A stretch of 64,000 nucleotides of DNA from an uncultured Fibrobacteria bacterium (GTDB lineage: Bacteria > Fibrobacterota > Fibrobacteria > UBA11236): positions 2,560,001 through 2,624,000 of the forward strand of contig OY970309.1 in assembly GCA_963716395.1 (NCBI GenBank), read 5' to 3'. Position 1 is the stretch's first letter, and each line of letters starts with the position of its first letter. Shown one piece after another: positions 1 to 64,000 of this stretch. Both the position numbers and the translations under genes were made by a program. The notes below the pieces were generated by a model that was not told the origin of the DNA, did not search any database, and saw only the letters and a program-made list of their open reading frames with translations.

Positions 1-885
1 TTGTGGGGCCGCGACAATGTGTTATGGGCGTTGACGCATCCACCGTCCGACAACCCCACGGGCTTTGCATTCATGCTCGCTTTTGCGCTGGTATTCTATT
101 GGGTGTTTGCCTATTTCCGCGAGCAGGCCTGCGTGCTCATCTGCCCCTATGCCCGCTTTCAAAGCGTGCTGCTCGATGAGAGCAGTTTGACCGTGGCCTA
201 TGACACCCGGCGCGGCGAACCGCGCGGTCGCGGCCAAAAGGGCCGCCGCGAAGGCCTGGGCGACTGCGTAAATTGCGGCCATTGTGTGGCGGTTTGTCCC
301 ACGGGCATCGACATCCGCAAGGGACAGCAATTGGAATGCATCGGGTGTACCCGCTGCATCGATGCCTGCGACTCGATCATGACCGCTTGGAAAAAGCCCC
401 AGGGGCTGATCCGCTACACTTCGCTGGCCGGCCTCGACGGTGAATCCCGCCCGGGCATACGCCCACGCCAAATCGCCTACGGCGCCCTGGCCGCCGTGCT
501 GGGAGCGTTCTCTCTTATTCTCATCGTCACACGGCCGGTGGTGGCGGTCGATGTGGCGCGGCGTGGCTTCAACCCCTACACCCACGTGGGCGCCGACTCG
601 ATTCTCAATACCTTCACCGTGCAGGTGCGCAACAAAGACGTCATGCGCCACACCTTCTCCCTCGACTTTGACGAATCCGCGCCGGCTCGGCAAAACTGGC
701 AGGATCGTCGCTTCGCCGTAGGCGCCGGGCAATTACAGACCCTCCCCTTGGACATCGTGATCCGGCGCGACGCCTTCCGGCAAGGGGAGCGCGTGCTGCA
801 TTTGATTTTGCGCGGCGACGGCGGGATCGACCGCAAATTCGACGCCACCTTGATCGGCCCGTTCGGGGCCGGAGACACGCCATGA
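1..885 (+). CDS. ccoG: Cytochrome c oxidase (cbb3) accessory protein CcoG/FixG, 5' truncated by window edge
   Basis: REQAC..ICPYARFQSVLLD, YD..RGEPRG, two ferredoxin motifs CVNCGHCVAVCPTGIDIR and CIGCTRCIDACD, C-terminal Ig-like FixG domain. Confidence 0.93.
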   Translation: MWGRDNVLWALTHPPSDNPTGFAFMLAFALVFYWVFAYFREQACVLICPYARFQSVLLDESSLTVAYDTRRGEPRGRGQKGRREGLGDCVNCGHCVAVCPTGIDIRKGQQLECIGCTRCIDACDSIMTAWKKPQGLIRYTSLAGLDGESRPGIRPRQIAYGALAAVLGAFSLILIVTRPVVAVDVARRGFNPYTHVGADSILNTFTVQVRNKDVMRHTFSLDFDESAPARQNWQDRRFAVGAGQLQTLPLDIVIRRDAFRQGERVLHLILRGDGGIDRKFDATLIGPFGAGDTP

Positions 886-1418
886 ATCCCGAAACCGGAC
901 CGGCCACAAGCAAAACCAAAAAAGGTGGTGTGGCGCCGTGGATGTGGTTCCTGGGAACCAGCGCTACGCTGACCCTCGTGATCAACAGCCTATTCGCCTA
1001 TGTCGCCGTGCGCCACGGGCCGGGGTTGGTGCGCGAGGATTATTACCAGGCGGGCTTGCACTGGGATCAGCGCCGGGCGCGGGAAACGGGTTTCGATTCG
1101 CTGGGAATCGGTTTGGCTTTGCGGCCCGACGCCGACACCTTGGTGGTCGAAGGCAGCGCCGCCCAGGCCGTGGAACCGTCGACGGCGCGGCGGTTGGGCG
1201 GATATGCCCTGGAATTGGATTTGCGCCGACCCGATGATGCCGATGCCGATCGCGACCTGCATTTTTCACCGCCCGTCGTCACCGCCGGCGGCTCGCTGCA
1301 ATGGCGCACGGTTACTTCCCCGTTACGTCGGGGCAGGTGGGATTGCCGCGTCGTGTTCCGGCAAAACGGGCAGGCGCGGATGGAGCGTTCCTTCGAATAT
1401 TTCGCGGCGCCGGAATGA
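882..1418 (+). CDS. ccoH: FixH/CcoH family protein
   Basis: Single N-terminal TM helix then GLVREDYYQAGL motif and GRWD near the C-terminus; ATGA overlap with ccoG. Confidence 0.82.
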   Translation: MNPETGPATSKTKKGGVAPWMWFLGTSATLTLVINSLFAYVAVRHGPGLVREDYYQAGLHWDQRRARETGFDSLGIGLALRPDADTLVVEGSAAQAVEPSTARRLGGYALELDLRRPDDADADRDLHFSPPVVTAGGSLQWRTVTSPLRRGRWDCRVVFRQNGQARMERSFEYFAAPE

Positions 1419-3991
1419 TCCGGCCGGCGGCGGTACGGATCTCACCTCCGGCTACCGACATGCCTGCATGGCCGCAGGGGACCGCGGGAACGATGGGGCA
1501 GGAGCGAAAAATGTTTCGAATGAATCCGTCTGCCCCCGCGGAAAAAACCGCTTTTCCGGCCGCGGCGGTGTGCCGGCATTGCGGCGCCGATTTACTGGGG
1601 ATTGGATCCTCCGCTGCGGCCCAGGCCGGGTTTTGCTGCGAAGGCTGCCGCATCGTCTACGGCCTGCTGGCGGATCGCGAAGACGGCCGCTATTATGAAT
1701 TGCTGCGCCTGGAAAAAAACCGCGCCCCGCGCGGCGGGTTGTCGCGGGAATACCGCGAATTCTTGGAGGCGCTGAAAAATCCGGAGGCGTTGAAACTCCT
1801 GGGGCATTGGCAGGGCGATGTGCACCGCCTGACCTTGGCCTGCGACGACATGCAATGCGCGGCCTGCGGCTGGCTCATGGAGCGCGAACTGGCCGGCCGC
1901 GAAGGCGTGCTCGACTACCAGGTCGATTTCATCCACGGCGAAATCGACCTTTGCTATGACGCCCGGCGCACCGCCTTGGCTGCGGTGCTCGTCGACATCG
2001 GCCGTTTCGGCTACGCCTTCAGACCCAGAGCCGTTGCAGCCGCGCGCCCCCAGTTGAACCGCGACGCCTGGATGCGCCTGGCGGTGGCCGGCGCCTGCTT
2101 CGCCAACGCCATGGCCTTAGCAGCCGGGCCTTATTTCGGATTGAAGGTCGGTATCGAAGACGAATGGCGTCGGATGCTGGGCCTGTGGGCCTTTGTCAGC
2201 GCGCTTCCGGCCGTATTGTATTCGGCTTTTCCCTTTTACCGCGGGGCGTGGCGCGCCGTGCGCTCGCGCAGTTTCACGATCGACGTCACGGTTTCCATCG
2301 GAATCCTGCTCACCTTCGGCGTGTCGCTGGTGGCGGTTTGGGGGGGCGGTTCGGCCAATTATGCCGACTCGTTGGCGGGCCTGGTTTTTTTTCTGTTGCT
2401 CGGCCGCCTAGCGGTGCGGCGCTTCGAAGGCGGCTTGCTGCTGCGCGGCCGCTGGTATGAAGCCCTGCGTCCGGAGGCGGTGCGCGCCCTGCGCCAAGGC
2501 GAATTTACGCTCACGCCTTTGGACCAAGTCGTGGCCGGCGATACCGTGGAAATCGCGGCCGGGGCCTACCTTCCGGTCGACGGTCCGGCACTGCACTCCG
2601 GTATGGTGGACACAGCGTTATTGACCGGCGAAGATCGGCCGCGTGCGGTCGCCGCCGGCGATTTTCTCTTCGCCGGTTACCGCGTGCTGGGGAAAAGCCT
2701 GCGCCTGCGCGTTGCCAATCCGCATCTCAATACCCGGGCCGAAGGCTTGCGCCGGGCCTTGGAATCGCTGGCGGAGCGCAAGCAACGCCGCGTTCTCCGC
2801 CGCGATCGCGTCGCCTTGGCCTTCACCACCACGGTGATCCTGGCCGCGGCGCTGACCGTGTTTTTACATCGGCAGCAGGGTTGGGAGCGCGCGTTCAGTA
2901 TGGCGGGCGCGGTGTTCATCGTTTCGTGTTCGTGCGCGCTGGCGCTGTCGGTTCCCGTCAGCCGCGGATTGGGCCTCTTGCGCGCTCACCGCCTGGGATT
3001 TCATTTCCGTGCGCAGGAGACCTTGGAGCGCTTGCGCGACATCCAAGGCGTGCTGTTCGACAAAACCGGAACCCTCACCTTCAGCCGCCGCCGCGTCACC
3101 CGCTGGCAATGGGTGCCGGGAGCGGCGGGGGAAATCCGCGCTTCCATTCTCGGGGGCCTGAAATGCATGACCGGCATGAGCTTCCATCCCGTTTCGGCCG
3201 CGGTACATGCCGGCCTGGAGGAAGGTAGCGCCGAAGTAACGGGGTTTTCGGAATGGCCCCACTTCGGCGTGCAGGCTACGCTGGCCGCAGCGCCGTTCAC
3301 CCGGCTTTGCCTGTGCCGGTACGGCGCCTGGGTAGAACCGAACGGCGCGTTTGCCGCCCTGCAATTATGCGTACCGTCAGCAGCGGAATTGCCGGCGGGA
3401 CCGCCTCCGCAGGCCTGTCTGTTCGTCGACCGGCGCCTGGCCGCTTGCATTTGGCTCAGCGAAGAAATCAAACCCGGGGTGGCCGAATTGCTGGCGGGGT
3501 TGAGCCGACTCGGCATCCGCACCTTGTTGCTTTCCGGCGATCATCCCGAGCGGGTCGAAGCGTTTGCACGGCGTTGCGGATTCCCTGAATTCCGCGGCGG
3601 ATTGAGCCCCGAGGAAAAACAAGTGGAGGCCCGAAAATTCCAACGGCAATACGGTGCGGCCTTGGCCGTAGGCGACGGATTCAATGACAGTCTGCTGTTC
3701 GGCGAGGCCGAATTGGCCCTGGCCGTGCAGGGAGCGGCCGGATCGATGGCCGAAAACGCCGATGTGTTCATGACGGGACAAAACCCCGAATCGCTGCTCA
3801 GCCTCTTTCGCATTGCCCGCGGCGTGCGCCGCAGTTTGCGCAACAGCTATATCGTGTCCGGCATTTACAACTCCGCGGCCATCACCTTGGCCGTGGCCGG
3901 ATTCGTTTCGCCCTTGCTGGCTGCCATTCTGATGCCGTTCGCCAGCCTCTCCATCTGCGCCACGGCCTGGCTATCGGTGCCGCGGCGCTGA
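1415..3991 (+). CDS. ccoI: Heavy-metal P1B-type ATPase CcoI/FixI
   Basis: CRHC..FCCEGC and CAAC metal-binding motifs, TGE, SCSC TM motif, DKTGT, HP, GDGFND; start is 1415 (ATGA overlap) or 1511 (GGAG RBS). Confidence 0.88.
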   Translation: MIRPAAVRISPPATDMPAWPQGTAGTMGQERKMFRMNPSAPAEKTAFPAAAVCRHCGADLLGIGSSAAAQAGFCCEGCRIVYGLLADREDGRYYELLRLEKNRAPRGGLSREYREFLEALKNPEALKLLGHWQGDVHRLTLACDDMQCAACGWLMERELAGREGVLDYQVDFIHGEIDLCYDARRTALAAVLVDIGRFGYAFRPRAVAAARPQLNRDAWMRLAVAGACFANAMALAAGPYFGLKVGIEDEWRRMLGLWAFVSALPAVLYSAFPFYRGAWRAVRSRSFTIDVTVSIGILLTFGVSLVAVWGGGSANYADSLAGLVFFLLLGRLAVRRFEGGLLLRGRWYEALRPEAVRALRQGEFTLTPLDQVVAGDTVEIAAGAYLPVDGPALHSGMVDTALLTGEDRPRAVAAGDFLFAGYRVLGKSLRLRVANPHLNTRAEGLRRALESLAERKQRRVLRRDRVALAFTTTVILAAALTVFLHRQQGWERAFSMAGAVFIVSCSCALALSVPVSRGLGLLRAHRLGFHFRAQETLERLRDIQGVLFDKTGTLTFSRRRVTRWQWVPGAAGEIRASILGGLKCMTGMSFHPVSAAVHAGLEEGSAEVTGFSEWPHFGVQATLAAAPFTRLCLCRYGAWVEPNGAFAALQLCVPSAAELPAGPPPQACLFVDRRLAACIWLSEEIKPGVAELLAGLSRLGIRTLLLSGDHPERVEAFARRCGFPEFRGGLSPEEKQVEARKFQRQYGAALAVGDGFNDSLLFGEAELALAVQGAAGSMAENADVFMTGQNPESLLSLFRIARGVRRSLRNSYIVSGIYNSAAITLAVAGFVSPLLAAILMPFASLSICATAWLSVPRR

Positions 3992-4219
3992 GGCTCGACG
4001 GCGGCTTACGCCGTGTTCAATCTCCTTCGGCAAACTAGGGAACAAGTCACACCCACCGAATCGGCCACACGGCAGGCTCATTCGCCGCGCCCTGAGTCGG
4101 GTTCCCGAATTCTTGTCGGGGGATGGTTCCCGATCCTACCGAGGGATGTTGAAGGTCCGGCGGGGCATGGCCTGGTCGGAAAAACGGAATCGGAAGATTT
4201 TAATCTTGCATGGGGCTGA

Positions 4220-5245
<1,026 letters not shown>

Positions 5246-5336
5246 GAGTGCGCGACGGGCGAAGCGGTGGAAGCCGCAGCGATCGATCCTGCTCCCTTAA
5301 CTACTTTTGCCGTGGTTTTTCCAGGCGGTTTTTGAC

Positions 5337-8564
<3,228 letters not shown>

Positions 8565-8625
8565 GACCCGCGCGGAACGGGCGGGTACGCCTGCAGCTGC
8601 GTCGTATCTTGGTAAACTGATTTGC

Positions 8626-10410
8626 ATGTTCTCCCGAAGGATTGAAGTGAAGCGCTTGTGGTGGCTGCTGGCCCCGTTTTTGGGCGGCTGCGTCTACTTC
8701 AACACCTATTTCAACGCCAACAAGGCCTACGAACAGGCCTTGCGCATGCGCGAAGAACGCCTCGAGAAGAACCCGGAAGACACGGTGCTTTTGTCCAACG
8801 ACGAGAAACTGAAGCTTGAACGTTGCATCACCAAGTGCTCCAAGGTGCTCGAACTGTATCCCGACAAACTGAAATACGCCCCCAAGGCCTTGTTCTTGAT
8901 GGGGGAGAGCTATTTGCTGGAACAGGACTATTTGCACGCCGTGGAGAAATACGAGGAGTTGTTGCGCTATTATCCCAAGGCCGAGGAAGCGCCGCTGGCC
9001 GAAGTGCATCGCGCCAAAGCCGTGTATCTCGAAGGCCAGTCCCTCAAAGCCAAATCGCTGCTCAGCGACATCCTGGCCCGCAAACCTTCCGGAAAGGTGC
9101 GCCGCGAAGCCTTGTTGCTCAAGGCCCAGATGGCGATGAGCGACAGCTCCAGCGATTCCGCTTTGGTCGATTACGAAACGCTACTGGCCGAAGGCGGTTT
9201 GACCCGCGAAGAACGCGCCCAGGCGCATTGGGAAGCGGCGCGCATGGCCTTTGATTTGGGGCAATGGGAGCGGGCCCGCGGCCACGCCTTGGCCAAGGAG
9301 CGTTTCGCTCTGCCAACGCCCATGCTGTACCGCAATGAAAAACTGGCCCTGCAATGTCTGTATCACGAAAAACGTTTCCGCGAAGGCATCACCGAAGGCC
9401 AGGCCATGGAAAGGCGCAAACAGTTTTATAAGTACCGCCCGGAAATCCAATTGCTGATCGCCCAGGGTTATGCCGGAGAGGGGGATTGGGCCTCGGCCGA
9501 GCGCCTGTTCCGCGGCGTACCGCCCTTGTCTCCGCATTCGGCGCTGGCCGCCGAAGCGTTTTACCGCATCGGGGATCATTGGCTCAACGTTGCCCATCGC
9601 GAAGACTCGGCGCGCGTGTATTTCGATTCGGCTGCGGCCGCAGGCTCGGTCTACGAGTATGGGCGTCTGGCCGAGGAGAAATCCAAAGCGCTTTCGCGCC
9701 TGTCCGAATTGCGGACCATCCCGGCGGATTCCAGCGATCCGCAATCCCAGAACTTCATGATCTCCGAGCTCTTCCTGTTCGATTTGAACCAGGTCGACAG
9801 CGCGGTGTCACGCCTGACCCGCATCGTGCAAAGCCCGCGCTTCGATTCCACCTATACCATGCGCGCGGCCTATGCCCTGGCCTACATCGACGAAACGTAT
9901 TTGCGCGACACGGTGAAAAGCGATTCCATGTACCGCTATGTGTTGCAGCATTTCCCCCACACCGAATGGGCCAAGCAGTCCCAGAAGAACCTGGGCATGA
10001 CGCCCACCGTGGTCACCGCGGAAGACAGCGCGAAAACGCTTTTCCTGGCTGCGGAAAAACGGCGCTTCGACGGCGCCGACCTCGACAGCGTGGTGATTCC
10101 GGCCTACCGCCAGGTCGCCGAACTATTTCCGCAAACCCAGCATGCGGCCCAGGCTCTCTACGTCATCGCGAAGTTGAATGAAAAGCTGGCGGATCAACAG
10201 CCGCCGGTGCCGGGCAGCCTCGATTCGGCCAAGGCCGAGTATGCCGATTTGCGCAAGCACTATTCCAATACGCCGTACGGCGAAGTCGCGACGGAAAAAC
10301 TCGCCGCGGCCGGTGTGTACTCCCTGCCCAGCGCGTCGACTTCGGCCCCCGGCGCCGTAGCCGGACATGAGGAGCATGCCGTCAAACCCGAGGACGATGA
10401 TCTCTACTGA
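8626..10410 (+). CDS. TPR-repeat lipoprotein (possibly PorW/SprE-like or BamD-like)
   Basis: Lipobox FLGGC then YFNTYFNA; repeated TPR helices ending in YP.S/T..A. Confidence 0.7.
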   Translation: MFSRRIEVKRLWWLLAPFLGGCVYFNTYFNANKAYEQALRMREERLEKNPEDTVLLSNDEKLKLERCITKCSKVLELYPDKLKYAPKALFLMGESYLLEQDYLHAVEKYEELLRYYPKAEEAPLAEVHRAKAVYLEGQSLKAKSLLSDILARKPSGKVRREALLLKAQMAMSDSSSDSALVDYETLLAEGGLTREERAQAHWEAARMAFDLGQWERARGHALAKERFALPTPMLYRNEKLALQCLYHEKRFREGITEGQAMERRKQFYKYRPEIQLLIAQGYAGEGDWASAERLFRGVPPLSPHSALAAEAFYRIGDHWLNVAHREDSARVYFDSAAAAGSVYEYGRLAEEKSKALSRLSELRTIPADSSDPQSQNFMISELFLFDLNQVDSAVSRLTRIVQSPRFDSTYTMRAAYALAYIDETYLRDTVKSDSMYRYVLQHFPHTEWAKQSQKNLGMTPTVVTAEDSAKTLFLAAEKRRFDGADLDSVVIPAYRQVAELFPQTQHAAQALYVIAKLNEKLADQQPPVPGSLDSAKAEYADLRKHYSNTPYGEVATEKLAAAGVYSLPSASTSAPGAVAGHEEHAVKPEDDDLY

Positions 10411-10813
10411 ACGCCTGCGCGGCGTTCAGCGCATCACCCGAAAGGCGTCGGTCGTGGCGATCGCCGGCGTCTTGTTCGCCTGCGCGGCGCCCCACCCGGT
10501 GAATTCCGATCGCGCCGGAACCGATGTGGAAACGGGAAGGATTTCCTATTACGCCCTCGATTTTCAGGGGCGTCGTACGGCCAGTGGCGAGCGCTTCGAC
10601 GTACATGCGTTTACCGCCGCCCATCGCTCCTTCCCCTTCGGCACGCGGTTGCGCGTCACCAATCTGGCAAACGGACGCAGCGTGGTGGTGCGGGTGAACG
10701 ATCGCGGGCCGTGGAAATCCGGCCGTATCCTGGATGTTTCCCCGGCCGCGGCGCGCAAGCTGGGTTTTCTGGGACGCGGCACGGTGCGCGCCCGCATCGT
10801 CGTGCTGCGTTGA
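10397..10813 (+). CDS. rlpA: Septal ring lytic transglycosylase RlpA family (DPBB domain) lipoprotein
   Basis: Lipobox LFAC; G.ISYY...GRRTASGERFD...TAAHRSFPFGT..RVTN...VVVRVNDRGP. Confidence 0.9.
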   Translation: MISTERLRGVQRITRKASVVAIAGVLFACAAPHPVNSDRAGTDVETGRISYYALDFQGRRTASGERFDVHAFTAAHRSFPFGTRLRVTNLANGRSVVVRVNDRGPWKSGRILDVSPAAARKLGFLGRGTVRARIVVLR

Positions 10814-10823
10814 ACCTTGGGAT

Positions 10824-12026
10824 TCAAGCCGGCGGTTTGCGGGGAAGCGCCGACACCGCAGGCAGCGGCAGCCGGCGCGGCAGGCGCTGGCCTTTCCAGG
10901 TAAAGCTCCCGCGGCTGCCGGCGACCACGGCCGCCAGAATGACGGGCACATGCAACAAGGCGGTGAGGGGGAAAAACCGCAGCAGCCGCCTCAGTTCGAA
11001 ATCGCGCAGCCCTTGCCGCATCACCGCATAATCGGCCAGCGTTTTTACGCTGAATCCCGCCACCGCCACCCAGGCGAAGCGCGCGTCGTGCAAGCCTGCC
11101 AAAAGCAGAATCGGGACCGCGGCATAGAACAAAAAAATCGCGGCGAGAAAGGCGGCTTGCCGGGGACGGTATAATCCGCATTTGCTGGCCCAGCGCTTGC
11201 GCTGTTCCCAGAAATGTTGCCACGATTCCGGCGGCGCCGTGCGCACGCGCGCTTCCGGGGCCGTGCAAAAACGAATGCGCCAGCGGCCGGTGGCGTGGAT
11301 TTCTTGCAACACGAAATCATCGTCTCCGCTGACCACGCGGCCGTGTTTGCCGAAGGCGGCGGCTGCGTCAAAGGCCTGGCGGCGGTAGGCCAGATTGTTG
11401 GCGTTGGCATGTACGGGAAAACCCAATCCCACCAGGGCCGCCGACACCACGCCGTAGGAAATGAACTCCAGGGCCTGGGTGCCGCGGCCCCAATCGAATC
11501 CGGTCGCCGGCTCTTCATAACACGTGAGCCCCAGCACCATGCCGACCGAAGGGGAGAACTCGCGGCTCAAACCGGAAAGCCAATGCGGGCCCATGCGGCA
11601 ATCGGCGTCGGTGGTGGCGATCCAGGTGCCGCGCGCCAATTCCAGCCCCAGGAGTAAGGCGTTTTTTTTGGGACTGATCCCCGCGGCGGTTTGCGTCACG
11701 TGCGTCGTTTCGAGGCGGCCCGGAAATCGCCGCGCGTAATCGGCCAACACCGCGGACGTGCCATCTTGGGAGCGGTCATCGACGATCACAATTTGCAGGC
11801 GGTCCTGGGGATATTCCTGCCCCAACAGGGCGTCGAGCAATCCGGGCAAATTGGATTCTTCGTTGCGCGCCGCGACCAGCACCGTAACCGATTCGGGCGG
11901 CGGCTTTTCCGCGGACGCACTTTCCCGGGAGCGCAGCCGCCGCAGTCCGCGTTGCAACCATAAGTCAAGCAAGGCGTAACCCGCACAGGCGGCGACGAAG
12001 ATCGATGCCGGAATCCAGAAGGTCAT
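10824..12026 (-). CDS. Glycosyltransferase family 2, membrane-bound
   Basis: VAARNEE, VDDRS.D, TDADC, SGDD and QRKRW motifs with flanking TM helices. Confidence 0.9.
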   Translation of the reverse strand: MTFWIPASIFVAACAGYALLDLWLQRGLRRLRSRESASAEKPPPESVTVLVAARNEESNLPGLLDALLGQEYPQDRLQIVIVDDRSQDGTSAVLADYARRFPGRLETTHVTQTAAGISPKKNALLLGLELARGTWIATTDADCRMGPHWLSGLSREFSPSVGMVLGLTCYEEPATGFDWGRGTQALEFISYGVVSAALVGLGFPVHANANNLAYRRQAFDAAAAFGKHGRVVSGDDDFVLQEIHATGRWRIRFCTAPEARVRTAPPESWQHFWEQRKRWASKCGLYRPRQAAFLAAIFLFYAAVPILLLAGLHDARFAWVAVAGFSVKTLADYAVMRQGLRDFELRRLLRFFPLTALLHVPVILAAVVAGSRGSFTWKGQRLPRRLPLPAVSALPRKPPA

Positions 12027-12128
12027 GGCTGCTTTAATATACCGTGCACAGACGATGTCCAGGGAATGGAGTCGTTGCCGCCTTCGTTTTGACGGCGCCG
12101 CCTGTGGCTGTTTAGCTTTGGTCGCGTC

Positions 12129-12695
12129 TTGAATCTTCCGGTCTATTCCATATTGAGCGGCCCGGTGCACCAGGTTTTGGAAGCCGAGGCCTCCGCATCC
12201 CAAGAGCTCGTTGACGCCGGCGGCGTGGGACAGGTCACCGCGCGGGTAGATTCCACGCCTTTGGCCGGCGAGGCCGTACTGGTTCGGGGAGTGGCCCAGG
12301 GCCGGCTGGCCGGGGACTGCGGGCGCTGTCTGGAAAATCTGGAACAGCCATTTGAGGTTCGCTTTAACCTATTGCTGGAAAAGAGAACAGCTTCGGGACT
12401 GGAATGGGGCGAAGAGGCCGAAGACGCCGGTGTGGAAGACTATCGGGCGCTTCTGGGGCCGGATGTTACGGATATTTCACTTGATCACATGATTGCGGAA
12501 CAGGTGTTGCTGAATTATAATTTGCACCCTCTTCCGGCTCTGGATGCGCAACAACGCTGCGTGCAATGTGGCAAGTTGGCGCCTGGCGCCGTGGAGACCC
12601 GGAAAGCGGACAGGGTCGATCCCCGCTGGAGCAGGCTGAAATCCTTGCGGGATTCCGGCGGAGAAACCGGCCTGCGCCCCCCGGAAGCGTCTTAA
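12129..12695 (+). CDS. yceD: YceD/DUF177 family protein
   Basis: CGRCLE, C..CG and DPRWS.LK motifs; directly upstream of rpmF. Confidence 0.85.
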   Translation: MNLPVYSILSGPVHQVLEAEASASQELVDAGGVGQVTARVDSTPLAGEAVLVRGVAQGRLAGDCGRCLENLEQPFEVRFNLLLEKRTASGLEWGEEAEDAGVEDYRALLGPDVTDISLDHMIAEQVLLNYNLHPLPALDAQQRCVQCGKLAPGAVETRKADRVDPRWSRLKSLRDSGGETGLRPPEAS

Positions 12696-12725
12696 AGTCT
12701 TTTTACCAGGAGCGGGGAGAATCAC

Positions 12726-12905
12726 ATGGCAGTTCCAAAGCGAAAAACTTCGACGGCACGCCGCGACAAACGGAAAACGCATTGGAAGTTGACCGCTCCG
12801 GCCGTCACCAAATGCGCCCATTGCGGCCAGGTGAAAATGGCCCATCGCGTTTGCGGTAATTGCGGGTTCTACGGCAACGTCGAAGTGCGCCAGCCCGCGG
12901 AGTAA
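12726..12905 (+). CDS. rpmF: 50S ribosomal protein L32 (not in ORF track, 59 aa)
   Basis: Manual translation MAVPKRKTSTARRDKRKTHWKL...CAHCGQVKMAHRVCGNCGFYG; GGGGAG RBS. Confidence 0.96.
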   Translation: MAVPKRKTSTARRDKRKTHWKLTAPAVTKCAHCGQVKMAHRVCGNCGFYGNVEVRQPAE

Positions 12906-12921
12906 CCTCTCACATTTCGTT

Positions 12922-13884
12922 ATGATTCGAATCGCATTAGACGCGATGGGGGGGGATTACGCCCCCGATGCCGTGGTGCAAGGCGCGATATTGGCCGCTC
13001 GGGAGGCCGATGGCCGTTTCGGCATTGTATTGGCTGGACCGCAAGAGTCGCTCAACCCCCTGCTCGCAAAGTACGACGCCCAAGCGTTGAATATCGAGGT
13101 GTTCCACGCCCCGGACCTCGTGGGCATGGACGATTCGCCCACATCGGTGCTGAAGAACAAACCCAATTCGGGGCTGGTGGCCTGCGTGCAATTGCAAAAG
13201 GCCGGAAAAGTGCAGGCCAGCATTTCGGCCGGCAATTCCGGCGCCATGATGGCCGCCTGCCTCATGATTCTGGGGCGCGTGGGGCAAATTTCCCGGCCGG
13301 CCATCGCTTGCCTCATGCCGGCATGGGAGAAGAAAACCCTGGTGCTCGATTGCGGCGCCAACGTCGACGAAAAGCCGTCGACTTTGGTGCATTTCGGCAT
13401 TTGCGGATCGGTGTATGCCGAGGAAGTTCTGGGTCGCAAAAATCCCAAGGTCGGATTGCTCAACATGGGCGAAGAGGAGAAAAAAGGACCCGAGACCTTG
13501 CAGGAGGCGCATCAATTGCTGAAGGCCGCGCCCCTGAACTTCATCGGCAATGTCGAAGGCCGCGATCTGTTGAAGGGCGATGTCGATGTGGTGGTCACGC
13601 CCGGATATACCGGCAACGTCGTGCTTAAATTGATGGAAGGCTTTTACGAATACCACGTCAAATTGTTCGGCGATGCCGACTCGCCGGCCGGCCGCCAATT
13701 TCTGCATGATTGGGATTATTCCAATTTTGGCGCCGCTCTCTTGCTGGGCTTGAACGGAACCGGCCTTATCACTCATGGACGCGCCGACGCCAAGGCCATC
13801 AAGAACGGGTTGGAAGCGGCGTACCGACAGGTCGAATCCGGTATCGTCGAGAAAATTGCAGCCCAACTCGCCCGGGTGGCCTGA
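12922..13884 (+). CDS. plsX: Phosphate acyltransferase PlsX
   Basis: IALDAMGGDYAP, SAGNSGA, RPAIA, LDCGANVD, LLNMGEEE.KG, FIGNVEGRD. Confidence 0.96.
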   Translation: MIRIALDAMGGDYAPDAVVQGAILAAREADGRFGIVLAGPQESLNPLLAKYDAQALNIEVFHAPDLVGMDDSPTSVLKNKPNSGLVACVQLQKAGKVQASISAGNSGAMMAACLMILGRVGQISRPAIACLMPAWEKKTLVLDCGANVDEKPSTLVHFGICGSVYAEEVLGRKNPKVGLLNMGEEEKKGPETLQEAHQLLKAAPLNFIGNVEGRDLLKGDVDVVVTPGYTGNVVLKLMEGFYEYHVKLFGDADSPAGRQFLHDWDYSNFGAALLLGLNGTGLITHGRADAKAIKNGLEAAYRQVESGIVEKIAAQLARVA

Positions 13885-13889
13885 GCGGC

Positions 13890-14840
13890 ATGGGGGCGAT
13901 TGTCCAGGGCCTGGGGATCTTCGTTCCCGATCGCATTCTGACCAACGCTGAGCTCGAGCGCATGGTCGACACCTCGGATGCGTGGATTACGTCGCGCACC
14001 GGCATTCGCGAGCGGCGCATCCTTCCCGCAGAAAGTTCCTGGCTCGCTTCGGACCTCGGGGCCGCCGCCGCTCTCCAGGCTTTGCAGCGCGCGGGATTGC
14101 CGCCCGAAGCGGTGCAGGGCATCATCGTGGGCGCCGTGTCTCCCGACAAACAATTTCCGGCCACGGCCTGCTTCATCCAGGAGAAAATCGGGGCCAAGAA
14201 CGCCTTCGCCTTCGACCTCACCGCCGCCTGCGCGGGCTTCGTCTACGGCGTGAATCTGGCGGCGCATTTCATCGAAGCCGGCCAATGCGAGCATGTGCTG
14301 GTCATCGGCGCCGAACTGCTGTCGCGCGTGGTGGATTGGAGCGATCGCAACACCTGCATCCTGTTCGGCGATGCCGGCGGCGCAGCCGTGCTCGGCCGCG
14401 GACCCAAGGACCGCGGCGTGCTGCGATCGCTTTTGCGCAGCGACGGGGCTCATGCCGACATTCTCTATCTCGACCAGGCCGGCGAACCCGGTCATGCCAT
14501 GCGCATGGACGGCAAGCAGGTCTTCAAGTTGGCCGTTTCCGCCGTTTCGGCCGTGGTGCGCGACACGTTGGCAGCGGAAGGTTTGCGCCCGGCCGATCTC
14601 GATTTGCTGGTGCTGCACCAGGCCAATGTCCGCATTCTCAACGCCATTGCCGAAAAGCTGGAGTTGCCCGCGGAAAAAATGATCGTGAACGTCGATCGCT
14701 ACGGCAACACCTCTTCGGCGTCGGTGCCCTTGGCCTTATATGAGGCCGAACAGACCGGAAGGCTCAAGCCGGGAATGCTGGTGGCCCTGGCCGCGGTGGG
14801 CGGCGGCATGAGCTGGGGCTGTAACCTGGTGCGTTGGTAA
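13890..14840 (+). CDS. fabH: 3-oxoacyl-ACP synthase III
   Basis: AACAG, LFGDAGGA, HQAN, GNTSSAS catalytic triad. Confidence 0.96.
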   Translation: MGAIVQGLGIFVPDRILTNAELERMVDTSDAWITSRTGIRERRILPAESSWLASDLGAAAALQALQRAGLPPEAVQGIIVGAVSPDKQFPATACFIQEKIGAKNAFAFDLTAACAGFVYGVNLAAHFIEAGQCEHVLVIGAELLSRVVDWSDRNTCILFGDAGGAAVLGRGPKDRGVLRSLLRSDGAHADILYLDQAGEPGHAMRMDGKQVFKLAVSAVSAVVRDTLAAEGLRPADLDLLVLHQANVRILNAIAEKLELPAEKMIVNVDRYGNTSSASVPLALYEAEQTGRLKPGMLVALAAVGGGMSWGCNLVRW

Positions 14841-14908
14841 GGGTCCGTTAAGAAATAACTGCGTTACAGCGAGGGCGAATGTAGCGGTTATTGCTTAACG
14901 GACCCTTA
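14838..14908. repeat. 71-bp hairpin / MITE-like element with 15-bp perfect terminal inverted repeats
   Basis: TAAGGGTCCGTTAAG (14838-14852) pairs with CTTAACGGACCCTTA (14894-14908); inner arms also near-complementary. Confidence 0.75.
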
Positions 14909-14950
14909 GTGCGGGGTAGAAATCAATTTGCATTTTGAATTGAAGCAGAC

Positions 14951-15868
14951 ATGACCCATCGAATTCTTCTTTTCCCCGGCCAAGGCTCGCAATATCCGGG
15001 CATGGGCAAAAAACTTTCCGAAAGCCACGTGGGTGCCAAGTGCCTGCTTGACCAGGCTTGCGAGGTATTGGGTTTTGATTTGGCGGATTGCATGTGGAAT
15101 GGCCCCGAGGCTGGGTTGAACGCCACGGAAAACACGCAGCCGGCGCTGTTCACGGTTTCGATGATGACCATGGAATGGCTGCGGGAACGCGGCACGACAT
15201 TTGACTTTGCCGCCGGACATTCGTTGGGTGAATACTCCGCGTTGTGTGCGGCCGGCGTCTTTTCCTTCGCCGACGGCTTGCGCCTGGTCCGTTTGCGGGG
15301 CGAAGGCATGGCCCGCGCCGGCCGCGCGCGCCCCGGCGCCATGGCGGCCGTACTAGGCCTCGAACGCGAGAAGCTGGAAGCGGCGTTGCAGGCGGCTGCG
15401 ACGGACGGCATCGTAACCGCGGCGAATTTCAACAGCCCGACCCAGATCGTGATCTCGGGCGAAAGCGCCGCGGTCGCAGCGGCCGAAACGCGGTGCGTCG
15501 AGGCGGGCGCCAAGAAGGTGGTGCGGTTGCCGGTGAGCGGGGCTTTTCACTCGCCGCTGATGCAATCGGCCGCCGATGAATTGGGCCGCGGACTCGCTGC
15601 GGTGCGATTTGCCGCGCCGCGCGTTCCCATTCTCACCAATGTGGACGCCCGCGAAGAAAGCGACCCCGAACGCTTGAAAGCCGGGTTGCTGCGGCAGCTC
15701 ACCGCGCCCGTGCGTTGGGTCGAAGCGATGCAGCGCGCCGAGGCATTGGGCGTGGACGAAGGCTGGGAAGTCGGGGCGGGCAAGGTGCTGACGGGGCTGA
15801 TGCGCGGCATCACCCGTACCATTAAGGTGACCCCGGTCGAGAACCCCGAAGACGGGGCGGCGGCGTAG
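14951..15868 (+). CDS. fabD: Malonyl-CoA-ACP transacylase
   Basis: LFPGQGSQ, TQPAL, GHSLGEY, VSGAFHS. Confidence 0.96.
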   Translation: MTHRILLFPGQGSQYPGMGKKLSESHVGAKCLLDQACEVLGFDLADCMWNGPEAGLNATENTQPALFTVSMMTMEWLRERGTTFDFAAGHSLGEYSALCAAGVFSFADGLRLVRLRGEGMARAGRARPGAMAAVLGLEREKLEAALQAAATDGIVTAANFNSPTQIVISGESAAVAAAETRCVEAGAKKVVRLPVSGAFHSPLMQSAADELGRGLAAVRFAAPRVPILTNVDAREESDPERLKAGLLRQLTAPVRWVEAMQRAEALGVDEGWEVGAGKVLTGLMRGITRTIKVTPVENPEDGAAA

Positions 15869-15892
15869 GCCGCGAAACGGCGGGAGGTTGCG

Positions 15893-16639
15893 ATGATCGA
15901 TCTCAAAGGACAAACAGCCCTGGTGACGGGCGCCAGCCGCGGATTGGGATTCGCCATTGCCCAACGCCTGGCGCGCCAAGGCGCGACCGTGCATGTGGTG
16001 GCCCGCAGCTTCGAGGCCGTGCAGGCCGCCGCGCACAACCTGGCCGCCGAAACCGGGGCTTCGGTGCATGCCCATGCGGCCGATCTGGGCGATTCCGCCG
16101 CCACGCAGTCCCTGTTCGAAACCGTGCTGCGGCTCAGCCCGTCGCTGGAAATCCTGGTCAACAATGCCGGCATCACGCGCGACGGATTGCTGCTGCGCAT
16201 GAAAGACGAAGACTTCGATGAAGTGCTGCGCACCAATCTGCGTTCGGTGTTTCTCTGTACCCGGGCGGCGCTGAAGACCATGATCCGCCAGAAATACGGA
16301 CGCGTGGTGAACCTCTCCTCCATCGTGGGCGTACACGGCCAGGCCGGCCAGGCCAATTACGCCGCCTCGAAGGCCGGCATCATCGGCTTCACCAAAAGCG
16401 TTGCCAAAGAGGTGGCCTCGCGCAACATTACCTGCAATGCGGTGGCCCCGGGTTTCATCGACTCCGACATGACGCGCGCCTTGAATGCAACCCAGCAGGC
16501 CGGTATTCTGGCCTCGATTCCCCAGGGACGCATGGGCAGGCCCGAGGAGGTCGCCGATGTGGCCGCTTTTCTCGCGGCGCGGGAGTCGGGATATATCACC
16601 GGACAGGTGCTCGGTATTGACGGAGGTTTGGGGATTTAA
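15893..16639 (+). CDS. fabG: 3-oxoacyl-ACP reductase
   Basis: TGASRGLG, NNAGITRD, YAASK, APGFI. Confidence 0.96.
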   Translation: MIDLKGQTALVTGASRGLGFAIAQRLARQGATVHVVARSFEAVQAAAHNLAAETGASVHAHAADLGDSAATQSLFETVLRLSPSLEILVNNAGITRDGLLLRMKDEDFDEVLRTNLRSVFLCTRAALKTMIRQKYGRVVNLSSIVGVHGQAGQANYAASKAGIIGFTKSVAKEVASRNITCNAVAPGFIDSDMTRALNATQQAGILASIPQGRMGRPEEVADVAAFLAARESGYITGQVLGIDGGLGI

Positions 16640-16772
16640 GACATCCTGGCAACAATTCGATGGATGCACGTTTCGGGGTTTTGTCGCCACCCGCCGATTT
16701 TGAAGGAGAGACGGGTTTCGGTTTGTTATATTAACCCAACATTTTTGCGACGCCCCTTCGAAGGAGACTGGA

Positions 16773-17009
16773 ATGTCGGACGAAATCATGCAGAAAATCA
16801 CCAAGGTGATTGTCGAGAAGCTCGGCGTGACCGAAGATCAGGTTAAACCCGGTGCCGCTTTTGTCGAAGACCTCGGCGCCGATTCCCTCGATCAGGTGGA
16901 ATTGGTCATGGCCTTGGAAGACGAATTCGACATCGAAATTCCCGACGAAGACGCCGAAAAACTCAAAAAGGTGAGCGATGTCATCACCTATGTGACGTCC
17001 AAAGCCTGA
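16773..17009 (+). CDS. acpP: Acyl carrier protein
   Basis: DLGADSLD phosphopantetheine site, [10 protein letters not shown]. Confidence 0.97.
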
Positions 17010-17037
17010 TTTCCCTTGTCTCCCATTTTCCGGAAAG

Positions 17038-17072
17038 AAGGCACTACGATCCCTCGGTAGTGCCTTTATCAT
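17038..17072 (+). terminator. Stem-loop between acpP and rnc (terminator-like)
   Basis: AAGGCACTAC (17038-17047) pairs with GTAGTGCCTT (17057-17066), followed by AT-rich tail. Confidence 0.6.
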
Positions 17073-17079
17073 ATTCAGG

Positions 17080-17832
17080 ATGGTACTTGGACTGATTCGG
17101 CGCCTGTTCTGGCGCCGCCCCGGCGCCGCGCGGCTCGCCGAATTGGAGCGGGTGCTGGAATATCGCTTTCGCGATCCCGGGCATCTGCGCATGGCGCTGT
17201 CGCATCGCTCCTATGTCAACACGTTGAATCCGCGTCCGCCTTCCAACGAAAGGTTGGAATTTCTCGGCGACGCGATTTTAAACGCCGTCGTCACCGATTA
17301 TCTCTTCCACCACAATCCCGATTCCGAAGAGGGCCGGCTTTCGCAGATGAAGTCGTTGGTGGTGAGCGCCAAGGTGTTGGAGTTGTGCGCGATCGAATGG
17401 AATTTGGGGAAATACATTCTCCTGAGCAAGGCCGAGGAGAAAAGCGGCGGGCGCAATCGGCAAAGCATTTTGGCCGATTCCTTTGAAGCCGTGCTCGGCG
17501 CCGTGTTCCTCGACGGCGGCTACCCCGCGGTGACGCAGTTGGTGCATTCCACTTTGGTGCCGATGATGGACGACGTGCTGGCCGACGCCGACTTCGCCAA
17601 TTACAAGAGCCTGCTGCTCGAATTCACCCAAGGGCGCGGGTACGGCATACCCGCCTATGAAGTGGTGCGGGCCTCCGGTCCCGAGCATCGCAAGGCCTTC
17701 GTGGTGGCCGTGAAGGTGCAGGGGCGCGAATGGGGACGCGGCGAAGGCGCCTCAAAAAAATCGGCGGAGCAGGCCGGTGCGCGCATGGCTCTGGCCGCCT
17801 TGTCGCCGGACCGGGAAATCGAAGAGGCATGA
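17080..17832 (+). CDS. rnc: Ribonuclease III
   Basis: NERLEFLGDA, ADSFEAVLGA, C-terminal dsRBD (GPEH.K.F, G.SKK.AEQ). Confidence 0.97.
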   Translation: MVLGLIRRLFWRRPGAARLAELERVLEYRFRDPGHLRMALSHRSYVNTLNPRPPSNERLEFLGDAILNAVVTDYLFHHNPDSEEGRLSQMKSLVVSAKVLELCAIEWNLGKYILLSKAEEKSGGRNRQSILADSFEAVLGAVFLDGGYPAVTQLVHSTLVPMMDDVLADADFANYKSLLLEFTQGRGYGIPAYEVVRASGPEHRKAFVVAVKVQGREWGRGEGASKKSAEQAGARMALAALSPDREIEEA

Positions 17833-18674
17833 GCCGGCCTTGGCGTCTGCTCTTCACGGGGCGGCAAAGCGGCGCCTTCAATATGGCCGCCGACGCCGCG
17901 GTGCTGCACGCGGTGGAGGCCGGGGGTTCCCCGCCTACGCTGCGGTTGTACGGCTGGGATCCCCCGTGCGTCAGCCTCGGTCATTTTCAAAATGCTCCGG
18001 CCGAACTCGACTCCGCAGCCCTGTGCCGACGGGGGTGGGATTGGGTGAAGCGCCCCACGGGGGGGCGCGCCGTGTTGCACGTCGACGAAATCACCTATTC
18101 CTTGGCCCTGCGGCAAGACGCCGCGCCCTGGGGTGCCACCCTGCGGTCGTCGCATGCGCGCATCGGGCAAGCCTGGGCGCAGGCTCTGGCAGCCTATGCG
18201 GTGCGCGTGGCCGACGGGGACATCGACGCGGCGCGCGCGCCCGCCGGGCCGGGCGGAGCGAGGCCGTGTTTCGCCAGCACAGCGCGCGACGAATTGTCGC
18301 ATGCGGGCCGCAAGGTGGTGGGGTCGGCGCAGCGCCGGACGCGCGGCGCCCTGCTGCAGCACGGATCGATTCCGCTGACGCAGGCGCATGAAGACCTGGT
18401 CGACGTGCTGCGCATTTGTGATGAAGATCGTGACCGATATCGTAAAGAAATCCGGTCTCATGCCGTGTCGCTCCGTGAAATCGGTCCCGTGCCGCCGGCA
18501 CCCGAAGCGTGGATGCGTGAATTGGCGGCGTCGTTTTGCACCGCGCTGGGCGTGGCGGCCGCACCGGGCGATTTTTCCGACGCCGAGAGCGATCGCCTCC
18601 GGCAAGGAGTCGCCGAACATCAAGCGCGCCAGCGGGAGTTTTTTGCGCTGGAGCCCGCGGTGATGCGGGCTTAA
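17829..18674 (+). CDS. Lipoate-protein ligase / octanoyltransferase (LipM/LplA family)
   Basis: NMAAD, TLRLYGW, SLGHFQ, RPTGGRAVLH, CF, KVVGSAQ, LQHGSI. Confidence 0.88.
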   Translation: MSRPWRLLFTGRQSGAFNMAADAAVLHAVEAGGSPPTLRLYGWDPPCVSLGHFQNAPAELDSAALCRRGWDWVKRPTGGRAVLHVDEITYSLALRQDAAPWGATLRSSHARIGQAWAQALAAYAVRVADGDIDAARAPAGPGGARPCFASTARDELSHAGRKVVGSAQRRTRGALLQHGSIPLTQAHEDLVDVLRICDEDRDRYRKEIRSHAVSLREIGPVPPAPEAWMRELAASFCTALGVAAAPGDFSDAESDRLRQGVAEHQARQREFFALEPAVMRA

Positions 18675-18758
18675 CGCGTTGGCGCCACGCCTTTCCCTGG
18701 CGGAAAGGCGCCATTCCCGCCGCCAGGAGTTAAATTTCCACCTCTTTCGAGGATAAAT

Positions 18759-20462
18759 TTGCCCGCACCGGTTTCCGCGCCCGCTTCGCTCGCGCCCTTG
18801 ATTGTACAGGGCGACATGACCTTGCTGCTGGAAGCCGCGCACCCCTTGCACGACGAGGTGCGCGACGCCATCGCCGTATTCACCGAATTGGTGAAAAGCC
18901 CCGAGCACGTACACACCTACGGCATTTCCCATCTCTCGCTGTGGAACGCCGCGTCAGCCGGGCATTCGTCGCACGAGGTGCTGGAAACCTTGCGGAAATA
19001 TTCGCGCTACCCGTTGCCCTCCAACGTGATTTATGAAATCGAAACCTTCATGGATCGCTACGGCCAGGTGCGCCTACGTCGCGAAAACAACGCCTTGTGG
19101 CTCGAAGCCGAAGATCCGAAGTTGCTGGAAGAAATCTGCCGCCACCGCGAAATTGCGGTCTACCTGGCCGAGCCCGCCCGCCAGGGCAAGGCACAGTTGC
19201 TCCCGCATTGCCGCGGACCCATCAAGGTGGCGTTGACCCAAATCGGGTTTCCCGCCGAGGATTTGGCGGGCTACGCCCAAGGCACGCCGCTCGCGGTCGA
19301 TTTGCGCACCACCACTTTGGCGGGACAACCGCTCCAGGTGCGCGATTATCAGGAGTCGGCCGCGCGCGTCTTCCATGCCGGCGGCAGCGAAAAAGGTGGA
19401 TCGGGCGTGGTGGTGCTGCCCTGCGGCGCGGGCAAAACCTTGGTGGGTCTGGCGGTGCTGGCGCGCTGCCGGTGCCACACCTTGGTTCTGACCACCAATG
19501 TCACCGCGGCGCGGCAATGGATTCGCGAGATCCTCGATAAGACCACGTTGACCGCGGATCAGGTCTCGGAATACACCGGCGATTCCAAAACCATCGCGCC
19601 CGTCACCGTGGCCACCTACCAGATTCTGACCTACCGCAAGCGCAAGACCGAAGAGTTTCCGCATTTCGACATCTTCCAGAACAAAGCCTGGGGCCTCATC
19701 ATTTATGACGAGGTGCATTTGCTCCCCGCCCCGGTATTCCGGATTTCAGCCGACATGCAGGCCACGCGACGCTTGGGTTTGACGGCCACCTTGGTGCGTG
19801 AAGATGGCCGCCAAAAAGAAGTCTTCTCGCTCATCGGCCCGAAAAAATTTGAAGTGCCGTGGAAGGTGTTGGAGCAGCAGGGGTGGATCGCCGTCGCCGT
19901 ATGCACCGAAATCCGCGTGCCCTTGCGCGCCAGCGAGCGCATGACCTACGCCATGGCCGACCTGCGCCGCAAAACCGTACTGGCCTCCACCAACCCGGAA
20001 AAAATCCCGGTGGTCAAGGAATTGATCCGCCGCCATGTCGGCGATCGCATTTTGATCATCGGGCAATACCTCGATCAGCTCGACATGCTCCAGGATATCC
20101 TTTCCGCGCCGCTGATTACGGGCTCCACGCCCAACAGCGAACGCGAGCAGCTCTATCACGCCTTTCGCACCGGGGCGATTTCGTTGCTGATCGTTTCCAA
20201 GGTGGGAAACTTCGCGGTCGACATTCCCGACGCCAATGTTCTGATTCAGGTGTCGGGAACTTTCGGCAGCCGGCAGGAAGAGGCGCAGCGCCTGGGCCGC
20301 ATCCTCCGGCCCAAGGTCAACGGTTCAAAAGCGCATTTTTACACGTTGATCACGCGCGACACCAAGGAGCAGGAATTCGGCATGAACCGGCAACTCTTTC
20401 TCGTGGAGCAGGGCTATGCCTACACGGTGGCGGAATGGAGGGATTATGTGGTCAACGGGTAA
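18759..20462 (+). CDS. DNA repair helicase XPB (Ssl2-like)
   Basis: N-terminal ELVKSPEHVHTY..LSLWNA, Walker A LPCGAGKT, DEVH, LGLTATLVREDG, EEAQRLGRILR. Confidence 0.92.
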   Translation: MPAPVSAPASLAPLIVQGDMTLLLEAAHPLHDEVRDAIAVFTELVKSPEHVHTYGISHLSLWNAASAGHSSHEVLETLRKYSRYPLPSNVIYEIETFMDRYGQVRLRRENNALWLEAEDPKLLEEICRHREIAVYLAEPARQGKAQLLPHCRGPIKVALTQIGFPAEDLAGYAQGTPLAVDLRTTTLAGQPLQVRDYQESAARVFHAGGSEKGGSGVVVLPCGAGKTLVGLAVLARCRCHTLVLTTNVTAARQWIREILDKTTLTADQVSEYTGDSKTIAPVTVATYQILTYRKRKTEEFPHFDIFQNKAWGLIIYDEVHLLPAPVFRISADMQATRRLGLTATLVREDGRQKEVFSLIGPKKFEVPWKVLEQQGWIAVAVCTEIRVPLRASERMTYAMADLRRKTVLASTNPEKIPVVKELIRRHVGDRILIIGQYLDQLDMLQDILSAPLITGSTPNSEREQLYHAFRTGAISLLIVSKVGNFAVDIPDANVLIQVSGTFGSRQEEAQRLGRILRPKVNGSKAHFYTLITRDTKEQEFGMNRQLFLVEQGYAYTVAEWRDYVVNG

Positions 20463-21969
20463 CGTCCCCGCTACGGGGTGGCGGAAGACCGCCGCGCTGG
20501 CGTTGGTCCTGGGGGGGCTGGCGGTTTCGGCCGGGGCGCAGGAAATTCACGCCTGCTATCGGCAATTGGACAACGGCCTCAAGGTCATCATTTATCCGCG
20601 CCACCGCAATCCCATCGTGGCTTGCCGGCTGTTTTACGTGACGGGATCGGTACACTCGGCGCCGGGCCGCGTGGGCATCGCCCATTTGCTCGAACATCTG
20701 CTCTTCAAGGGAACGCGCAAGGTCGGCACGCATGATTCCACCAAGGATCTGGCCATCGAAGCCAAAATCGATACCCTGATGGATACCATCGACGCCTTGG
20801 GTGCGCCCGATTCGCTGCGCAAGGCCGCGCTCATGCACCGTTACGATTCGCTGCTGACCGAGCAACGCAAATACCTGATGCCTTACGAACTGTGGGGCGC
20901 GTACGAGAAGGCCGGCGGCACCGATCTCAACGCCTTCACCGCCGATTTGATGACGGCGTATTTCGTCACCCTGCCGCGCAACAAGGTCGAACTCTTTTTT
21001 TGGCTCGAAGCCGACCGCATGCAACATGCGGTGTTCCGCGAATTCTACCCCGAGCGCGACGTGGTGATGGAAGAGCGCCGCATGCGCGTTGACGATAGTC
21101 CCACGGGCCGTTATTGGGAAAGTCTGCTGGGCGTGTTTTACGAAGCCCATCCCTACCGTTTTCCCACCATCGGCTATCCTTCCGACCTGCACCATCTGTC
21201 CCGGCGCGAAGCCGAGCAGCAATATCGCCGGTATTATAAGCCCAACAACGCCATCCTGGTCCTGGCCGGCGACGTCGACACGACCTGGGCTCTGGAGAAG
21301 ATTCGGCAGTATTTCGGGTCCATTCCGCGCGGCGAAGAATTTCCGCCCGTGGTCACCCAAGAGCCGGTACCGGCCGGGGAGAAGCGCCTGACCGTGCGCC
21401 GCAATGATGCCAACCCTCGGCTTGACATCCTGTTTCACACGCCGGGCTATCCCAACCCCGATTTGCCCGCTCTCGACATCGCCGAAGCCGTCTTGTCGGG
21501 GCACAGCGGACGTCTGTATCGCAAGCTGGTCTCGGAGAAGAAGCTGGCGATCGACGCCTCGGCCGGCAATGACGTGGAGTTGTACACCTCGAATTTCCAG
21601 GTGTCGGTGGACCTCGACGGCAATCCGCCCATCGACCAGGTGGAGAAAGCCACCTGGGAAGTGCTTGACAGCATGACCAAGACGCCGATTTCGCCGCGCG
21701 AACTCGAACGCGCGCGCAATCAGGTCTATGCCAACAGTGTGCGCCAGGGCGAAGATCTCGAAAACCTGGCCACCGAATTGGCGTCGTGGGAAATGCGCGG
21801 AAGCTGGCAGGATATCAACCGCTTTCCCGCCGCCGTCCGCAAGGTCACGGCCGAGCAGGTACGCGCGGTGTGCGCCAAATATTTCCGCGACGATTGGGCG
21901 ACTCTCGGAGAGATTCTGCCGCGGCCGGGCGACTCCTCCGAAGCCGCCGCGAACGGAGGTGGAAAATGA
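20446..21969 (+). CDS. M16 (pitrilysin-family) metallopeptidase, catalytic subunit, secreted
   Basis: Signal peptide, LDNGL, HLLEH inverted zinc motif, NAFT, ERDVVMEERRMR. Confidence 0.92.
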   Translation: MWSTGNVPATGWRKTAALALVLGGLAVSAGAQEIHACYRQLDNGLKVIIYPRHRNPIVACRLFYVTGSVHSAPGRVGIAHLLEHLLFKGTRKVGTHDSTKDLAIEAKIDTLMDTIDALGAPDSLRKAALMHRYDSLLTEQRKYLMPYELWGAYEKAGGTDLNAFTADLMTAYFVTLPRNKVELFFWLEADRMQHAVFREFYPERDVVMEERRMRVDDSPTGRYWESLLGVFYEAHPYRFPTIGYPSDLHHLSRREAEQQYRRYYKPNNAILVLAGDVDTTWALEKIRQYFGSIPRGEEFPPVVTQEPVPAGEKRLTVRRNDANPRLDILFHTPGYPNPDLPALDIAEAVLSGHSGRLYRKLVSEKKLAIDASAGNDVELYTSNFQVSVDLDGNPPIDQVEKATWEVLDSMTKTPISPRELERARNQVYANSVRQGEDLENLATELASWEMRGSWQDINRFPAAVRKVTAEQVRAVCAKYFRDDWATLGEILPRPGDSSEAAANGGGK

Positions 21970-23412
21970 AATGCGCCATGACCGTATTGGGGCTGGGTCT
22001 CGGTGTCCTCCAGGCAGCGCCGCCGATTCCCCCGGGTTATTCCGAGATCAAATTTCCGACCTGGACGTATCAGCCGCCGAATCCCAAGGAATACCGGGTG
22101 GAACTGAAAGACGGCGTGGTGGCCTATCTGGTTCCCGATTCCACACTGGATCTGGTGCAATTGTCGCTGTATTGCGGCCGCCCCAACGTGCCGCGCAAAC
22201 CCGCCGACGTGGCGGCGCTCGATCTCTATTCCGCATTGCTGAAAAGCGGCGGCACCCGGCAATTGACGCCGGAACAACTCGAAGACAGTCTGGAATTCAC
22301 CGCGGCGTCGGTGTCGGCCAACCTGGGCAATTATCAGAACGAAGCTGCGTTCGACGCTTTGGGGAAAGATGCCGACGCCATGCTGCATCTGCTCCCGCAA
22401 GTGGTTTTGCAGCCGCGCCTCGATCCGCAGGTGTTCAAGCTGCAGCAGCGCGATCTCCTCGAAGCGATCCAGCACCGCTATTCCAAGCCGCGCGGCGTCA
22501 TGGGCGTGGCCTATGAACGCGTCATGCAGGGCAGTCATCCGCTCAATTGGACGGCCGACTGAAAAAGAGGTCGAGACCCTGACGCCCGCGGCGCTCAAGC
22601 CCTTGGCCGGCAGGGGATTCACCCGCAAAGGCATGGTGCTGGCCGTGGCCGGCCGCTTTAACCGCGCCGACATGATCCGCCGGTTGAACGACTTGGTTTC
22701 CCAATTTCCCGCCGGAGGAAAAGACGAGGCGGTGCCGGCTTTCAAAGGCCCACGCCCGCCCGGCGTATACCTGGTGGACAAACCTTTCTCCCAAGCCACC
22801 ATCCGCATCGGCGCGCCCGGCGTGCAAAGACCCGACCCCGACTATTACCGCCTGGTGGTGGCCAGCTACATCTTCGGCGACGGCGGCTTTACTTCGCGCC
22901 TGATGAAGCGCGTGCGCATCGACGAAGGCCTGGCCTACGGCATCGGCAGCGAAATCGAAAGCGATTACCACCGCCGGGGCACGGTGTACGCCGGATTGCA
23001 GACCAAGGCGCCCACCGGCGCCTACGCCATCAAATTGGTGTTCGAAGAAATGCGGCGTATGGCCCGCGACGGCATCACCGACGACGAATTGGCCAAAGCC
23101 AAAGACGGGTTGCTGAAAAGCCTGCCCTCGCTCTTCGACACGCCTCTCAATACGGCGCGCCTTTTCGCCCAGGGCGAGCTTTGGCAGCGCAAGCCCGATC
23201 ATTTCCGCGAATACGAAAAGCGGATCAAGGCCATGACCCGGGCCGAAGTCGAAGCCACTTTCCGCAAGTATTTCAATCCCGACTCCATGCGCATCGTGGT
23301 GGTGGGGCCCAAAGACATTTTGCTGCAACGCGACGATGCGCACAAAGTATCGCTGGCGGATTTCGGCAAAATCGTCGAGCTCACCCCGGACGAACTGGAT
23401 CGACGCGAATGA
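21966..23412 (+). pseudogene. M16 peptidase partner subunit split by a +1 frameshift near 22553
   Basis: N-half ends NWTAD*; deleting one G gives TGG ACG CCG ACT GAA AAA (WTPTEK) and joins the C-half with GGFTSRL..RVR..EGLAY; no HXXEH motif. Confidence 0.8.
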
Positions 23413-24659
23413 GCGCGGACCTGCGGCGCGTCGTGGTCACGGGCCTGGGTACCGTGAACCCGCTGGGGCTTTCGGTGGAGGAATTCTGGACGAACCTCGC
23501 GGCCGGCAAGTCCGGCGTGCGCCTCATCGATCGCTTCGACAGCAGCACGTTTTCCAGCCGCATCGCGGGGCTGGTTCCCGACTTCGATCCGCTGCCGTTT
23601 TTTCAGGACGCGAAGATGGCGCGGCGCCTGGATCGGGCCATCACCTATGCCGGAGTGGCCGGCCACCAGGCCTTGCGCGATGCGGGGTTGGAGGCGGGGG
23701 CGTATGATCCCGAACGCGTGGGCGTCTATTTCGGCAGCGGCATGGGCGGCGTGGGCACCTTCGAAGCCGACACCGAAGTCAAGGCCGCGCGCGGCCATAA
23801 GCGCGTGTCGCCGTTCTTCGTGCCCATGATCCTGCCCAATACGGCCTCGGGGTATTTCAGCATCGAGCACGGTTTCATGGGGCCCAATTACGCCGCGGTC
23901 TCGGCCTGCGCCAGCGCCAACCATGCGCTGGGCGAAGCCTTCCACGCGCTGCGGCGCGGCGACGCCGACGTCATTTTCGCCGGCGGCACCGAAGCGGCGG
24001 TGGTGGCGGTGGTGGTGGCCGGTTTCGCCAACATGAAAGCGCTGTCGACCCGCAACGACGATCCCCAAGGCGCGTCGCGGCCGTGGGACCAGGGACGCGA
24101 TGGATTCGTCATGGCCGAAGGCGCCGCCGTGCTCTGCCTCGAAGGGCTGGAGCACGCGCAACGGCGCGGGGCCCGCATTTACGCCGAGTTCGCGGGATTC
24201 GGTCAAAGCAGCGACGGATATCACATTACCGCCCCCCACCCCGAGGGGCGGGGCGGCTGCCTGGCCATGCAAGCCGCGCTGCGCAGCGCCGCCATGAATC
24301 CCGAGGAGATCGATCTCGTGAATGCGCACGGAACTTCGACGCCGCTCGGCGATATCGGCGAAACCAAGGCCCTGAAAAAATGCTTCGGCGCCCACGCCCG
24401 ACGGCTCATGGTGCATTCGACCAAATCCCTAATCGGCCACGCGCTGGGGGCGGCGGGGGCCATTGAAGCCGTGGCCGCTTTGCTGGCCCTGCACCGCGGT
24501 GTGGTGCATCCGACGTTGAACCTGCACGAGCCCGATCCCGAATGCGATCTCGATTACGTACCCAACCGGACGCGCGAAGCCCGGGTGCGCGCCGTACTCT
24601 CCAACTCTTTCGGCTTCGGCGGGCACAACGCCACGGTGATTCTGAAACGCTTCGGCTAG
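23409..24659 (+). CDS. fabF: 3-oxoacyl-ACP synthase II
   Basis: RRVVVTGLG, SACASA, NAHGTST, STKSLIGH, SNSFGFGGHN. Confidence 0.96.
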   Translation: MSADLRRVVVTGLGTVNPLGLSVEEFWTNLAAGKSGVRLIDRFDSSTFSSRIAGLVPDFDPLPFFQDAKMARRLDRAITYAGVAGHQALRDAGLEAGAYDPERVGVYFGSGMGGVGTFEADTEVKAARGHKRVSPFFVPMILPNTASGYFSIEHGFMGPNYAAVSACASANHALGEAFHALRRGDADVIFAGGTEAAVVAVVVAGFANMKALSTRNDDPQGASRPWDQGRDGFVMAEGAAVLCLEGLEHAQRRGARIYAEFAGFGQSSDGYHITAPHPEGRGGCLAMQAALRSAAMNPEEIDLVNAHGTSTPLGDIGETKALKKCFGAHARRLMVHSTKSLIGHALGAAGAIEAVAALLALHRGVVHPTLNLHEPDPECDLDYVPNRTREARVRAVLSNSFGFGGHNATVILKRFG

Positions 24660-24671
24660 GATTGCCTTTCC

Positions 24672-25604
24672 ATGCCGACTCCGCGCCACGCCTTGGCCGT
24701 GCGCACCCCGCCTCGGGCCACCGCCGTTTCGCCTTGGGTGGTGGCGGCCTTGACGGTCCTGACGGTCCTGGCGGCGTTGGGGTGTTCGCCCTCGTTTGCC
24801 GATCCGCCGGCGCCCCCCACCGCGCCGCGCATCAGCCCCGGCCAGCGGGATTACTGCAACCTGCTGTATGGCTGCGATCTGCCACGGCCGCCCGGGTTCT
24901 GCCCGGCACCCGACGTCTTGGGCAAACCCGATTTCGACTTCGACAGCACGCGTTGTTCCGAAGCCCGCACCTTGGATGGCCGCGGGGTCAAGCCCACCAA
25001 TCCCGTGGTGGGATTCCAGTTGTACCGTTTTCTCGGCTTGGAATACCGCGTGGTGTACTGGGCCAGCGACACCTTGCCGCTGTCGGTGGCGCGGCTGGAA
25101 TTTCTGCTGCAGGATTTACCCTTGGCCGCCCGGCTCGTCAGCCATTACCAGGATGAGCCTTACACCGCGCAATATCTCGACGCGGCGCACACCTATTTCC
25201 AGGGGACCAAGGGAAAACATTTGTGGGGACAGGCGCGTTTGATTTCGGGTTCGACGGCCGAAAAGCATCTCTTTTATTTCGGCACCGGGACGGCCGAGAT
25301 CGCCTTTTGGACGCTCAAGGGGCCGGCTCTGCTCGACTTCAGCTATTGGCCCGTTGACGGGACCAAACCGGGCGTGGGGTATCGCATGAAGTTGTTGGTG
25401 TTTCCCGGCAACGGTTTCATCAATGCCATCATGAACCTCGGGCTGTTTAAAAAAGTGGTGATCGGCAAGGTGCGCGAAGTGCTCGATGACATTACCGCCA
25501 CCGCGCATAAGTTGGCCCAAACCGGCGGCGCCGATTTGCTGCAAAGCCCGCAATGGACTCCCGACGAAAAAAAGAAAATCGCCGCCTTTCTGAAACTGCC
25601 ATGA
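24672..25604 (+). CDS. Hypothetical secreted/periplasmic protein with small Cys-rich N-terminal domain
   Basis: Signal-like hydrophobic stretch, four Cys in ~40 aa, GC3-biased codons, ATGA overlap with next gene. Confidence 0.7.
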   Translation: MPTPRHALAVRTPPRATAVSPWVVAALTVLTVLAALGCSPSFADPPAPPTAPRISPGQRDYCNLLYGCDLPRPPGFCPAPDVLGKPDFDFDSTRCSEARTLDGRGVKPTNPVVGFQLYRFLGLEYRVVYWASDTLPLSVARLEFLLQDLPLAARLVSHYQDEPYTAQYLDAAHTYFQGTKGKHLWGQARLISGSTAEKHLFYFGTGTAEIAFWTLKGPALLDFSYWPVDGTKPGVGYRMKLLVFPGNGFINAIMNLGLFKKVVIGKVREVLDDITATAHKLAQTGGADLLQSPQWTPDEKKKIAAFLKLP

Positions 25605-26281
25605 CGGAGCCCGCGGAAGATTTTCCGGACGATGCGGATTCTGCCGCCGATCGCTTCGCTTTCAAGCTGACTCCGGCGCGGCGGGCCCTGCTGCAACGGG
25701 TGGTGTCGCAGCGCACCCGCCATTTCACCTTGGTGCTCGAAGACCTGAAAGACCCGCACAACATCAGTGCCGTCATCCGCACCTGCGAAGTGTTCGGTTT
25801 TCAAGACGTGCATGTGATCCAAGAGGTGAACCCCTACCGCGTTTCGCGTTCGGTGCTGAAGGGCAGTTACAAGTGGCTCGACATCTTCTGCCACGCCAAG
25901 CGCCAGCATTGCCTCGAACGCCTGCGCGGCCGGGGCTACCGCATCGCCGTGGCGTCGACCGCGGCCGAAACCTCGTTGTACGATTTGGATCTTTCCGCGC
26001 CCACGGCGTTTTACCTCGGGTCGGAAACTTTGGGGAACCATCCCGATACTTTGGCGCAATCCGACCTGCGCTTTCGCATTCCGCAGCAGGGCTTCACCGA
26101 AAGCCTGAACGTGTCGGTGTGTGCGGGCGTGATCATGGCCACCTTGGATCGCTGGCTGCACCAGCAGGGACGGGAGCGCTATGCGCTATCGGAGGCCGAC
26201 CAGGCCGCACTGCTGCGCGTGTTTTACGAGCGCAGCGCGCTCGGGGTCGATGGCCGGTCGCCCCTGCACGAGCTGGACTGA
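25601..26281 (+). CDS. trmH: TrmH/SpoU family RNA 2'-O-methyltransferase
   Basis: DPHNISAVIRTCEVFG, GSETLG, IPQQGFTESLNVSV SPOUT motifs. Confidence 0.88.
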   Translation: MTEPAEDFPDDADSAADRFAFKLTPARRALLQRVVSQRTRHFTLVLEDLKDPHNISAVIRTCEVFGFQDVHVIQEVNPYRVSRSVLKGSYKWLDIFCHAKRQHCLERLRGRGYRIAVASTAAETSLYDLDLSAPTAFYLGSETLGNHPDTLAQSDLRFRIPQQGFTESLNVSVCAGVIMATLDRWLHQQGRERYALSEADQAALLRVFYERSALGVDGRSPLHELD

Positions 26282-26284
26282 GCG

Positions 26285-27337
26285 CTAACCGGCGGCAGCC
26301 GTCGTGGCGGCGGCGGACAGCACCAGGTTTTCGGTGGCCTCCCAGCCGAGGCATTCGTCGGTCACCGAAACCCCGTAGCGTAATTGCGAAACGTCGGCCG
26401 GAATTTTCTGGTTGCCCGCGAAGAGATGGCTTTCGACCATGGCGCCCACCAAGGCGCGGTTGCCCTCCCGGCGCTGCTCCAGCACGCTGTTCCACACCGC
26501 GGCCTGCTGTTCGTGGCGCTTGCCGGTGTTGCCGTGGCTGCAATCGATCACCAGGCGCGGGTCGAGCCCGGCCTGGGTCAGCGCGCGCGTGGCCGCGGCC
26601 ACGCTGGCCGGGTCGTAGTTGGGGTGGGCGCGTCCCCCGCGCAGCACCAGGTGGCCGTAAGCGTTGCCGTTGGTTTTGACGATGCAGGTACGGCCGTCGC
26701 CGTCCAAACCGAGAAAGCTGTGCGCGCCGCGCGAGGCATGCAGCGCGTCGATGGCCACCTGCACGTTCCCGTCGGTGCCGTTCTTGAACCCCACGGGCAT
26801 GGAAAGCCCGCTGGCCATTTGCCGGTGGGTTTGCGATTCGGTGGTGCGCGCGCCGATGGCGGCCCAGCTCACCAGGTCGGCGATGTATTGGGGCACGATG
26901 GGGTCGAGGAACTCCGAGGCCGCCGGCACGCCCAGCGCGTTGAGGCGCAGCAGCAGGCGGCGCGCTTCGCGCAAGCCGGTGGAGATGTCGCCCGAGTCGT
27001 CGAGATGCGGGTCATAGATGAAACCCTTCCAGCCCACGGTGGTGCGCGGCTTTTCGAAATACACGCGCATCACCAGGAACACGTCTTCCGCGACGCGTTC
27101 CCGTAGTCGGCCAATCTTTTCGCCATATTCCAGCGCGGCTTCGGGGTCGTGGATGGAGCAGGGCCCGAGGATGGCCAACAGGCGCGTGTCTTCGCCGCGC
27201 AGAATGCGCTGGATCGCGGCGCGCGCCGCGACCACCGTCGCGTTCGCGGCTTCGTCCATGGGAAAGGCGCCTTTGAGTTCGGCGGGTGAGATCAAGGGAA
27301 TGGTTTCCCGAATGTTGAGGTTTTCAGTGCGTTGCAT
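26285..27337 (-). CDS. aroG: Class I (type Ialpha) DAHP synthase, AroF/AroG/AroH-like
   Basis: GPCSIHD, MRVYFEKPRTTVGWKG, IGARTTESQTHR, GFKNGTDG, DCSHGN, YGVSVTD. Confidence 0.94.
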   Translation of the reverse strand: MQRTENLNIRETIPLISPAELKGAFPMDEAANATVVAARAAIQRILRGEDTRLLAILGPCSIHDPEAALEYGEKIGRLRERVAEDVFLVMRVYFEKPRTTVGWKGFIYDPHLDDSGDISTGLREARRLLLRLNALGVPAASEFLDPIVPQYIADLVSWAAIGARTTESQTHRQMASGLSMPVGFKNGTDGNVQVAIDALHASRGAHSFLGLDGDGRTCIVKTNGNAYGHLVLRGGRAHPNYDPASVAAATRALTQAGLDPRLVIDCSHGNTGKRHEQQAAVWNSVLEQRREGNRALVGAMVESHLFAGNQKIPADVSQLRYGVSVTDECLGWEATENLVLSAAATTAAAG

Positions 27338-27365
27338 GGTTTTCTCTTTTCTGCGGCCCGGCAAC

Positions 27366-27391
27366 AAAAAACCCCCGGGCTTCCGGGGGTT
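27366..27391 (-). terminator. Attenuator terminator in DAHP synthase leader
   Basis: Minus strand AACCCCCGG-AAGC-CCGGGGGTT followed by U-tract, about 30 nt before the ATG. Confidence 0.85.
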
Positions 27392-27420
27392 GTGACACTT
27401 GGCTCGCGCGCGCCAATGCC

Positions 27421-27477
27421 TTAACCCCCGGGGGTGACCCGCCAGAAGTAAAAGCCGAAAGCGCGCCGGGAATTCAT
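27421..27477 (-). CDS. Aromatic amino acid leader peptide MNSRRAFGFYFWRVTPGG (18 aa)
   Basis: Manual translation; AAGGG RBS-like sequence; 3 Phe, 1 Tyr and 1 Trp in six consecutive codons; upstream of the terminator and DAHP synthase. Confidence 0.85.
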   Translation of the reverse strand: MNSRRAFGFYFWRVTPGG

Positions 27478-27558
27478 TTCCCTTTTAATATATCGCTGCG
27501 GCGCCGGGCCGTCAATCTTTCCGCGCCCCATTTTTGCCACTCCGGGTATCCGGCGGTT

Positions 27559-28542
27559 TCACCAATTGCCGGGCTGCCAGACGCTGCGCAGCCAGGCATG
27601 TTTGTGAAGTTTGCGCAATAATGCTTCCGGTAACCGCGGCAGGTCGGAAACGGCGGTGTTCGCTTCGGCCTGCGCCGCATTGCGGATGCCCGGAATCACG
27701 GTCGACACCGCCGGATGCGCCAGGGCAAAGCCGATAGCGGCCTGGGGCAAGGTATAGCCGCTGCCGTCGAGGTCTTTTTGCAGGGCGCGGACGCGCGCCA
27801 CGGTGCGGGTCAAACGGTCGCCGCGAAAATACTCGTTGCGGAAATCGCCCGCGGGAAAGCGGGTTTCCTCGGTGAACTTGCCGGTCAGCGAACCTTCATC
27901 GAAGACCACGCGCACGATGATGCCCACGCCGGTTTCCGCGGCCGCGGGCAACAGTTCGGAGGCCGGCTCCTGTTCGAAAATGTTGTAGATAACCTGCACG
28001 ACGTCGACAAAACCCTTGCGCATCAAATCGAGGACGCAGTTTTGATCCTGCTCCGGGGTCGAAACACCCACCGCGCGGATTTTTCCCTGCTTCTTCAGCT
28101 TGACCAAGGTTTCCAGCGGAGCGGGGTTTTTGTTCCAGGCGCGGGTCCAGGTGTGCAATTGCAGCAGGTCGATACAATCGACGCCGAGATTGCGCAACCG
28201 TTCCTCGACGTTTTCGCGCAGGTATTCGGCCGGATAATTCACGTGCATGTCGTCGTAGGGCGAGGGCGGCCAGTTCTCGCCGGCCTGCGGCGGAGTTTTG
28301 GTGGCCACGAAAATTTTCTCCCGGCGCAGGCGCAGAAATTTTCCGATCACGCGTTCGCTGGTCCCGCGACCGTACACCTGCGCCGTGTCGATGAAGTTCA
28401 CGCCCAGATCCGCGGCGCGATGCAAGGCCGCCAGCGAATCTTCTTCGCTTTGCCCGCCCCAGCTCGAGCCGCCCAGGGCCCAGGCTCCGAAGCCGATTTC
28501 CGACACCCGCATTCCGGTTTTACCGAGTTCCCGATATTGCAT
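27559..28542 (-). CDS. Aldo/keto reductase
   Basis: [38 protein letters not shown]. Confidence 0.92.
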
Positions 28543-28689
28543 GACGATACCCCTCCCGTCCTGGAAAAGGAAAAATTAATTGCGTGCGGACCGATGCACG
28601 CAGATAGGAATGAAGTCGCTCTCCGCTCCGCCCGCAGCCGCGTCGGATTCCGCTTGCTAACTTTCATGCCCTGGCCAAGGACGGAGATC

Positions 28690-31209
28690 TTGCCGCGTTA
28701 CCACCCCAAAGAAATCGAGCCCAAGTGGCAGGAATACTGGCTGCGCCATAAAACCTTCCGGGCCGAAATGCGCCCGGGCCGGCCCAAGTTCTATTGCCTC
28801 GACATGTTTCCCTACCCGTCGGGCAACGGGTTGCATGTGGGCCACCCCGAAGGCTATACCGCCACCGACATCGTGTGCCGCTACAAACGGATGTGCGGCT
28901 TCAACGTCTTGCATCCCATGGGCTGGGATGCCTTCGGCTTGCCGGCCGAACAGCATGCCATCAAAACCGGCACGCATCCGGCCGTGACCACGCAAAAGAA
29001 CATCGACAATTTCCGCCGGCAAATCCGCTCCTTGGGTTTCAGCTACGACTGGGATCGCGAAATCAGCACCTGCGACCCGGCGTATTTCCAGTGGACGCAA
29101 TGGATTTTCAAGCAATTGTTTGAAAGCTGGTATGATGCCGAAACCGACAAGGCTCGCTCCATACGCGATTTGCCGCCGGCCGTGACGGCGCGAGGGTCTG
29201 CCGCCATGGCTGACTTTATTCGCGTGCACCGGCTGGCCTATATCGCCGAAGCTCCGGTGTGGTGGTGCCAGGAATTGGGCACGGTGCTGGCCAATGAAGA
29301 GGTGAGCGACGGCAAATCCGAACGCGGTGGACACCCGTGTGAACGCCGGCCCCTGCGCCAATGGGTGTTGCGCATCACGGCCTATGCCGAAAGGCTGTTG
29401 CGCGATCTCGACGGTCTGGATTGGCCCGAGCCCATCAAAATCATGCAGCGCCATTGGATTGGCCGCTCCGAAGGCGCCGAAGTCGATTTTCGCCTCGACG
29501 GGCGTTCTGAAGCCTTGCGCGTGTTCACCACCCGGCCCGACACTCTGTTCGGCGCCACTTTCATGGTGGTGGCGCCGGAGCATCCGTTGCTCGACGCGCT
29601 GACGATGCCGGAGCAGCGCGAGGCGGTCGCCGAGTACCGGCGGCAGGCCGGCGCCAAAAGCGATTTGGAGCGCGGCCTCGAACGCGAAAAAACCGGGGTG
29701 TTCACGGGCGGTTATGCCGTCAATCCCGTGAACGGCGCGCGCATTCCCGTATGGACCGCGGATTACGTCATGATGGGCTATGGCACCGGCGCCATCATGG
29801 CCGTGCCCGCGCATGACGAGCGCGACTACGCCTTTGCGCAAGCCATGCGCCTGCCCATCGTCGAGGTGATTTCCGGCGGCGACATCGCCCAAGCGGCTTA
29901 TATCGGCGACGGAACCTTGGTGAACTCGGATTTTCTCGACGGCCTGGGCGTAGACGCGGCCAAACAACGCATGATCGCTTGGCTGCAGGAAAAAGGCGCG
30001 GGCCAGGCGCGGGTGCAATACAAGTTGCGCGACTGGCTGTTCTCGCGGCAGCGCTATTGGGGCGAGCCATTTCCCATCGTGCATGGCGCCGACGGCCCCG
30101 AGGCCGTGCCCGATTCCGAATTGCCGGTGACCTTGCCCGACCTGGCCGATTATACGCCCACCGGAACCTTTGAACCGCCGCTGTCCAAGGCCACGGGCTG
30201 GGTCGATTACGCGCCGGGCAAAAGACGCGAACTCAACACCATGCCGCAATGGGCCGGGTCGAGCTGGTATTTCCTGCGCTTTCTCGACCCCCACAACGCG
30301 CAGGCGGCCTTCAGCCCCGAAGCCGAGCGCTACTGGATGCCGGTGGATTTGTACATCGGCGGCGCCGAACATGCGGTGCTGCATCTGCTGTACGCGCGCT
30401 TCTGGCACAAGGTGCTGTTCGATTTGGGGCATGTGTCCACGCCCGAGCCTTTTCACAAGCTGGTGAACCAAGGGTTGATTCTCGGCGAAGACGGCGAAAA
30501 GATGTCGAAGTCGCGCGGCAACGTCGTCAACCCCGACGAGGTGATCGACAGCCATGGCGCCGACGCCATGCGGCTGTACGAAATGTTCATGGGGCCGCTC
30601 GAACGGGTGAAGCCCTGGCAAACCGCGGGCATTGAGGGGTTGTGGCGCTTTCTCAACCGCGTCTGGCGCGTGACCGCCGGCGACGAGAAAGAAGCGGTGA
30701 CCGTCCGGGAGGACACGCCGCCCGAAGAGCTGCTGCGGGCCGCACATCGCTGCATCAAAAAAGTCACCGAAGATCTCGACGGCTTGCGATTCAACACCGC
30801 CATCTCCGCTATGATGGTCTTTGCCGGCGAGCTTTCCGCCGCGTTGGAGCGCGATGGGTTCGCCTACCGCGCGACGGCCGAAATCGCCATCAAGCTTCTG
30901 TCTCCCTTCGCCCCGCACATCGCCGAGGAGCTCTGGCAGACGCTCGGCCATGCGCAATCCCTGGCCTATGAGCCCTGGCCCGCCTGGGACGCGGACCGGG
31001 TGACGGAAAACGAGGTCGAGGTGGTGTTCCAGACCAACGGCAAGGTGCGCGCCCGCGCCCTGCTTCCCAAGGGGCTGGCGGCGGCCGATCTTGAAGCCCG
31101 TGCCCGGAGCCATGAGAAATTCGCCGCGCATCTGGTGGATCAAAACGTGATCAAGGTCATCGTCGTTCCCGATAAATTGGCGAATTTCGTGGTGCGTCCC
31201 AAGGGCTGA
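28690..31209 (+). CDS. leuS: Leucine--tRNA ligase
   Basis: [22 protein letters not shown] editing domain, [17 protein letters not shown]; TTG start after GGAG (ATG 28666 alternative). Confidence 0.97.
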
Positions 31210-31404
31210 AGTTTCGCCCCCGGCGGTCCGACCCAGCGCTCGGGCCGGGGTATGGGAACTTGGGCTTAACTACAAAGTGAACGCAGAGCGCATCACCACG
31301 CTTCAAGGCGTGGATTCGTCGGGTTGATTTTCCTCTTCGCTCTTATTTTTACGGGTAAACCGGAGCCCAATCTCCGGGCCGTCACATCGCCAGGGGAGTA
31401 ATCC

Positions 31405-33042
31405 GTGGGCCGGTACTTGCATGCCTTCTTCGCGCACAACGGTTTCGCCGCCTTTTCCGGACGGGGTTTCTGGGCTCGTTGGTTCTGGCGCCGGATTTTA
31501 TTGCTTGGAGGAGCCGTCGCCGTTTGGGGTGGGGGAAGCGCCCTGGCCGCAGTGCCAGGCTTTTTTCCCGCGCCGAATGCCGTGGGTATTCCCGCCGACG
31601 CGCCTTTGCGGATTACGTTGCCGGGAAAAACCGCGTTGAATTATCACGGCCAATTGCAGGTTTTTGACGCGGCCACCGATCATGCTGTTTTCACCTTGAA
31701 CTTAAACCGATCCCAACCCGATTCCACCAATCCCGCCAATTGGCCGTTTCACGATTCCATCGCCGGGACTGCGGTGAACCAATGGCCCATGGTCATCGTC
31801 GATTCCGAGGCCTATATCTCCTTGCATTCCCATCCGTTGCAGTACGGGACCACCTACTATGTGCAAATGGATAGCGGCATGCTGGCCCTGCCTCCTGGAA
31901 CGACCTTTTCCGGCATTCACGACAAAACCACCTGGCGGTTCACCACCGCGCCGGCCCCCCAGAAAGGGTTGAGTGCCTACACCGTCGCGGCCGACGGCAG
32001 CGGGGATTTCTGCACCGTTCAGGGCGGGCTGGATTTTATTCCGGCGGGGAATACCGCCCCGGTGATTTTGGATATCAAGGCCGGCGTCTATATCGAAAGC
32101 ATCCGCTCGTTTGGAAAGAACCACATCACCCTGCGGGGGCGCAACCGCGACAGTTGCTTCATCACTTATGAGAACAACAACAATTTCAATCCGGGAACCC
32201 AGGAGCGCGAGCTGGGGGTGCTTTTCGGAAACGATTTGGCGCTGGTGAACCTGACCTTCCTGAATCGGACTCCCCAGGGCGGGTCGCAGGCGGAGTCGCT
32301 TTTCCTGCGGGGAGATCGCTGCCTGGTTTCCAATTGCACCTTCATCAGCTTTCAAGACACCCTGCACTTGGAAGGCCGCGTCTATTTGTCGCAGTGCACC
32401 AACCAAGGGGCCGTCGATTACACCTGGGGCACCGGGATCGCCTATTTCTCCCACTGCGCCATAATCTCCGATGCCGCCGGTTATCTCGTGCAGGCCAGGA
32501 ATGCGGCGGGAGCCTACGGATACGTATTCGCGAATTGCCAGTTGACGGCCACCGCGGGAGTGACGGGAGTTTATCTCGCCCGCAATTCGGGCGGGGGCAG
32601 CGCCTACGCCCAGGTCGCCTACCTGAATTGCGCTTTGGGCAACCAAATTTTGCCGGTGGGCTGGTCCATCGACGCCACGGGAACCAACACCCTCAACTTC
32701 GGCGAATACCAAAGCGTCAACGCCCAGGGTCAAGCCGTGGACATCAGTCAACGCGCTTCCCTTTCCCATCAGCTCACCGATGCCCAGGCGCAGACCCTGC
32801 TCGATCCCAAAAATGTCCTGGGCGGGACGGACGGGTGGGATCCCGTCGCGGCTTTGGCGGCGCTTCCGGTTCCCGTACAGCAGATATTGCCGGAAAAATC
32901 AGGACAAATATCGCATTTAAATCTCGAAGCCGGGTCCCGGCCGGCGGTTTTTGCCAAGGGGCTCTATTGGGATTTAAACGGAAGGGCGTTGAATCAAAGC
33001 GCCATCCGCCGGAATTCTTCCCTGCCGCCCGGAATATTTTAA
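31405..33042 (+). CDS. Secreted pectinesterase (CE8) family protein with N-terminal Ig-like domain
   Basis: Signal peptide, Ig-like domain ending WRFTT, TVAADGSGDF..VQ, QAE, QDTL, GAVDYTWG; start uncertain. Confidence 0.82.
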   Translation: MGRYLHAFFAHNGFAAFSGRGFWARWFWRRILLLGGAVAVWGGGSALAAVPGFFPAPNAVGIPADAPLRITLPGKTALNYHGQLQVFDAATDHAVFTLNLNRSQPDSTNPANWPFHDSIAGTAVNQWPMVIVDSEAYISLHSHPLQYGTTYYVQMDSGMLALPPGTTFSGIHDKTTWRFTTAPAPQKGLSAYTVAADGSGDFCTVQGGLDFIPAGNTAPVILDIKAGVYIESIRSFGKNHITLRGRNRDSCFITYENNNNFNPGTQERELGVLFGNDLALVNLTFLNRTPQGGSQAESLFLRGDRCLVSNCTFISFQDTLHLEGRVYLSQCTNQGAVDYTWGTGIAYFSHCAIISDAAGYLVQARNAAGAYGYVFANCQLTATAGVTGVYLARNSGGGSAYAQVAYLNCALGNQILPVGWSIDATGTNTLNFGEYQSVNAQGQAVDISQRASLSHQLTDAQAQTLLDPKNVLGGTDGWDPVAALAALPVPVQQILPEKSGQISHLNLEAGSRPAVFAKGLYWDLNGRALNQSAIRRNSSLPPGIF

Positions 33043-33140
33043 GCTGGAATCCCTGCGACTCCAGGTGTGGGTGACGACGTTGTCAGCTGTCGGCCTCCGC
33101 AGGCGAAGGCTGGGCTTAGGCGAGTTTGAACCGGTTCCAT

Positions 33141-33173
33141 AAAAAAAGCCCTCCGCGCGGAGGGCTTTTGTTT
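33141..33173. terminator. Bidirectional intrinsic terminator between pectinesterase and glnA
   Basis: AAAAAAAGCCCTCCGCGCGGAGGGCTTTTGTTT between convergent genes. Confidence 0.88.
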
Positions 33174-33190
33174 TCGCTACGTCGCTGAAA

Positions 33191-34594
33191 TCAGATATCG
33201 TAATACAACTCGAATTCCATGGGATGGGGCCGCAAATTGACTTTGTCGATCTCATTCACGCGCTTGTAATCGATCCAGGTGCTGATGACGTCTTCGGTGA
33301 ACACGTCTCCCTTGAGCATGAAAGCATGATCCTTTTCCAGCGCATCCAGCGAAGCGCCCAGCGATCCGGGCGCCGTGGGCACGGCCAGGTTTTCCTGGGC
33401 GTCCAATTCGTAGATGTTCTTTTCCAGCGGCTTGCCCGGGTCGATCTTGTTCTGGATGCCGTCGAGACCGGCCATGAGCATGGCCGCGAAGGCCAGATAG
33501 GGGTTGCAGGACGGATCCGGGGTGCGGAATTCGAGGCGCTTGGCTTTCGGCGAAGACGAATACATGGGGATGCGGACGGCCGCCGAGCGGTTGCGCGAGG
33601 AGTACGCGAATTTGTTGGGGGCTTCATAACCCGGAACCAGCCGCTTATAGCTGTTCATGGTCGGGTTGGTGAGCCCGCATAACGCCGGAGCATGCTTCAA
33701 AATGCCGCCGATGTAATACATGGCGAGTTGGGACATGCCGGCATAGCCGTCGCCCGCGAACAAAGGCTGCTCGCCCTTCCACAGCGATTGGTGGGTGTGC
33801 ATGCCGCTGCCGTTGTCGCCGAACAGGGGTTTGGGCATGAAGGTGGCGGTCATGTTGTGCTTCTTGGCCACGTTCTTCACTACATACTTGTACCACATCA
33901 GGCTGTCCGCCATTTTGGTCAAGGTCGTGAAACGCATGTCGATTTCGTTTTGGCCGGCCGTGGCGACTTCGTGATGCAGGGTTTCGATGCGAATGCCCAG
34001 CTTTTCCATGTCGAGCACCATTTCCACGCGCAAATCCTGCTGGGTGTCGGTGGGCGGAACCGGGAAATAGCCTTCTTTGTTGCGCACGCGGTAGCCCAGG
34101 CCCGCTTTGTCGGAATTCCAAATGCCTTCTTCGGAGTCGATTTCCACCATGCTCACGTTTTGGCTGTTTTTGTAGCGGATGCTGTTGAACACGAAGAACT
34201 CGGCTTCGGGTCCGAAATACGAGGTGTCGGCAATACCCGTGGTCTTGAGATAGGCTTCGGCTTTGTGCGCGATGTAGCGCGGGTCGCGGCTGTACGGCTT
34301 GCGGGTGATGGGATCGACGACATCACAAATAAGCACCAAGGTGGGATGCCCGTAATAAGGATCGATTTGGGCGGTGGTGGGGTCCGGGATGAGGAGCATG
34401 TCGGAATCATTGATAGCCTGCCAGCCGCGGATGGAGGATCCGTCGAAGCCCCAGCCGTCCGTGAAAGTTCCTTCATCCATTTCCGAAACCGGGTGGGACA
34501 CGTGCTGCCAGATGCCGGGGAAGTCGATGAAGCGACAGTCGACCATTTCGATATTGTTCTTCTTGACGAATTCCATGATTTCTTTGGGGGTCAT
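33191..34594 (-). CDS. glnA: Glutamine synthetase type I
   Basis: [58 protein letters not shown], adenylylation-like NIYEL. Confidence 0.98.
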
Positions 34595-34657
34595 ACGACG
34601 ACTTCTCCTGGGATATGGTTAATGGGTGTCTGCCGACAAAGTGAGAATCAGAAGCCT

Positions 34658-34673
34658 AGAAAATATCGTACCA
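34658..34673 (-). promoter_or_regulatory. Possible sigma-54 promoter for glnA
   Basis: TGGTACG-ATAT-TTTCT versus consensus TGGCACG-N4-TTGCW; two mismatches, including the -12 G. Confidence 0.4.
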
Positions 34674-34792
34674 GGATTGAACCAGACTTAATGTCAAACA
34701 GAGCCTGTTTTGGCCGCATATATTAAAATTGTAAATCGAATTGTATCTATGTGAATGTTTTTGTTGGCAATTTGCATTTGATTGTAAGTCGC

Positions 34793-35359
34793 TCACTTAA
34801 AATCCTGGAAAAGTTGGCTGGCACGTGGTTCTTTTTGCAAAGTGTATTTGCCTTTATAAAACGACAGGGTTCCTTCGGGAGTCATGAAATAGACCTGGCC
34901 GATGCGCACGTTCGGGTAAACGCGAATGGGATGCACGACCTCGATTTCCAAAGTCCAGGTCGGATACTGGCATTGCAGTTTGCCTGTAGCATCCGGAAGA
35001 TAGCCCCACCCCACATCTCCGAAGCCGGCGGTGATATGGGTGTTGATGCCGAGACGGCCGATGCTGGATCGCCCCTCGAACATGGGGACGAACCGGCAGC
35101 TCGTCGCCGTTTCATTCGAACATCCGAGGTAGAGGATTCCCGGTTCCAACACCAGGCCGGTTTCCGGGATTTCCAGGGCGTCGACGGGGTTATCCGCCTT
35201 CATGTCCAGCACCGCGCCGCCGGGCAGCCGATACACCAGCAATCGGCTGTTCAAAGTCACGTCATAGGAATTGGGGCCGAGATGTTCCGGGTGAAAAGGG
35301 GAAATATGGATGTTCCCCAATTCCATCTGCCGCAGGATTTCCGGTCCGGTCAATACCAT
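34793..35359 (-). CDS. dcd: dCTP deaminase
   Basis: MVLTG.EI, PNSYDVTL, EGRSSIGRLG, HITAGFGDVG, WTLEI, IGQVYF. Confidence 0.9.
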   Translation of the reverse strand: MVLTGPEILRQMELGNIHISPFHPEHLGPNSYDVTLNSRLLVYRLPGGAVLDMKADNPVDALEIPETGLVLEPGILYLGCSNETATSCRFVPMFEGRSSIGRLGINTHITAGFGDVGWGYLPDATGKLQCQYPTWTLEIEVVHPIRVYPNVRIGQVYFMTPEGTLSFYKGKYTLQKEPRASQLFQDFK

Positions 35360-35431
35360 GGATGCGTTCGGCGGTCGCGCCAGGCGCGGCCGATCATTCC
35401 AACTTAGAAATCGTCTTTGTAAGTTGGACGC

Positions 35432-36664
35432 GTGAATGGCCCGAAAGCCCTGTGGGCGCTGTGGGGGATGCTGTTTTCTTCGGCCTCGGCGCTCGGCACT
35501 TTTGAGTTGCAGGGATTTGTCACCGATGCCGGCGGCGCCAAAACCACGGCCACCTTGGTCTTGACCTATCCCGACTCGTTGGCCGGCAGCGAGGTGCGGG
35601 CTTTGCTGGCCGCCAACCGGCCCGGCACCGAATGGACACTGCTGCCCCGCGGGGAATTGACCGAGACGGAACGTGAATTCCTTGAAGGCCTGCGCGACTT
35701 TGCCGGCGGTGGCCCGGATCAAGCCTCGGACGCGTGGGGCAAATTGCGCGGCCTCCGTTTGCATCCGCTGCTGCAAAGCTGCCTGAATGTCGACGAAGGT
35801 TTGCTGTTGTGTCTGCGGGGTGAAACCGCGGCGGCCGAATCGGTATGGACGCGTGAATGGCGCCGCCGGGCGCCGGCGGCCGAAGGCGCCTGGCGCAATT
35901 TGCTGGGGATTTACACGGCCGAAGGCCGGTACGACGAGGCGAACCGGCTTTTAAACGCGGTGCTGAAGGAACAGCCGCGGAACCACTTGGCCATCCTTTC
36001 CCAGGCCGCGCTGATCAAGCAGACGCAAACGGATTCGGATTGGGAGGATTTTTTGCGCGCGCATACGGCGCCGCGCGATTCCTTGCCCGATTTGCAGTTG
36101 GAATACGGCGAAATGCTGGTGGACCAGAAGCATTGGGCCCAGGCCGTGCCGGTTTTGGATCACGGCCTGTCGGCGCAGCCGCATGCCGGCCAGGCGTGGC
36201 TGGATTTGGCCGACGCCCAATACCATTTGGAGTATTACGTGTTCGCGCTCACCTGTTTGCAAAACGCCTGGCGGGCCGGCTACCAGGAATCGGAGTTTTA
36301 CGAATTGTATGCCCGCGTATTGCGCGCCTGCTGCATGGCCGGCGACGACGCCAACAGCGCCGAGGCGCGGCGCACGGCCGAACATCTGCTCGAAGAGGGG
36401 TTGCCCAAGGATTTGAACCGGCGTTCCATGGCCCAATTGCTCTATCATGTGTATTGCCAGAACGGGAAACCCGAGGCGGCCATGGAATTGCGGAAAAACC
36501 TCTGGTTCCACTTTGAAGGCCCGTCGCAAATCCCACCGCCCATCGGGTATGACGAGTGGCCGCAAGCCGGGCTCGATCATCTCCGCCTGCACATCCAGTT
36601 CGGGCTTTACGCCTTCAATTGGGTTATGGCTTTGCGGCGCACCGATTTTTATCAGGCGTTTTAA
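35432..36664 (+). CDS. Secreted TPR-repeat protein
   Basis: Signal peptide ..SASA, TPR-like helices (AWRNLLGIY..EGRYDEA, AWLDLADAQY). Confidence 0.72.
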   Translation: MNGPKALWALWGMLFSSASALGTFELQGFVTDAGGAKTTATLVLTYPDSLAGSEVRALLAANRPGTEWTLLPRGELTETEREFLEGLRDFAGGGPDQASDAWGKLRGLRLHPLLQSCLNVDEGLLLCLRGETAAAESVWTREWRRRAPAAEGAWRNLLGIYTAEGRYDEANRLLNAVLKEQPRNHLAILSQAALIKQTQTDSDWEDFLRAHTAPRDSLPDLQLEYGEMLVDQKHWAQAVPVLDHGLSAQPHAGQAWLDLADAQYHLEYYVFALTCLQNAWRAGYQESEFYELYARVLRACCMAGDDANSAEARRTAEHLLEEGLPKDLNRRSMAQLLYHVYCQNGKPEAAMELRKNLWFHFEGPSQIPPPIGYDEWPQAGLDHLRLHIQFGLYAFNWVMALRRTDFYQAF

Positions 36665-36704
36665 TAACTTTCCCGGCGTTCTGCGATTTTTTCGGAGGAT
36701 GCGC

Positions 36705-38012
36705 ATGCGGGCTTCGCCCCAAAACCGCAGCGGCGGGTGGCCGGGAAAAAAGGTTATGTCGACCGCGGCCCTGCTGTTGTTGTTGGCCTGCGGTGCGGCC
36801 TCGGCGCGCAAATTGGTGAACACGTGCCCGAGCGTCGACGTCGCCACTTCCCAGAATGATCTCACGGTGGTGGCTCCGATTCTGGAATATACGGTCACCA
36901 CCTTCGACCCCGGTTGGTTCGCCTCCAACCAATCGGCCGGCGCCCCCGTGCTGTTCACCTTGGTCATCGACCCATCGCTCAAGCAATACGCGGGTTCACT
37001 GCGCCTGCGCGTGCAGATCACGGCCGATACCACCTTGGGGCGCAATCCTTCCGCACCCCAGGTCATGGCCTTCGATCGCATCAGCGACACCTTGAGCGCC
37101 GATCAAATCGGGGTGCCCTTGACCTCGGGCCAGGTTTTCGATTTGCGGTATCAAACCGGAGGGCTGGATTTCAACCAGAGCGATCTGTATGGGCTCGTAA
37201 CGCAAAACCACCAGGCCCCGGAAATGAATCTGCATTTCCGCTTTCGCCTCACCTGCGAAGACGCGGGCGATCCCTTGGGCAATTCCGGCGACATCAACAT
37301 CGCCGTGGTCGACCCGGCCAACTGGTCGGCGAATTACGGCAAGCTGCGCTACGTCAACACCGTGCAGGCGCTGTCGCCCGGCACCGACGCTTCGAATCCC
37401 AAACCGGTTTCGATTTACACCTTGAACCCGGTTTTTCAAATCGCCTCCGAGCTGTTCAACAACCAGGAATTCATCTATCCGCCGGGCGAACCGAAAATGC
37501 GGATCTACCTCTACACGGTTCCGGCGGGCACCAATCCCGTCGACGCGTTGCAAGGCATGGAGTTCGCGCAGTTCCCCGTTCCCAACCAATATCCCATCAC
37601 CTATCCCGCGGGTCTGCCGCAACTGACACCGGGTCAGACCTACGTGTGGCGCGCGCGCGCCACCTTGCGCGGCCCCGCGGACGAGTACCTCTATTCCAAC
37701 GCCTTGTACTTCCGGGTGGATCCGCTGCTCGACAACAGCGGGGCGCCGCCTTCGCCCGACGCGCTCTCCGACCTCACCAATTTCGCCCAACAGGTGCAAT
37801 ACGGCGACGATTACGTGAAGCGCGTCATGGCCGCGTTGAAAATCATTCTGGGCGACAACTACGACATCTTCGACGTGTCGCGCGCCAACAAGATTCCGGC
37901 CAAGGGCCAGATTCGCCTCAACGGGCAGCCCTATTCGCTGGAAGAGCTCGAAGCCCTGGCGCGCGAATTCCAGCAGAGTAGCCACAGCGTCACCCGGATT
38001 CGGTTCCAGTGA
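36705..38012 (+). CDS. Hypothetical secreted beta-rich protein with FN3/Ig-like segment
   Basis: Signal peptide ..CGAASA, LTPGQTYVWRARA motif, strong coding bias; start 36705 or 36756. Confidence 0.7.
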   Translation: MRASPQNRSGGWPGKKVMSTAALLLLLACGAASARKLVNTCPSVDVATSQNDLTVVAPILEYTVTTFDPGWFASNQSAGAPVLFTLVIDPSLKQYAGSLRLRVQITADTTLGRNPSAPQVMAFDRISDTLSADQIGVPLTSGQVFDLRYQTGGLDFNQSDLYGLVTQNHQAPEMNLHFRFRLTCEDAGDPLGNSGDINIAVVDPANWSANYGKLRYVNTVQALSPGTDASNPKPVSIYTLNPVFQIASELFNNQEFIYPPGEPKMRIYLYTVPAGTNPVDALQGMEFAQFPVPNQYPITYPAGLPQLTPGQTYVWRARATLRGPADEYLYSNALYFRVDPLLDNSGAPPSPDALSDLTNFAQQVQYGDDYVKRVMAALKIILGDNYDIFDVSRANKIPAKGQIRLNGQPYSLEELEALAREFQQSSHSVTRIRFQ

Positions 38013-38677
38013 AGTTCTGGGTGCTGGGCCTGTGCGTCGCGGCCGTCTGGGCCAAACCGCCGCGTGATCCGTCGCTGGCCCTGGTGCGCCAGGTCACCGG
38101 TAACGCTACCGTGGCCGATCGTGACACCAGTGTTACAACCCAGCTCAAGTTCGGCGATCTGGTGCCGAGCGGACGCACCTTGGCCACCGGAAGCAACGGC
38201 GTGCTCATCCTGCGCTTTCACCCCGACTTCATGCGCATCGAGGCGCGCGCGAACTCGCGCTATGTGCTGGGTTATGCGCGCCTCGACACCACCAAGGCGC
38301 GCCAAATCCGGTTGGATGCGGGCGAACTGGTGCTGGGCGTGCCCAAGCACAGCCCGCCGCTCGACCTCGAAGACGCGCATTCGCGCGTGCATGCCGAAGA
38401 GGCGCGCTTTTCCTTTGCCACCGATGCGCAAAGCGCCTCGACCCTCATCGTGCTCGACGGCAGCATCGAAGTGCACAATCGCGCCAAAGACGTGAGCGGC
38501 ACGGTGCGCCGCGGCCAGAAATGCGTGTCCGACGACGACGGCCTGCATATCACCGACGCCACCGATTCGGAGCTCAGCCAGGTGGGCCTGCGGCAGAACA
38601 CGCTTGAGGTGGATTTCTGGAATCCTCAAACCGGGGAGTTCAGCACGCTCGAGGTGGAGTATGAAAGCAATTTCTAG
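38009..38677 (+). CDS. FecR-domain periplasmic protein
   Basis: Signal peptide, V.G.A.V...L..GD.V..G..L.TG.NG, I.L..GEL, V.DGSIEV FecR-like beta pattern. Confidence 0.7.
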   Translation: MKFWVLGLCVAAVWAKPPRDPSLALVRQVTGNATVADRDTSVTTQLKFGDLVPSGRTLATGSNGVLILRFHPDFMRIEARANSRYVLGYARLDTTKARQIRLDAGELVLGVPKHSPPLDLEDAHSRVHAEEARFSFATDAQSASTLIVLDGSIEVHNRAKDVSGTVRRGQKCVSDDDGLHITDATDSELSQVGLRQNTLEVDFWNPQTGEFSTLEVEYESNF

Positions 38678-41054
38678 CCTCGCGCTGCTGCTGGCTTCGG
38701 GATTCCCGGCCGCGGGTGTTTACGCCCAAAGCACCCCGGCGGCCGGCGGTCATACGCAGCCCGTTGCCGGCTGGAGCGATGACTCCACCCGAGTGGCTGC
38801 GCCGCCGGTGGCCGTTCCCGCTCCACCGCGCGACGCGACCCGGCGGGCCGCGACGCCGGTGGATTCCGGTGCGCCTAAGCACACGGCCGCGGGCTCGACG
38901 GCACCCGACTCGAAGGCCGCCAAAGATACCGCTTCGGCCCGGGCCGCTCCCGCCGCTCCGGATTCGACCGCCTTGGCCGAAAGCGCGGCGCCCGATACCA
39001 CGCCGGGGCTTTCTTTTCTCATTCCCGCCGACGGCGATGTCATCTACGCTGCCGACGTGAAAATCGTGGCCTATGTGCGCGGCCCCACGCCGGCGGGCAT
39101 GCTGGCCGTGCTCGACGGATTTTCGCTGGCCATTCCGCTGCATCTCGAATCCGGCATCCTGACGGTGGACTTGCCCGGCCTGCATTCGGGCGTGCATGAA
39201 GTCAAGGTGGTATTTCTCGACGCCCACCGGCAAATCTCCTTGAGCCGCACGGTGCGCTTCTTCGTGCGTGTACCCGAGCCGCACCGCAAACCGGTGGAAG
39301 GAACCTTTCGCCAATTCGGCCGCGTGGTGGCCCAGGCCGATTGGAAAGGCGCCGACGCCGAAGGGCAAGTGGTGAAGCAATCGCAACTGAACCGGGTCAG
39401 CGACAGCACCTACCGCCTCTCGCACGGCGAGACGCCCCTATCGCAAAACGTCGACGGCGCCGCCGAAGTCTCGTATTCGATCAAAGATGAACATTGGGAA
39501 GGTTATCTCAAGGGGCTGATCTCCACCGACGAAGATCAATACCGCCAGCCCGACGATCGTTTGTCGGGCCGCATCACCTACGGCCCCTGGGCCACGGTGC
39601 GCGGCGGCGATTTGTATCCGGTGTACAACGATTTGATCCTCAACGGCACCCGCGTGCGCGGCGGCGAAGTGGATTTGGCGGCGGTGACCGACGACGGCAC
39701 CAAGCATTGGGTTTACGCCAAAATGGTGACCGGGGAGACCAAACGCGCGGTACCGGCCTTTGTGGCCGAATACGATACGGGCAACGGCAACACCGTGCAA
39801 GACACCATTCCCGCCACGGCCGAACAGCGGCTGACCGCCATACGCGTCGGCGCGGGCGGGGGTCAGACGTTCGACGTGGGCCTCACGGTCATGAAAGCTT
39901 CGGATCGCGACGGCGACAGCGCCTCGCAATTGCTCAACAACCAGCTCAACGGCGTGCAACCTGTCGACAACCTGGTTTCCGGACTCGACATGCGCGTGGG
40001 GATCTGGCAGGGGCGCATCCAGATTTACGGCGGCCTGGCCACCAGTTTGTACACCTTGGATCGCGCCATCGGACCCGATTCCAACCTGTCGAGGCTGCAG
40101 AGCCTTGTCGTGGCCAACGGCACCACACGCGGCTGGGAATACGTCTTCAACGACACGGCGCGCGACGTCATGGGGTTTTTGAAAGTCAATACCACCTATG
40201 ACGCCGGCGTGACGGCCTCGATTCCCTTCGACGGCTTCGTGTCCGAGACCCAATTGCGCTATTCGTATCTCGGGCTCGATTACCACAGCGAGGGTAACCC
40301 CTTTCTCGCCGCCAATCCGGGCGGCGGCTGGGATTTGCTGCAGCATCTGGTGGTGCTGCAGAACCGGCTTTTCTTCGGCGTCGAAGTGCAGGATTACGTG
40401 GAAAACCTCGGGCTGTACGATCAGGATGAGCGCGCCTTCAAAGGCGAAATCCGCTTTCTGCCCGGCGCCTATCAGCCCGCACTGTGGGTGAACGGCGGCC
40501 TCACCGTGCGCGCTCCGGAGGGCGATTATCCCTACCAGTTCAACCAGCAATTCTCCCAGTTCAACGTGGGCGGTTTCCACCAGCTCGCGCTGGGCCCCGG
40601 TACCTTGCACGGTACCGTGTTGTACGGCTACACCCGCAGCGTGTTGCGCATGAGTTCGAATCTGCCCGATACCGCCGCGGTGGACAGCTTGTTGTCTTTT
40701 CCCGTGTCGCAAACCAACATCGTAAACGGCGCCTTTCAATACAAGTTCCGCGGATCGGATTTCACGCCCAAATGCTCGTACACTTTCGCCGACAACGGCG
40801 CGCAGCCGGCCACCAACAATTCCGCGGTCGGGGTCGAAGACGCCTTTCTGCGCGAACGCCTGCGCGCCGATGTGGAAATGCTGGTGGGGCAATATCCCAA
40901 CCTCGAAAACCAGAATGATTTAAGCCTGGGTGAAAGCGTCGACGCCACGGTGCGCTTCACCCAGAACCAGACCTTGCGCCTGAACCAGAAATGGATTCAA
41001 TACGGCGATCGCAATTTGCTCACGGCCGGTGCCTATTACGAAATGTTTTTCTGA
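38661..41054 (+). CDS. Outer-membrane beta-barrel protein with Pro/Ala linker and Ig-like domain
   Basis: Signal peptide, low-complexity linker, alternating beta strands, GDLYP.Y.DLILNGTRVRG motif, terminal aromatic YEMFF. Confidence 0.7.
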   Translation: MKAISSLALLLASGFPAAGVYAQSTPAAGGHTQPVAGWSDDSTRVAAPPVAVPAPPRDATRRAATPVDSGAPKHTAAGSTAPDSKAAKDTASARAAPAAPDSTALAESAAPDTTPGLSFLIPADGDVIYAADVKIVAYVRGPTPAGMLAVLDGFSLAIPLHLESGILTVDLPGLHSGVHEVKVVFLDAHRQISLSRTVRFFVRVPEPHRKPVEGTFRQFGRVVAQADWKGADAEGQVVKQSQLNRVSDSTYRLSHGETPLSQNVDGAAEVSYSIKDEHWEGYLKGLISTDEDQYRQPDDRLSGRITYGPWATVRGGDLYPVYNDLILNGTRVRGGEVDLAAVTDDGTKHWVYAKMVTGETKRAVPAFVAEYDTGNGNTVQDTIPATAEQRLTAIRVGAGGGQTFDVGLTVMKASDRDGDSASQLLNNQLNGVQPVDNLVSGLDMRVGIWQGRIQIYGGLATSLYTLDRAIGPDSNLSRLQSLVVANGTTRGWEYVFNDTARDVMGFLKVNTTYDAGVTASIPFDGFVSETQLRYSYLGLDYHSEGNPFLAANPGGGWDLLQHLVVLQNRLFFGVEVQDYVENLGLYDQDERAFKGEIRFLPGAYQPALWVNGGLTVRAPEGDYPYQFNQQFSQFNVGGFHQLALGPGTLHGTVLYGYTRSVLRMSSNLPDTAAVDSLLSFPVSQTNIVNGAFQYKFRGSDFTPKCSYTFADNGAQPATNNSAVGVEDAFLRERLRADVEMLVGQYPNLENQNDLSLGESVDATVRFTQNQTLRLNQKWIQYGDRNLLTAGAYYEMFF

Positions 41055-41209
41055 TTTTTCCCGGTCCGATGTTCGCCGCGTTGGGCGCGAAAAAATTTTC
41101 TTTCCTGCGCTTGAGCGTTAAAAATTAGCGCTCCGGAAGACCTTTCAATGCGCGCGTTCCGTGAACATTTTCCCGGATACCCTACTGCTTGTCGCCGGGG
41201 GCGTGCTTT

Positions 41210-42370
41210 CTACCCGATCGGCTGCAAGCCGCCGCGCCGCAGCGGATCAAAAGGCTGCAAATCCGCCGGCGGCTTTTCCTCGCGCAAGAGCGCGACCATG
41301 CAGCGTGCCGCCAAGGGCGCCGTGCTGATGCCGCTCTTATAATGGCCTGTGCACAGCGCCACGGTGCGCGCGGCATCCACCCATCCCATCAAGGGCAGAC
41401 GGTCGCGCGTGCGCGGGCGCAGCCCGCTCCAGGTTTCGACCCAGGTCGGCTCCACCCGCGGGAAATAGCGTTGTAATTGCGCGCGCAAATACGCGTCGCC
41501 GGCGGCGTCGAAACCTTCGTGGTCGACGCCGGCTTCGGTGGTGGCGCCCGCGATGAGATGTCCGTCGCGCGGCACCAGGTACAGGCTTTCCAGGCAATGC
41601 ACCATGCCGTCATGGCCGTGGAAGTTCGGCAGCAGGGCCAATTGTCCTTTGACCGGAACCAAGGGCGCGCTCCAACCCAAGGGGCGCAGCGCTTCGTTGC
41701 TCCATACCCCGGCCGCCACGAGCAGGCGCCGGGCCCGCAATTCCCAGTCAGGGCCGCGCACGACGGCCAGCCGCCCGGCGGAAAGCGACTTCGGACGCAG
41801 GGTGAAGATTTCGGCGTTCCGGCGGCCCAAGGCGGCGGCCAAGGCGGCGAGCAACACCCGGTTCTGCACCCAGGCCTCGTCGGGAAAATGGAACACCCGC
41901 GCCGCCGTCACGGCCGCATGGCCTTGCAGGAAGGCAGGTAACTCGTCGGATACGGTGAAGGCCGCGGCCTTTTCGCGTTGCAATTGCCGTTCGCGCGCCT
42001 CCCGCAAACGCCGGGCTTCAACAGCATTCACGGGGAAGATTTGATGATCGCCGCCGCGGCGAAAGGGCACCGGCATTCCCGACTCGGCTTCGACCCGCGC
42101 CAGCCAAGGCGGATAGGCGGCCAGCGCGCGCAGATAGAATTCGCGGAAGGGCGAGCCGCCCACGACTCCGGCGCGTGCCGCGAGAATGCCGGCCGCGGCC
42201 CACGACGCCTTGCGGCCCACGGGATTGGGATCGAGTACGGCCACGCGTTCGCCCCGCACGGCGGCTTCGAAGGCGCAGGACAATCCCATCACGCCTCCGC
42301 CCAGCACCGCGAGGTCGTAGGTTTGCTCCGGGGTCGGTAGCGCGGACCGGGGCGGAGGGGCGGGTTCCAC
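41210..42370 (-). CDS. thiO: Glycine oxidase ThiO / D-amino-acid oxidase family
   Basis: GGGVMGLS, ASWAAAGIL, PVKGQ, YLVPR.DG, WSGLRP, GHYKSGI; GTG start inferred. Confidence 0.82.
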   Translation of the reverse strand: MEPAPPPRSALPTPEQTYDLAVLGGGVMGLSCAFEAAVRGERVAVLDPNPVGRKASWAAAGILAARAGVVGGSPFREFYLRALAAYPPWLARVEAESGMPVPFRRGGDHQIFPVNAVEARRLREARERQLQREKAAAFTVSDELPAFLQGHAAVTAARVFHFPDEAWVQNRVLLAALAAALGRRNAEIFTLRPKSLSAGRLAVVRGPDWELRARRLLVAAGVWSNEALRPLGWSAPLVPVKGQLALLPNFHGHDGMVHCLESLYLVPRDGHLIAGATTEAGVDHEGFDAAGDAYLRAQLQRYFPRVEPTWVETWSGLRPRTRDRLPLMGWVDAARTVALCTGHYKSGISTAPLAARCMVALLREEKPPADLQPFDPLRRGGLQPIG

Positions 42371-42372
42371 GG

Positions 42373-43806
42373 TCAGGCTCGCGCGCCCGCCTTTCCGGGA
42401 AAATTCATCGCGGCCAGGTCGGCGAAGAAATGGATTTGCGCGCGCACGGCTTTGTCGAAGTCGCCCAGGTGCAGCGATTCGTTCTCGGAATGGGCGTTGG
42501 TGTACGGGTCTTCGATGCCCACCAGCAGGGCGGGGATGTCGCCGAGTACGCGGGTGAAGTGATCGACGAAGGGAATGGTGCCGCCGCAGCCGATCGTGAC
42601 GGCGTCGCGACCGTAGCCGTGGGCCAGGCTGCGCCGGGCCACCGCGAACACCGGGTGATCGGGGCGGGTTTTCCATGGCTTGGCGCCGGGGTCGGAATGG
42701 ATATCGACGCGCAGGCCCCAGGGGCACACGCGGCGGATGTGTTCGGCGAGGAGGCGCGCGCACCGCTCCGGATCCATGTCGGGCACTAGGCGCAGCCCGA
42801 GGCGCGCCCAGGCCGAATCCATCAGCACGTTGCCGGCCGCGCCGCGCAGGCCGGCCTGAAAAGCGTTGACCACCAGCGACGGTTCGCGCCACAGCCGCAC
42901 CAGCAATTGCTCGTCATGCGCGAACATCTCCACGCCTTCCTGCAGGCCGGTCTGCTCGCGGAAAATGGCGTCGGTCATGCCCAGCGCGCGAAAGTCGGCG
43001 AGCTCTTCGGCGGTGGGCGGAACCACGCCATCGCCTACGCCGGGCACGGCCACCCGGCCCTCGGTGTCGGTGAGCGTGGCCAGGATGCGGCACAGGCCGG
43101 CGACGGGATCGGGAAGGGGGCCGCCCCACATGCCCGAGTGCAGCGGCGACCGCAGCGCCGACACCGTCACTTCGAGGGTGACTAGGCCGCGCAGGCTGGT
43201 GGTGAGGCTGGGCCGGCCGGTTTCGTAATTGGAGCAGTCGGTGAGTACCAGCACGTCGGAATGCAGCCGCCCCTGGTAACGTTCGAGATACTGGGCCAGA
43301 TGCGGGCTGCCGATCTCTTCTTCGCCCTCGATCAGCACCTTAACGTTGACCGGCAATTTTCCCGCCCCTTGCAGCCAGGCATCGATGGAGGCCGCATGCA
43401 CGGCGATGCCGGCCTTGTCGTCGGCGATGCCGCGCGCATAGAGGCGGCCGTCGCGCTTATGGGGTTCGAAGGGCGGCGACTGCCATAGCTCGGTGCGCAG
43501 CGGAGGTTGCACGTCGTGGTGCGCGTACAGCAGCACCGTGGGCGCGTCGCCGGCCTCAATCCATTCGCCGTACACGCAGGGGTAGGCGTCGGGAAGCTCC
43601 AAAATTTCCACGCGGCGCATTCCCACCGCGCGCAGCCACAGCGCCGTGGCCTCGGCCGAGCGCCGCACCTCGGCGGCGGGATAGCCGGGAAAGCTCACGC
43701 TGGGAATCGTCGCCAACTCCGCCAAGGTCAACAGGTGGGCGGCGTGGTGGGCTTCGTAGTGTTCCAGGGCGCGGCCGCGGGCATCCATCACAGCGCACTC
43801 CGCCAT
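42373..43806 (-). CDS. M20 family metallopeptidase (CNDP-like dipeptidase)
   Basis: YAHHDVQP, RGIADDKAG, EGEEEIGS, LHSG.WGG, GGTIPF, AHSENE. Confidence 0.92.
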   Translation of the reverse strand: MAECAVMDARGRALEHYEAHHAAHLLTLAELATIPSVSFPGYPAAEVRRSAEATALWLRAVGMRRVEILELPDAYPCVYGEWIEAGDAPTVLLYAHHDVQPPLRTELWQSPPFEPHKRDGRLYARGIADDKAGIAVHAASIDAWLQGAGKLPVNVKVLIEGEEEIGSPHLAQYLERYQGRLHSDVLVLTDCSNYETGRPSLTTSLRGLVTLEVTVSALRSPLHSGMWGGPLPDPVAGLCRILATLTDTEGRVAVPGVGDGVVPPTAEELADFRALGMTDAIFREQTGLQEGVEMFAHDEQLLVRLWREPSLVVNAFQAGLRGAAGNVLMDSAWARLGLRLVPDMDPERCARLLAEHIRRVCPWGLRVDIHSDPGAKPWKTRPDHPVFAVARRSLAHGYGRDAVTIGCGGTIPFVDHFTRVLGDIPALLVGIEDPYTNAHSENESLHLGDFDKAVRAQIHFFADLAAMNFPGKAGARA

Positions 43807-45536
43807 TCCGCGCGCACCTTTTCCACCAAGGGACGGATGGTCTCTTCGCCCATGTCAAAGCGCAAGCCGGCGGCGGTGAACAGATCGTGCAGGCCCAAGG
43901 TGCCTCCCAGGGACAGGGCCTGCTTGTATCGGCGCAAGGCTTCGGCCGGGTTTTCCAGCGAGGCGCTCCAGACTTGCAGCGCACCCAATTGGGCGATGCC
44001 GTATTCGATGTAGTAGAAGGGTACTTCGAACAAGTGCAATTGCCGGTGCCAGGCATGGGAATGGTATTCCTCCAGACCGCTCCAATCCACGTCGGCCCCG
44101 AAACGCGCCTCCAGTTCAAGCCACTTTTGGCTGCGCTGCTGCGGCGTATGCGGCGTGGTATAAATCCAATGCTGAAAGGCGTCGATGGTGGCCACCCACG
44201 GCAGCAGGCGGAACACCTCTTCATCTTCGCTGCGTATGGCGCGCTTTTTCTCCTCGGGCCCGTAGAACTCGTCGAGATAGCGGGCGCCGAGACGTTCCAT
44301 CGACATCGAGGCCACCTCGCTGAACTCCATGGGCGCGTGGCGGTTGAACGGCAGCGCCTGATTGCGCGCCAGCAGATAGTGAAAAGCATGCCCGCTTTCA
44401 TGCAGCAAGGTGAATACGTCTTCATTCAGGCCCACGGCGTTCATGAAGATAAAGGGCAGGCGCGCTTCGTTCAGGCTGCTCTGGTAGCCGCCCGGGGCCT
44501 TGCCCACGCGGTTCTCCAAATCCATGAGTTGATTGTCTTGGAGCACGGCGAAGCGTTCGGCCAAGTCGGGATCGAGGCGGGCGAAGATTTTTTCCACGCC
44601 CTGCACCAGGCGCGCGGCGGCGCGAAAAGGCCGCAGCGGCGGGCGTCCCAGCGGATCGCAACTCAAATCCCAGGGCCTAAGGCGGCTCAAGCCCAGGGCC
44701 TGGCGGCGCGCTTCCAGGCTTTCACGGAAAACCGGCACCACGGTTTTTTCCACCGCGGCGTGAAAGCGAAAACAATCGGCCGGCGTATAATCGGTGCGCA
44801 GATTACCCTTGAAGGCGTAGGCCACGAAATCGGGCAGCTTGAGATTGGCGGCCAGCTTCCGGCGCAACCCCAGCATCTGATCGAAGAGCGCGTCGAGGCG
44901 GTCGCGATCCTGCAACCGGCGCTCCGCCATTTTGCGCCAGGCCCGTTCGCGCACGCCGCGATCGGGTTCTTGCAGCAGGGGCGCCATCTGGCTCAGGGTG
45001 CGGGTTTCGCCTTCCCACTCCACCGTCATTTCGCCCTGGATTTTCTGGTAGCTCTGCGACAGTTTGGAAAGCTCGGTGTGCAGGGGAATGTTCTCTTCGC
45101 AGAACAAATCGATGCCGGTGCGCACGGCATTAACCCACTTGGCATAGTCGGGCGGCAGCTTGGCCGTGGCGGGATGGCCGATGAGCTTGCGGTTCAGGGC
45201 GTCGTCCAGCGGCGCCAGCTTGGGCTCGACCTGTTCCACGAAGCGGAGATAGGCCGCCTCTTTGTCCGCGTCCTGGGTGTAGCAGGTCATGTCGATGTAC
45301 AGGCGCGTCGACTCTTCCTGCACGGCGTCGGAAAGCTCGCCCCAGTCGCGAATCCATTGCCGCAAGGCTTCGGCGTCGGGCAGGGGGCGATCGCGCAATT
45401 CCTCCCAATGGGGGCGCTGTGCCTCCCAGTCGGCCAGCGACGCGTCGGAGGGCAAGTAACGGCGGGGATACTGTGCGGCCAGTTCGCGGGCTCTTTGTTT
45501 CCAGGCATTCGGGGCGGGGGAGGCGGGAGGGGGCAT
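43788..45536 (-). CDS. pepF: M3B oligoendopeptidase F
   Basis: RVGKAPGGY, HESGH zinc motif, EVASMSME, YYIEYGIAQLGA. Confidence 0.92.
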   Translation of the reverse strand: MPPPASPAPNAWKQRARELAAQYPRRYLPSDASLADWEAQRPHWEELRDRPLPDAEALRQWIRDWGELSDAVQEESTRLYIDMTCYTQDADKEAAYLRFVEQVEPKLAPLDDALNRKLIGHPATAKLPPDYAKWVNAVRTGIDLFCEENIPLHTELSKLSQSYQKIQGEMTVEWEGETRTLSQMAPLLQEPDRGVRERAWRKMAERRLQDRDRLDALFDQMLGLRRKLAANLKLPDFVAYAFKGNLRTDYTPADCFRFHAAVEKTVVPVFRESLEARRQALGLSRLRPWDLSCDPLGRPPLRPFRAAARLVQGVEKIFARLDPDLAERFAVLQDNQLMDLENRVGKAPGGYQSSLNEARLPFIFMNAVGLNEDVFTLLHESGHAFHYLLARNQALPFNRHAPMEFSEVASMSMERLGARYLDEFYGPEEKKRAIRSEDEEVFRLLPWVATIDAFQHWIYTTPHTPQQRSQKWLELEARFGADVDWSGLEEYHSHAWHRQLHLFEVPFYYIEYGIAQLGALQVWSASLENPAEALRRYKQALSLGGTLGLHDLFTAAGLRFDMGEETIRPLVEKVRAEWRSAL

Positions 45537-45639
45537 GGTCGTGTCACCGGGTGAAGGGGTGCTACAATTTAGGAAACCGCCGCTTTGGCCTGCGCCACGC
45601 CGGACTTTTGCGCGCGAGGTGCTATCTTCTTCGCCCCGC

Positions 45640-47217
45640 ATGACATTCGAGCAGGAAATCCTCCGGCGGCGCACCTTCGCCATCGTCAGCCACCCTGACG
45701 CGGGCAAAACCACCATCACGGAGAAATTCCTGTGGTACGGCGGCGCCATCCGCGAGGCCGGCCACGTGCGCGCCAAGGCTGGCAAAAAATTCACCACCTC
45801 GGACTGGATGAAAATCGAGCAGCAGCGCGGCATCTCGGTTTCGGCCTCGGTGCTGTCCTTTCCCTACGGCGGCTGCCAAATCAACCTGGTCGACACGCCC
45901 GGCCATCAGGATTTCTGCGAAGACACCTTTCGCGCCCTCACGGCCGTGGACTCGGCCTTGGTGCTCATCGACGCGGCCAAGGGTGTCGAGCCGCAAACCA
46001 TCAAACTCATGGAGGTGTGCCGCCTGCGCAAAACCCCGGTGACGGTGTTCATGAACAAGCTCGATCGCGACAGCCTCGATCCTCTCGCGCTCATGGACGA
46101 AGTCGAACGCGTGCTCGGGGTGCGTTGCGCGCCGCGCACCATGCCCATCGGCAACGGCAAACGCTTTCAGGGCGTGTATTCCTTTCTCGACAACACCGTG
46201 CATTTGTTCCAGCCCGGCAGCGACGCGGGCGAAATCCGCCCCGTCGAAAACATGCGCGACCCGCGTCTGGATGAATGGTTCGACGCGCAATACTTGGCCG
46301 AGTTCCGCGAGCAGGCCGAGTTGGCGTCGGGAGCGCTCGAACCCTTCGACCGCGCCCGTTATTTGCAAGGCGAGCAGGCGCCGGTGTTTTTCGGATCGGC
46401 CATCAACAATTTCGGCGTCAAGCATTTGCTCGACAGCTTCGTGGCCGTGGCGCCGCCGCCGTTGCCGCGGCAGGCCCATGAGCGCACGGTGCAGGCCGTG
46501 GAGCCGCATTTCACCGGCTTCGTATTCAAGATTCAGGCCAACACCGACCCCAAGCACCGCGATCGCATCGCCTACGTGCGCGTTTGCTCGGGAAAATTTG
46601 CGCGCGGCGACAAGGTGCTGCATTGCCGCACCGGCCGCCAGGTGCGGCTGGCGGCGCCCACCGCGCTCATGGCCAACGACCGCACCGTGGTCGAAGACGC
46701 CTTTGCCGGCGACATCATCGGCATCCACGATCCCGGGCTGTACGCCATCAGCGATACTTTTTCGGATTCCGAAAACCTGGCCTTCGCGGGCATTCCCGAT
46801 TTCGCCCCCGAGCATTTCTGCCGCGTGCATCTCGAAGACCCGCTCAAGAGCAAGCAATTGCAGCAGGGGCTGCGCCAGCTTTCCGAAGAAGGCGCGACCC
46901 AGCTTTTCTATCCGCTGGGCGGGCCCATTCCCGTGCTGGGCGTGGTGGGCGTGTTGCAATTCGATGTGCTCAAATTCCGGTTGCTGGAAGAATACGGCGC
47001 GCAATGCCGCTTCGAAGCCGCGCCCATTTTCCAGGCGCGCTGGGTGGCGGGCGACGCCGCCGAACTGGCCGCGTTCAAAGCGGAACACACTTTCGACTTG
47101 GCGCAGGACAAACGCGGCAACCTGGTGTATCTGTGTCCCAATGAATTCCGCCTGCAAACCGTGGAGAAGAATTTTCCCCAGCTCCGGCTGAACAAATTCC
47201 ACGTCGACGCGGAGTGA
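45640..47217 (+). CDS. prfC: Peptide chain release factor 3
   Basis: RRRTFAIVSHPDAGKTT, DTPGH.DF, NKLDR, FVFKIQAN.DP.HRDR. Confidence 0.97.
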   Translation: MTFEQEILRRRTFAIVSHPDAGKTTITEKFLWYGGAIREAGHVRAKAGKKFTTSDWMKIEQQRGISVSASVLSFPYGGCQINLVDTPGHQDFCEDTFRALTAVDSALVLIDAAKGVEPQTIKLMEVCRLRKTPVTVFMNKLDRDSLDPLALMDEVERVLGVRCAPRTMPIGNGKRFQGVYSFLDNTVHLFQPGSDAGEIRPVENMRDPRLDEWFDAQYLAEFREQAELASGALEPFDRARYLQGEQAPVFFGSAINNFGVKHLLDSFVAVAPPPLPRQAHERTVQAVEPHFTGFVFKIQANTDPKHRDRIAYVRVCSGKFARGDKVLHCRTGRQVRLAAPTALMANDRTVVEDAFAGDIIGIHDPGLYAISDTFSDSENLAFAGIPDFAPEHFCRVHLEDPLKSKQLQQGLRQLSEEGATQLFYPLGGPIPVLGVVGVLQFDVLKFRLLEEYGAQCRFEAAPIFQARWVAGDAAELAAFKAEHTFDLAQDKRGNLVYLCPNEFRLQTVEKNFPQLRLNKFHVDAE

Positions 47218-47445
47218 CCCCCCCCCGGCGGTGTGCGAGCCGGAAGGCCGCCGCACCCTTCGTCGGTTCGAAGGGCTCACCGACCGAAGGGGCGCGGGTG
47301 AGCCCGGTTCCCGAGCCAGTCAAGAAATGTCGAGTCCGAGTCGGCGAAGAAATTCTCAGAGTCGGAGCACGGAGCAAGGCAATCGCTTGCGCGATCGATT
47401 CCTCCTGGCGCCGCATACGGACGCCACCTACTTTACATTAAAACG

Positions 47446-49929
47446 CTATTTCACAAAGGCCAAGAGTCGGGTGACTTGCGCCGTTCCAGCGGTGCAGCGC
47501 GCGAAAAAGACGCCGACGCCGAGCGAAAGAGGCGTTCCTTCGGGGCGCGATTGCGCCGGAGAATATTGGAGACGGTGGACCACATGGCCCTGCATATCGA
47601 CCAGGTCGATGACGATGTCCTTTCCCTGAAACTCTTCGGGGAGCCACAGGTTTTGCCCCAGCACATTTAACATGCGTTTACCCGAGGCGGCCAAGGCCGG
47701 GGGCTTGGGAAGCAAGACGGGCGTGAAACTCGAAAACAAAAATTTCTCCGCGGTTTCTTGAAAGCGTTCGACGCTGTCTTTTTTTGAAATCAAAACCAGA
47801 TAGGCTACGGAGTCGGATGACTTCGCAGGCGTGAACGAGATTTGCGTGGTGACATGCGACCCGAGGGGAATGCTCGGATGCAAAGAGCCCGAGTCGATCA
47901 CCGGCCCGGTGGGAGATGAATTGCGCAATTGCCAGGAGACGTCGACCGCCGTGCCGGAAAATTCATCGTTGTAAACGGTCAGGTTACGGGTCACCATTTG
48001 TCCGATGTTGAGAACCGTCGGCTTCACATAAGGCCAGTCGCCTTTCGCATCCGACATCTTGTTGCTTTCCCAGAAGCCGCTGTCGGCCACCAGCACCGGG
48101 TTATACGCGGCCTGAATGCGTTCGATGATCGGATTGCTCCACGGATTCGGCAAATTGTCCGTGCCGTAAATGGGATTGGGGCTGAGGGTGACGCCATTCC
48201 ACGATGTATAGTTCTTATAACCTTGCTCGAGTTCCATATCGGTGCGGCGCACACCAGGGACCAAGCTCGCCCAGGCCGAAAGCAAGGTATAGGGCCGGAT
48301 GTCCGAAGCGTTTTGCCGGCGCATGGCCTGGGCGGACGTGGCGAACCACATGAAACCCTGCAAGGTTTCATCCATCGGCCAGACGAACTCGCCTTGACCA
48401 AAAGGTTGATCGGTGCGGGTGCCGACGGCCTCGGTGTAATTACCCAAGCCGTTGCCATAATGGATGAAGGTGGAAAAGTTCGGGTATTTCAGGTTGTTGA
48501 AGGTGGTCCCGTCCACGCTGATGGGCCGCGTCGAGTCTGCGGACATGGCCGCATTGTAAAGATCGATTTCGAATTGGTCGGTGCCGCCCGGCTCGTTGGA
48601 TTGGCTCCAGCGCACCACCGCCGGATGATTCCGATCGCGATCGATCAAGGCGATCAGATGGTTGACCATGTTGTTGTGCCCGTTGGTGAAATCCTCGTTG
48701 CCTTCGCTGCCCCGGATGGCCGATTCCACCATCACCATGAGTCCTTTTTCGTCGCACACGTCCAACATATACGGCGCGACCGGCTCCTGGTGCAGGCGCA
48801 CGAAGTTGAAGTTGAGGCGCTGGTAATTGTCCACCACTTGGGGCCAGCCGTTGGCGCCGGACCCGAATCCGGGATAGGTATCATACGCGTCACCCCGGCC
48901 GCCGCCGTAATTGATGGCGTCGTAATTGACGCCCTGAAGGTTGTCGCCCCGGAAATTCACCCGGATGCCGTTCAGGAAGTAGTCGGTGAAGCCGCCGCTG
49001 CTTTTTTGATCCACTTCCCGAAACCCGAAGCGAACCGTTTTCGTGTTCACGGCCGCGGCGTTCTGCATCAAAGTGAGCGTCAAGTTGTGGAGCTGGGCCG
49101 TATACCCGGTTTGATACGGCACGTTCGGCCACCAGTACGAACTCGCGCCGAGCCCCCAGGCGATGGGTCCGAACGTGATTTTCATCGTGGCGTTCGGGTT
49201 GACGGTGAACGTTTGACTGGGAATGGACGGATAAGCGAAGTTGCTTTGGTTCCACGAAGAAAGGGCCGCCGACAGGCTCAGGTTCTGCGCGGTATTGCCC
49301 GCATTGGTGACCCACACGTCGAAGGCCAGCGATGCGTTGGTCACCGAAGTGCGGACGTAACAATCGCTGATATAAATCTGCGGGTAGACTTTGAGAAATG
49401 CGGATCGGAAGATGCCGTCGGGCAAATTCGGACTCCATCCCGCCGCAGTCGGAACGGTTGATTTTCCATTCACCGTAAACGCATTTCTGCCTTTCACGTC
49501 GACTTGGAGCGTATAACTTTGTCCGGGTGTGACGAATTTGGAAATGTCGAAGACCGAAGGCGTCCAGGCCGTGAGATTGGTGGCCACCAGTTGATTATTG
49601 ATGGAAAGCGCAGCCTGATAGTTGACGACTCCGAATTCGATTTTGGTGACCTGGGGCTGGCCGGAATTGGGAATCGCAATCGTACGGGAATAGACGGCTT
49701 CGCTGATGTTGGTAAAGCCCTGTTTGTACCAGCCGCCGCCGGGAACCGTAATCGTCGTCTGACTTTTACCCGCCGGGGTAAAGTTCCAGGTGCCCGAAAG
49801 ATCGACGCTGTCGAGCGGAGCGCCCTCGTCGGCCAGGCTTCCGACAACCAGAAAGCAAACGAGACACAACGCCGATTTTTCACGCAGCGTTCTTTCGATC
49901 TTTTCGGATTGCCGAGGCAATTTCATCAT
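47446..49929 (-). CDS. Secreted GH2-family glycoside hydrolase with T9SS-like C-terminal domain
   Basis: DLSGTWNF, GIFRS, RFGFRE, LNG...FRG.N, NFVRLH, CDEKGLMV, RDRNHPAVVRWSQSNE, GEF; tail DMQG..V...GVFF. Confidence 0.85.
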   Translation of the reverse strand: MMKLPRQSEKIERTLREKSALCLVCFLVVGSLADEGAPLDSVDLSGTWNFTPAGKSQTTITVPGGGWYKQGFTNISEAVYSRTIAIPNSGQPQVTKIEFGVVNYQAALSINNQLVATNLTAWTPSVFDISKFVTPGQSYTLQVDVKGRNAFTVNGKSTVPTAAGWSPNLPDGIFRSAFLKVYPQIYISDCYVRTSVTNASLAFDVWVTNAGNTAQNLSLSAALSSWNQSNFAYPSIPSQTFTVNPNATMKITFGPIAWGLGASSYWWPNVPYQTGYTAQLHNLTLTLMQNAAAVNTKTVRFGFREVDQKSSGGFTDYFLNGIRVNFRGDNLQGVNYDAINYGGGRGDAYDTYPGFGSGANGWPQVVDNYQRLNFNFVRLHQEPVAPYMLDVCDEKGLMVMVESAIRGSEGNEDFTNGHNNMVNHLIALIDRDRNHPAVVRWSQSNEPGGTDQFEIDLYNAAMSADSTRPISVDGTTFNNLKYPNFSTFIHYGNGLGNYTEAVGTRTDQPFGQGEFVWPMDETLQGFMWFATSAQAMRRQNASDIRPYTLLSAWASLVPGVRRTDMELEQGYKNYTSWNGVTLSPNPIYGTDNLPNPWSNPIIERIQAAYNPVLVADSGFWESNKMSDAKGDWPYVKPTVLNIGQMVTRNLTVYNDEFSGTAVDVSWQLRNSSPTGPVIDSGSLHPSIPLGSHVTTQISFTPAKSSDSVAYLVLISKKDSVERFQETAEKFLFSSFTPVLLPKPPALAASGKRMLNVLGQNLWLPEEFQGKDIVIDLVDMQGHVVHRLQYSPAQSRPEGTPLSLGVGVFFARCTAGTAQVTRLLAFVK

Positions 49930-49978
49930 GTTGTTTCCTCTCTAGAAAAAGTTTGGGCTTGGGCCTCGGAGCGTTTCG

Positions 49979-50050
49979 GGGGAATTGCGCCAGGAGCGAT
50001 CCGGTTTTTTGGTTTTCGAAACTGAGCTTGATGAATTCATCCGACCGGGC
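49979..50050 (-). pseudogene. 3' remnant of a DUF2341/LamG lipoprotein paralogue
   Basis: Reads ARSDEFIKLSFENQKTGSLLAQFP versus ARSDDFIKLSFENQQANSPLLQFP at the end of the 53845-55533 gene. Confidence 0.82.
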
Positions 50051-50291
50051 GAAAAAGTTGAATCCAATTGGAATCGTTGGGGCCGGAAAAAACCAGGGCG
50101 GTTGCAGTGAAAATGAACATGCAGAAAACCCTTGGTTTCAAGGCAATTTCCTTCGGATGGGGGCCCGACCATTTCTTTTCGCGCACCGATTTTGACATCG
50201 GTGAGACGATCCCTCTGAAAAGGGATATAATCCTAACCCTATAATCCCGCAGACCAAGGGCAAATCTTTAGTTTCCGAATGGAAACGTCTC
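50046..50291 (-). repeat. ~245-bp diverged copy of 53572-53813 (promoter plus 5' end of the DUF1080 gene); encodes a 34-aa stub at 50141-50037
   Basis: Colinear match by eye; stub LKPRVFCMFIFTATALVFSGPNDSNWIQLFRPVG* versus LKPMVFCMLIFTATTTVFSGPNDSNWIQLFRPG. Confidence 0.9.
50271..50286. promoter_or_regulatory. Palindromic site GTTTCCGAATGGAAAC (copy 1)
   Basis: 41 bp upstream (minus strand) of a TATAT box at 50225-50229. Confidence 0.65.
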
Positions 50292-50601
50292 TACAGCTTT
50301 CGGTGATACGGCCGGGGACGGTCGCGGTAAAGATTCGTTTTCGGAGTAGTTGTGATTTTTTGACTTCGAGGCGGCGTTTTTCTCTTGAACAGGCGGATAC
50401 CATCTGGATTGGTTCGTCTCGTTCCGGATGAAACGGGAATCGTACCGAATGAAAATGGTTGTGGAGAGGAGCCCGAACTTACTGCCAACGGAAACTACGC
50501 GGGGCGTCCAAAATTTTCCGGCGCGAAACTTCGGCACATTCTTGTCGCTGCTGCCTGCGGTTCTCTTTCCGCGCCTGCTCGTCCGCCACCGGCCGGGATT
50601 T

Positions 50602-52386
50602 TCACGGCACGGCCACGCGTTGCGTGATGGATGTCTGTACGTTGCCGAGTCGAATCAGGTAGATGCCGGGTCCGTAAGACTGGGCGGATTGCCATTGCCC
50701 GTTGTTGTTGTTGAGATTCCCCGCGGTTTCCAACACGCGGCCATCAAGGCTTAGGACTTGGGCTTTTTCCACGCCGGTAAACCACGCAGCTTGCAAGCGG
50801 CCTCCGGGCAGGGCGGATACACGCGTATTCCAACGGTTGGCGTCGTTTTGCAGGTGGCGGTTCTCCAAAATGCCGACGGGTGTGCCGGGACCGAAATTAT
50901 TCAAAGTGTACCAGAAACGATCGCTCCACATCGTCCGGCCGGAAACCGAGGCGATACCGGAGAATTTGATATAAATCAAGTCGCCTTGCGTGAGTCCGTT
51001 GATGGTCAAGGTGGCCGTCATTCCGTCGGCGCTCAAGGTGGCGGATTGAACGGTCAGGTTTTGCGTGGCGCCGGTGCAGCAACCGTAGTACTCTCCACTT
51101 GGAGCCGGAATGATGTAGTTCCATTCTTGCGCGGTGAAATTGGAGGCGTTCACGGCCTTCGCCGGTTCGGTGAAATCGAGCGCGAAGGTGGTGGTGCCCG
51201 TGGAACGAACGTCGAGAACGTCGAAGACGGGCGTGTTGTTTTCCACCATGCGCTGTAATCCGTAATACTGGTTGTTCCAGTTCCAGCCGCCCCAAACGTT
51301 GCCGCCGACTCCGATGCCGCCGATGTAGATGGCCCCGTCCGGACCGACGATCATACGGTTTGCGCCCGCCTGCAGGCCGCCGGAAAAGCGGAAGACCGCG
51401 CCTTGGTAATCGCCGTTCACCTTTTCCAGGGAAATGCGGGCCAGGCATCCCAGATTGTTGTCACCCACCAACATCTGATGGGCGAAGAGTCCGCTGGTTA
51501 AATAAACCGGCTGCGTGTTGGAAATTCCCAGGGCGTCGATGCCATTGCCGTAGGGAAACCACACCACGGGAGGGGTGGCCGGCGTGTTACTGAAAGGACT
51601 GCGATTATTTTTCAACACGCTGAAAAAGCGACCCTGCTTGACTTGCACGAGCTTGTCGGCGGGAACGTAATCGCCCTGATTATCGGTGACGAAGATACCG
51701 TCTTCGGGGCCGAGGGTAATGCCATTGGGAGAGCGAATGCCGCAGGCGATGGTGTCGAAGCCGGCTTTCCCGAGGGTCAGCCCGAGGATGCAACTGCGTT
51801 CCGGCGACTGGACGTCGCCTAAAGGGTATTCGGTCGCCAAGCCCACGATGAAGCGATTGTCGGGGGCCGGGGTGTATACCAATCCCTCGGCGAAAGACAA
51901 ATCTTTGCCGCCGTTGGTGGAGGCGCCGGCGTTGCGATGCCAACCGCTGCCGACCTTCTTCATGGACAGGAGTACGGTATCATTGGTGGAGTCAAACACC
52001 ATTTGCACCAGAGAATCCTTGTTGACCACGTAGACCTGGCCGTTCATCGTCGTAGCACCGAGCGGTTCGTCCATGTTGGTGGACAGGGTTTTGTAGGTGA
52101 TCTTCGTCGAATCTCCGCTTTCCACGTTTTTTATGATGTAGGCGGCGCCGGGTCCTCCCGGCGAGGTATTGCCGAATCCTATCCAGGTTGTCACCAACAA
52201 ATCGCCGTTGGGCAAAAAATCCATACCGCTGACTTGAGGGTTGAATCCCGGAGGCCGCAAACTGGACATGGTGAAATGAGGGTAGACGGGGGGGGTTACC
52301 GGCTGGGCGGGGGCGCCGATCCAGAGGAGAGCCAAGACCGCCGCACCCGTAAAGCTTGGGTGTTTTCTCTGATAGTAGCCTCTCAT
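50602..52386 (-). CDS. Secreted beta-propeller protein (sugar-dehydrogenase-like fold) with T9SS-like tail
   Basis: Signal peptide, P.VSGMDFLPNGDLLVTTW, GIRSPNG, TDNQGDYVPA, LEKVNGDYQGAVFRF; tail SLDGRVL...GIYLIRL. Confidence 0.72.
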   Translation of the reverse strand: MRGYYQRKHPSFTGAAVLALLWIGAPAQPVTPPVYPHFTMSSLRPPGFNPQVSGMDFLPNGDLLVTTWIGFGNTSPGGPGAAYIIKNVESGDSTKITYKTLSTNMDEPLGATTMNGQVYVVNKDSLVQMVFDSTNDTVLLSMKKVGSGWHRNAGASTNGGKDLSFAEGLVYTPAPDNRFIVGLATEYPLGDVQSPERSCILGLTLGKAGFDTIACGIRSPNGITLGPEDGIFVTDNQGDYVPADKLVQVKQGRFFSVLKNNRSPFSNTPATPPVVWFPYGNGIDALGISNTQPVYLTSGLFAHQMLVGDNNLGCLARISLEKVNGDYQGAVFRFSGGLQAGANRMIVGPDGAIYIGGIGVGGNVWGGWNWNNQYYGLQRMVENNTPVFDVLDVRSTGTTTFALDFTEPAKAVNASNFTAQEWNYIIPAPSGEYYGCCTGATQNLTVQSATLSADGMTATLTINGLTQGDLIYIKFSGIASVSGRTMWSDRFWYTLNNFGPGTPVGILENRHLQNDANRWNTRVSALPGGRLQAAWFTGVEKAQVLSLDGRVLETAGNLNNNNGQWQSAQSYGPGIYLIRLGNVQTSITQRVAVP

Positions 52387-52459
52387 TTTAAGTCCTCCCG
52401 GCCTTATGAAATATTTTCCAAAGCACCCATTTCAAGGGCGAGTGAATGTATCCCCGTCC

Positions 52460-53668
52460 TTACAATTTGGGGTAAACGGCCTGCGCAATTCCCTGGCGCG
52501 TTTCCACCCGCAGGTTATACAGGCCCGGCTTCAGAGCGGAGAGATCAAGATACGTTCGTCCCGCGCCACGAAATGAAGCCGCACGAACGCCATTTAAATC
52601 GTAGGCATCGACACGAATGATTTCACTCGTGGAAACAATGCGGTTACCCTCCAGAGAGAAGATTTCGAGGCTCCGTTTTTCCGAACGCACGATTCCGGAC
52701 ACTCCCGAGCATTGTGTGGGATCATTTTTAACGAAATAGGCCCGGTACGCAGTGTCGTTTTTGTCCATGCAACCCACCAAATTCAACAATTCGATTTTGG
52801 CGAACTCCGTCGAGGTGCCTTCCAATTGAATGGCGATGTATCCGGACGAAATCGGGGCCGCACCATTGAGGTTGGTGTTGCTGGAAGTCTGACCCGAATG
52901 GGGGCCGGTGAAACCCATGACGGAATCCCAGGCGGTGTCGGGACGGCTTCGGACCCAAAAAGTCATCGAGGTGGAGTCCAACACCCGCGACAGGGAATAC
53001 TCCCAAATGTTTCTTCCGGGCCAGGTGGCATTGCTGGAGTTGAGGCCGTTCCCGGCAATCGTGGAGGAGTCATAACTGAGATCATGAAATTTTGCGTTGG
53101 TGCAGTGATTCCCCGTATTATCGGAATACCATTTCCCTTGGTAATTGATGGTTGTTCCATTGGCGCAAATATTGGAACTTCTCACGTTGGGGGGGCCATT
53201 GCAGCAGCCGTTGCTCCAGTATCCCAACAATTGATTTTCAAAGCAGTTCGGATAGGCCTGGTTTACGCCCATGGTATGCGGATCCTGGGAATGCAGCATC
53301 AGGCCGTTGTTCTGAATGGTATAACCTCCATGATCCAGATCCGATTTTTGGGGAAAGTGAAATTGCGCCCGCAAGAGGTAGTCGGAAAAAGGCGTCTTAT
53401 AAAAGAGATGGCCGTACCCATAAATGGAACTGAGAGGGGTCGTATCGATTACCTCCAGCATGGGGGTGTGCGAAGAATCGTTGCTGACCGCATAGCGGAA
53501 GGTGTTATAAAGATTCACGCCCAGGTTTTGACCTTCAATTTTGGGAATCCAATCGGAAAGGGTCGTGTCGCCCGGGCGAAAAAGTTGAATCCAATTGGAA
53601 TCGTTGGGTCCGGAAAAAACCGTGGTGGTGGCCGTGAAAATCAACATGCAGAAAACCATTGGTTTCAA
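52460..53668 (-). CDS. Secreted DUF1080 (3-keto-disaccharide hydrolase-like) protein with T9SS-like tail
   Basis: W..LF...LSDW.PKI, GHLFYKTPFSDY.L, NNGLMLHSQ, SGYIAIQLEG...EF.KIELLNL.GCMD; TTG start after AAGGAG. Confidence 0.8.
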   Translation of the reverse strand: MKPMVFCMLIFTATTTVFSGPNDSNWIQLFRPGDTTLSDWIPKIEGQNLGVNLYNTFRYAVSNDSSHTPMLEVIDTTPLSSIYGYGHLFYKTPFSDYLLRAQFHFPQKSDLDHGGYTIQNNGLMLHSQDPHTMGVNQAYPNCFENQLLGYWSNGCCNGPPNVRSSNICANGTTINYQGKWYSDNTGNHCTNAKFHDLSYDSSTIAGNGLNSSNATWPGRNIWEYSLSRVLDSTSMTFWVRSRPDTAWDSVMGFTGPHSGQTSSNTNLNGAAPISSGYIAIQLEGTSTEFAKIELLNLVGCMDKNDTAYRAYFVKNDPTQCSGVSGIVRSEKRSLEIFSLEGNRIVSTSEIIRVDAYDLNGVRAASFRGAGRTYLDLSALKPGLYNLRVETRQGIAQAVYPKL

Positions 53669-53792
53669 GGCGATCTCCTTTGGATGGGGCCCGACCATTT
53701 CTTTTCGCGCACCGATTTTGACATCGGTGAGACGCTCCCTCTGGGGATATAGCTCTAACCCTATAATCTCGCAGACCAAGGGCAATTCTTTG

Positions 53793-53808
53793 GTTTCCAA
53801 ATGGAAAC
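53793..53808. promoter_or_regulatory. Palindromic site GTTTCCAAATGGAAAC (copy 2)
   Basis: 7-bp arms with 2-bp spacer, 41 bp upstream of TATAT (53747-53751) for the DUF1080 gene. Confidence 0.7.
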
Positions 53809-53844
53809 GTCTCATTTTCCGGCGCGAGCTTCCGGGTTCCGGGA

Positions 53845-55533
53845 TCAGGGGAATTGCAATAAGGGCGAATTTGCTTGCTGATTTTCAAAGCTGAGTTTGA
53901 TGAAATCATCCGATCGGGCGGCCAGCGTTACCCAGATCTCGTCCAAGGTCCCTTGGAAATAAAAGCTGATGCCCGGCGGAGCCCAGAGGGCCAATACTCC
54001 GTAGCCCCAGCGCCAATAGCCCGTAATGTTTTCGGCCACCGTGGACGCGGGATCAGAAGCGACGAGCAGGCCGTCAACGAACAAGTCTTGGCCGCTGGCG
54101 GAGAGGCGTGCCACGACTTGGTGCCACGCGCCGTCGTTGAGCGGAGTGGGCGAATCGACGGTCTTAAAGATTCCGGGATTCGGATTGCTTTGATTCGCCG
54201 AGTCCGGCGGGTACACGGAAAAATGCACCGTCCCGTTGGGCGTCATGAAAATGTGACGATCCCGATAATTGGAGGTGGTGGATGTGTCCACATCGGTGAA
54301 ATCCAGGATCTTGCCGCCGTTCGTGGTTGTGGTCTTGAACCAGGCGGCCAGGGTGAACACCTGGGGGTTGGTGAAACTTCGCTGCGTTCCGGCGAATTGC
54401 GTCTGGCCGTCAAGCCCCATGCCGCTTTCCACCAAGCCGGGTACCGCACCGGCGGAAGCGGTGTAGCCGACGGCGATTCCCGGATTGTTGGCCCCGGAGG
54501 CGTCTTGATATTGGGGCGCGCCACCGCCCGGGCTTTCATCCAGATGCCAGACGCCGGCATACCCGTCGGCGGCCGCGAACACCGAATCGGTCGGGAAAGG
54601 AGCGGACGTATCGGTCTGGCCCCAAAGCATGTGGAGCGTTTGGATGGAATCGCCGAAGACCGTATCCACCCGCACCCAGGCTTCCGCCCGGGCGCCGGCC
54701 GAATCCCAGTGCTCGACGGCGCAGGGCAGCGGGTCGCCCGCGGCATTGGTGAAGCGGAGATCCGAGCCGTTACTGCGCGCCGAGGAGAAATCGAAATTGG
54801 CTTGCGAAAGCCGGACCAGCAGCGGAAAGCGCGTCACCGTGCCCGGTACGTCCGCGCCGCCCGCGGTGGTATTCAAAACCAGGGTCCGCGTGTATTTCCA
54901 CGACAAATAGGGCGCCGGCGCCGAAGTGGTCGAATCCGGTTTCACGGCGAGATCCCACGCAAAGGTCACCGGCCCTACCGTACCTTCCGGGTTACCGTAT
55001 TGGATCGAGTCGATTGTTCCGACGGGGATGGAATCCAGCCGGACGTTCCCCGCGGCGGATGCGATTTTTTGATGGAAGGTGGAGCCGGTTACATAGATGT
55101 AACCATCCGTCGTGTCGACGGCGCCGCGCAAGGCCACCATTACGGCTCCCGGGGGTTGCAGATTTTGGCCGGGAAGCTGCACGACACCTTGCGTGATTCG
55201 GATGCCTTGCAAACGCGCGCGCGCACCCGAGACCAAACTCACGGCTTCAAGATTGTAGATGCCGCTGTCGATTCCCGTGAAGTGGAACCGGCCTTGATCG
55301 TCGGTGGTATCGGCCCGCGGTGCGGCTTTCTTCGCGATGAAGTCCAACGTATTGAAATCGCTGGGCAGGAGATAAACCTGCGTGCGGGCGGCCGGCAGTC
55401 CCTTCGCCGTTCGGAAAACTCCGGCCGCGCCTTTGATCGGGTTCCCCGTTTCCGAACCGTCGAAGCACGCTTCGAAGCAGCACCCGGCGGCAAAGAGAAG
55501 AAGGCCTATCCGGAAAAAGGGGCGGCGCATCAT
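53845..55533 (-). CDS. Lipoprotein: carboxypeptidase-regulatory-like domain + DUF2341 + LamG/concanavalin A domain
   Basis: Cys-containing signal then GSETGNP; TTDDQGRFHF; FPLLVRL...FDFS.A..NGSDLRFT; GVWHLDE; LNDGAWHQVV, FQGTLDE. Confidence 0.82.
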   Translation of the reverse strand: MMRRPFFRIGLLLFAAGCCFEACFDGSETGNPIKGAAGVFRTAKGLPAARTQVYLLPSDFNTLDFIAKKAAPRADTTDDQGRFHFTGIDSGIYNLEAVSLVSGARARLQGIRITQGVVQLPGQNLQPPGAVMVALRGAVDTTDGYIYVTGSTFHQKIASAAGNVRLDSIPVGTIDSIQYGNPEGTVGPVTFAWDLAVKPDSTTSAPAPYLSWKYTRTLVLNTTAGGADVPGTVTRFPLLVRLSQANFDFSSARSNGSDLRFTNAAGDPLPCAVEHWDSAGARAEAWVRVDTVFGDSIQTLHMLWGQTDTSAPFPTDSVFAAADGYAGVWHLDESPGGGAPQYQDASGANNPGIAVGYTASAGAVPGLVESGMGLDGQTQFAGTQRSFTNPQVFTLAAWFKTTTTNGGKILDFTDVDTSTTSNYRDRHIFMTPNGTVHFSVYPPDSANQSNPNPGIFKTVDSPTPLNDGAWHQVVARLSASGQDLFVDGLLVASDPASTVAENITGYWRWGYGVLALWAPPGISFYFQGTLDEIWVTLAARSDDFIKLSFENQQANSPLLQFP

Positions 55534-56408
55534 GGCTTCGCCCGGGCGGGGATTTTCGAAAGGGGAAAAAACTGCGTGTTCAACTGGTAGACGCGATCGG
55601 GGTGGGGAAAATTCTGTTCCATGCCCAGAAGTTTCCGCCGGAAGGCGACGATCTCCTCTTTGAAAACTTCAAAAGCCTCGCGGGAAAGGCTCAACGTCAG
55701 CGTCGAAATGTCACGGACCGCGGGGTCGTGGCGATCGATCGCCTCTTTGGCCAAGTCCATGCAGGCGATTTGATAGTTCGCGACGTTCAATGATCTTACT
55801 TCCGGCCCCGTGGTGATGGGGTTTCCGGTTTGTCGGTACACGCCCTGCGCGTCCTGGGCGATGAATTTCAGATCTTCCAAAACCCGGATGGCTTTTTCCG
55901 CCTGCTCCGGAAGAATCGGCGGCTCCAACATCCTGGCCAGCGCGGCGTAATCGTCTTGGAAGCGGATGAGACCGATCAATTCGCGGAGGGCGCTGTAATA
56001 CCATTTGGAATAGAACTCGTATTGGCTGGATTGGATCAGAAAGGGCTCGACATTGCGGAAAGACATCATGCGCTCGAAATGGGTCCGCTTGTCGTCCAGA
56101 GTTTTGGCGTCATTGAAGTACACCATGTTTTCGAAATAAAGGGCTTCCTTTTTATTGAGCTTCATCGCGGCCGAAAATTTGGAGATGAGGCTTCGGCCCA
56201 AAGTGCGTTTGCCGTCGACCACGTTCTTGTAGAGTCCGGAAGAGTTGATCTTGGCGCGCAAGGCGAAATAGCGGTAGGAGAAAACCGGGTTTTTCTGTTT
56301 TTGAAAAGCGTAATAGGCGCGCAGATACGCACGGTAGTCCGTGAAGCCGAAAACCGAGGGGCAGGCGCTTTCGGCCATCGGGTTCTTTTCGCTTGCAAGG
56401 GTGGTCAT
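55530..56408 (-). CDS. TIGR02147 family protein (N-terminal HTH, DUF4423-like C-terminus)
   Basis: F.FTDYRAYLRAYY..K.....FSYRYFA.RA.I.S...K.V..GKR.L, E..YF..MV.F..AK, FYSKWYYSALRELI, RDISTLTL, VYQLN.Q.FPL. Confidence 0.88.
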   Translation of the reverse strand: MTTLASEKNPMAESACPSVFGFTDYRAYLRAYYAFQKQKNPVFSYRYFALRAKINSSGLYKNVVDGKRTLGRSLISKFSAAMKLNKKEALYFENMVYFNDAKTLDDKRTHFERMMSFRNVEPFLIQSSQYEFYSKWYYSALRELIGLIRFQDDYAALARMLEPPILPEQAEKAIRVLEDLKFIAQDAQGVYRQTGNPITTGPEVRSLNVANYQIACMDLAKEAIDRHDPAVRDISTLTLSLSREAFEVFKEEIVAFRRKLLGMEQNFPHPDRVYQLNTQFFPLSKIPARAKP

Positions 56409-56412
56409 TTAC

Positions 56413-56426
56413 GGAAACCGGTTTCC
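56413..56426. promoter_or_regulatory. Perfect palindrome GGAAACCGGTTTCC over the TIGR02147 translation start region (LacI-operator-like)
   Basis: 4 nt from the start codon; conserved in copy B at 60208-60221. Confidence 0.55.
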
Positions 56427-56506
56427 CGGTCGCGGGCGAAGTAAATCTGCAGGGCTATATATAAGCCGAACCCGAATCCGCGGAGGTCAAAGTCGATCTT
56501 TTTTTT

Positions 56507-56522
56507 GTTTCCAAATGGAAAC
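56507..56522. promoter_or_regulatory. Palindromic site GTTTCCAAATGGAAAC (copy 3)
   Basis: 43 bp upstream of TATATATA (56456-56463) for TIGR02147. Confidence 0.7.
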
Positions 56523-56592
56523 ACCTCAAGGAATTCAATCCGCTCGCCCGGTCCGTTCCAGTAAGACGTTCAAGTGCGGTCCCAGGTGTCGC

Positions 56593-56720
56593 GTTGTTGG
56601 GCCGCAACCTCGGCGGTCACTTGCCGCGGCGGCTGCTGTTGAAGATGGGGGCCTGGACCGTGCCTTGGGTTCGGGCACTTCGGGCAGCGTGCTGGCGCCG
56701 CTGCTCATTCTCGGCGGGAC
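56593..56720 (+). pseudogene. Internal fragment of the ClC channel gene (copy of 61757-61885)
   Basis: Matches LLGRNLGGHLPR..LLKMGAWTV.LGSGTSG.VLAPLLILGG with a 1-nt deletion. Confidence 0.9.
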
Positions 56721-56746
56721 CGGCAATCCACGCGATCTCTCACGTC

Positions 56747-57110
56747 CATGCCTAGGTCCGCCGCGAACCCGAAAAAACCGCGCTCTACCAGGTCTTTCAC
56801 AGGTACCTGCCCAGCTTCGAGCGGATGTGGACCGGCGCCGATTCGTGGAATTGCCTACCCAAGCATGCCACCCAGGAGTTACAGGAATTCCTGGCCGGCG
56901 GCATGCTCTCGCATGGTTTCGCGCAAATGCTTTGCGACTCTTGCCGCAAACGGCACCTGGTGGCCTTTCCGACGCAGGTCGATCGACGGAACCGCCCAAG
57001 GTTGTGAAGCCCGAGCCGCCGGAGACTGAAGCGATTGAACTCGATGGGGACGATGATGGCACCGGCGAATCCGACGCAAGCGAAGGCACGGATTGGCCGA
57101 GTATCCGGAT
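56747..57110 (+). mobile_element. IS91-family (rolling-circle) transposase remnant, internally deleted
   Basis: Frame reads A*VRREPEKTALYQVFHRYL..F...LP.H...E..EFL..GML.HGFA...CDSC....LVAF (zinc-binding N-terminus), then jumps to a TEPPKV.PEPP acidic C-terminus-like segment. Confidence 0.75.
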
Positions 57111-57529
57111 TGGCTGGGATGCTGGTTCACCGGCACGCTACCCTGCGGGGGAAGGGTGCGGTGTGCCTTGGGCTGAATCGGAGGGAGATTCCGCCGGGGG
57201 AAAGTGGAATGCGGGCGGGGGAAATCGGGGGTTGTGGTTGGAATTGAAGGGTTGTGGATGGGAGGGTTGGGCTGGGGAGGGTGGCCATGAGTGGAAAACA
57301 GGGTTTGATTTATCGAGGCCCTTTTTCAATAATGAGAAATTTTAGGAGCGCTGCTAGAGGCACTATTTTCAAGTCCGCCAAGTTAGCAGCACAAGCTGTC
57401 GCCAATGTTCCGACACATTACCGTCGGCAACACCATTGGATTCGCATTCCCCGAAATTATTCAACAACTTCTCTTCAACCGAGATTAGAGCGGCCGCAAC
57501 CCGTGGCGAAATCTTTTTTCAGCCCACTA

Positions 57530-59224
57530 TCAACGCGGTAGCCAGTTAACCAACTTCCGGGTCACCTTCGTCCCGCCAGCATTCAACCTGAGGATGTAGC
57601 TTCCACGGCCTAATGATGTGGGAATTGCAGTAGTGTAAACGCCCGCCGGTTTGAATCCGTCCGCGAGAACGGCCACAATGTTTCCGCGCATATCCACAAC
57701 ATCCACTTTTACCGCAGCGCCTGAAGCGATAGAATAGGTGATGGCTCTGTTCTTATAATGCAAGGATACGCCTGAAGCCACCCTCGCCGGTTTGGGTGTG
57801 AGGATAGGCGACGTCGACACGGAGTCGTCGAGAACCATGAATTGAAAAAGGGAATAACCGCTACCGGGTCCAGCATGATCGGTGCCGTACATGCGCACAT
57901 AGCGGGCGGAGGTGGTGGCAAAAGTTTCGTCGGTCACCGACCGCGCCCCGCCCTTGGTGGTGCTGAATACGTCGGTCCACGCCGTGTTGTCGTTGGATAG
58001 TTGGATTTTGAACGACTTCGCATACGTCGAATCCCATTTTAAAATGACCCGATTCACCGGCATGGAAGAGCCGAGATCGACCGTGATCCACTGCGGATCG
58101 CCGCTCCCGCTGACCCATTCCGTATTCATATAATTCTGCCAATTCGAAGGGGCCGTTACGTTGCCCGGCAAATTGCTACCTGTGCTCGAGGACGCGGTTG
58201 CAGGCTTATGCAGCGCCACGTTTCTTTGACTGTCGATGGCGCGCCATATTCCCCGATCGGGATCGACTTCCCAATCCTGATAATAGTTGATCACCACCGA
58301 GTCTTTCGGAGTGAAGGTGATGGGCAACCAGGCATAATCCCCGTTCCGTGCCGGATGGGGTCTCTTCCAGCGGTCGCCCGCATACATCTGCACGGTATCT
58401 TCCGTGCCCTTGAAGCGGAACACAAAGTCGCATTGCGTGTCCCAAGAGGTCTTATAGGCATCGCCGGGAGCGATGATGGGAACCAGATTGGTCGTCCAGG
58501 GCCCACTAATACTCGGGGCCGTAAAGTATTGGGTTTCCGAAGGGTCTATGCCCAACATCTTCGAGGTCATGTAATAGTATAGGCCGCGGCGTTTCATCAT
58601 CAGCTCCGCTTCGCGGTCACTATTAGACCAAACCTGCATTTGTTTCTGCAGATTGATATAGTCGGGTGTCATCAACGCAAAACTTTGGGTCGTCGCGCCG
58701 TTATTCCATATTTCCCACAAGTAGTAGGCTTTGCCGTCATCATCCTTGAATACCGACATGTCCCCGGTATTCGCGCCGTAAACGGTGCTGTCAAACATTT
58801 TCGTGAAAGGCCCGGTGGGGCTGTCGCTGAGCGCGATGGCCCGGTTGCACCACTCCGGACCGGGCGTCTCCCATTTGATGACCATGACGTATTTCTTCGT
58901 CGAGTCGTTATACAACACATCCATGCGATTCGATCCCCGGGAGGCGACGAGCATGGTGCCGTGGTTTGTCCAATGCAGCAGGTCCGTCGACGAGTAACAG
59001 GTTTGAATCGTCTGGGTCGGGTCGCAGCCATACCAGTAATACGTTCCCCCGAATTTGTTTAGGCATCCGCTCCGGGTGTGAATCGGGTTCCCGTCCAGGT
59101 CGTATTGGAAAAAATCATTATGGATTGTGAGCCACTTTGCTTGCGAGCTTAATACGGTCAAGGCGAGGGCCAACACCGACCGTTGCAACACCTGAGTCCA
59201 TGCCGAAATTTTCGAACTGCTCAT
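57530..59224 (-). CDS. Secreted GH43 (subfamily 24-like, exo-beta-1,3-galactanase-like) + CBM32/F5-8 domain + T9SS-like tail
   Basis: YYWYG, YSSTDLLHW, DMSVFKDDDGKAY, REA, TQ, GDRW, YAWLP; NVALHKPATASS..WITVDLG..ARYVRM; tail DMRG.IV...GSYILRL. Confidence 0.86.
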   Translation of the reverse strand: MSSSKISAWTQVLQRSVLALALTVLSSQAKWLTIHNDFFQYDLDGNPIHTRSGCLNKFGGTYYWYGCDPTQTIQTCYSSTDLLHWTNHGTMLVASRGSNRMDVLYNDSTKKYVMVIKWETPGPEWCNRAIALSDSPTGPFTKMFDSTVYGANTGDMSVFKDDDGKAYYLWEIWNNGATTQSFALMTPDYINLQKQMQVWSNSDREAELMMKRRGLYYYMTSKMLGIDPSETQYFTAPSISGPWTTNLVPIIAPGDAYKTSWDTQCDFVFRFKGTEDTVQMYAGDRWKRPHPARNGDYAWLPITFTPKDSVVINYYQDWEVDPDRGIWRAIDSQRNVALHKPATASSSTGSNLPGNVTAPSNWQNYMNTEWVSGSGDPQWITVDLGSSMPVNRVILKWDSTYAKSFKIQLSNDNTAWTDVFSTTKGGARSVTDETFATTSARYVRMYGTDHAGPGSGYSLFQFMVLDDSVSTSPILTPKPARVASGVSLHYKNRAITYSIASGAAVKVDVVDMRGNIVAVLADGFKPAGVYTTAIPTSLGRGSYILRLNAGGTKVTRKLVNWLPR

Positions 59225-59873
59225 ACCGAACCTTTCGTTTCCATGCCGATGGCTTAAAAGAGCCGGGGAAAATCGAATCCCTGTTCTGAAAATCCGGTCG
59301 GTTGCCATTTCAATTCAACATAATAGTGCGGCTTTACGGGAAAGGTGTTGCCATTCTTAATGTAGGTCGACCCTATGGAAGGTTTTTCGGAAAACGATCA
59401 TTTGGAAAGCGACCCTAAGGAAAGTCCATAAAAGCCCATTACCGATAAGAATTCTTAAACGGAATCCTTCGGTTCGCATTTCCTCCCCTTCAACACCTTT
59501 TCTTTGGCGGACTTCGAGGCCGCCGCAAGGGCGAAGAGTCTGCATTTTTCCCAATGGGGCGGAAGGCGTATACGACTGAAATCGCAGCGCCTCGGCCCAA
59601 CTTCGTGCCCGTGTTTGTTGCCGTTGGGAATTGGACGTAAAATGGACGTAACTACTGATTTATATATCCGGGGTGACCCTTGCCGGCAACCATTTCGGAT
59701 CCCATTCTGCCCAAGCAATAGAAATACCGAAAGAGCACTGGGGTGAGCAGGATCCTTTAATTCGTGTTTTGGCTCACCCGCACCGAAAGAGAAATATTTT
59801 CATTGAATCGGGACGCCTGGGTCTGGCCGCACAGTTTGGTTTACAGGCGGACTAACATTTGTTGCCTATTTTT

Positions 59874-60203
59874 TTAAGGGGGCGGGGAACAAAGACTTTT
59901 GGCGTCATTGAAGTACACCATGTTTTCGAAATAAAGGGCTTCTTTTTTATTGAGCTTCATCGCGGCCGAAAATTTGGAGATGAGGCTTCGGCCCAAAGTG
60001 CGCTTGCCATCGACCACATTCTTGTAGAGTCCGGAAGAGTTGATCTTGGCGCGCAAGGCGAAATAGCGGTACGAGAAAACGGCGTTCTTCTGTTTTTGAA
60101 AAGTGTAATAGGCGCGCAGATACGCACGGTAGTCCGTGAAGCCGAAAACCGAGGGGCAGGCGCTTTCGGCCATCGGGTTCTTTTCGCTTGCAAGGGTGGT
60201 CAT
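59874..60203 (-). pseudogene. Truncated second copy of TIGR02147 gene
   Basis: First ~102 codons nearly identical to 55530-56408, then breaks into SLCSPPP*. Confidence 0.9.
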
Positions 60204-60301
60204 TTACGGAAACCGGTTTCCCGGTCGCGGGCGAAGTAAATCTGCAGGGCTATATATAAGCCGAACCCGAATCCGCGGAGGTCACAGTCGATCTTTTTTT
60301 T

Positions 60302-60317
60302 GTTTCCAAATGGAAAC
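60302..60317. promoter_or_regulatory. Palindromic site GTTTCCAAATGGAAAC (copy 4, within repeat copy B)
   Basis: Same position relative to the truncated TIGR02147 copy. Confidence 0.65.
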
Positions 60318-60329
60318 ACCTCAAGGAAT

Positions 60330-60746
60330 TCAATCCGTTCGCGCGATCCGTTCCAGTAAAACGTTCAAGTGCGGTCCCAGGCGCTGCAACTCGGCGCGGT
60401 GCACAGCGCTGAGGCGATCGAGTAAATCTTTTCCCCATGGCGTGAGGCTTACGAAGACCTGGCGTCGATCCGTGGTGGCGGTCGTGCGCGCCATCAATCC
60501 TTGCCGGACCAGCCGGTTCACCAGGCCCACGGCGCTGTGGTGCCGGATTTGCAATTGCTCCGCCAATTCTCCCAGGGTGACACGTTCACGCCCGGGAAAA
60601 CCTTCCACCGCCAGCAAAGCTTGGTGTTGCTGCGGCTCCAGGCCGAGGGGGCGCGCGGCCTCTTCGCTGAAGCGCAAAAAGCGCCGCAGGGCGTAGCGGA
60701 ACGCCGCCAGGTGCTCGTATTCGGATTTTTGCAGTCGTTTTTTCAA
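60330..60746 (-). CDS. MarR family transcriptional regulator
   Basis: LAAFRYALRRFLRFSEEAAR, QQHQALL, TLGELAEQL.I.HHSAVGLVNRL, DRR.V.V.LT..G; TTG start inferred. Confidence 0.9.
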   Translation of the reverse strand: MKKRLQKSEYEHLAAFRYALRRFLRFSEEAARPLGLEPQQHQALLAVEGFPGRERVTLGELAEQLQIRHHSAVGLVNRLVRQGLMARTTATTDRRQVFVSLTPWGKDLLDRLSAVHRAELQRLGPHLNVLLERIARTD

Positions 60747-60781
60747 GGTCTCAAGTAAAAAATAGGCAACCGCGCGCCTTG

Positions 60782-60806
60782 ATATATATCGTAATACGAT
60801 ATATAT
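60782..60806. promoter_or_regulatory. 25-bp perfect palindrome between divergent MarR and ClC genes (probable MarR operator)
   Basis: ATATATATCGTA-A-TACGATATATAT. Confidence 0.8.
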
Positions 60807-60830
60807 TCCGGCCCCGTCTGAAGGTCGTGC

Positions 60831-62633
60831 ATGCCGCCCCGAACCCCGCCGCCTCGTGGCGATCACCTCGCCGACTTCACGCGCGATCCGCGCGTCTTGC
60901 TGCTTGCGCTCCTGGCCCTGGGTATCGGCGTGCTCAGTGCGGGCGCGGCCTGGGTGCTGGTGAAAGCCATCGCGCTGGTCACCGACCTGGCATTTTACCA
61001 CCGCTTCTCCGCAGCCAACCTTTCTCCGGCACGGCAAGCGCTGGGCGCGGCGGTGATCGCGGTGCCGGCGCTGGGCGGACTTTTCATCGGACTCATGGCG
61101 CGTTTCGGATCGGAACAAATCCGGGGCCACGGCATTCCCGAAGCCCTCGAAGCCATTCTGTTCGGACAAAGCCGCATGCACCCCAAGGTCGCGATCTTGA
61201 AACCCATTTCCTCGGCCGTATCCATCGGAACCGGCGGTCCGTTCGGCGCCGAAGGTCCGATCATCATGACCGGCGGCGCTTTGGGATCTCTCATCGCCCA
61301 ATGGTTCCGCTTGTCGTCGGCGGAGCGGAAAACCCTGCTGGCCGCCGGCGCCGCGGGCGGCATGGCCGCCATTTTCGCCGCCCCCGTATCTTCTGTGTTA
61401 CTGGCGGTGGAGGTGCTGCTTTTCGAGTGGCGGCCGCGATCGTTTCTTCCTGTGACGGTGGCGGCGACCACCGCGGGCGCCCTGCGTGCGCCGCTGCTCG
61501 GAATGGGGCCGATCTTTCCTGTGCCGCCGCATCCGGCCATGGCGGCGGGTGCTTGGGGGGGAGTTATTCTCTTCGGCGCCGTCGGAGGATTGGCCGCTAT
61601 GCTACTGACCGCGCTGGTCTATGGTTGCGAAGATCTGTTTCACAAGCTGCCGCTACATTGGATGTGGTGGCCGGCTCTGGGAGGTCTGATCGTGGGCGTG
61701 ATGGGGTGGCGCGATCCCCGCATCTTCGGCGTCGGCTATGATCTCATCCACGACCTGTTGTTGGGGCGCAACCTCGGCGGCCACTTGCCGCGGCTGCTGC
61801 TGCTGAAGATGGGGGCCTGGACCGTGGCCTTGGGTTCGGGCACCTCGGGCGGCGTGCTGGCGCCGCTGCTTATTCTCGGCGGGACGCTGGGCGCGCTGGA
61901 GGCACACTGGTTTTCGCTGCCCGATCCCGGACTATGGGCTATGCTGGAAATGGCGGCGGTAATGGGCGGCGCCCTACGCGCGCCCTTCACGGCGGTGGTG
62001 TTTGCGGTGGAGTTGACGCAGGACGTGTCGGTGTTGCCGGCTCTGCTCGCAACCTGCGCCACGGCTTACGCCGTCACGGTGTTCTTCATGCGGCGATCCA
62101 TTTTGACCGCAAAGGTGGCGCGGCGAGGATACCACTTGACTTGCGAATACGGCGTTGATCCTCTTCGCTGGCAACGCGTGGCCGACGTGATGGATCGGGA
62201 TTTCATAACGGTTCCGGCCGATCTCGCCGCCGCGGATTTGGCCCGGCGCATCGCGCAGAACAATCCGGGCATGAGCCGACACCGCGCCTTTCCCGTTCTC
62301 GATACGGAAAATGATCTGGTCGGCATCGTGACCCGGGGCGATGTGATCCGCGCGGAGGCCGGCGGCGAAGCCAAGACGGTATTGCAGGCCGGCAACGACC
62401 ACCCGATCACGATCTTTCCCGACGAGGTATTGGAAACGGCTGTAGCCAAAATGTTGCAGAAGGGCGTCGGCCGGCTGCTGGTGGTCACGCGTGCCGAACC
62501 GAACCGGGTAATCGGCTATCTGGGACGATCGGGGTTACTGGCCGCGCACCAGAATCATTTCGCCGCAGAAGCGGTGCCGCCGCGCCTAACCAGAAGCGGT
62601 CAGCACAAGCGGAAGCCACCCGGGACAAGTTGA
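60831..62633 (+). CDS. ClC-family chloride channel/antiporter with tandem CBS domains
   Basis: GHGIPE, GGPFGAEGP, GSGTSGGVLAP, AVELT; C-terminal CBS pair. Confidence 0.93.
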   Translation: MPPRTPPPRGDHLADFTRDPRVLLLALLALGIGVLSAGAAWVLVKAIALVTDLAFYHRFSAANLSPARQALGAAVIAVPALGGLFIGLMARFGSEQIRGHGIPEALEAILFGQSRMHPKVAILKPISSAVSIGTGGPFGAEGPIIMTGGALGSLIAQWFRLSSAERKTLLAAGAAGGMAAIFAAPVSSVLLAVEVLLFEWRPRSFLPVTVAATTAGALRAPLLGMGPIFPVPPHPAMAAGAWGGVILFGAVGGLAAMLLTALVYGCEDLFHKLPLHWMWWPALGGLIVGVMGWRDPRIFGVGYDLIHDLLLGRNLGGHLPRLLLLKMGAWTVALGSGTSGGVLAPLLILGGTLGALEAHWFSLPDPGLWAMLEMAAVMGGALRAPFTAVVFAVELTQDVSVLPALLATCATAYAVTVFFMRRSILTAKVARRGYHLTCEYGVDPLRWQRVADVMDRDFITVPADLAAADLARRIAQNNPGMSRHRAFPVLDTENDLVGIVTRGDVIRAEAGGEAKTVLQAGNDHPITIFPDEVLETAVAKMLQKGVGRLLVVTRAEPNRVIGYLGRSGLLAAHQNHFAAEAVPPRLTRSGQHKRKPPGTS

Positions 62634-62763
62634 CAAAACTTTCGGCATCGTGTCGACGATTGGCATCGCGACTGCGGGGTGACTAACTTCTCGTAAAAGG
62701 CCCCGCGATCCGGAAGCGTTGCGGTGCGGCGCGCCGAGGCGGGGGCTACTACTGGATATTCTG

Positions 62764-63908
<1,145 letters not shown>

Positions 63909-63912
<4 letters not shown>

Positions 63913-64000
63913 TCGAAGGCATGGAAGCGGTGATTCGCGAACACCGGTTTTTCGCCGGTCTTCCCGACGACACTTTGCATCTCCTGGCCGGCTGCGCCCG
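63909..64000 (+). CDS. Cyclic-nucleotide-binding (Crp-like) protein, 3' truncated by window edge
   Basis: [30 protein letters not shown]; ATGA overlap; usual position in group 3b hydrogenase operons. Confidence 0.7.

Follow-up and report, generated by a model that had tools for sequence, protein, structure and literature searches.

What reads the palindrome GTTTCC-N4-GGAAAC, and with what effect on the genes around it, is the question raised by an island of genes in a 64,000-nt stretch of DNA (the window, here always meaning the whole stretch) from a soil Fibrobacterota genome of 3.75 Mb. Small shares of the window are also contained in three soil DNA runs; a search for RNA runs covering it gave none. 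The island includes a gene of the TIGR02147 family, which ranks with the most strongly expanded of all in the genomes of Fibrobacter and its relatives; in 41 genomes, matches at E 1e-40 or better ranged from 0 to 59 per genome. The original prediction had called this family uncharacterized as well as strongly expanded, and the literature searched indeed holds no functional study of TIGR02147 or DUF4423, the family names appearing only in an entry of a proteome table.

In a passage of the genome paper on F. succinogenes S85 (PMC3079729), the regulation of glycoside hydrolases is treated as an unanswered question, with few regulators near cellulase genes. Searches for literature on transcription starts or promoters in F. 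succinogenes, supplementary files apart, returned nothing, and the searchable literature contains no description of the operator, gene pairing, or promoter layout reported here. We consider it fairly probable that the TIGR02147 regulator reads the palindrome and activates both its own operon and the promoter of a DUF1080 gene, and that duplications have spread these promoters to GH2 and GH43 genes.

Copies of the Palindrome

A scan of the whole 3,754,783-bp genome found four copies of GTTTCC-N4-GGAAAC, all of them at this locus, starting at 50271, 53793, 56507, and 60302, the same positions that had been predicted. The chance expectation for the window is 0.01, and none of 100 shuffles reached four copies. 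The predicted operator in the regulator's own promoter (56507..56522), identified by the scan and by conservation among orthologues, has the extended form TGTTTCC-N4-GGAAACA; a second predicted operator copy (53793..53808) lies in the 146-nt gap between a lipoprotein gene and the DUF1080 gene.

As had been proposed, the four sites represent just two promoters, both of which underwent one duplication: positions 56098-56586 match 59893-60381 over 489 bp at 96.9% identity, and 50042-50291 match 53569-53813 over 250 bp at 90% identity. The copy at 59893..60381 (minus strand) comprises the regulator promoter, with its palindrome at 60302-60317 and a TATATA box at 60253-60258, the first approximately 105 codons of the regulator, and the 3' tail of a MarR gene. 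Approximately 585 nt downstream of this truncated regulator copy is a gene (57530..59308, minus strand) whose product, by profile matches, is a GH43 and F5/8-type-C protein with a T9SS-type C-terminal domain. The copy at 50042..50291 (minus strand) retains the DUF1080 promoter, its palindrome at 50271-50286 and its TATATC at 50224-50229, together with an N-terminal remnant that is frameshifted; approximately 340 nt downstream is the start of a gene for a GH2-family glycoside hydrolase (47446..49929, minus strand; profile matches). Rearrangement has left scars at 56540..56720, where the MarR 3' tail recurs along with a 129-bp ClC gene fragment that is 93.8% identical to 61757-61885. The ClC protein was not found in 11 genomes of the same genus (E 1e-60 or better), and no empty site was seen. 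The promoter duplications before the GH2 and GH43 genes suggest a simple route by which such regulons may grow.

The DUF1080 gene (52460..53698, minus strand), which likely starts at ATG 53698 rather than at 53815, encodes a secreted protein resembling 3-keto-disaccharide hydrolases, with a weak match to a T9SS C-terminal sorting domain. Also encoded on the minus strand (50602..52386) is a secreted protein of 594 aa with a T9SS-type C-terminal domain, sharing 44-46% identity with the protein whose gene comes after that for the lipoprotein in the operons of relatives.

Conservation at Orthologous Promoters

Orthologous TIGR02147 loci, defined by at least 65% identity, numbered ten: those in the window, G023 (two), G021, G024, G022 (two), L091, L093, and L095. 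Upstream of these ten genes the exact palindrome is present in seven cases and a degenerate copy occupies the same place in two; the one promoter without it (G022:C58) belongs to a gene that directly follows a DUF1080 gene. In an alignment of 11 promoters, invariance is confined to the two hexamers and, downstream, to the TA within a TAT-rich box, the flanks and the loop varying from genome to genome.

Exact sites number five in G023 and three in G021, with zero control matches in each. The same promoter layout precedes further genes for secreted, glycan-related products: a BNR/sortilin-like gene (L091), a GSDH-like gene (G023:C231), and a weakly GH95/GH65N-like gene (G023:C155). Three exact sites fit less well: two (G021:C80 and G021:C46:63610) look coding, and one before a pirin gene (G023:C125) has a spacing of 36 nt. 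At the 19 loci around other sites, no TIGR02147 gene lies 1.5 kb away or closer, and the sites there represent terminators, coding regions, or a different class of motif. Comparison of sequences gives good support to the view that this TIGR02147 orthogroup has the palindrome as its operator. A scan of the present genome for further regulon members, allowing up to two arm mismatches and demanding a strict box, gave five unconvincing matches, but it says little because its box pattern also missed true sites.

It is barely credible that the palindrome is instead an RNA hairpin or terminator, or that its copies are mere by-products of duplication or assembly. A simple scan does list 53793 as terminator-like on the plus strand, and two copies of the four arose by recent duplication. 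These duplicates differ by 3-10%, however, so they are not assembly copies, and the older promoter pair has kept 16 of 16 palindrome bases despite divergence of the spacer. Both arms, moreover, are invariant across genomes around a variable loop, and a terminator was rejected, since on the gene strand the hairpin has no T-run after it and terminator-like matches occur at the shuffle level (20 versus 19.6).

The site at 60302 lies 13 nt past the stop codon of the MarR gene, and MarR proteins bind palindromes; we regard binding of the site by this or some other factor as very unlikely. No MarR gene was found by Pfam in six orthologous loci scanned, several of which keep the palindrome, and on this ground MarR was rejected as the binder. 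The site, moreover, always lies upstream of a TIGR02147 gene, and its half-site bases change together with helix 3 of the TIGR02147 regulator, as described below.

Promoter Geometry

The palindrome stands at a nearly fixed distance from a -10-like box. This box is TATATA in the regulator promoter (56458..56463, minus strand), 43 nt past the palindrome and 49 nt ahead of ATG 56408, and TATATC in the DUF1080 promoter (53746..53751, minus strand), 41 nt past the palindrome; both values agree with the 41-43 bp predicted. The distance is 41-43 nt in nine of ten contexts counted in the window and in related promoters. Of 23 GTT-type palindromes across the family, 15 are followed by a box at 40-43 nt and four more by one at 50-51 nt; boxes at 40-43 nt make up 18 of the 30 found, compared with a background share of 0.11. 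The 50-51 nt class lies one helical turn beyond the 40-43 nt class. A shared spacer, GCG(g)GATT..GGGTT.G..TATAT, had also been proposed; this holds only in part, the spacer being common to the G021 orthologue and absent from the remaining orthologues. No -35 element was recognized at these promoters, and a sigma-70-type promoter scan returned seven matches against 6.5 expected, none of them at the palindromes.

Because the palindrome is fixed 41-43 nt before the TAT-rich box, the site center would lie near -62, counting from the transcription start that this box, taken as a -10 element, would imply. Provided that the box is indeed the -10 element, such a position would be activator geometry.

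The protein might own the site but act through it as a repressor of its own gene. Many local regulators of the Xre type and of the MarR/ArsR type are autorepressors, and the two hexamers also form an everted repeat, GGAAAC-CG-GTTTCC (56413..56426), which is placed downstream of the box and just 5' of the ATG, where it could serve as a repressing site. Against this, the everted repeat was not found at the promoters of the orthologues, the main site, 41-43 nt upstream of the box, falls outside the core promoter, and the second promoter class, one helical turn further, is what contacts with RNA polymerase on one face of the helix predict. Negative autoregulation is unlikely in our view, and activation is the reading we carry forward.

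The TIGR02147 Regulator

The regulator gene (55530..56408, minus strand) encodes a protein of 292 aa, assigned by profile and predicted structure. It matches the TIGR02147 profile with 285.6 bits (curated cut-off 50) over profile positions 3-271 of 272, and DUF4423 (PF14394) with 134.2 bits (gathering cut-off 30) over residues 125-283. Its membership in TIGR02147 ("Fsuc_second") and DUF4423 is clear; the family itself has no described function. The structural model suggests an Xre-like helix-turn-helix at residues 22-106, a winged helix at residues 125-200, and long C-terminal helices. The predicted fold of residues 22-106 matches the Xre/HigA-like structures 3pxp (Z 8.9), 2eby (8.6), and 3trb (8.3), and that of residues 125-200 matches 2p4w (Z 8.7), 2jsc (8.6), and 2oqg (8.3) in an ArsR/MarR/PadR-type comparison, Z values of 8-9 being a level at which a common arrangement alone may account for the similarity. 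With the full model, Foldseek returned nothing at E 0.001 or better (top match AdcR, E 0.03); a sequence search of solved structures gave a best E of only 0.72, and Pfam gave no helix-turn-helix family match for this regulator. One paralogue does match HTH_31, scoring 27.5 bits (cut-off 27).

Since peak 19-residue hydropathy is 0.51, the regulator has no membrane segment. A peptide-sensing regulator of the RRNPP type was considered and rejected: the model has no TPR-like part, PrgX ranked only 36th in Foldseek (probability 0.16), and the signal peptides of the partner lipoproteins are not conserved among orthologues.

Enrichment of palindromes near TIGR02147 genes, which had been anticipated, extends across the phylum. 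Among 75 upstream regions of TIGR02147 genes from Fibrobacterota, 23 contain GTTnnn-N(0-10)-nnnAAC, where about one would be expected (1.02 in shuffles, with a maximum of 4 in 200; 1.45 in real windows from the same loci, with a maximum of 4 in 40). Perfect inverted repeats with arms of at least 7 are found in 42 of the 75 regions, against 9.9 in shuffles and 11.9 in real windows. The perfect GTT-type palindrome is missing at 52 of the 75 loci, and the nine other TIGR02147 paralogues of this genome present a mixed palindrome picture.

The inner bases of the GTT-type palindromes differ between paralogues, and base 4 of the half-site varies with residue 62, which lies in the predicted recognition helix: asparagine goes with T (10/10), aspartate or glutamate with C (9/10), and arginine with G (1/1), a rule with a single exception (L114) and few independent lineages behind it. 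The N/T state sits in two separate, well-supported clades.

The Paired Lipoprotein

The regulator's stop codon overlaps by 4 nt (55530-55533), as reported in the original prediction, the start of a gene (53845..55533, minus strand) for a lipoprotein of 562 aa. The N-terminal part of this protein comprises a signal peptide, seen as a hydrophobic stretch followed by a cysteine, and a beta-sandwich, which in relatives is CarboxypepD_reg; DUF2341 and a jelly-roll of the LamG type come after it. A survey of gene neighborhoods revealed pairing with a lipoprotein gene to be a family-wide rule, found at 10 of 10 loci in this genome and 73 of 79 elsewhere in the phylum, 29 of these 73 having the 4-nt overlap. 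Outside the N-terminal part, most lipoproteins paired with the ten paralogues are unrelated to one another.

A motif resembling G-S-S/T-E-T follows the lipid-anchor cysteine at 62 of 79 loci. The Bacteroidetes lipoprotein export signal, described (PMC5080379) as K-(D/E)2 within residues +2 to +6 from the cysteine, is likewise a short acidic motif just past the lipid anchor; the motif here differs from it and sits further from the cysteine.

What had been proposed is a single unit in which the LamG lipoprotein, exported from the cell interior, would sense a glycan and signal to the cytoplasmic TIGR02147 protein. The nearly obligatory pairing is consistent with this, as is the LamG part, modeled as a lectin-like jelly-roll; matches to the lipoprotein model by Foldseek are generic concanavalin-like jelly-rolls, one of them the arabinan-binding domain 4 of AbnA (5hon_A; E 4.6e-08, target TM 0.66). 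The lipoprotein is exported, however, whereas the regulator lacks a membrane segment, and the neighborhoods of the pairs show no conserved third component that spans the membrane. Neither the signal peptides of orthologous lipoproteins nor most of the paralogous lipoproteins past the N-terminal part show conservation, and co-expression of the lipoprotein as the first regulated gene would account for the pairing equally well. What stands of the proposed unit is the gene coupling, and we judge signaling between the two proteins distinctly improbable. The signal peptide as the regulator's ligand was rejected, a ligand of this origin being unlikely because the peptides are not conserved.

Proposed Mechanism

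We propose that the TIGR02147 protein is a cytoplasmic transcription factor, probably dimeric, and that helix 3 of its Xre-type helix-turn-helix reads TGTTTCC-N4-GGAAACA. From a site centered near -62 it would most likely activate two promoters, that of its own two-gene operon (regulator and lipoprotein) and one that serves a beta-propeller-like protein together with the DUF1080 enzyme, which is secreted; through two recent duplications, promoter copies would then have come to lie upstream of a GH2 and a GH43 gene. Activation of the regulator itself and of secreted enzymes from near -60 had been predicted, and the sites do precede both, with presumed centers near -62; from their positions, conservation, spacing, and family-wide pattern we infer binding by the TIGR02147 protein, where transcription starts, and activation rather than repression.

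For the TIGR02147 family, the locus supplies an 18-bp candidate site, a promoter geometry, a candidate regulon, and the rule linking residue 62 to base 4, from which the regulons of hundreds of paralogues could become predictable. A bolder generalization, which we think quite unlikely, is that TIGR02147-lipoprotein cassettes are self-activating switches throughout the phylum, each with a private operator legible from one residue of the recognition helix, feedback of the exported lipoprotein on its regulator, and recruitment of secreted glycan-active enzymes by promoter duplication. If true, the local regulators so far missing for polysaccharide degradation in Fibrobacterota would be these cassettes, each a true two-part sensor.

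Comparison with Known Systems

The proposed signaling unit had been likened to the regulators of the polysaccharide utilization loci (PULs) of Bacteroidota, which (SusR, hybrid two-component systems, and ECF sigma/anti-sigma pairs) are likewise local and encoded beside genes for surface lipoproteins and secreted glycan enzymes. The likeness is functional at best, because the TIGR02147 protein, unlike those regulators, has no membrane-spanning or periplasmic sensor part, and no SusC/SusD-like gene was seen among eight proteins scanned (six in the island and two flanking it).

CRP at the lac promoter, a class I activator, has its site centered at -61.5. The arrangement here would share with such activators a dimer-type palindrome, at approximately -62 from the inferred start, and a second class of promoters with the site approximately 10 bp further upstream; the fold of CRP is unrelated to the predicted Xre-type helix-turn-helix and winged helix of the regulator. 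Also comparable are the autoregulating Xre-type local regulators, such as lambda cI at PRM and the controller C proteins of restriction-modification systems, with their Xre-like helix-turn-helix and a palindromic operator upstream of their own gene. Compared with these, the TIGR02147 protein has an additional predicted winged helix, long C-terminal helices, and a lipoprotein gene as partner, and its site lies further upstream; the positive autoregulation that they display is probable for the TIGR02147 protein as well.

The Palindrome and Its Duplicated Promoters

The palindrome GTTTCC-N4-GGAAAC, a candidate operator, occurs in the window at 50271, 53793, 56507, and 60302, where the original prediction had placed it. 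Only 0.01 copies would be expected by chance, none of 100 shuffles reached four, and a scan of the whole genome (3,754,783 bp in one contig, GC 0.598) showed it to be limited to these four copies. Self-comparison of the window pairs 56098–56586 with 59893–60381 (489 bp, 96.9%) and 50042–50291 with 53569–53813 (250 bp, 90%), so that the four palindromes reduce to two contexts, each doubled, as had been claimed. The older member of each pair is the promoter of a TIGR02147 gene (the regulator) or of a DUF1080 gene, at which a TAT-rich, −10-like box starts 43 or 41 nt, respectively, downstream of the palindrome; the predicted range of 41–43 nt thus held on remeasuring. These two promoters share all 16 palindrome bases despite divergence of their spacers, a pattern that points to selection on the palindrome.

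All six genes described here lie on the minus strand of an island of approximately 47400–60330. They encode a GH2 enzyme (47446–49929), a secreted protein of 594 aa that ends in a T9SS-type domain (50602–52386), the DUF1080 protein (52460–53698), a lipoprotein with DUF2341 and LamG domains (53845–55533), the TIGR02147 protein (55530–56408; 285.6 bits against a cut-off of 50), and a GH43 protein with an F5/8-type-C domain (57530–59308). The stop of the TIGR02147 gene overlaps the lipoprotein start by 4 nt. A signal-like stretch opens every island protein except the TIGR02147 protein, in which no hydrophobic segment was found (highest 19-residue hydropathy 0.51). C-terminal matches to the T9SS type A sorting domain TIGR04183 stand at or near the cut-off of 23 bits in three secreted proteins, those at 50602–52386 (23.2), 52460–53698 (19.9), and 57530–59308 (25.3). 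DUF1080 has reportedly been linked with 3-keto-disaccharide hydrolysis in Bacteroides (PMC8121099).

Both duplicate promoters retain the palindrome. The copied DUF1080 promoter (90%) precedes the GH2 start by about 340 nt, and between the two lie a frameshifted N-terminal DUF1080 remnant and a remnant like the 3′ end of a LamG lipoprotein gene; the copied regulator promoter (96.9%) continues through the first ~105 codons and breaks off about 585 nt before the GH43 gene. On sequence grounds we regard the two copies only as candidate drivers of the GH2 and GH43 genes. Directly before the GH2 start, a 37-codon open stretch (49931–50041) resembles the C terminus of LamG-type lipoproteins, and the GH2 gene may once have directly followed such a gene. 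The same hexamers also occur everted, as GGAAAC-CG-GTTTCC, at 56413–56426 (copy at 60208–60221), between the −10-like box and the regulator ATG. None of the orthologous promoters has this arrangement, which could serve as a second site of low affinity or form a small hairpin in the mRNA.

Orthologous Loci and Island History

The closest relatives of the regulator, 65–75% identical, are found in four genomes of another genus of the same family (G021–G024) and in three further Fibrobacterota metagenome-assembled genomes (L091, L093, and L095); TIGR02147 proteins of the same genus reach 39–40% identity among the matches listed. Among the ten orthologous loci, window included, the exact palindrome lies upstream of the regulator gene in seven and a degenerate form occupies the same place in two; at the tenth, which has no palindrome, the regulator gene directly follows a DUF1080 gene. 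An alignment of 11 promoters (seven from regulator genes, four from others) is invariant only in both hexamers and in the TA of the TAT-rich box, with the four-base palindrome centre and all flanks variable. The distance from palindrome to box start, counted by hand, is 41–42 nt in seven related contexts. If the box is a −10 element, the palindrome is centred near −62, and on promoter geometry alone activation is favoured over repression. In five of six orthologous promoters examined (L092–L097), lone GTTTCC or GGAAAC hexamers lie 90–350 nt upstream of the main palindrome.

Gene order is conserved as regulator, LamG lipoprotein, 553–594-aa protein, and DUF1080. In the relatives these genes are closely spaced behind a single promoter, whereas the window has the DUF1080 gene ahead of the 594-aa gene and behind a promoter copy of its own. 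Two pieces of other genes adjoin the regulator promoter, namely a copied 3′ tail of the MarR gene nearby and 129 bp of the ClC gene, indicating that the region has been rearranged; they replace the stretch that holds the lone hexamers in orthologous promoters. Island GC is mostly 0.50–0.59, rising to 0.61–0.66 over the lipoprotein gene, against 0.62–0.68 in the flanks, and the genome measures 3.75 Mb compared with 1.9–2.7 Mb for others of its genus. Horizontal gain of the island looks likely; an empty site for it was sought and not found.

Sites Elsewhere and in the TIGR02147 Family

Exact sites number five in G023, which has two orthologues, and three in G021, which has one, with no hits to a reversed control in either. 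At three extra sites the box likewise follows the palindrome at 41 nt; the gene downstream is GSDH-like at G023:C231, weakly GH95/GH65N-like at G023:C155, and a secreted BNR/sortilin-like one at L091. The extra sites that do not fit comprise two that are apparently coding and a third, preceding a pirin gene, whose spacing is 36 nt. Summed over 41 related genomes, there were 42 sites versus 13 control hits. The 19 loci around other sites all lack a TIGR02147 gene within 1.5 kb; among them are terminator hairpins of greater length, coding sequence, and a tandem class of its own. The last consists of two palindromes, GTTTCC(C/T)-N-GGGAAAC, with starts 26 bp apart (L050, G022:C50; L067, G016:C141; L071, G015:C32), upstream of a conserved gene in three genomes, again with no TIGR02147 gene as close as 1.5 kb, and is probably the operator of another regulator.

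We surveyed 80 Fibrobacterota TIGR02147 loci, 75 of which had upstream regions long enough for analysis. Perfect inverted repeats with arms of at least 7 occur in 42 of the 75, versus 9.9 in shuffles and 11.9 in real windows from the same loci. The pattern GTTnnn-N(0–10)-nnnAAC is present in 23, against a background of 1.02 (maximum 4 in 200 shuffles) or 1.45 (maximum 4 in 40 draws of real windows); the other 52 loci have no perfect site of this type. The outer GTT/AAC is common, and the inner three bases vary among paralogue groups (TCC, CTC, CCG, CCA, TTC, GTC, and others). A TAT-type box follows at 40–43 nt in 15 of the 23 and at 50–51 nt in four more; 18 of the 30 boxes found lie at 40–43 nt, versus a background share of 0.11. 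Palindromes at the other nine TIGR02147 paralogues of the window's genome give a mixed picture. Other TIGR02147–lipoprotein pairs of this genome (L083, L085, L087, and L090) repeatedly have DUF1080, GSDH-like, and BD-FAE esterase genes as neighbours, and further pairs are surrounded by unrelated genes (MutS, dehydrogenases, and a 2130-aa TPR protein).

The best explanation of the palindrome, and a reasonably probable one, is that it is the operator of the TIGR02147 regulator, which would control its own gene.

The Regulator

The AlphaFold model of the regulator (pLDDT 82.0, pTM 0.52) has three parts: an Xre/HigA-like helix-turn-helix at residues 22–106 (3pxp, Z 8.9; 2eby, 8.6; 3trb, 8.3), a winged helix at 125–200 (2p4w, Z 8.7; 2jsc, 8.6), and long C-terminal helices, the Z values being at a level that, by the tool's own warning, can arise from a common arrangement. 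Foldseek returned no match to the model at E ≤0.001. Across the 23 regulators that have a perfect GTT-type site, residue 62, in a predicted helix (59–64), tracks base 4 of the half-site: N goes with T in 10/10, D or E with C in 9/10, and R with G in 1/1. The N/T state appears in two separate clades of the tree (support 100/100 and 100/99). Given the few lineages and one exception (L114), we grade this correspondence between sequences a lead, with no proven code.

Among the papers searched, one named TIGR02147/DUF4423, as a proteome-table entry, and none dealt with promoters or the start of transcription in F. succinogenes; the S85 genome paper (PMC3079729) treats cellulase regulation as an unanswered question. 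We describe the system as a probable local, self-regulating helix-turn-helix factor with its palindromic site, from a family without a described function.

The Lipoprotein Partner

A lipoprotein-type gene (signal peptide and Cys) follows all ten TIGR02147 genes of the window's genome, −11 to +14 nt from the stop, and these partners are otherwise diverse. The window lipoprotein is modelled as all-beta (pLDDT 87.5, pTM 0.83), with a LamG part that resembles lectin-like jelly-rolls such as the arabinan-binding domain 4 of AbnA, a GH43 arabinanase; the model fits a surface glycan-binding protein, and sensing is a separate matter. The original prediction had the exported lipoprotein sense a glycan and signal to the cytoplasmic regulator. 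The two proteins are destined for separate compartments, and the gene neighbourhoods scanned held no conserved membrane component beside regulator–lipoprotein pairs; we regard this two-part sensor as speculative and quite improbable.

Phylum-wide, a gene with signal peptide and Cys follows TIGR02147 in 73 of 79 loci, 29 of them with the 4-nt overlap, and in 62 loci the Cys is followed by a short acidic motif. Between orthologues, signal peptides are unconserved and the first mature residues conserved. Within the first 50 residues of the downstream gene products at L091–L170, many have an unusual residue (R, H, N, Q, K, Y, or F) immediately before the Cys, and in most of the lipoprotein-like N-termini an acidic motif like G-S-S/T-E-T lies a few residues beyond it. 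This may be a Fibrobacterota counterpart of the lipoprotein export signal of the Bacteroidetes.
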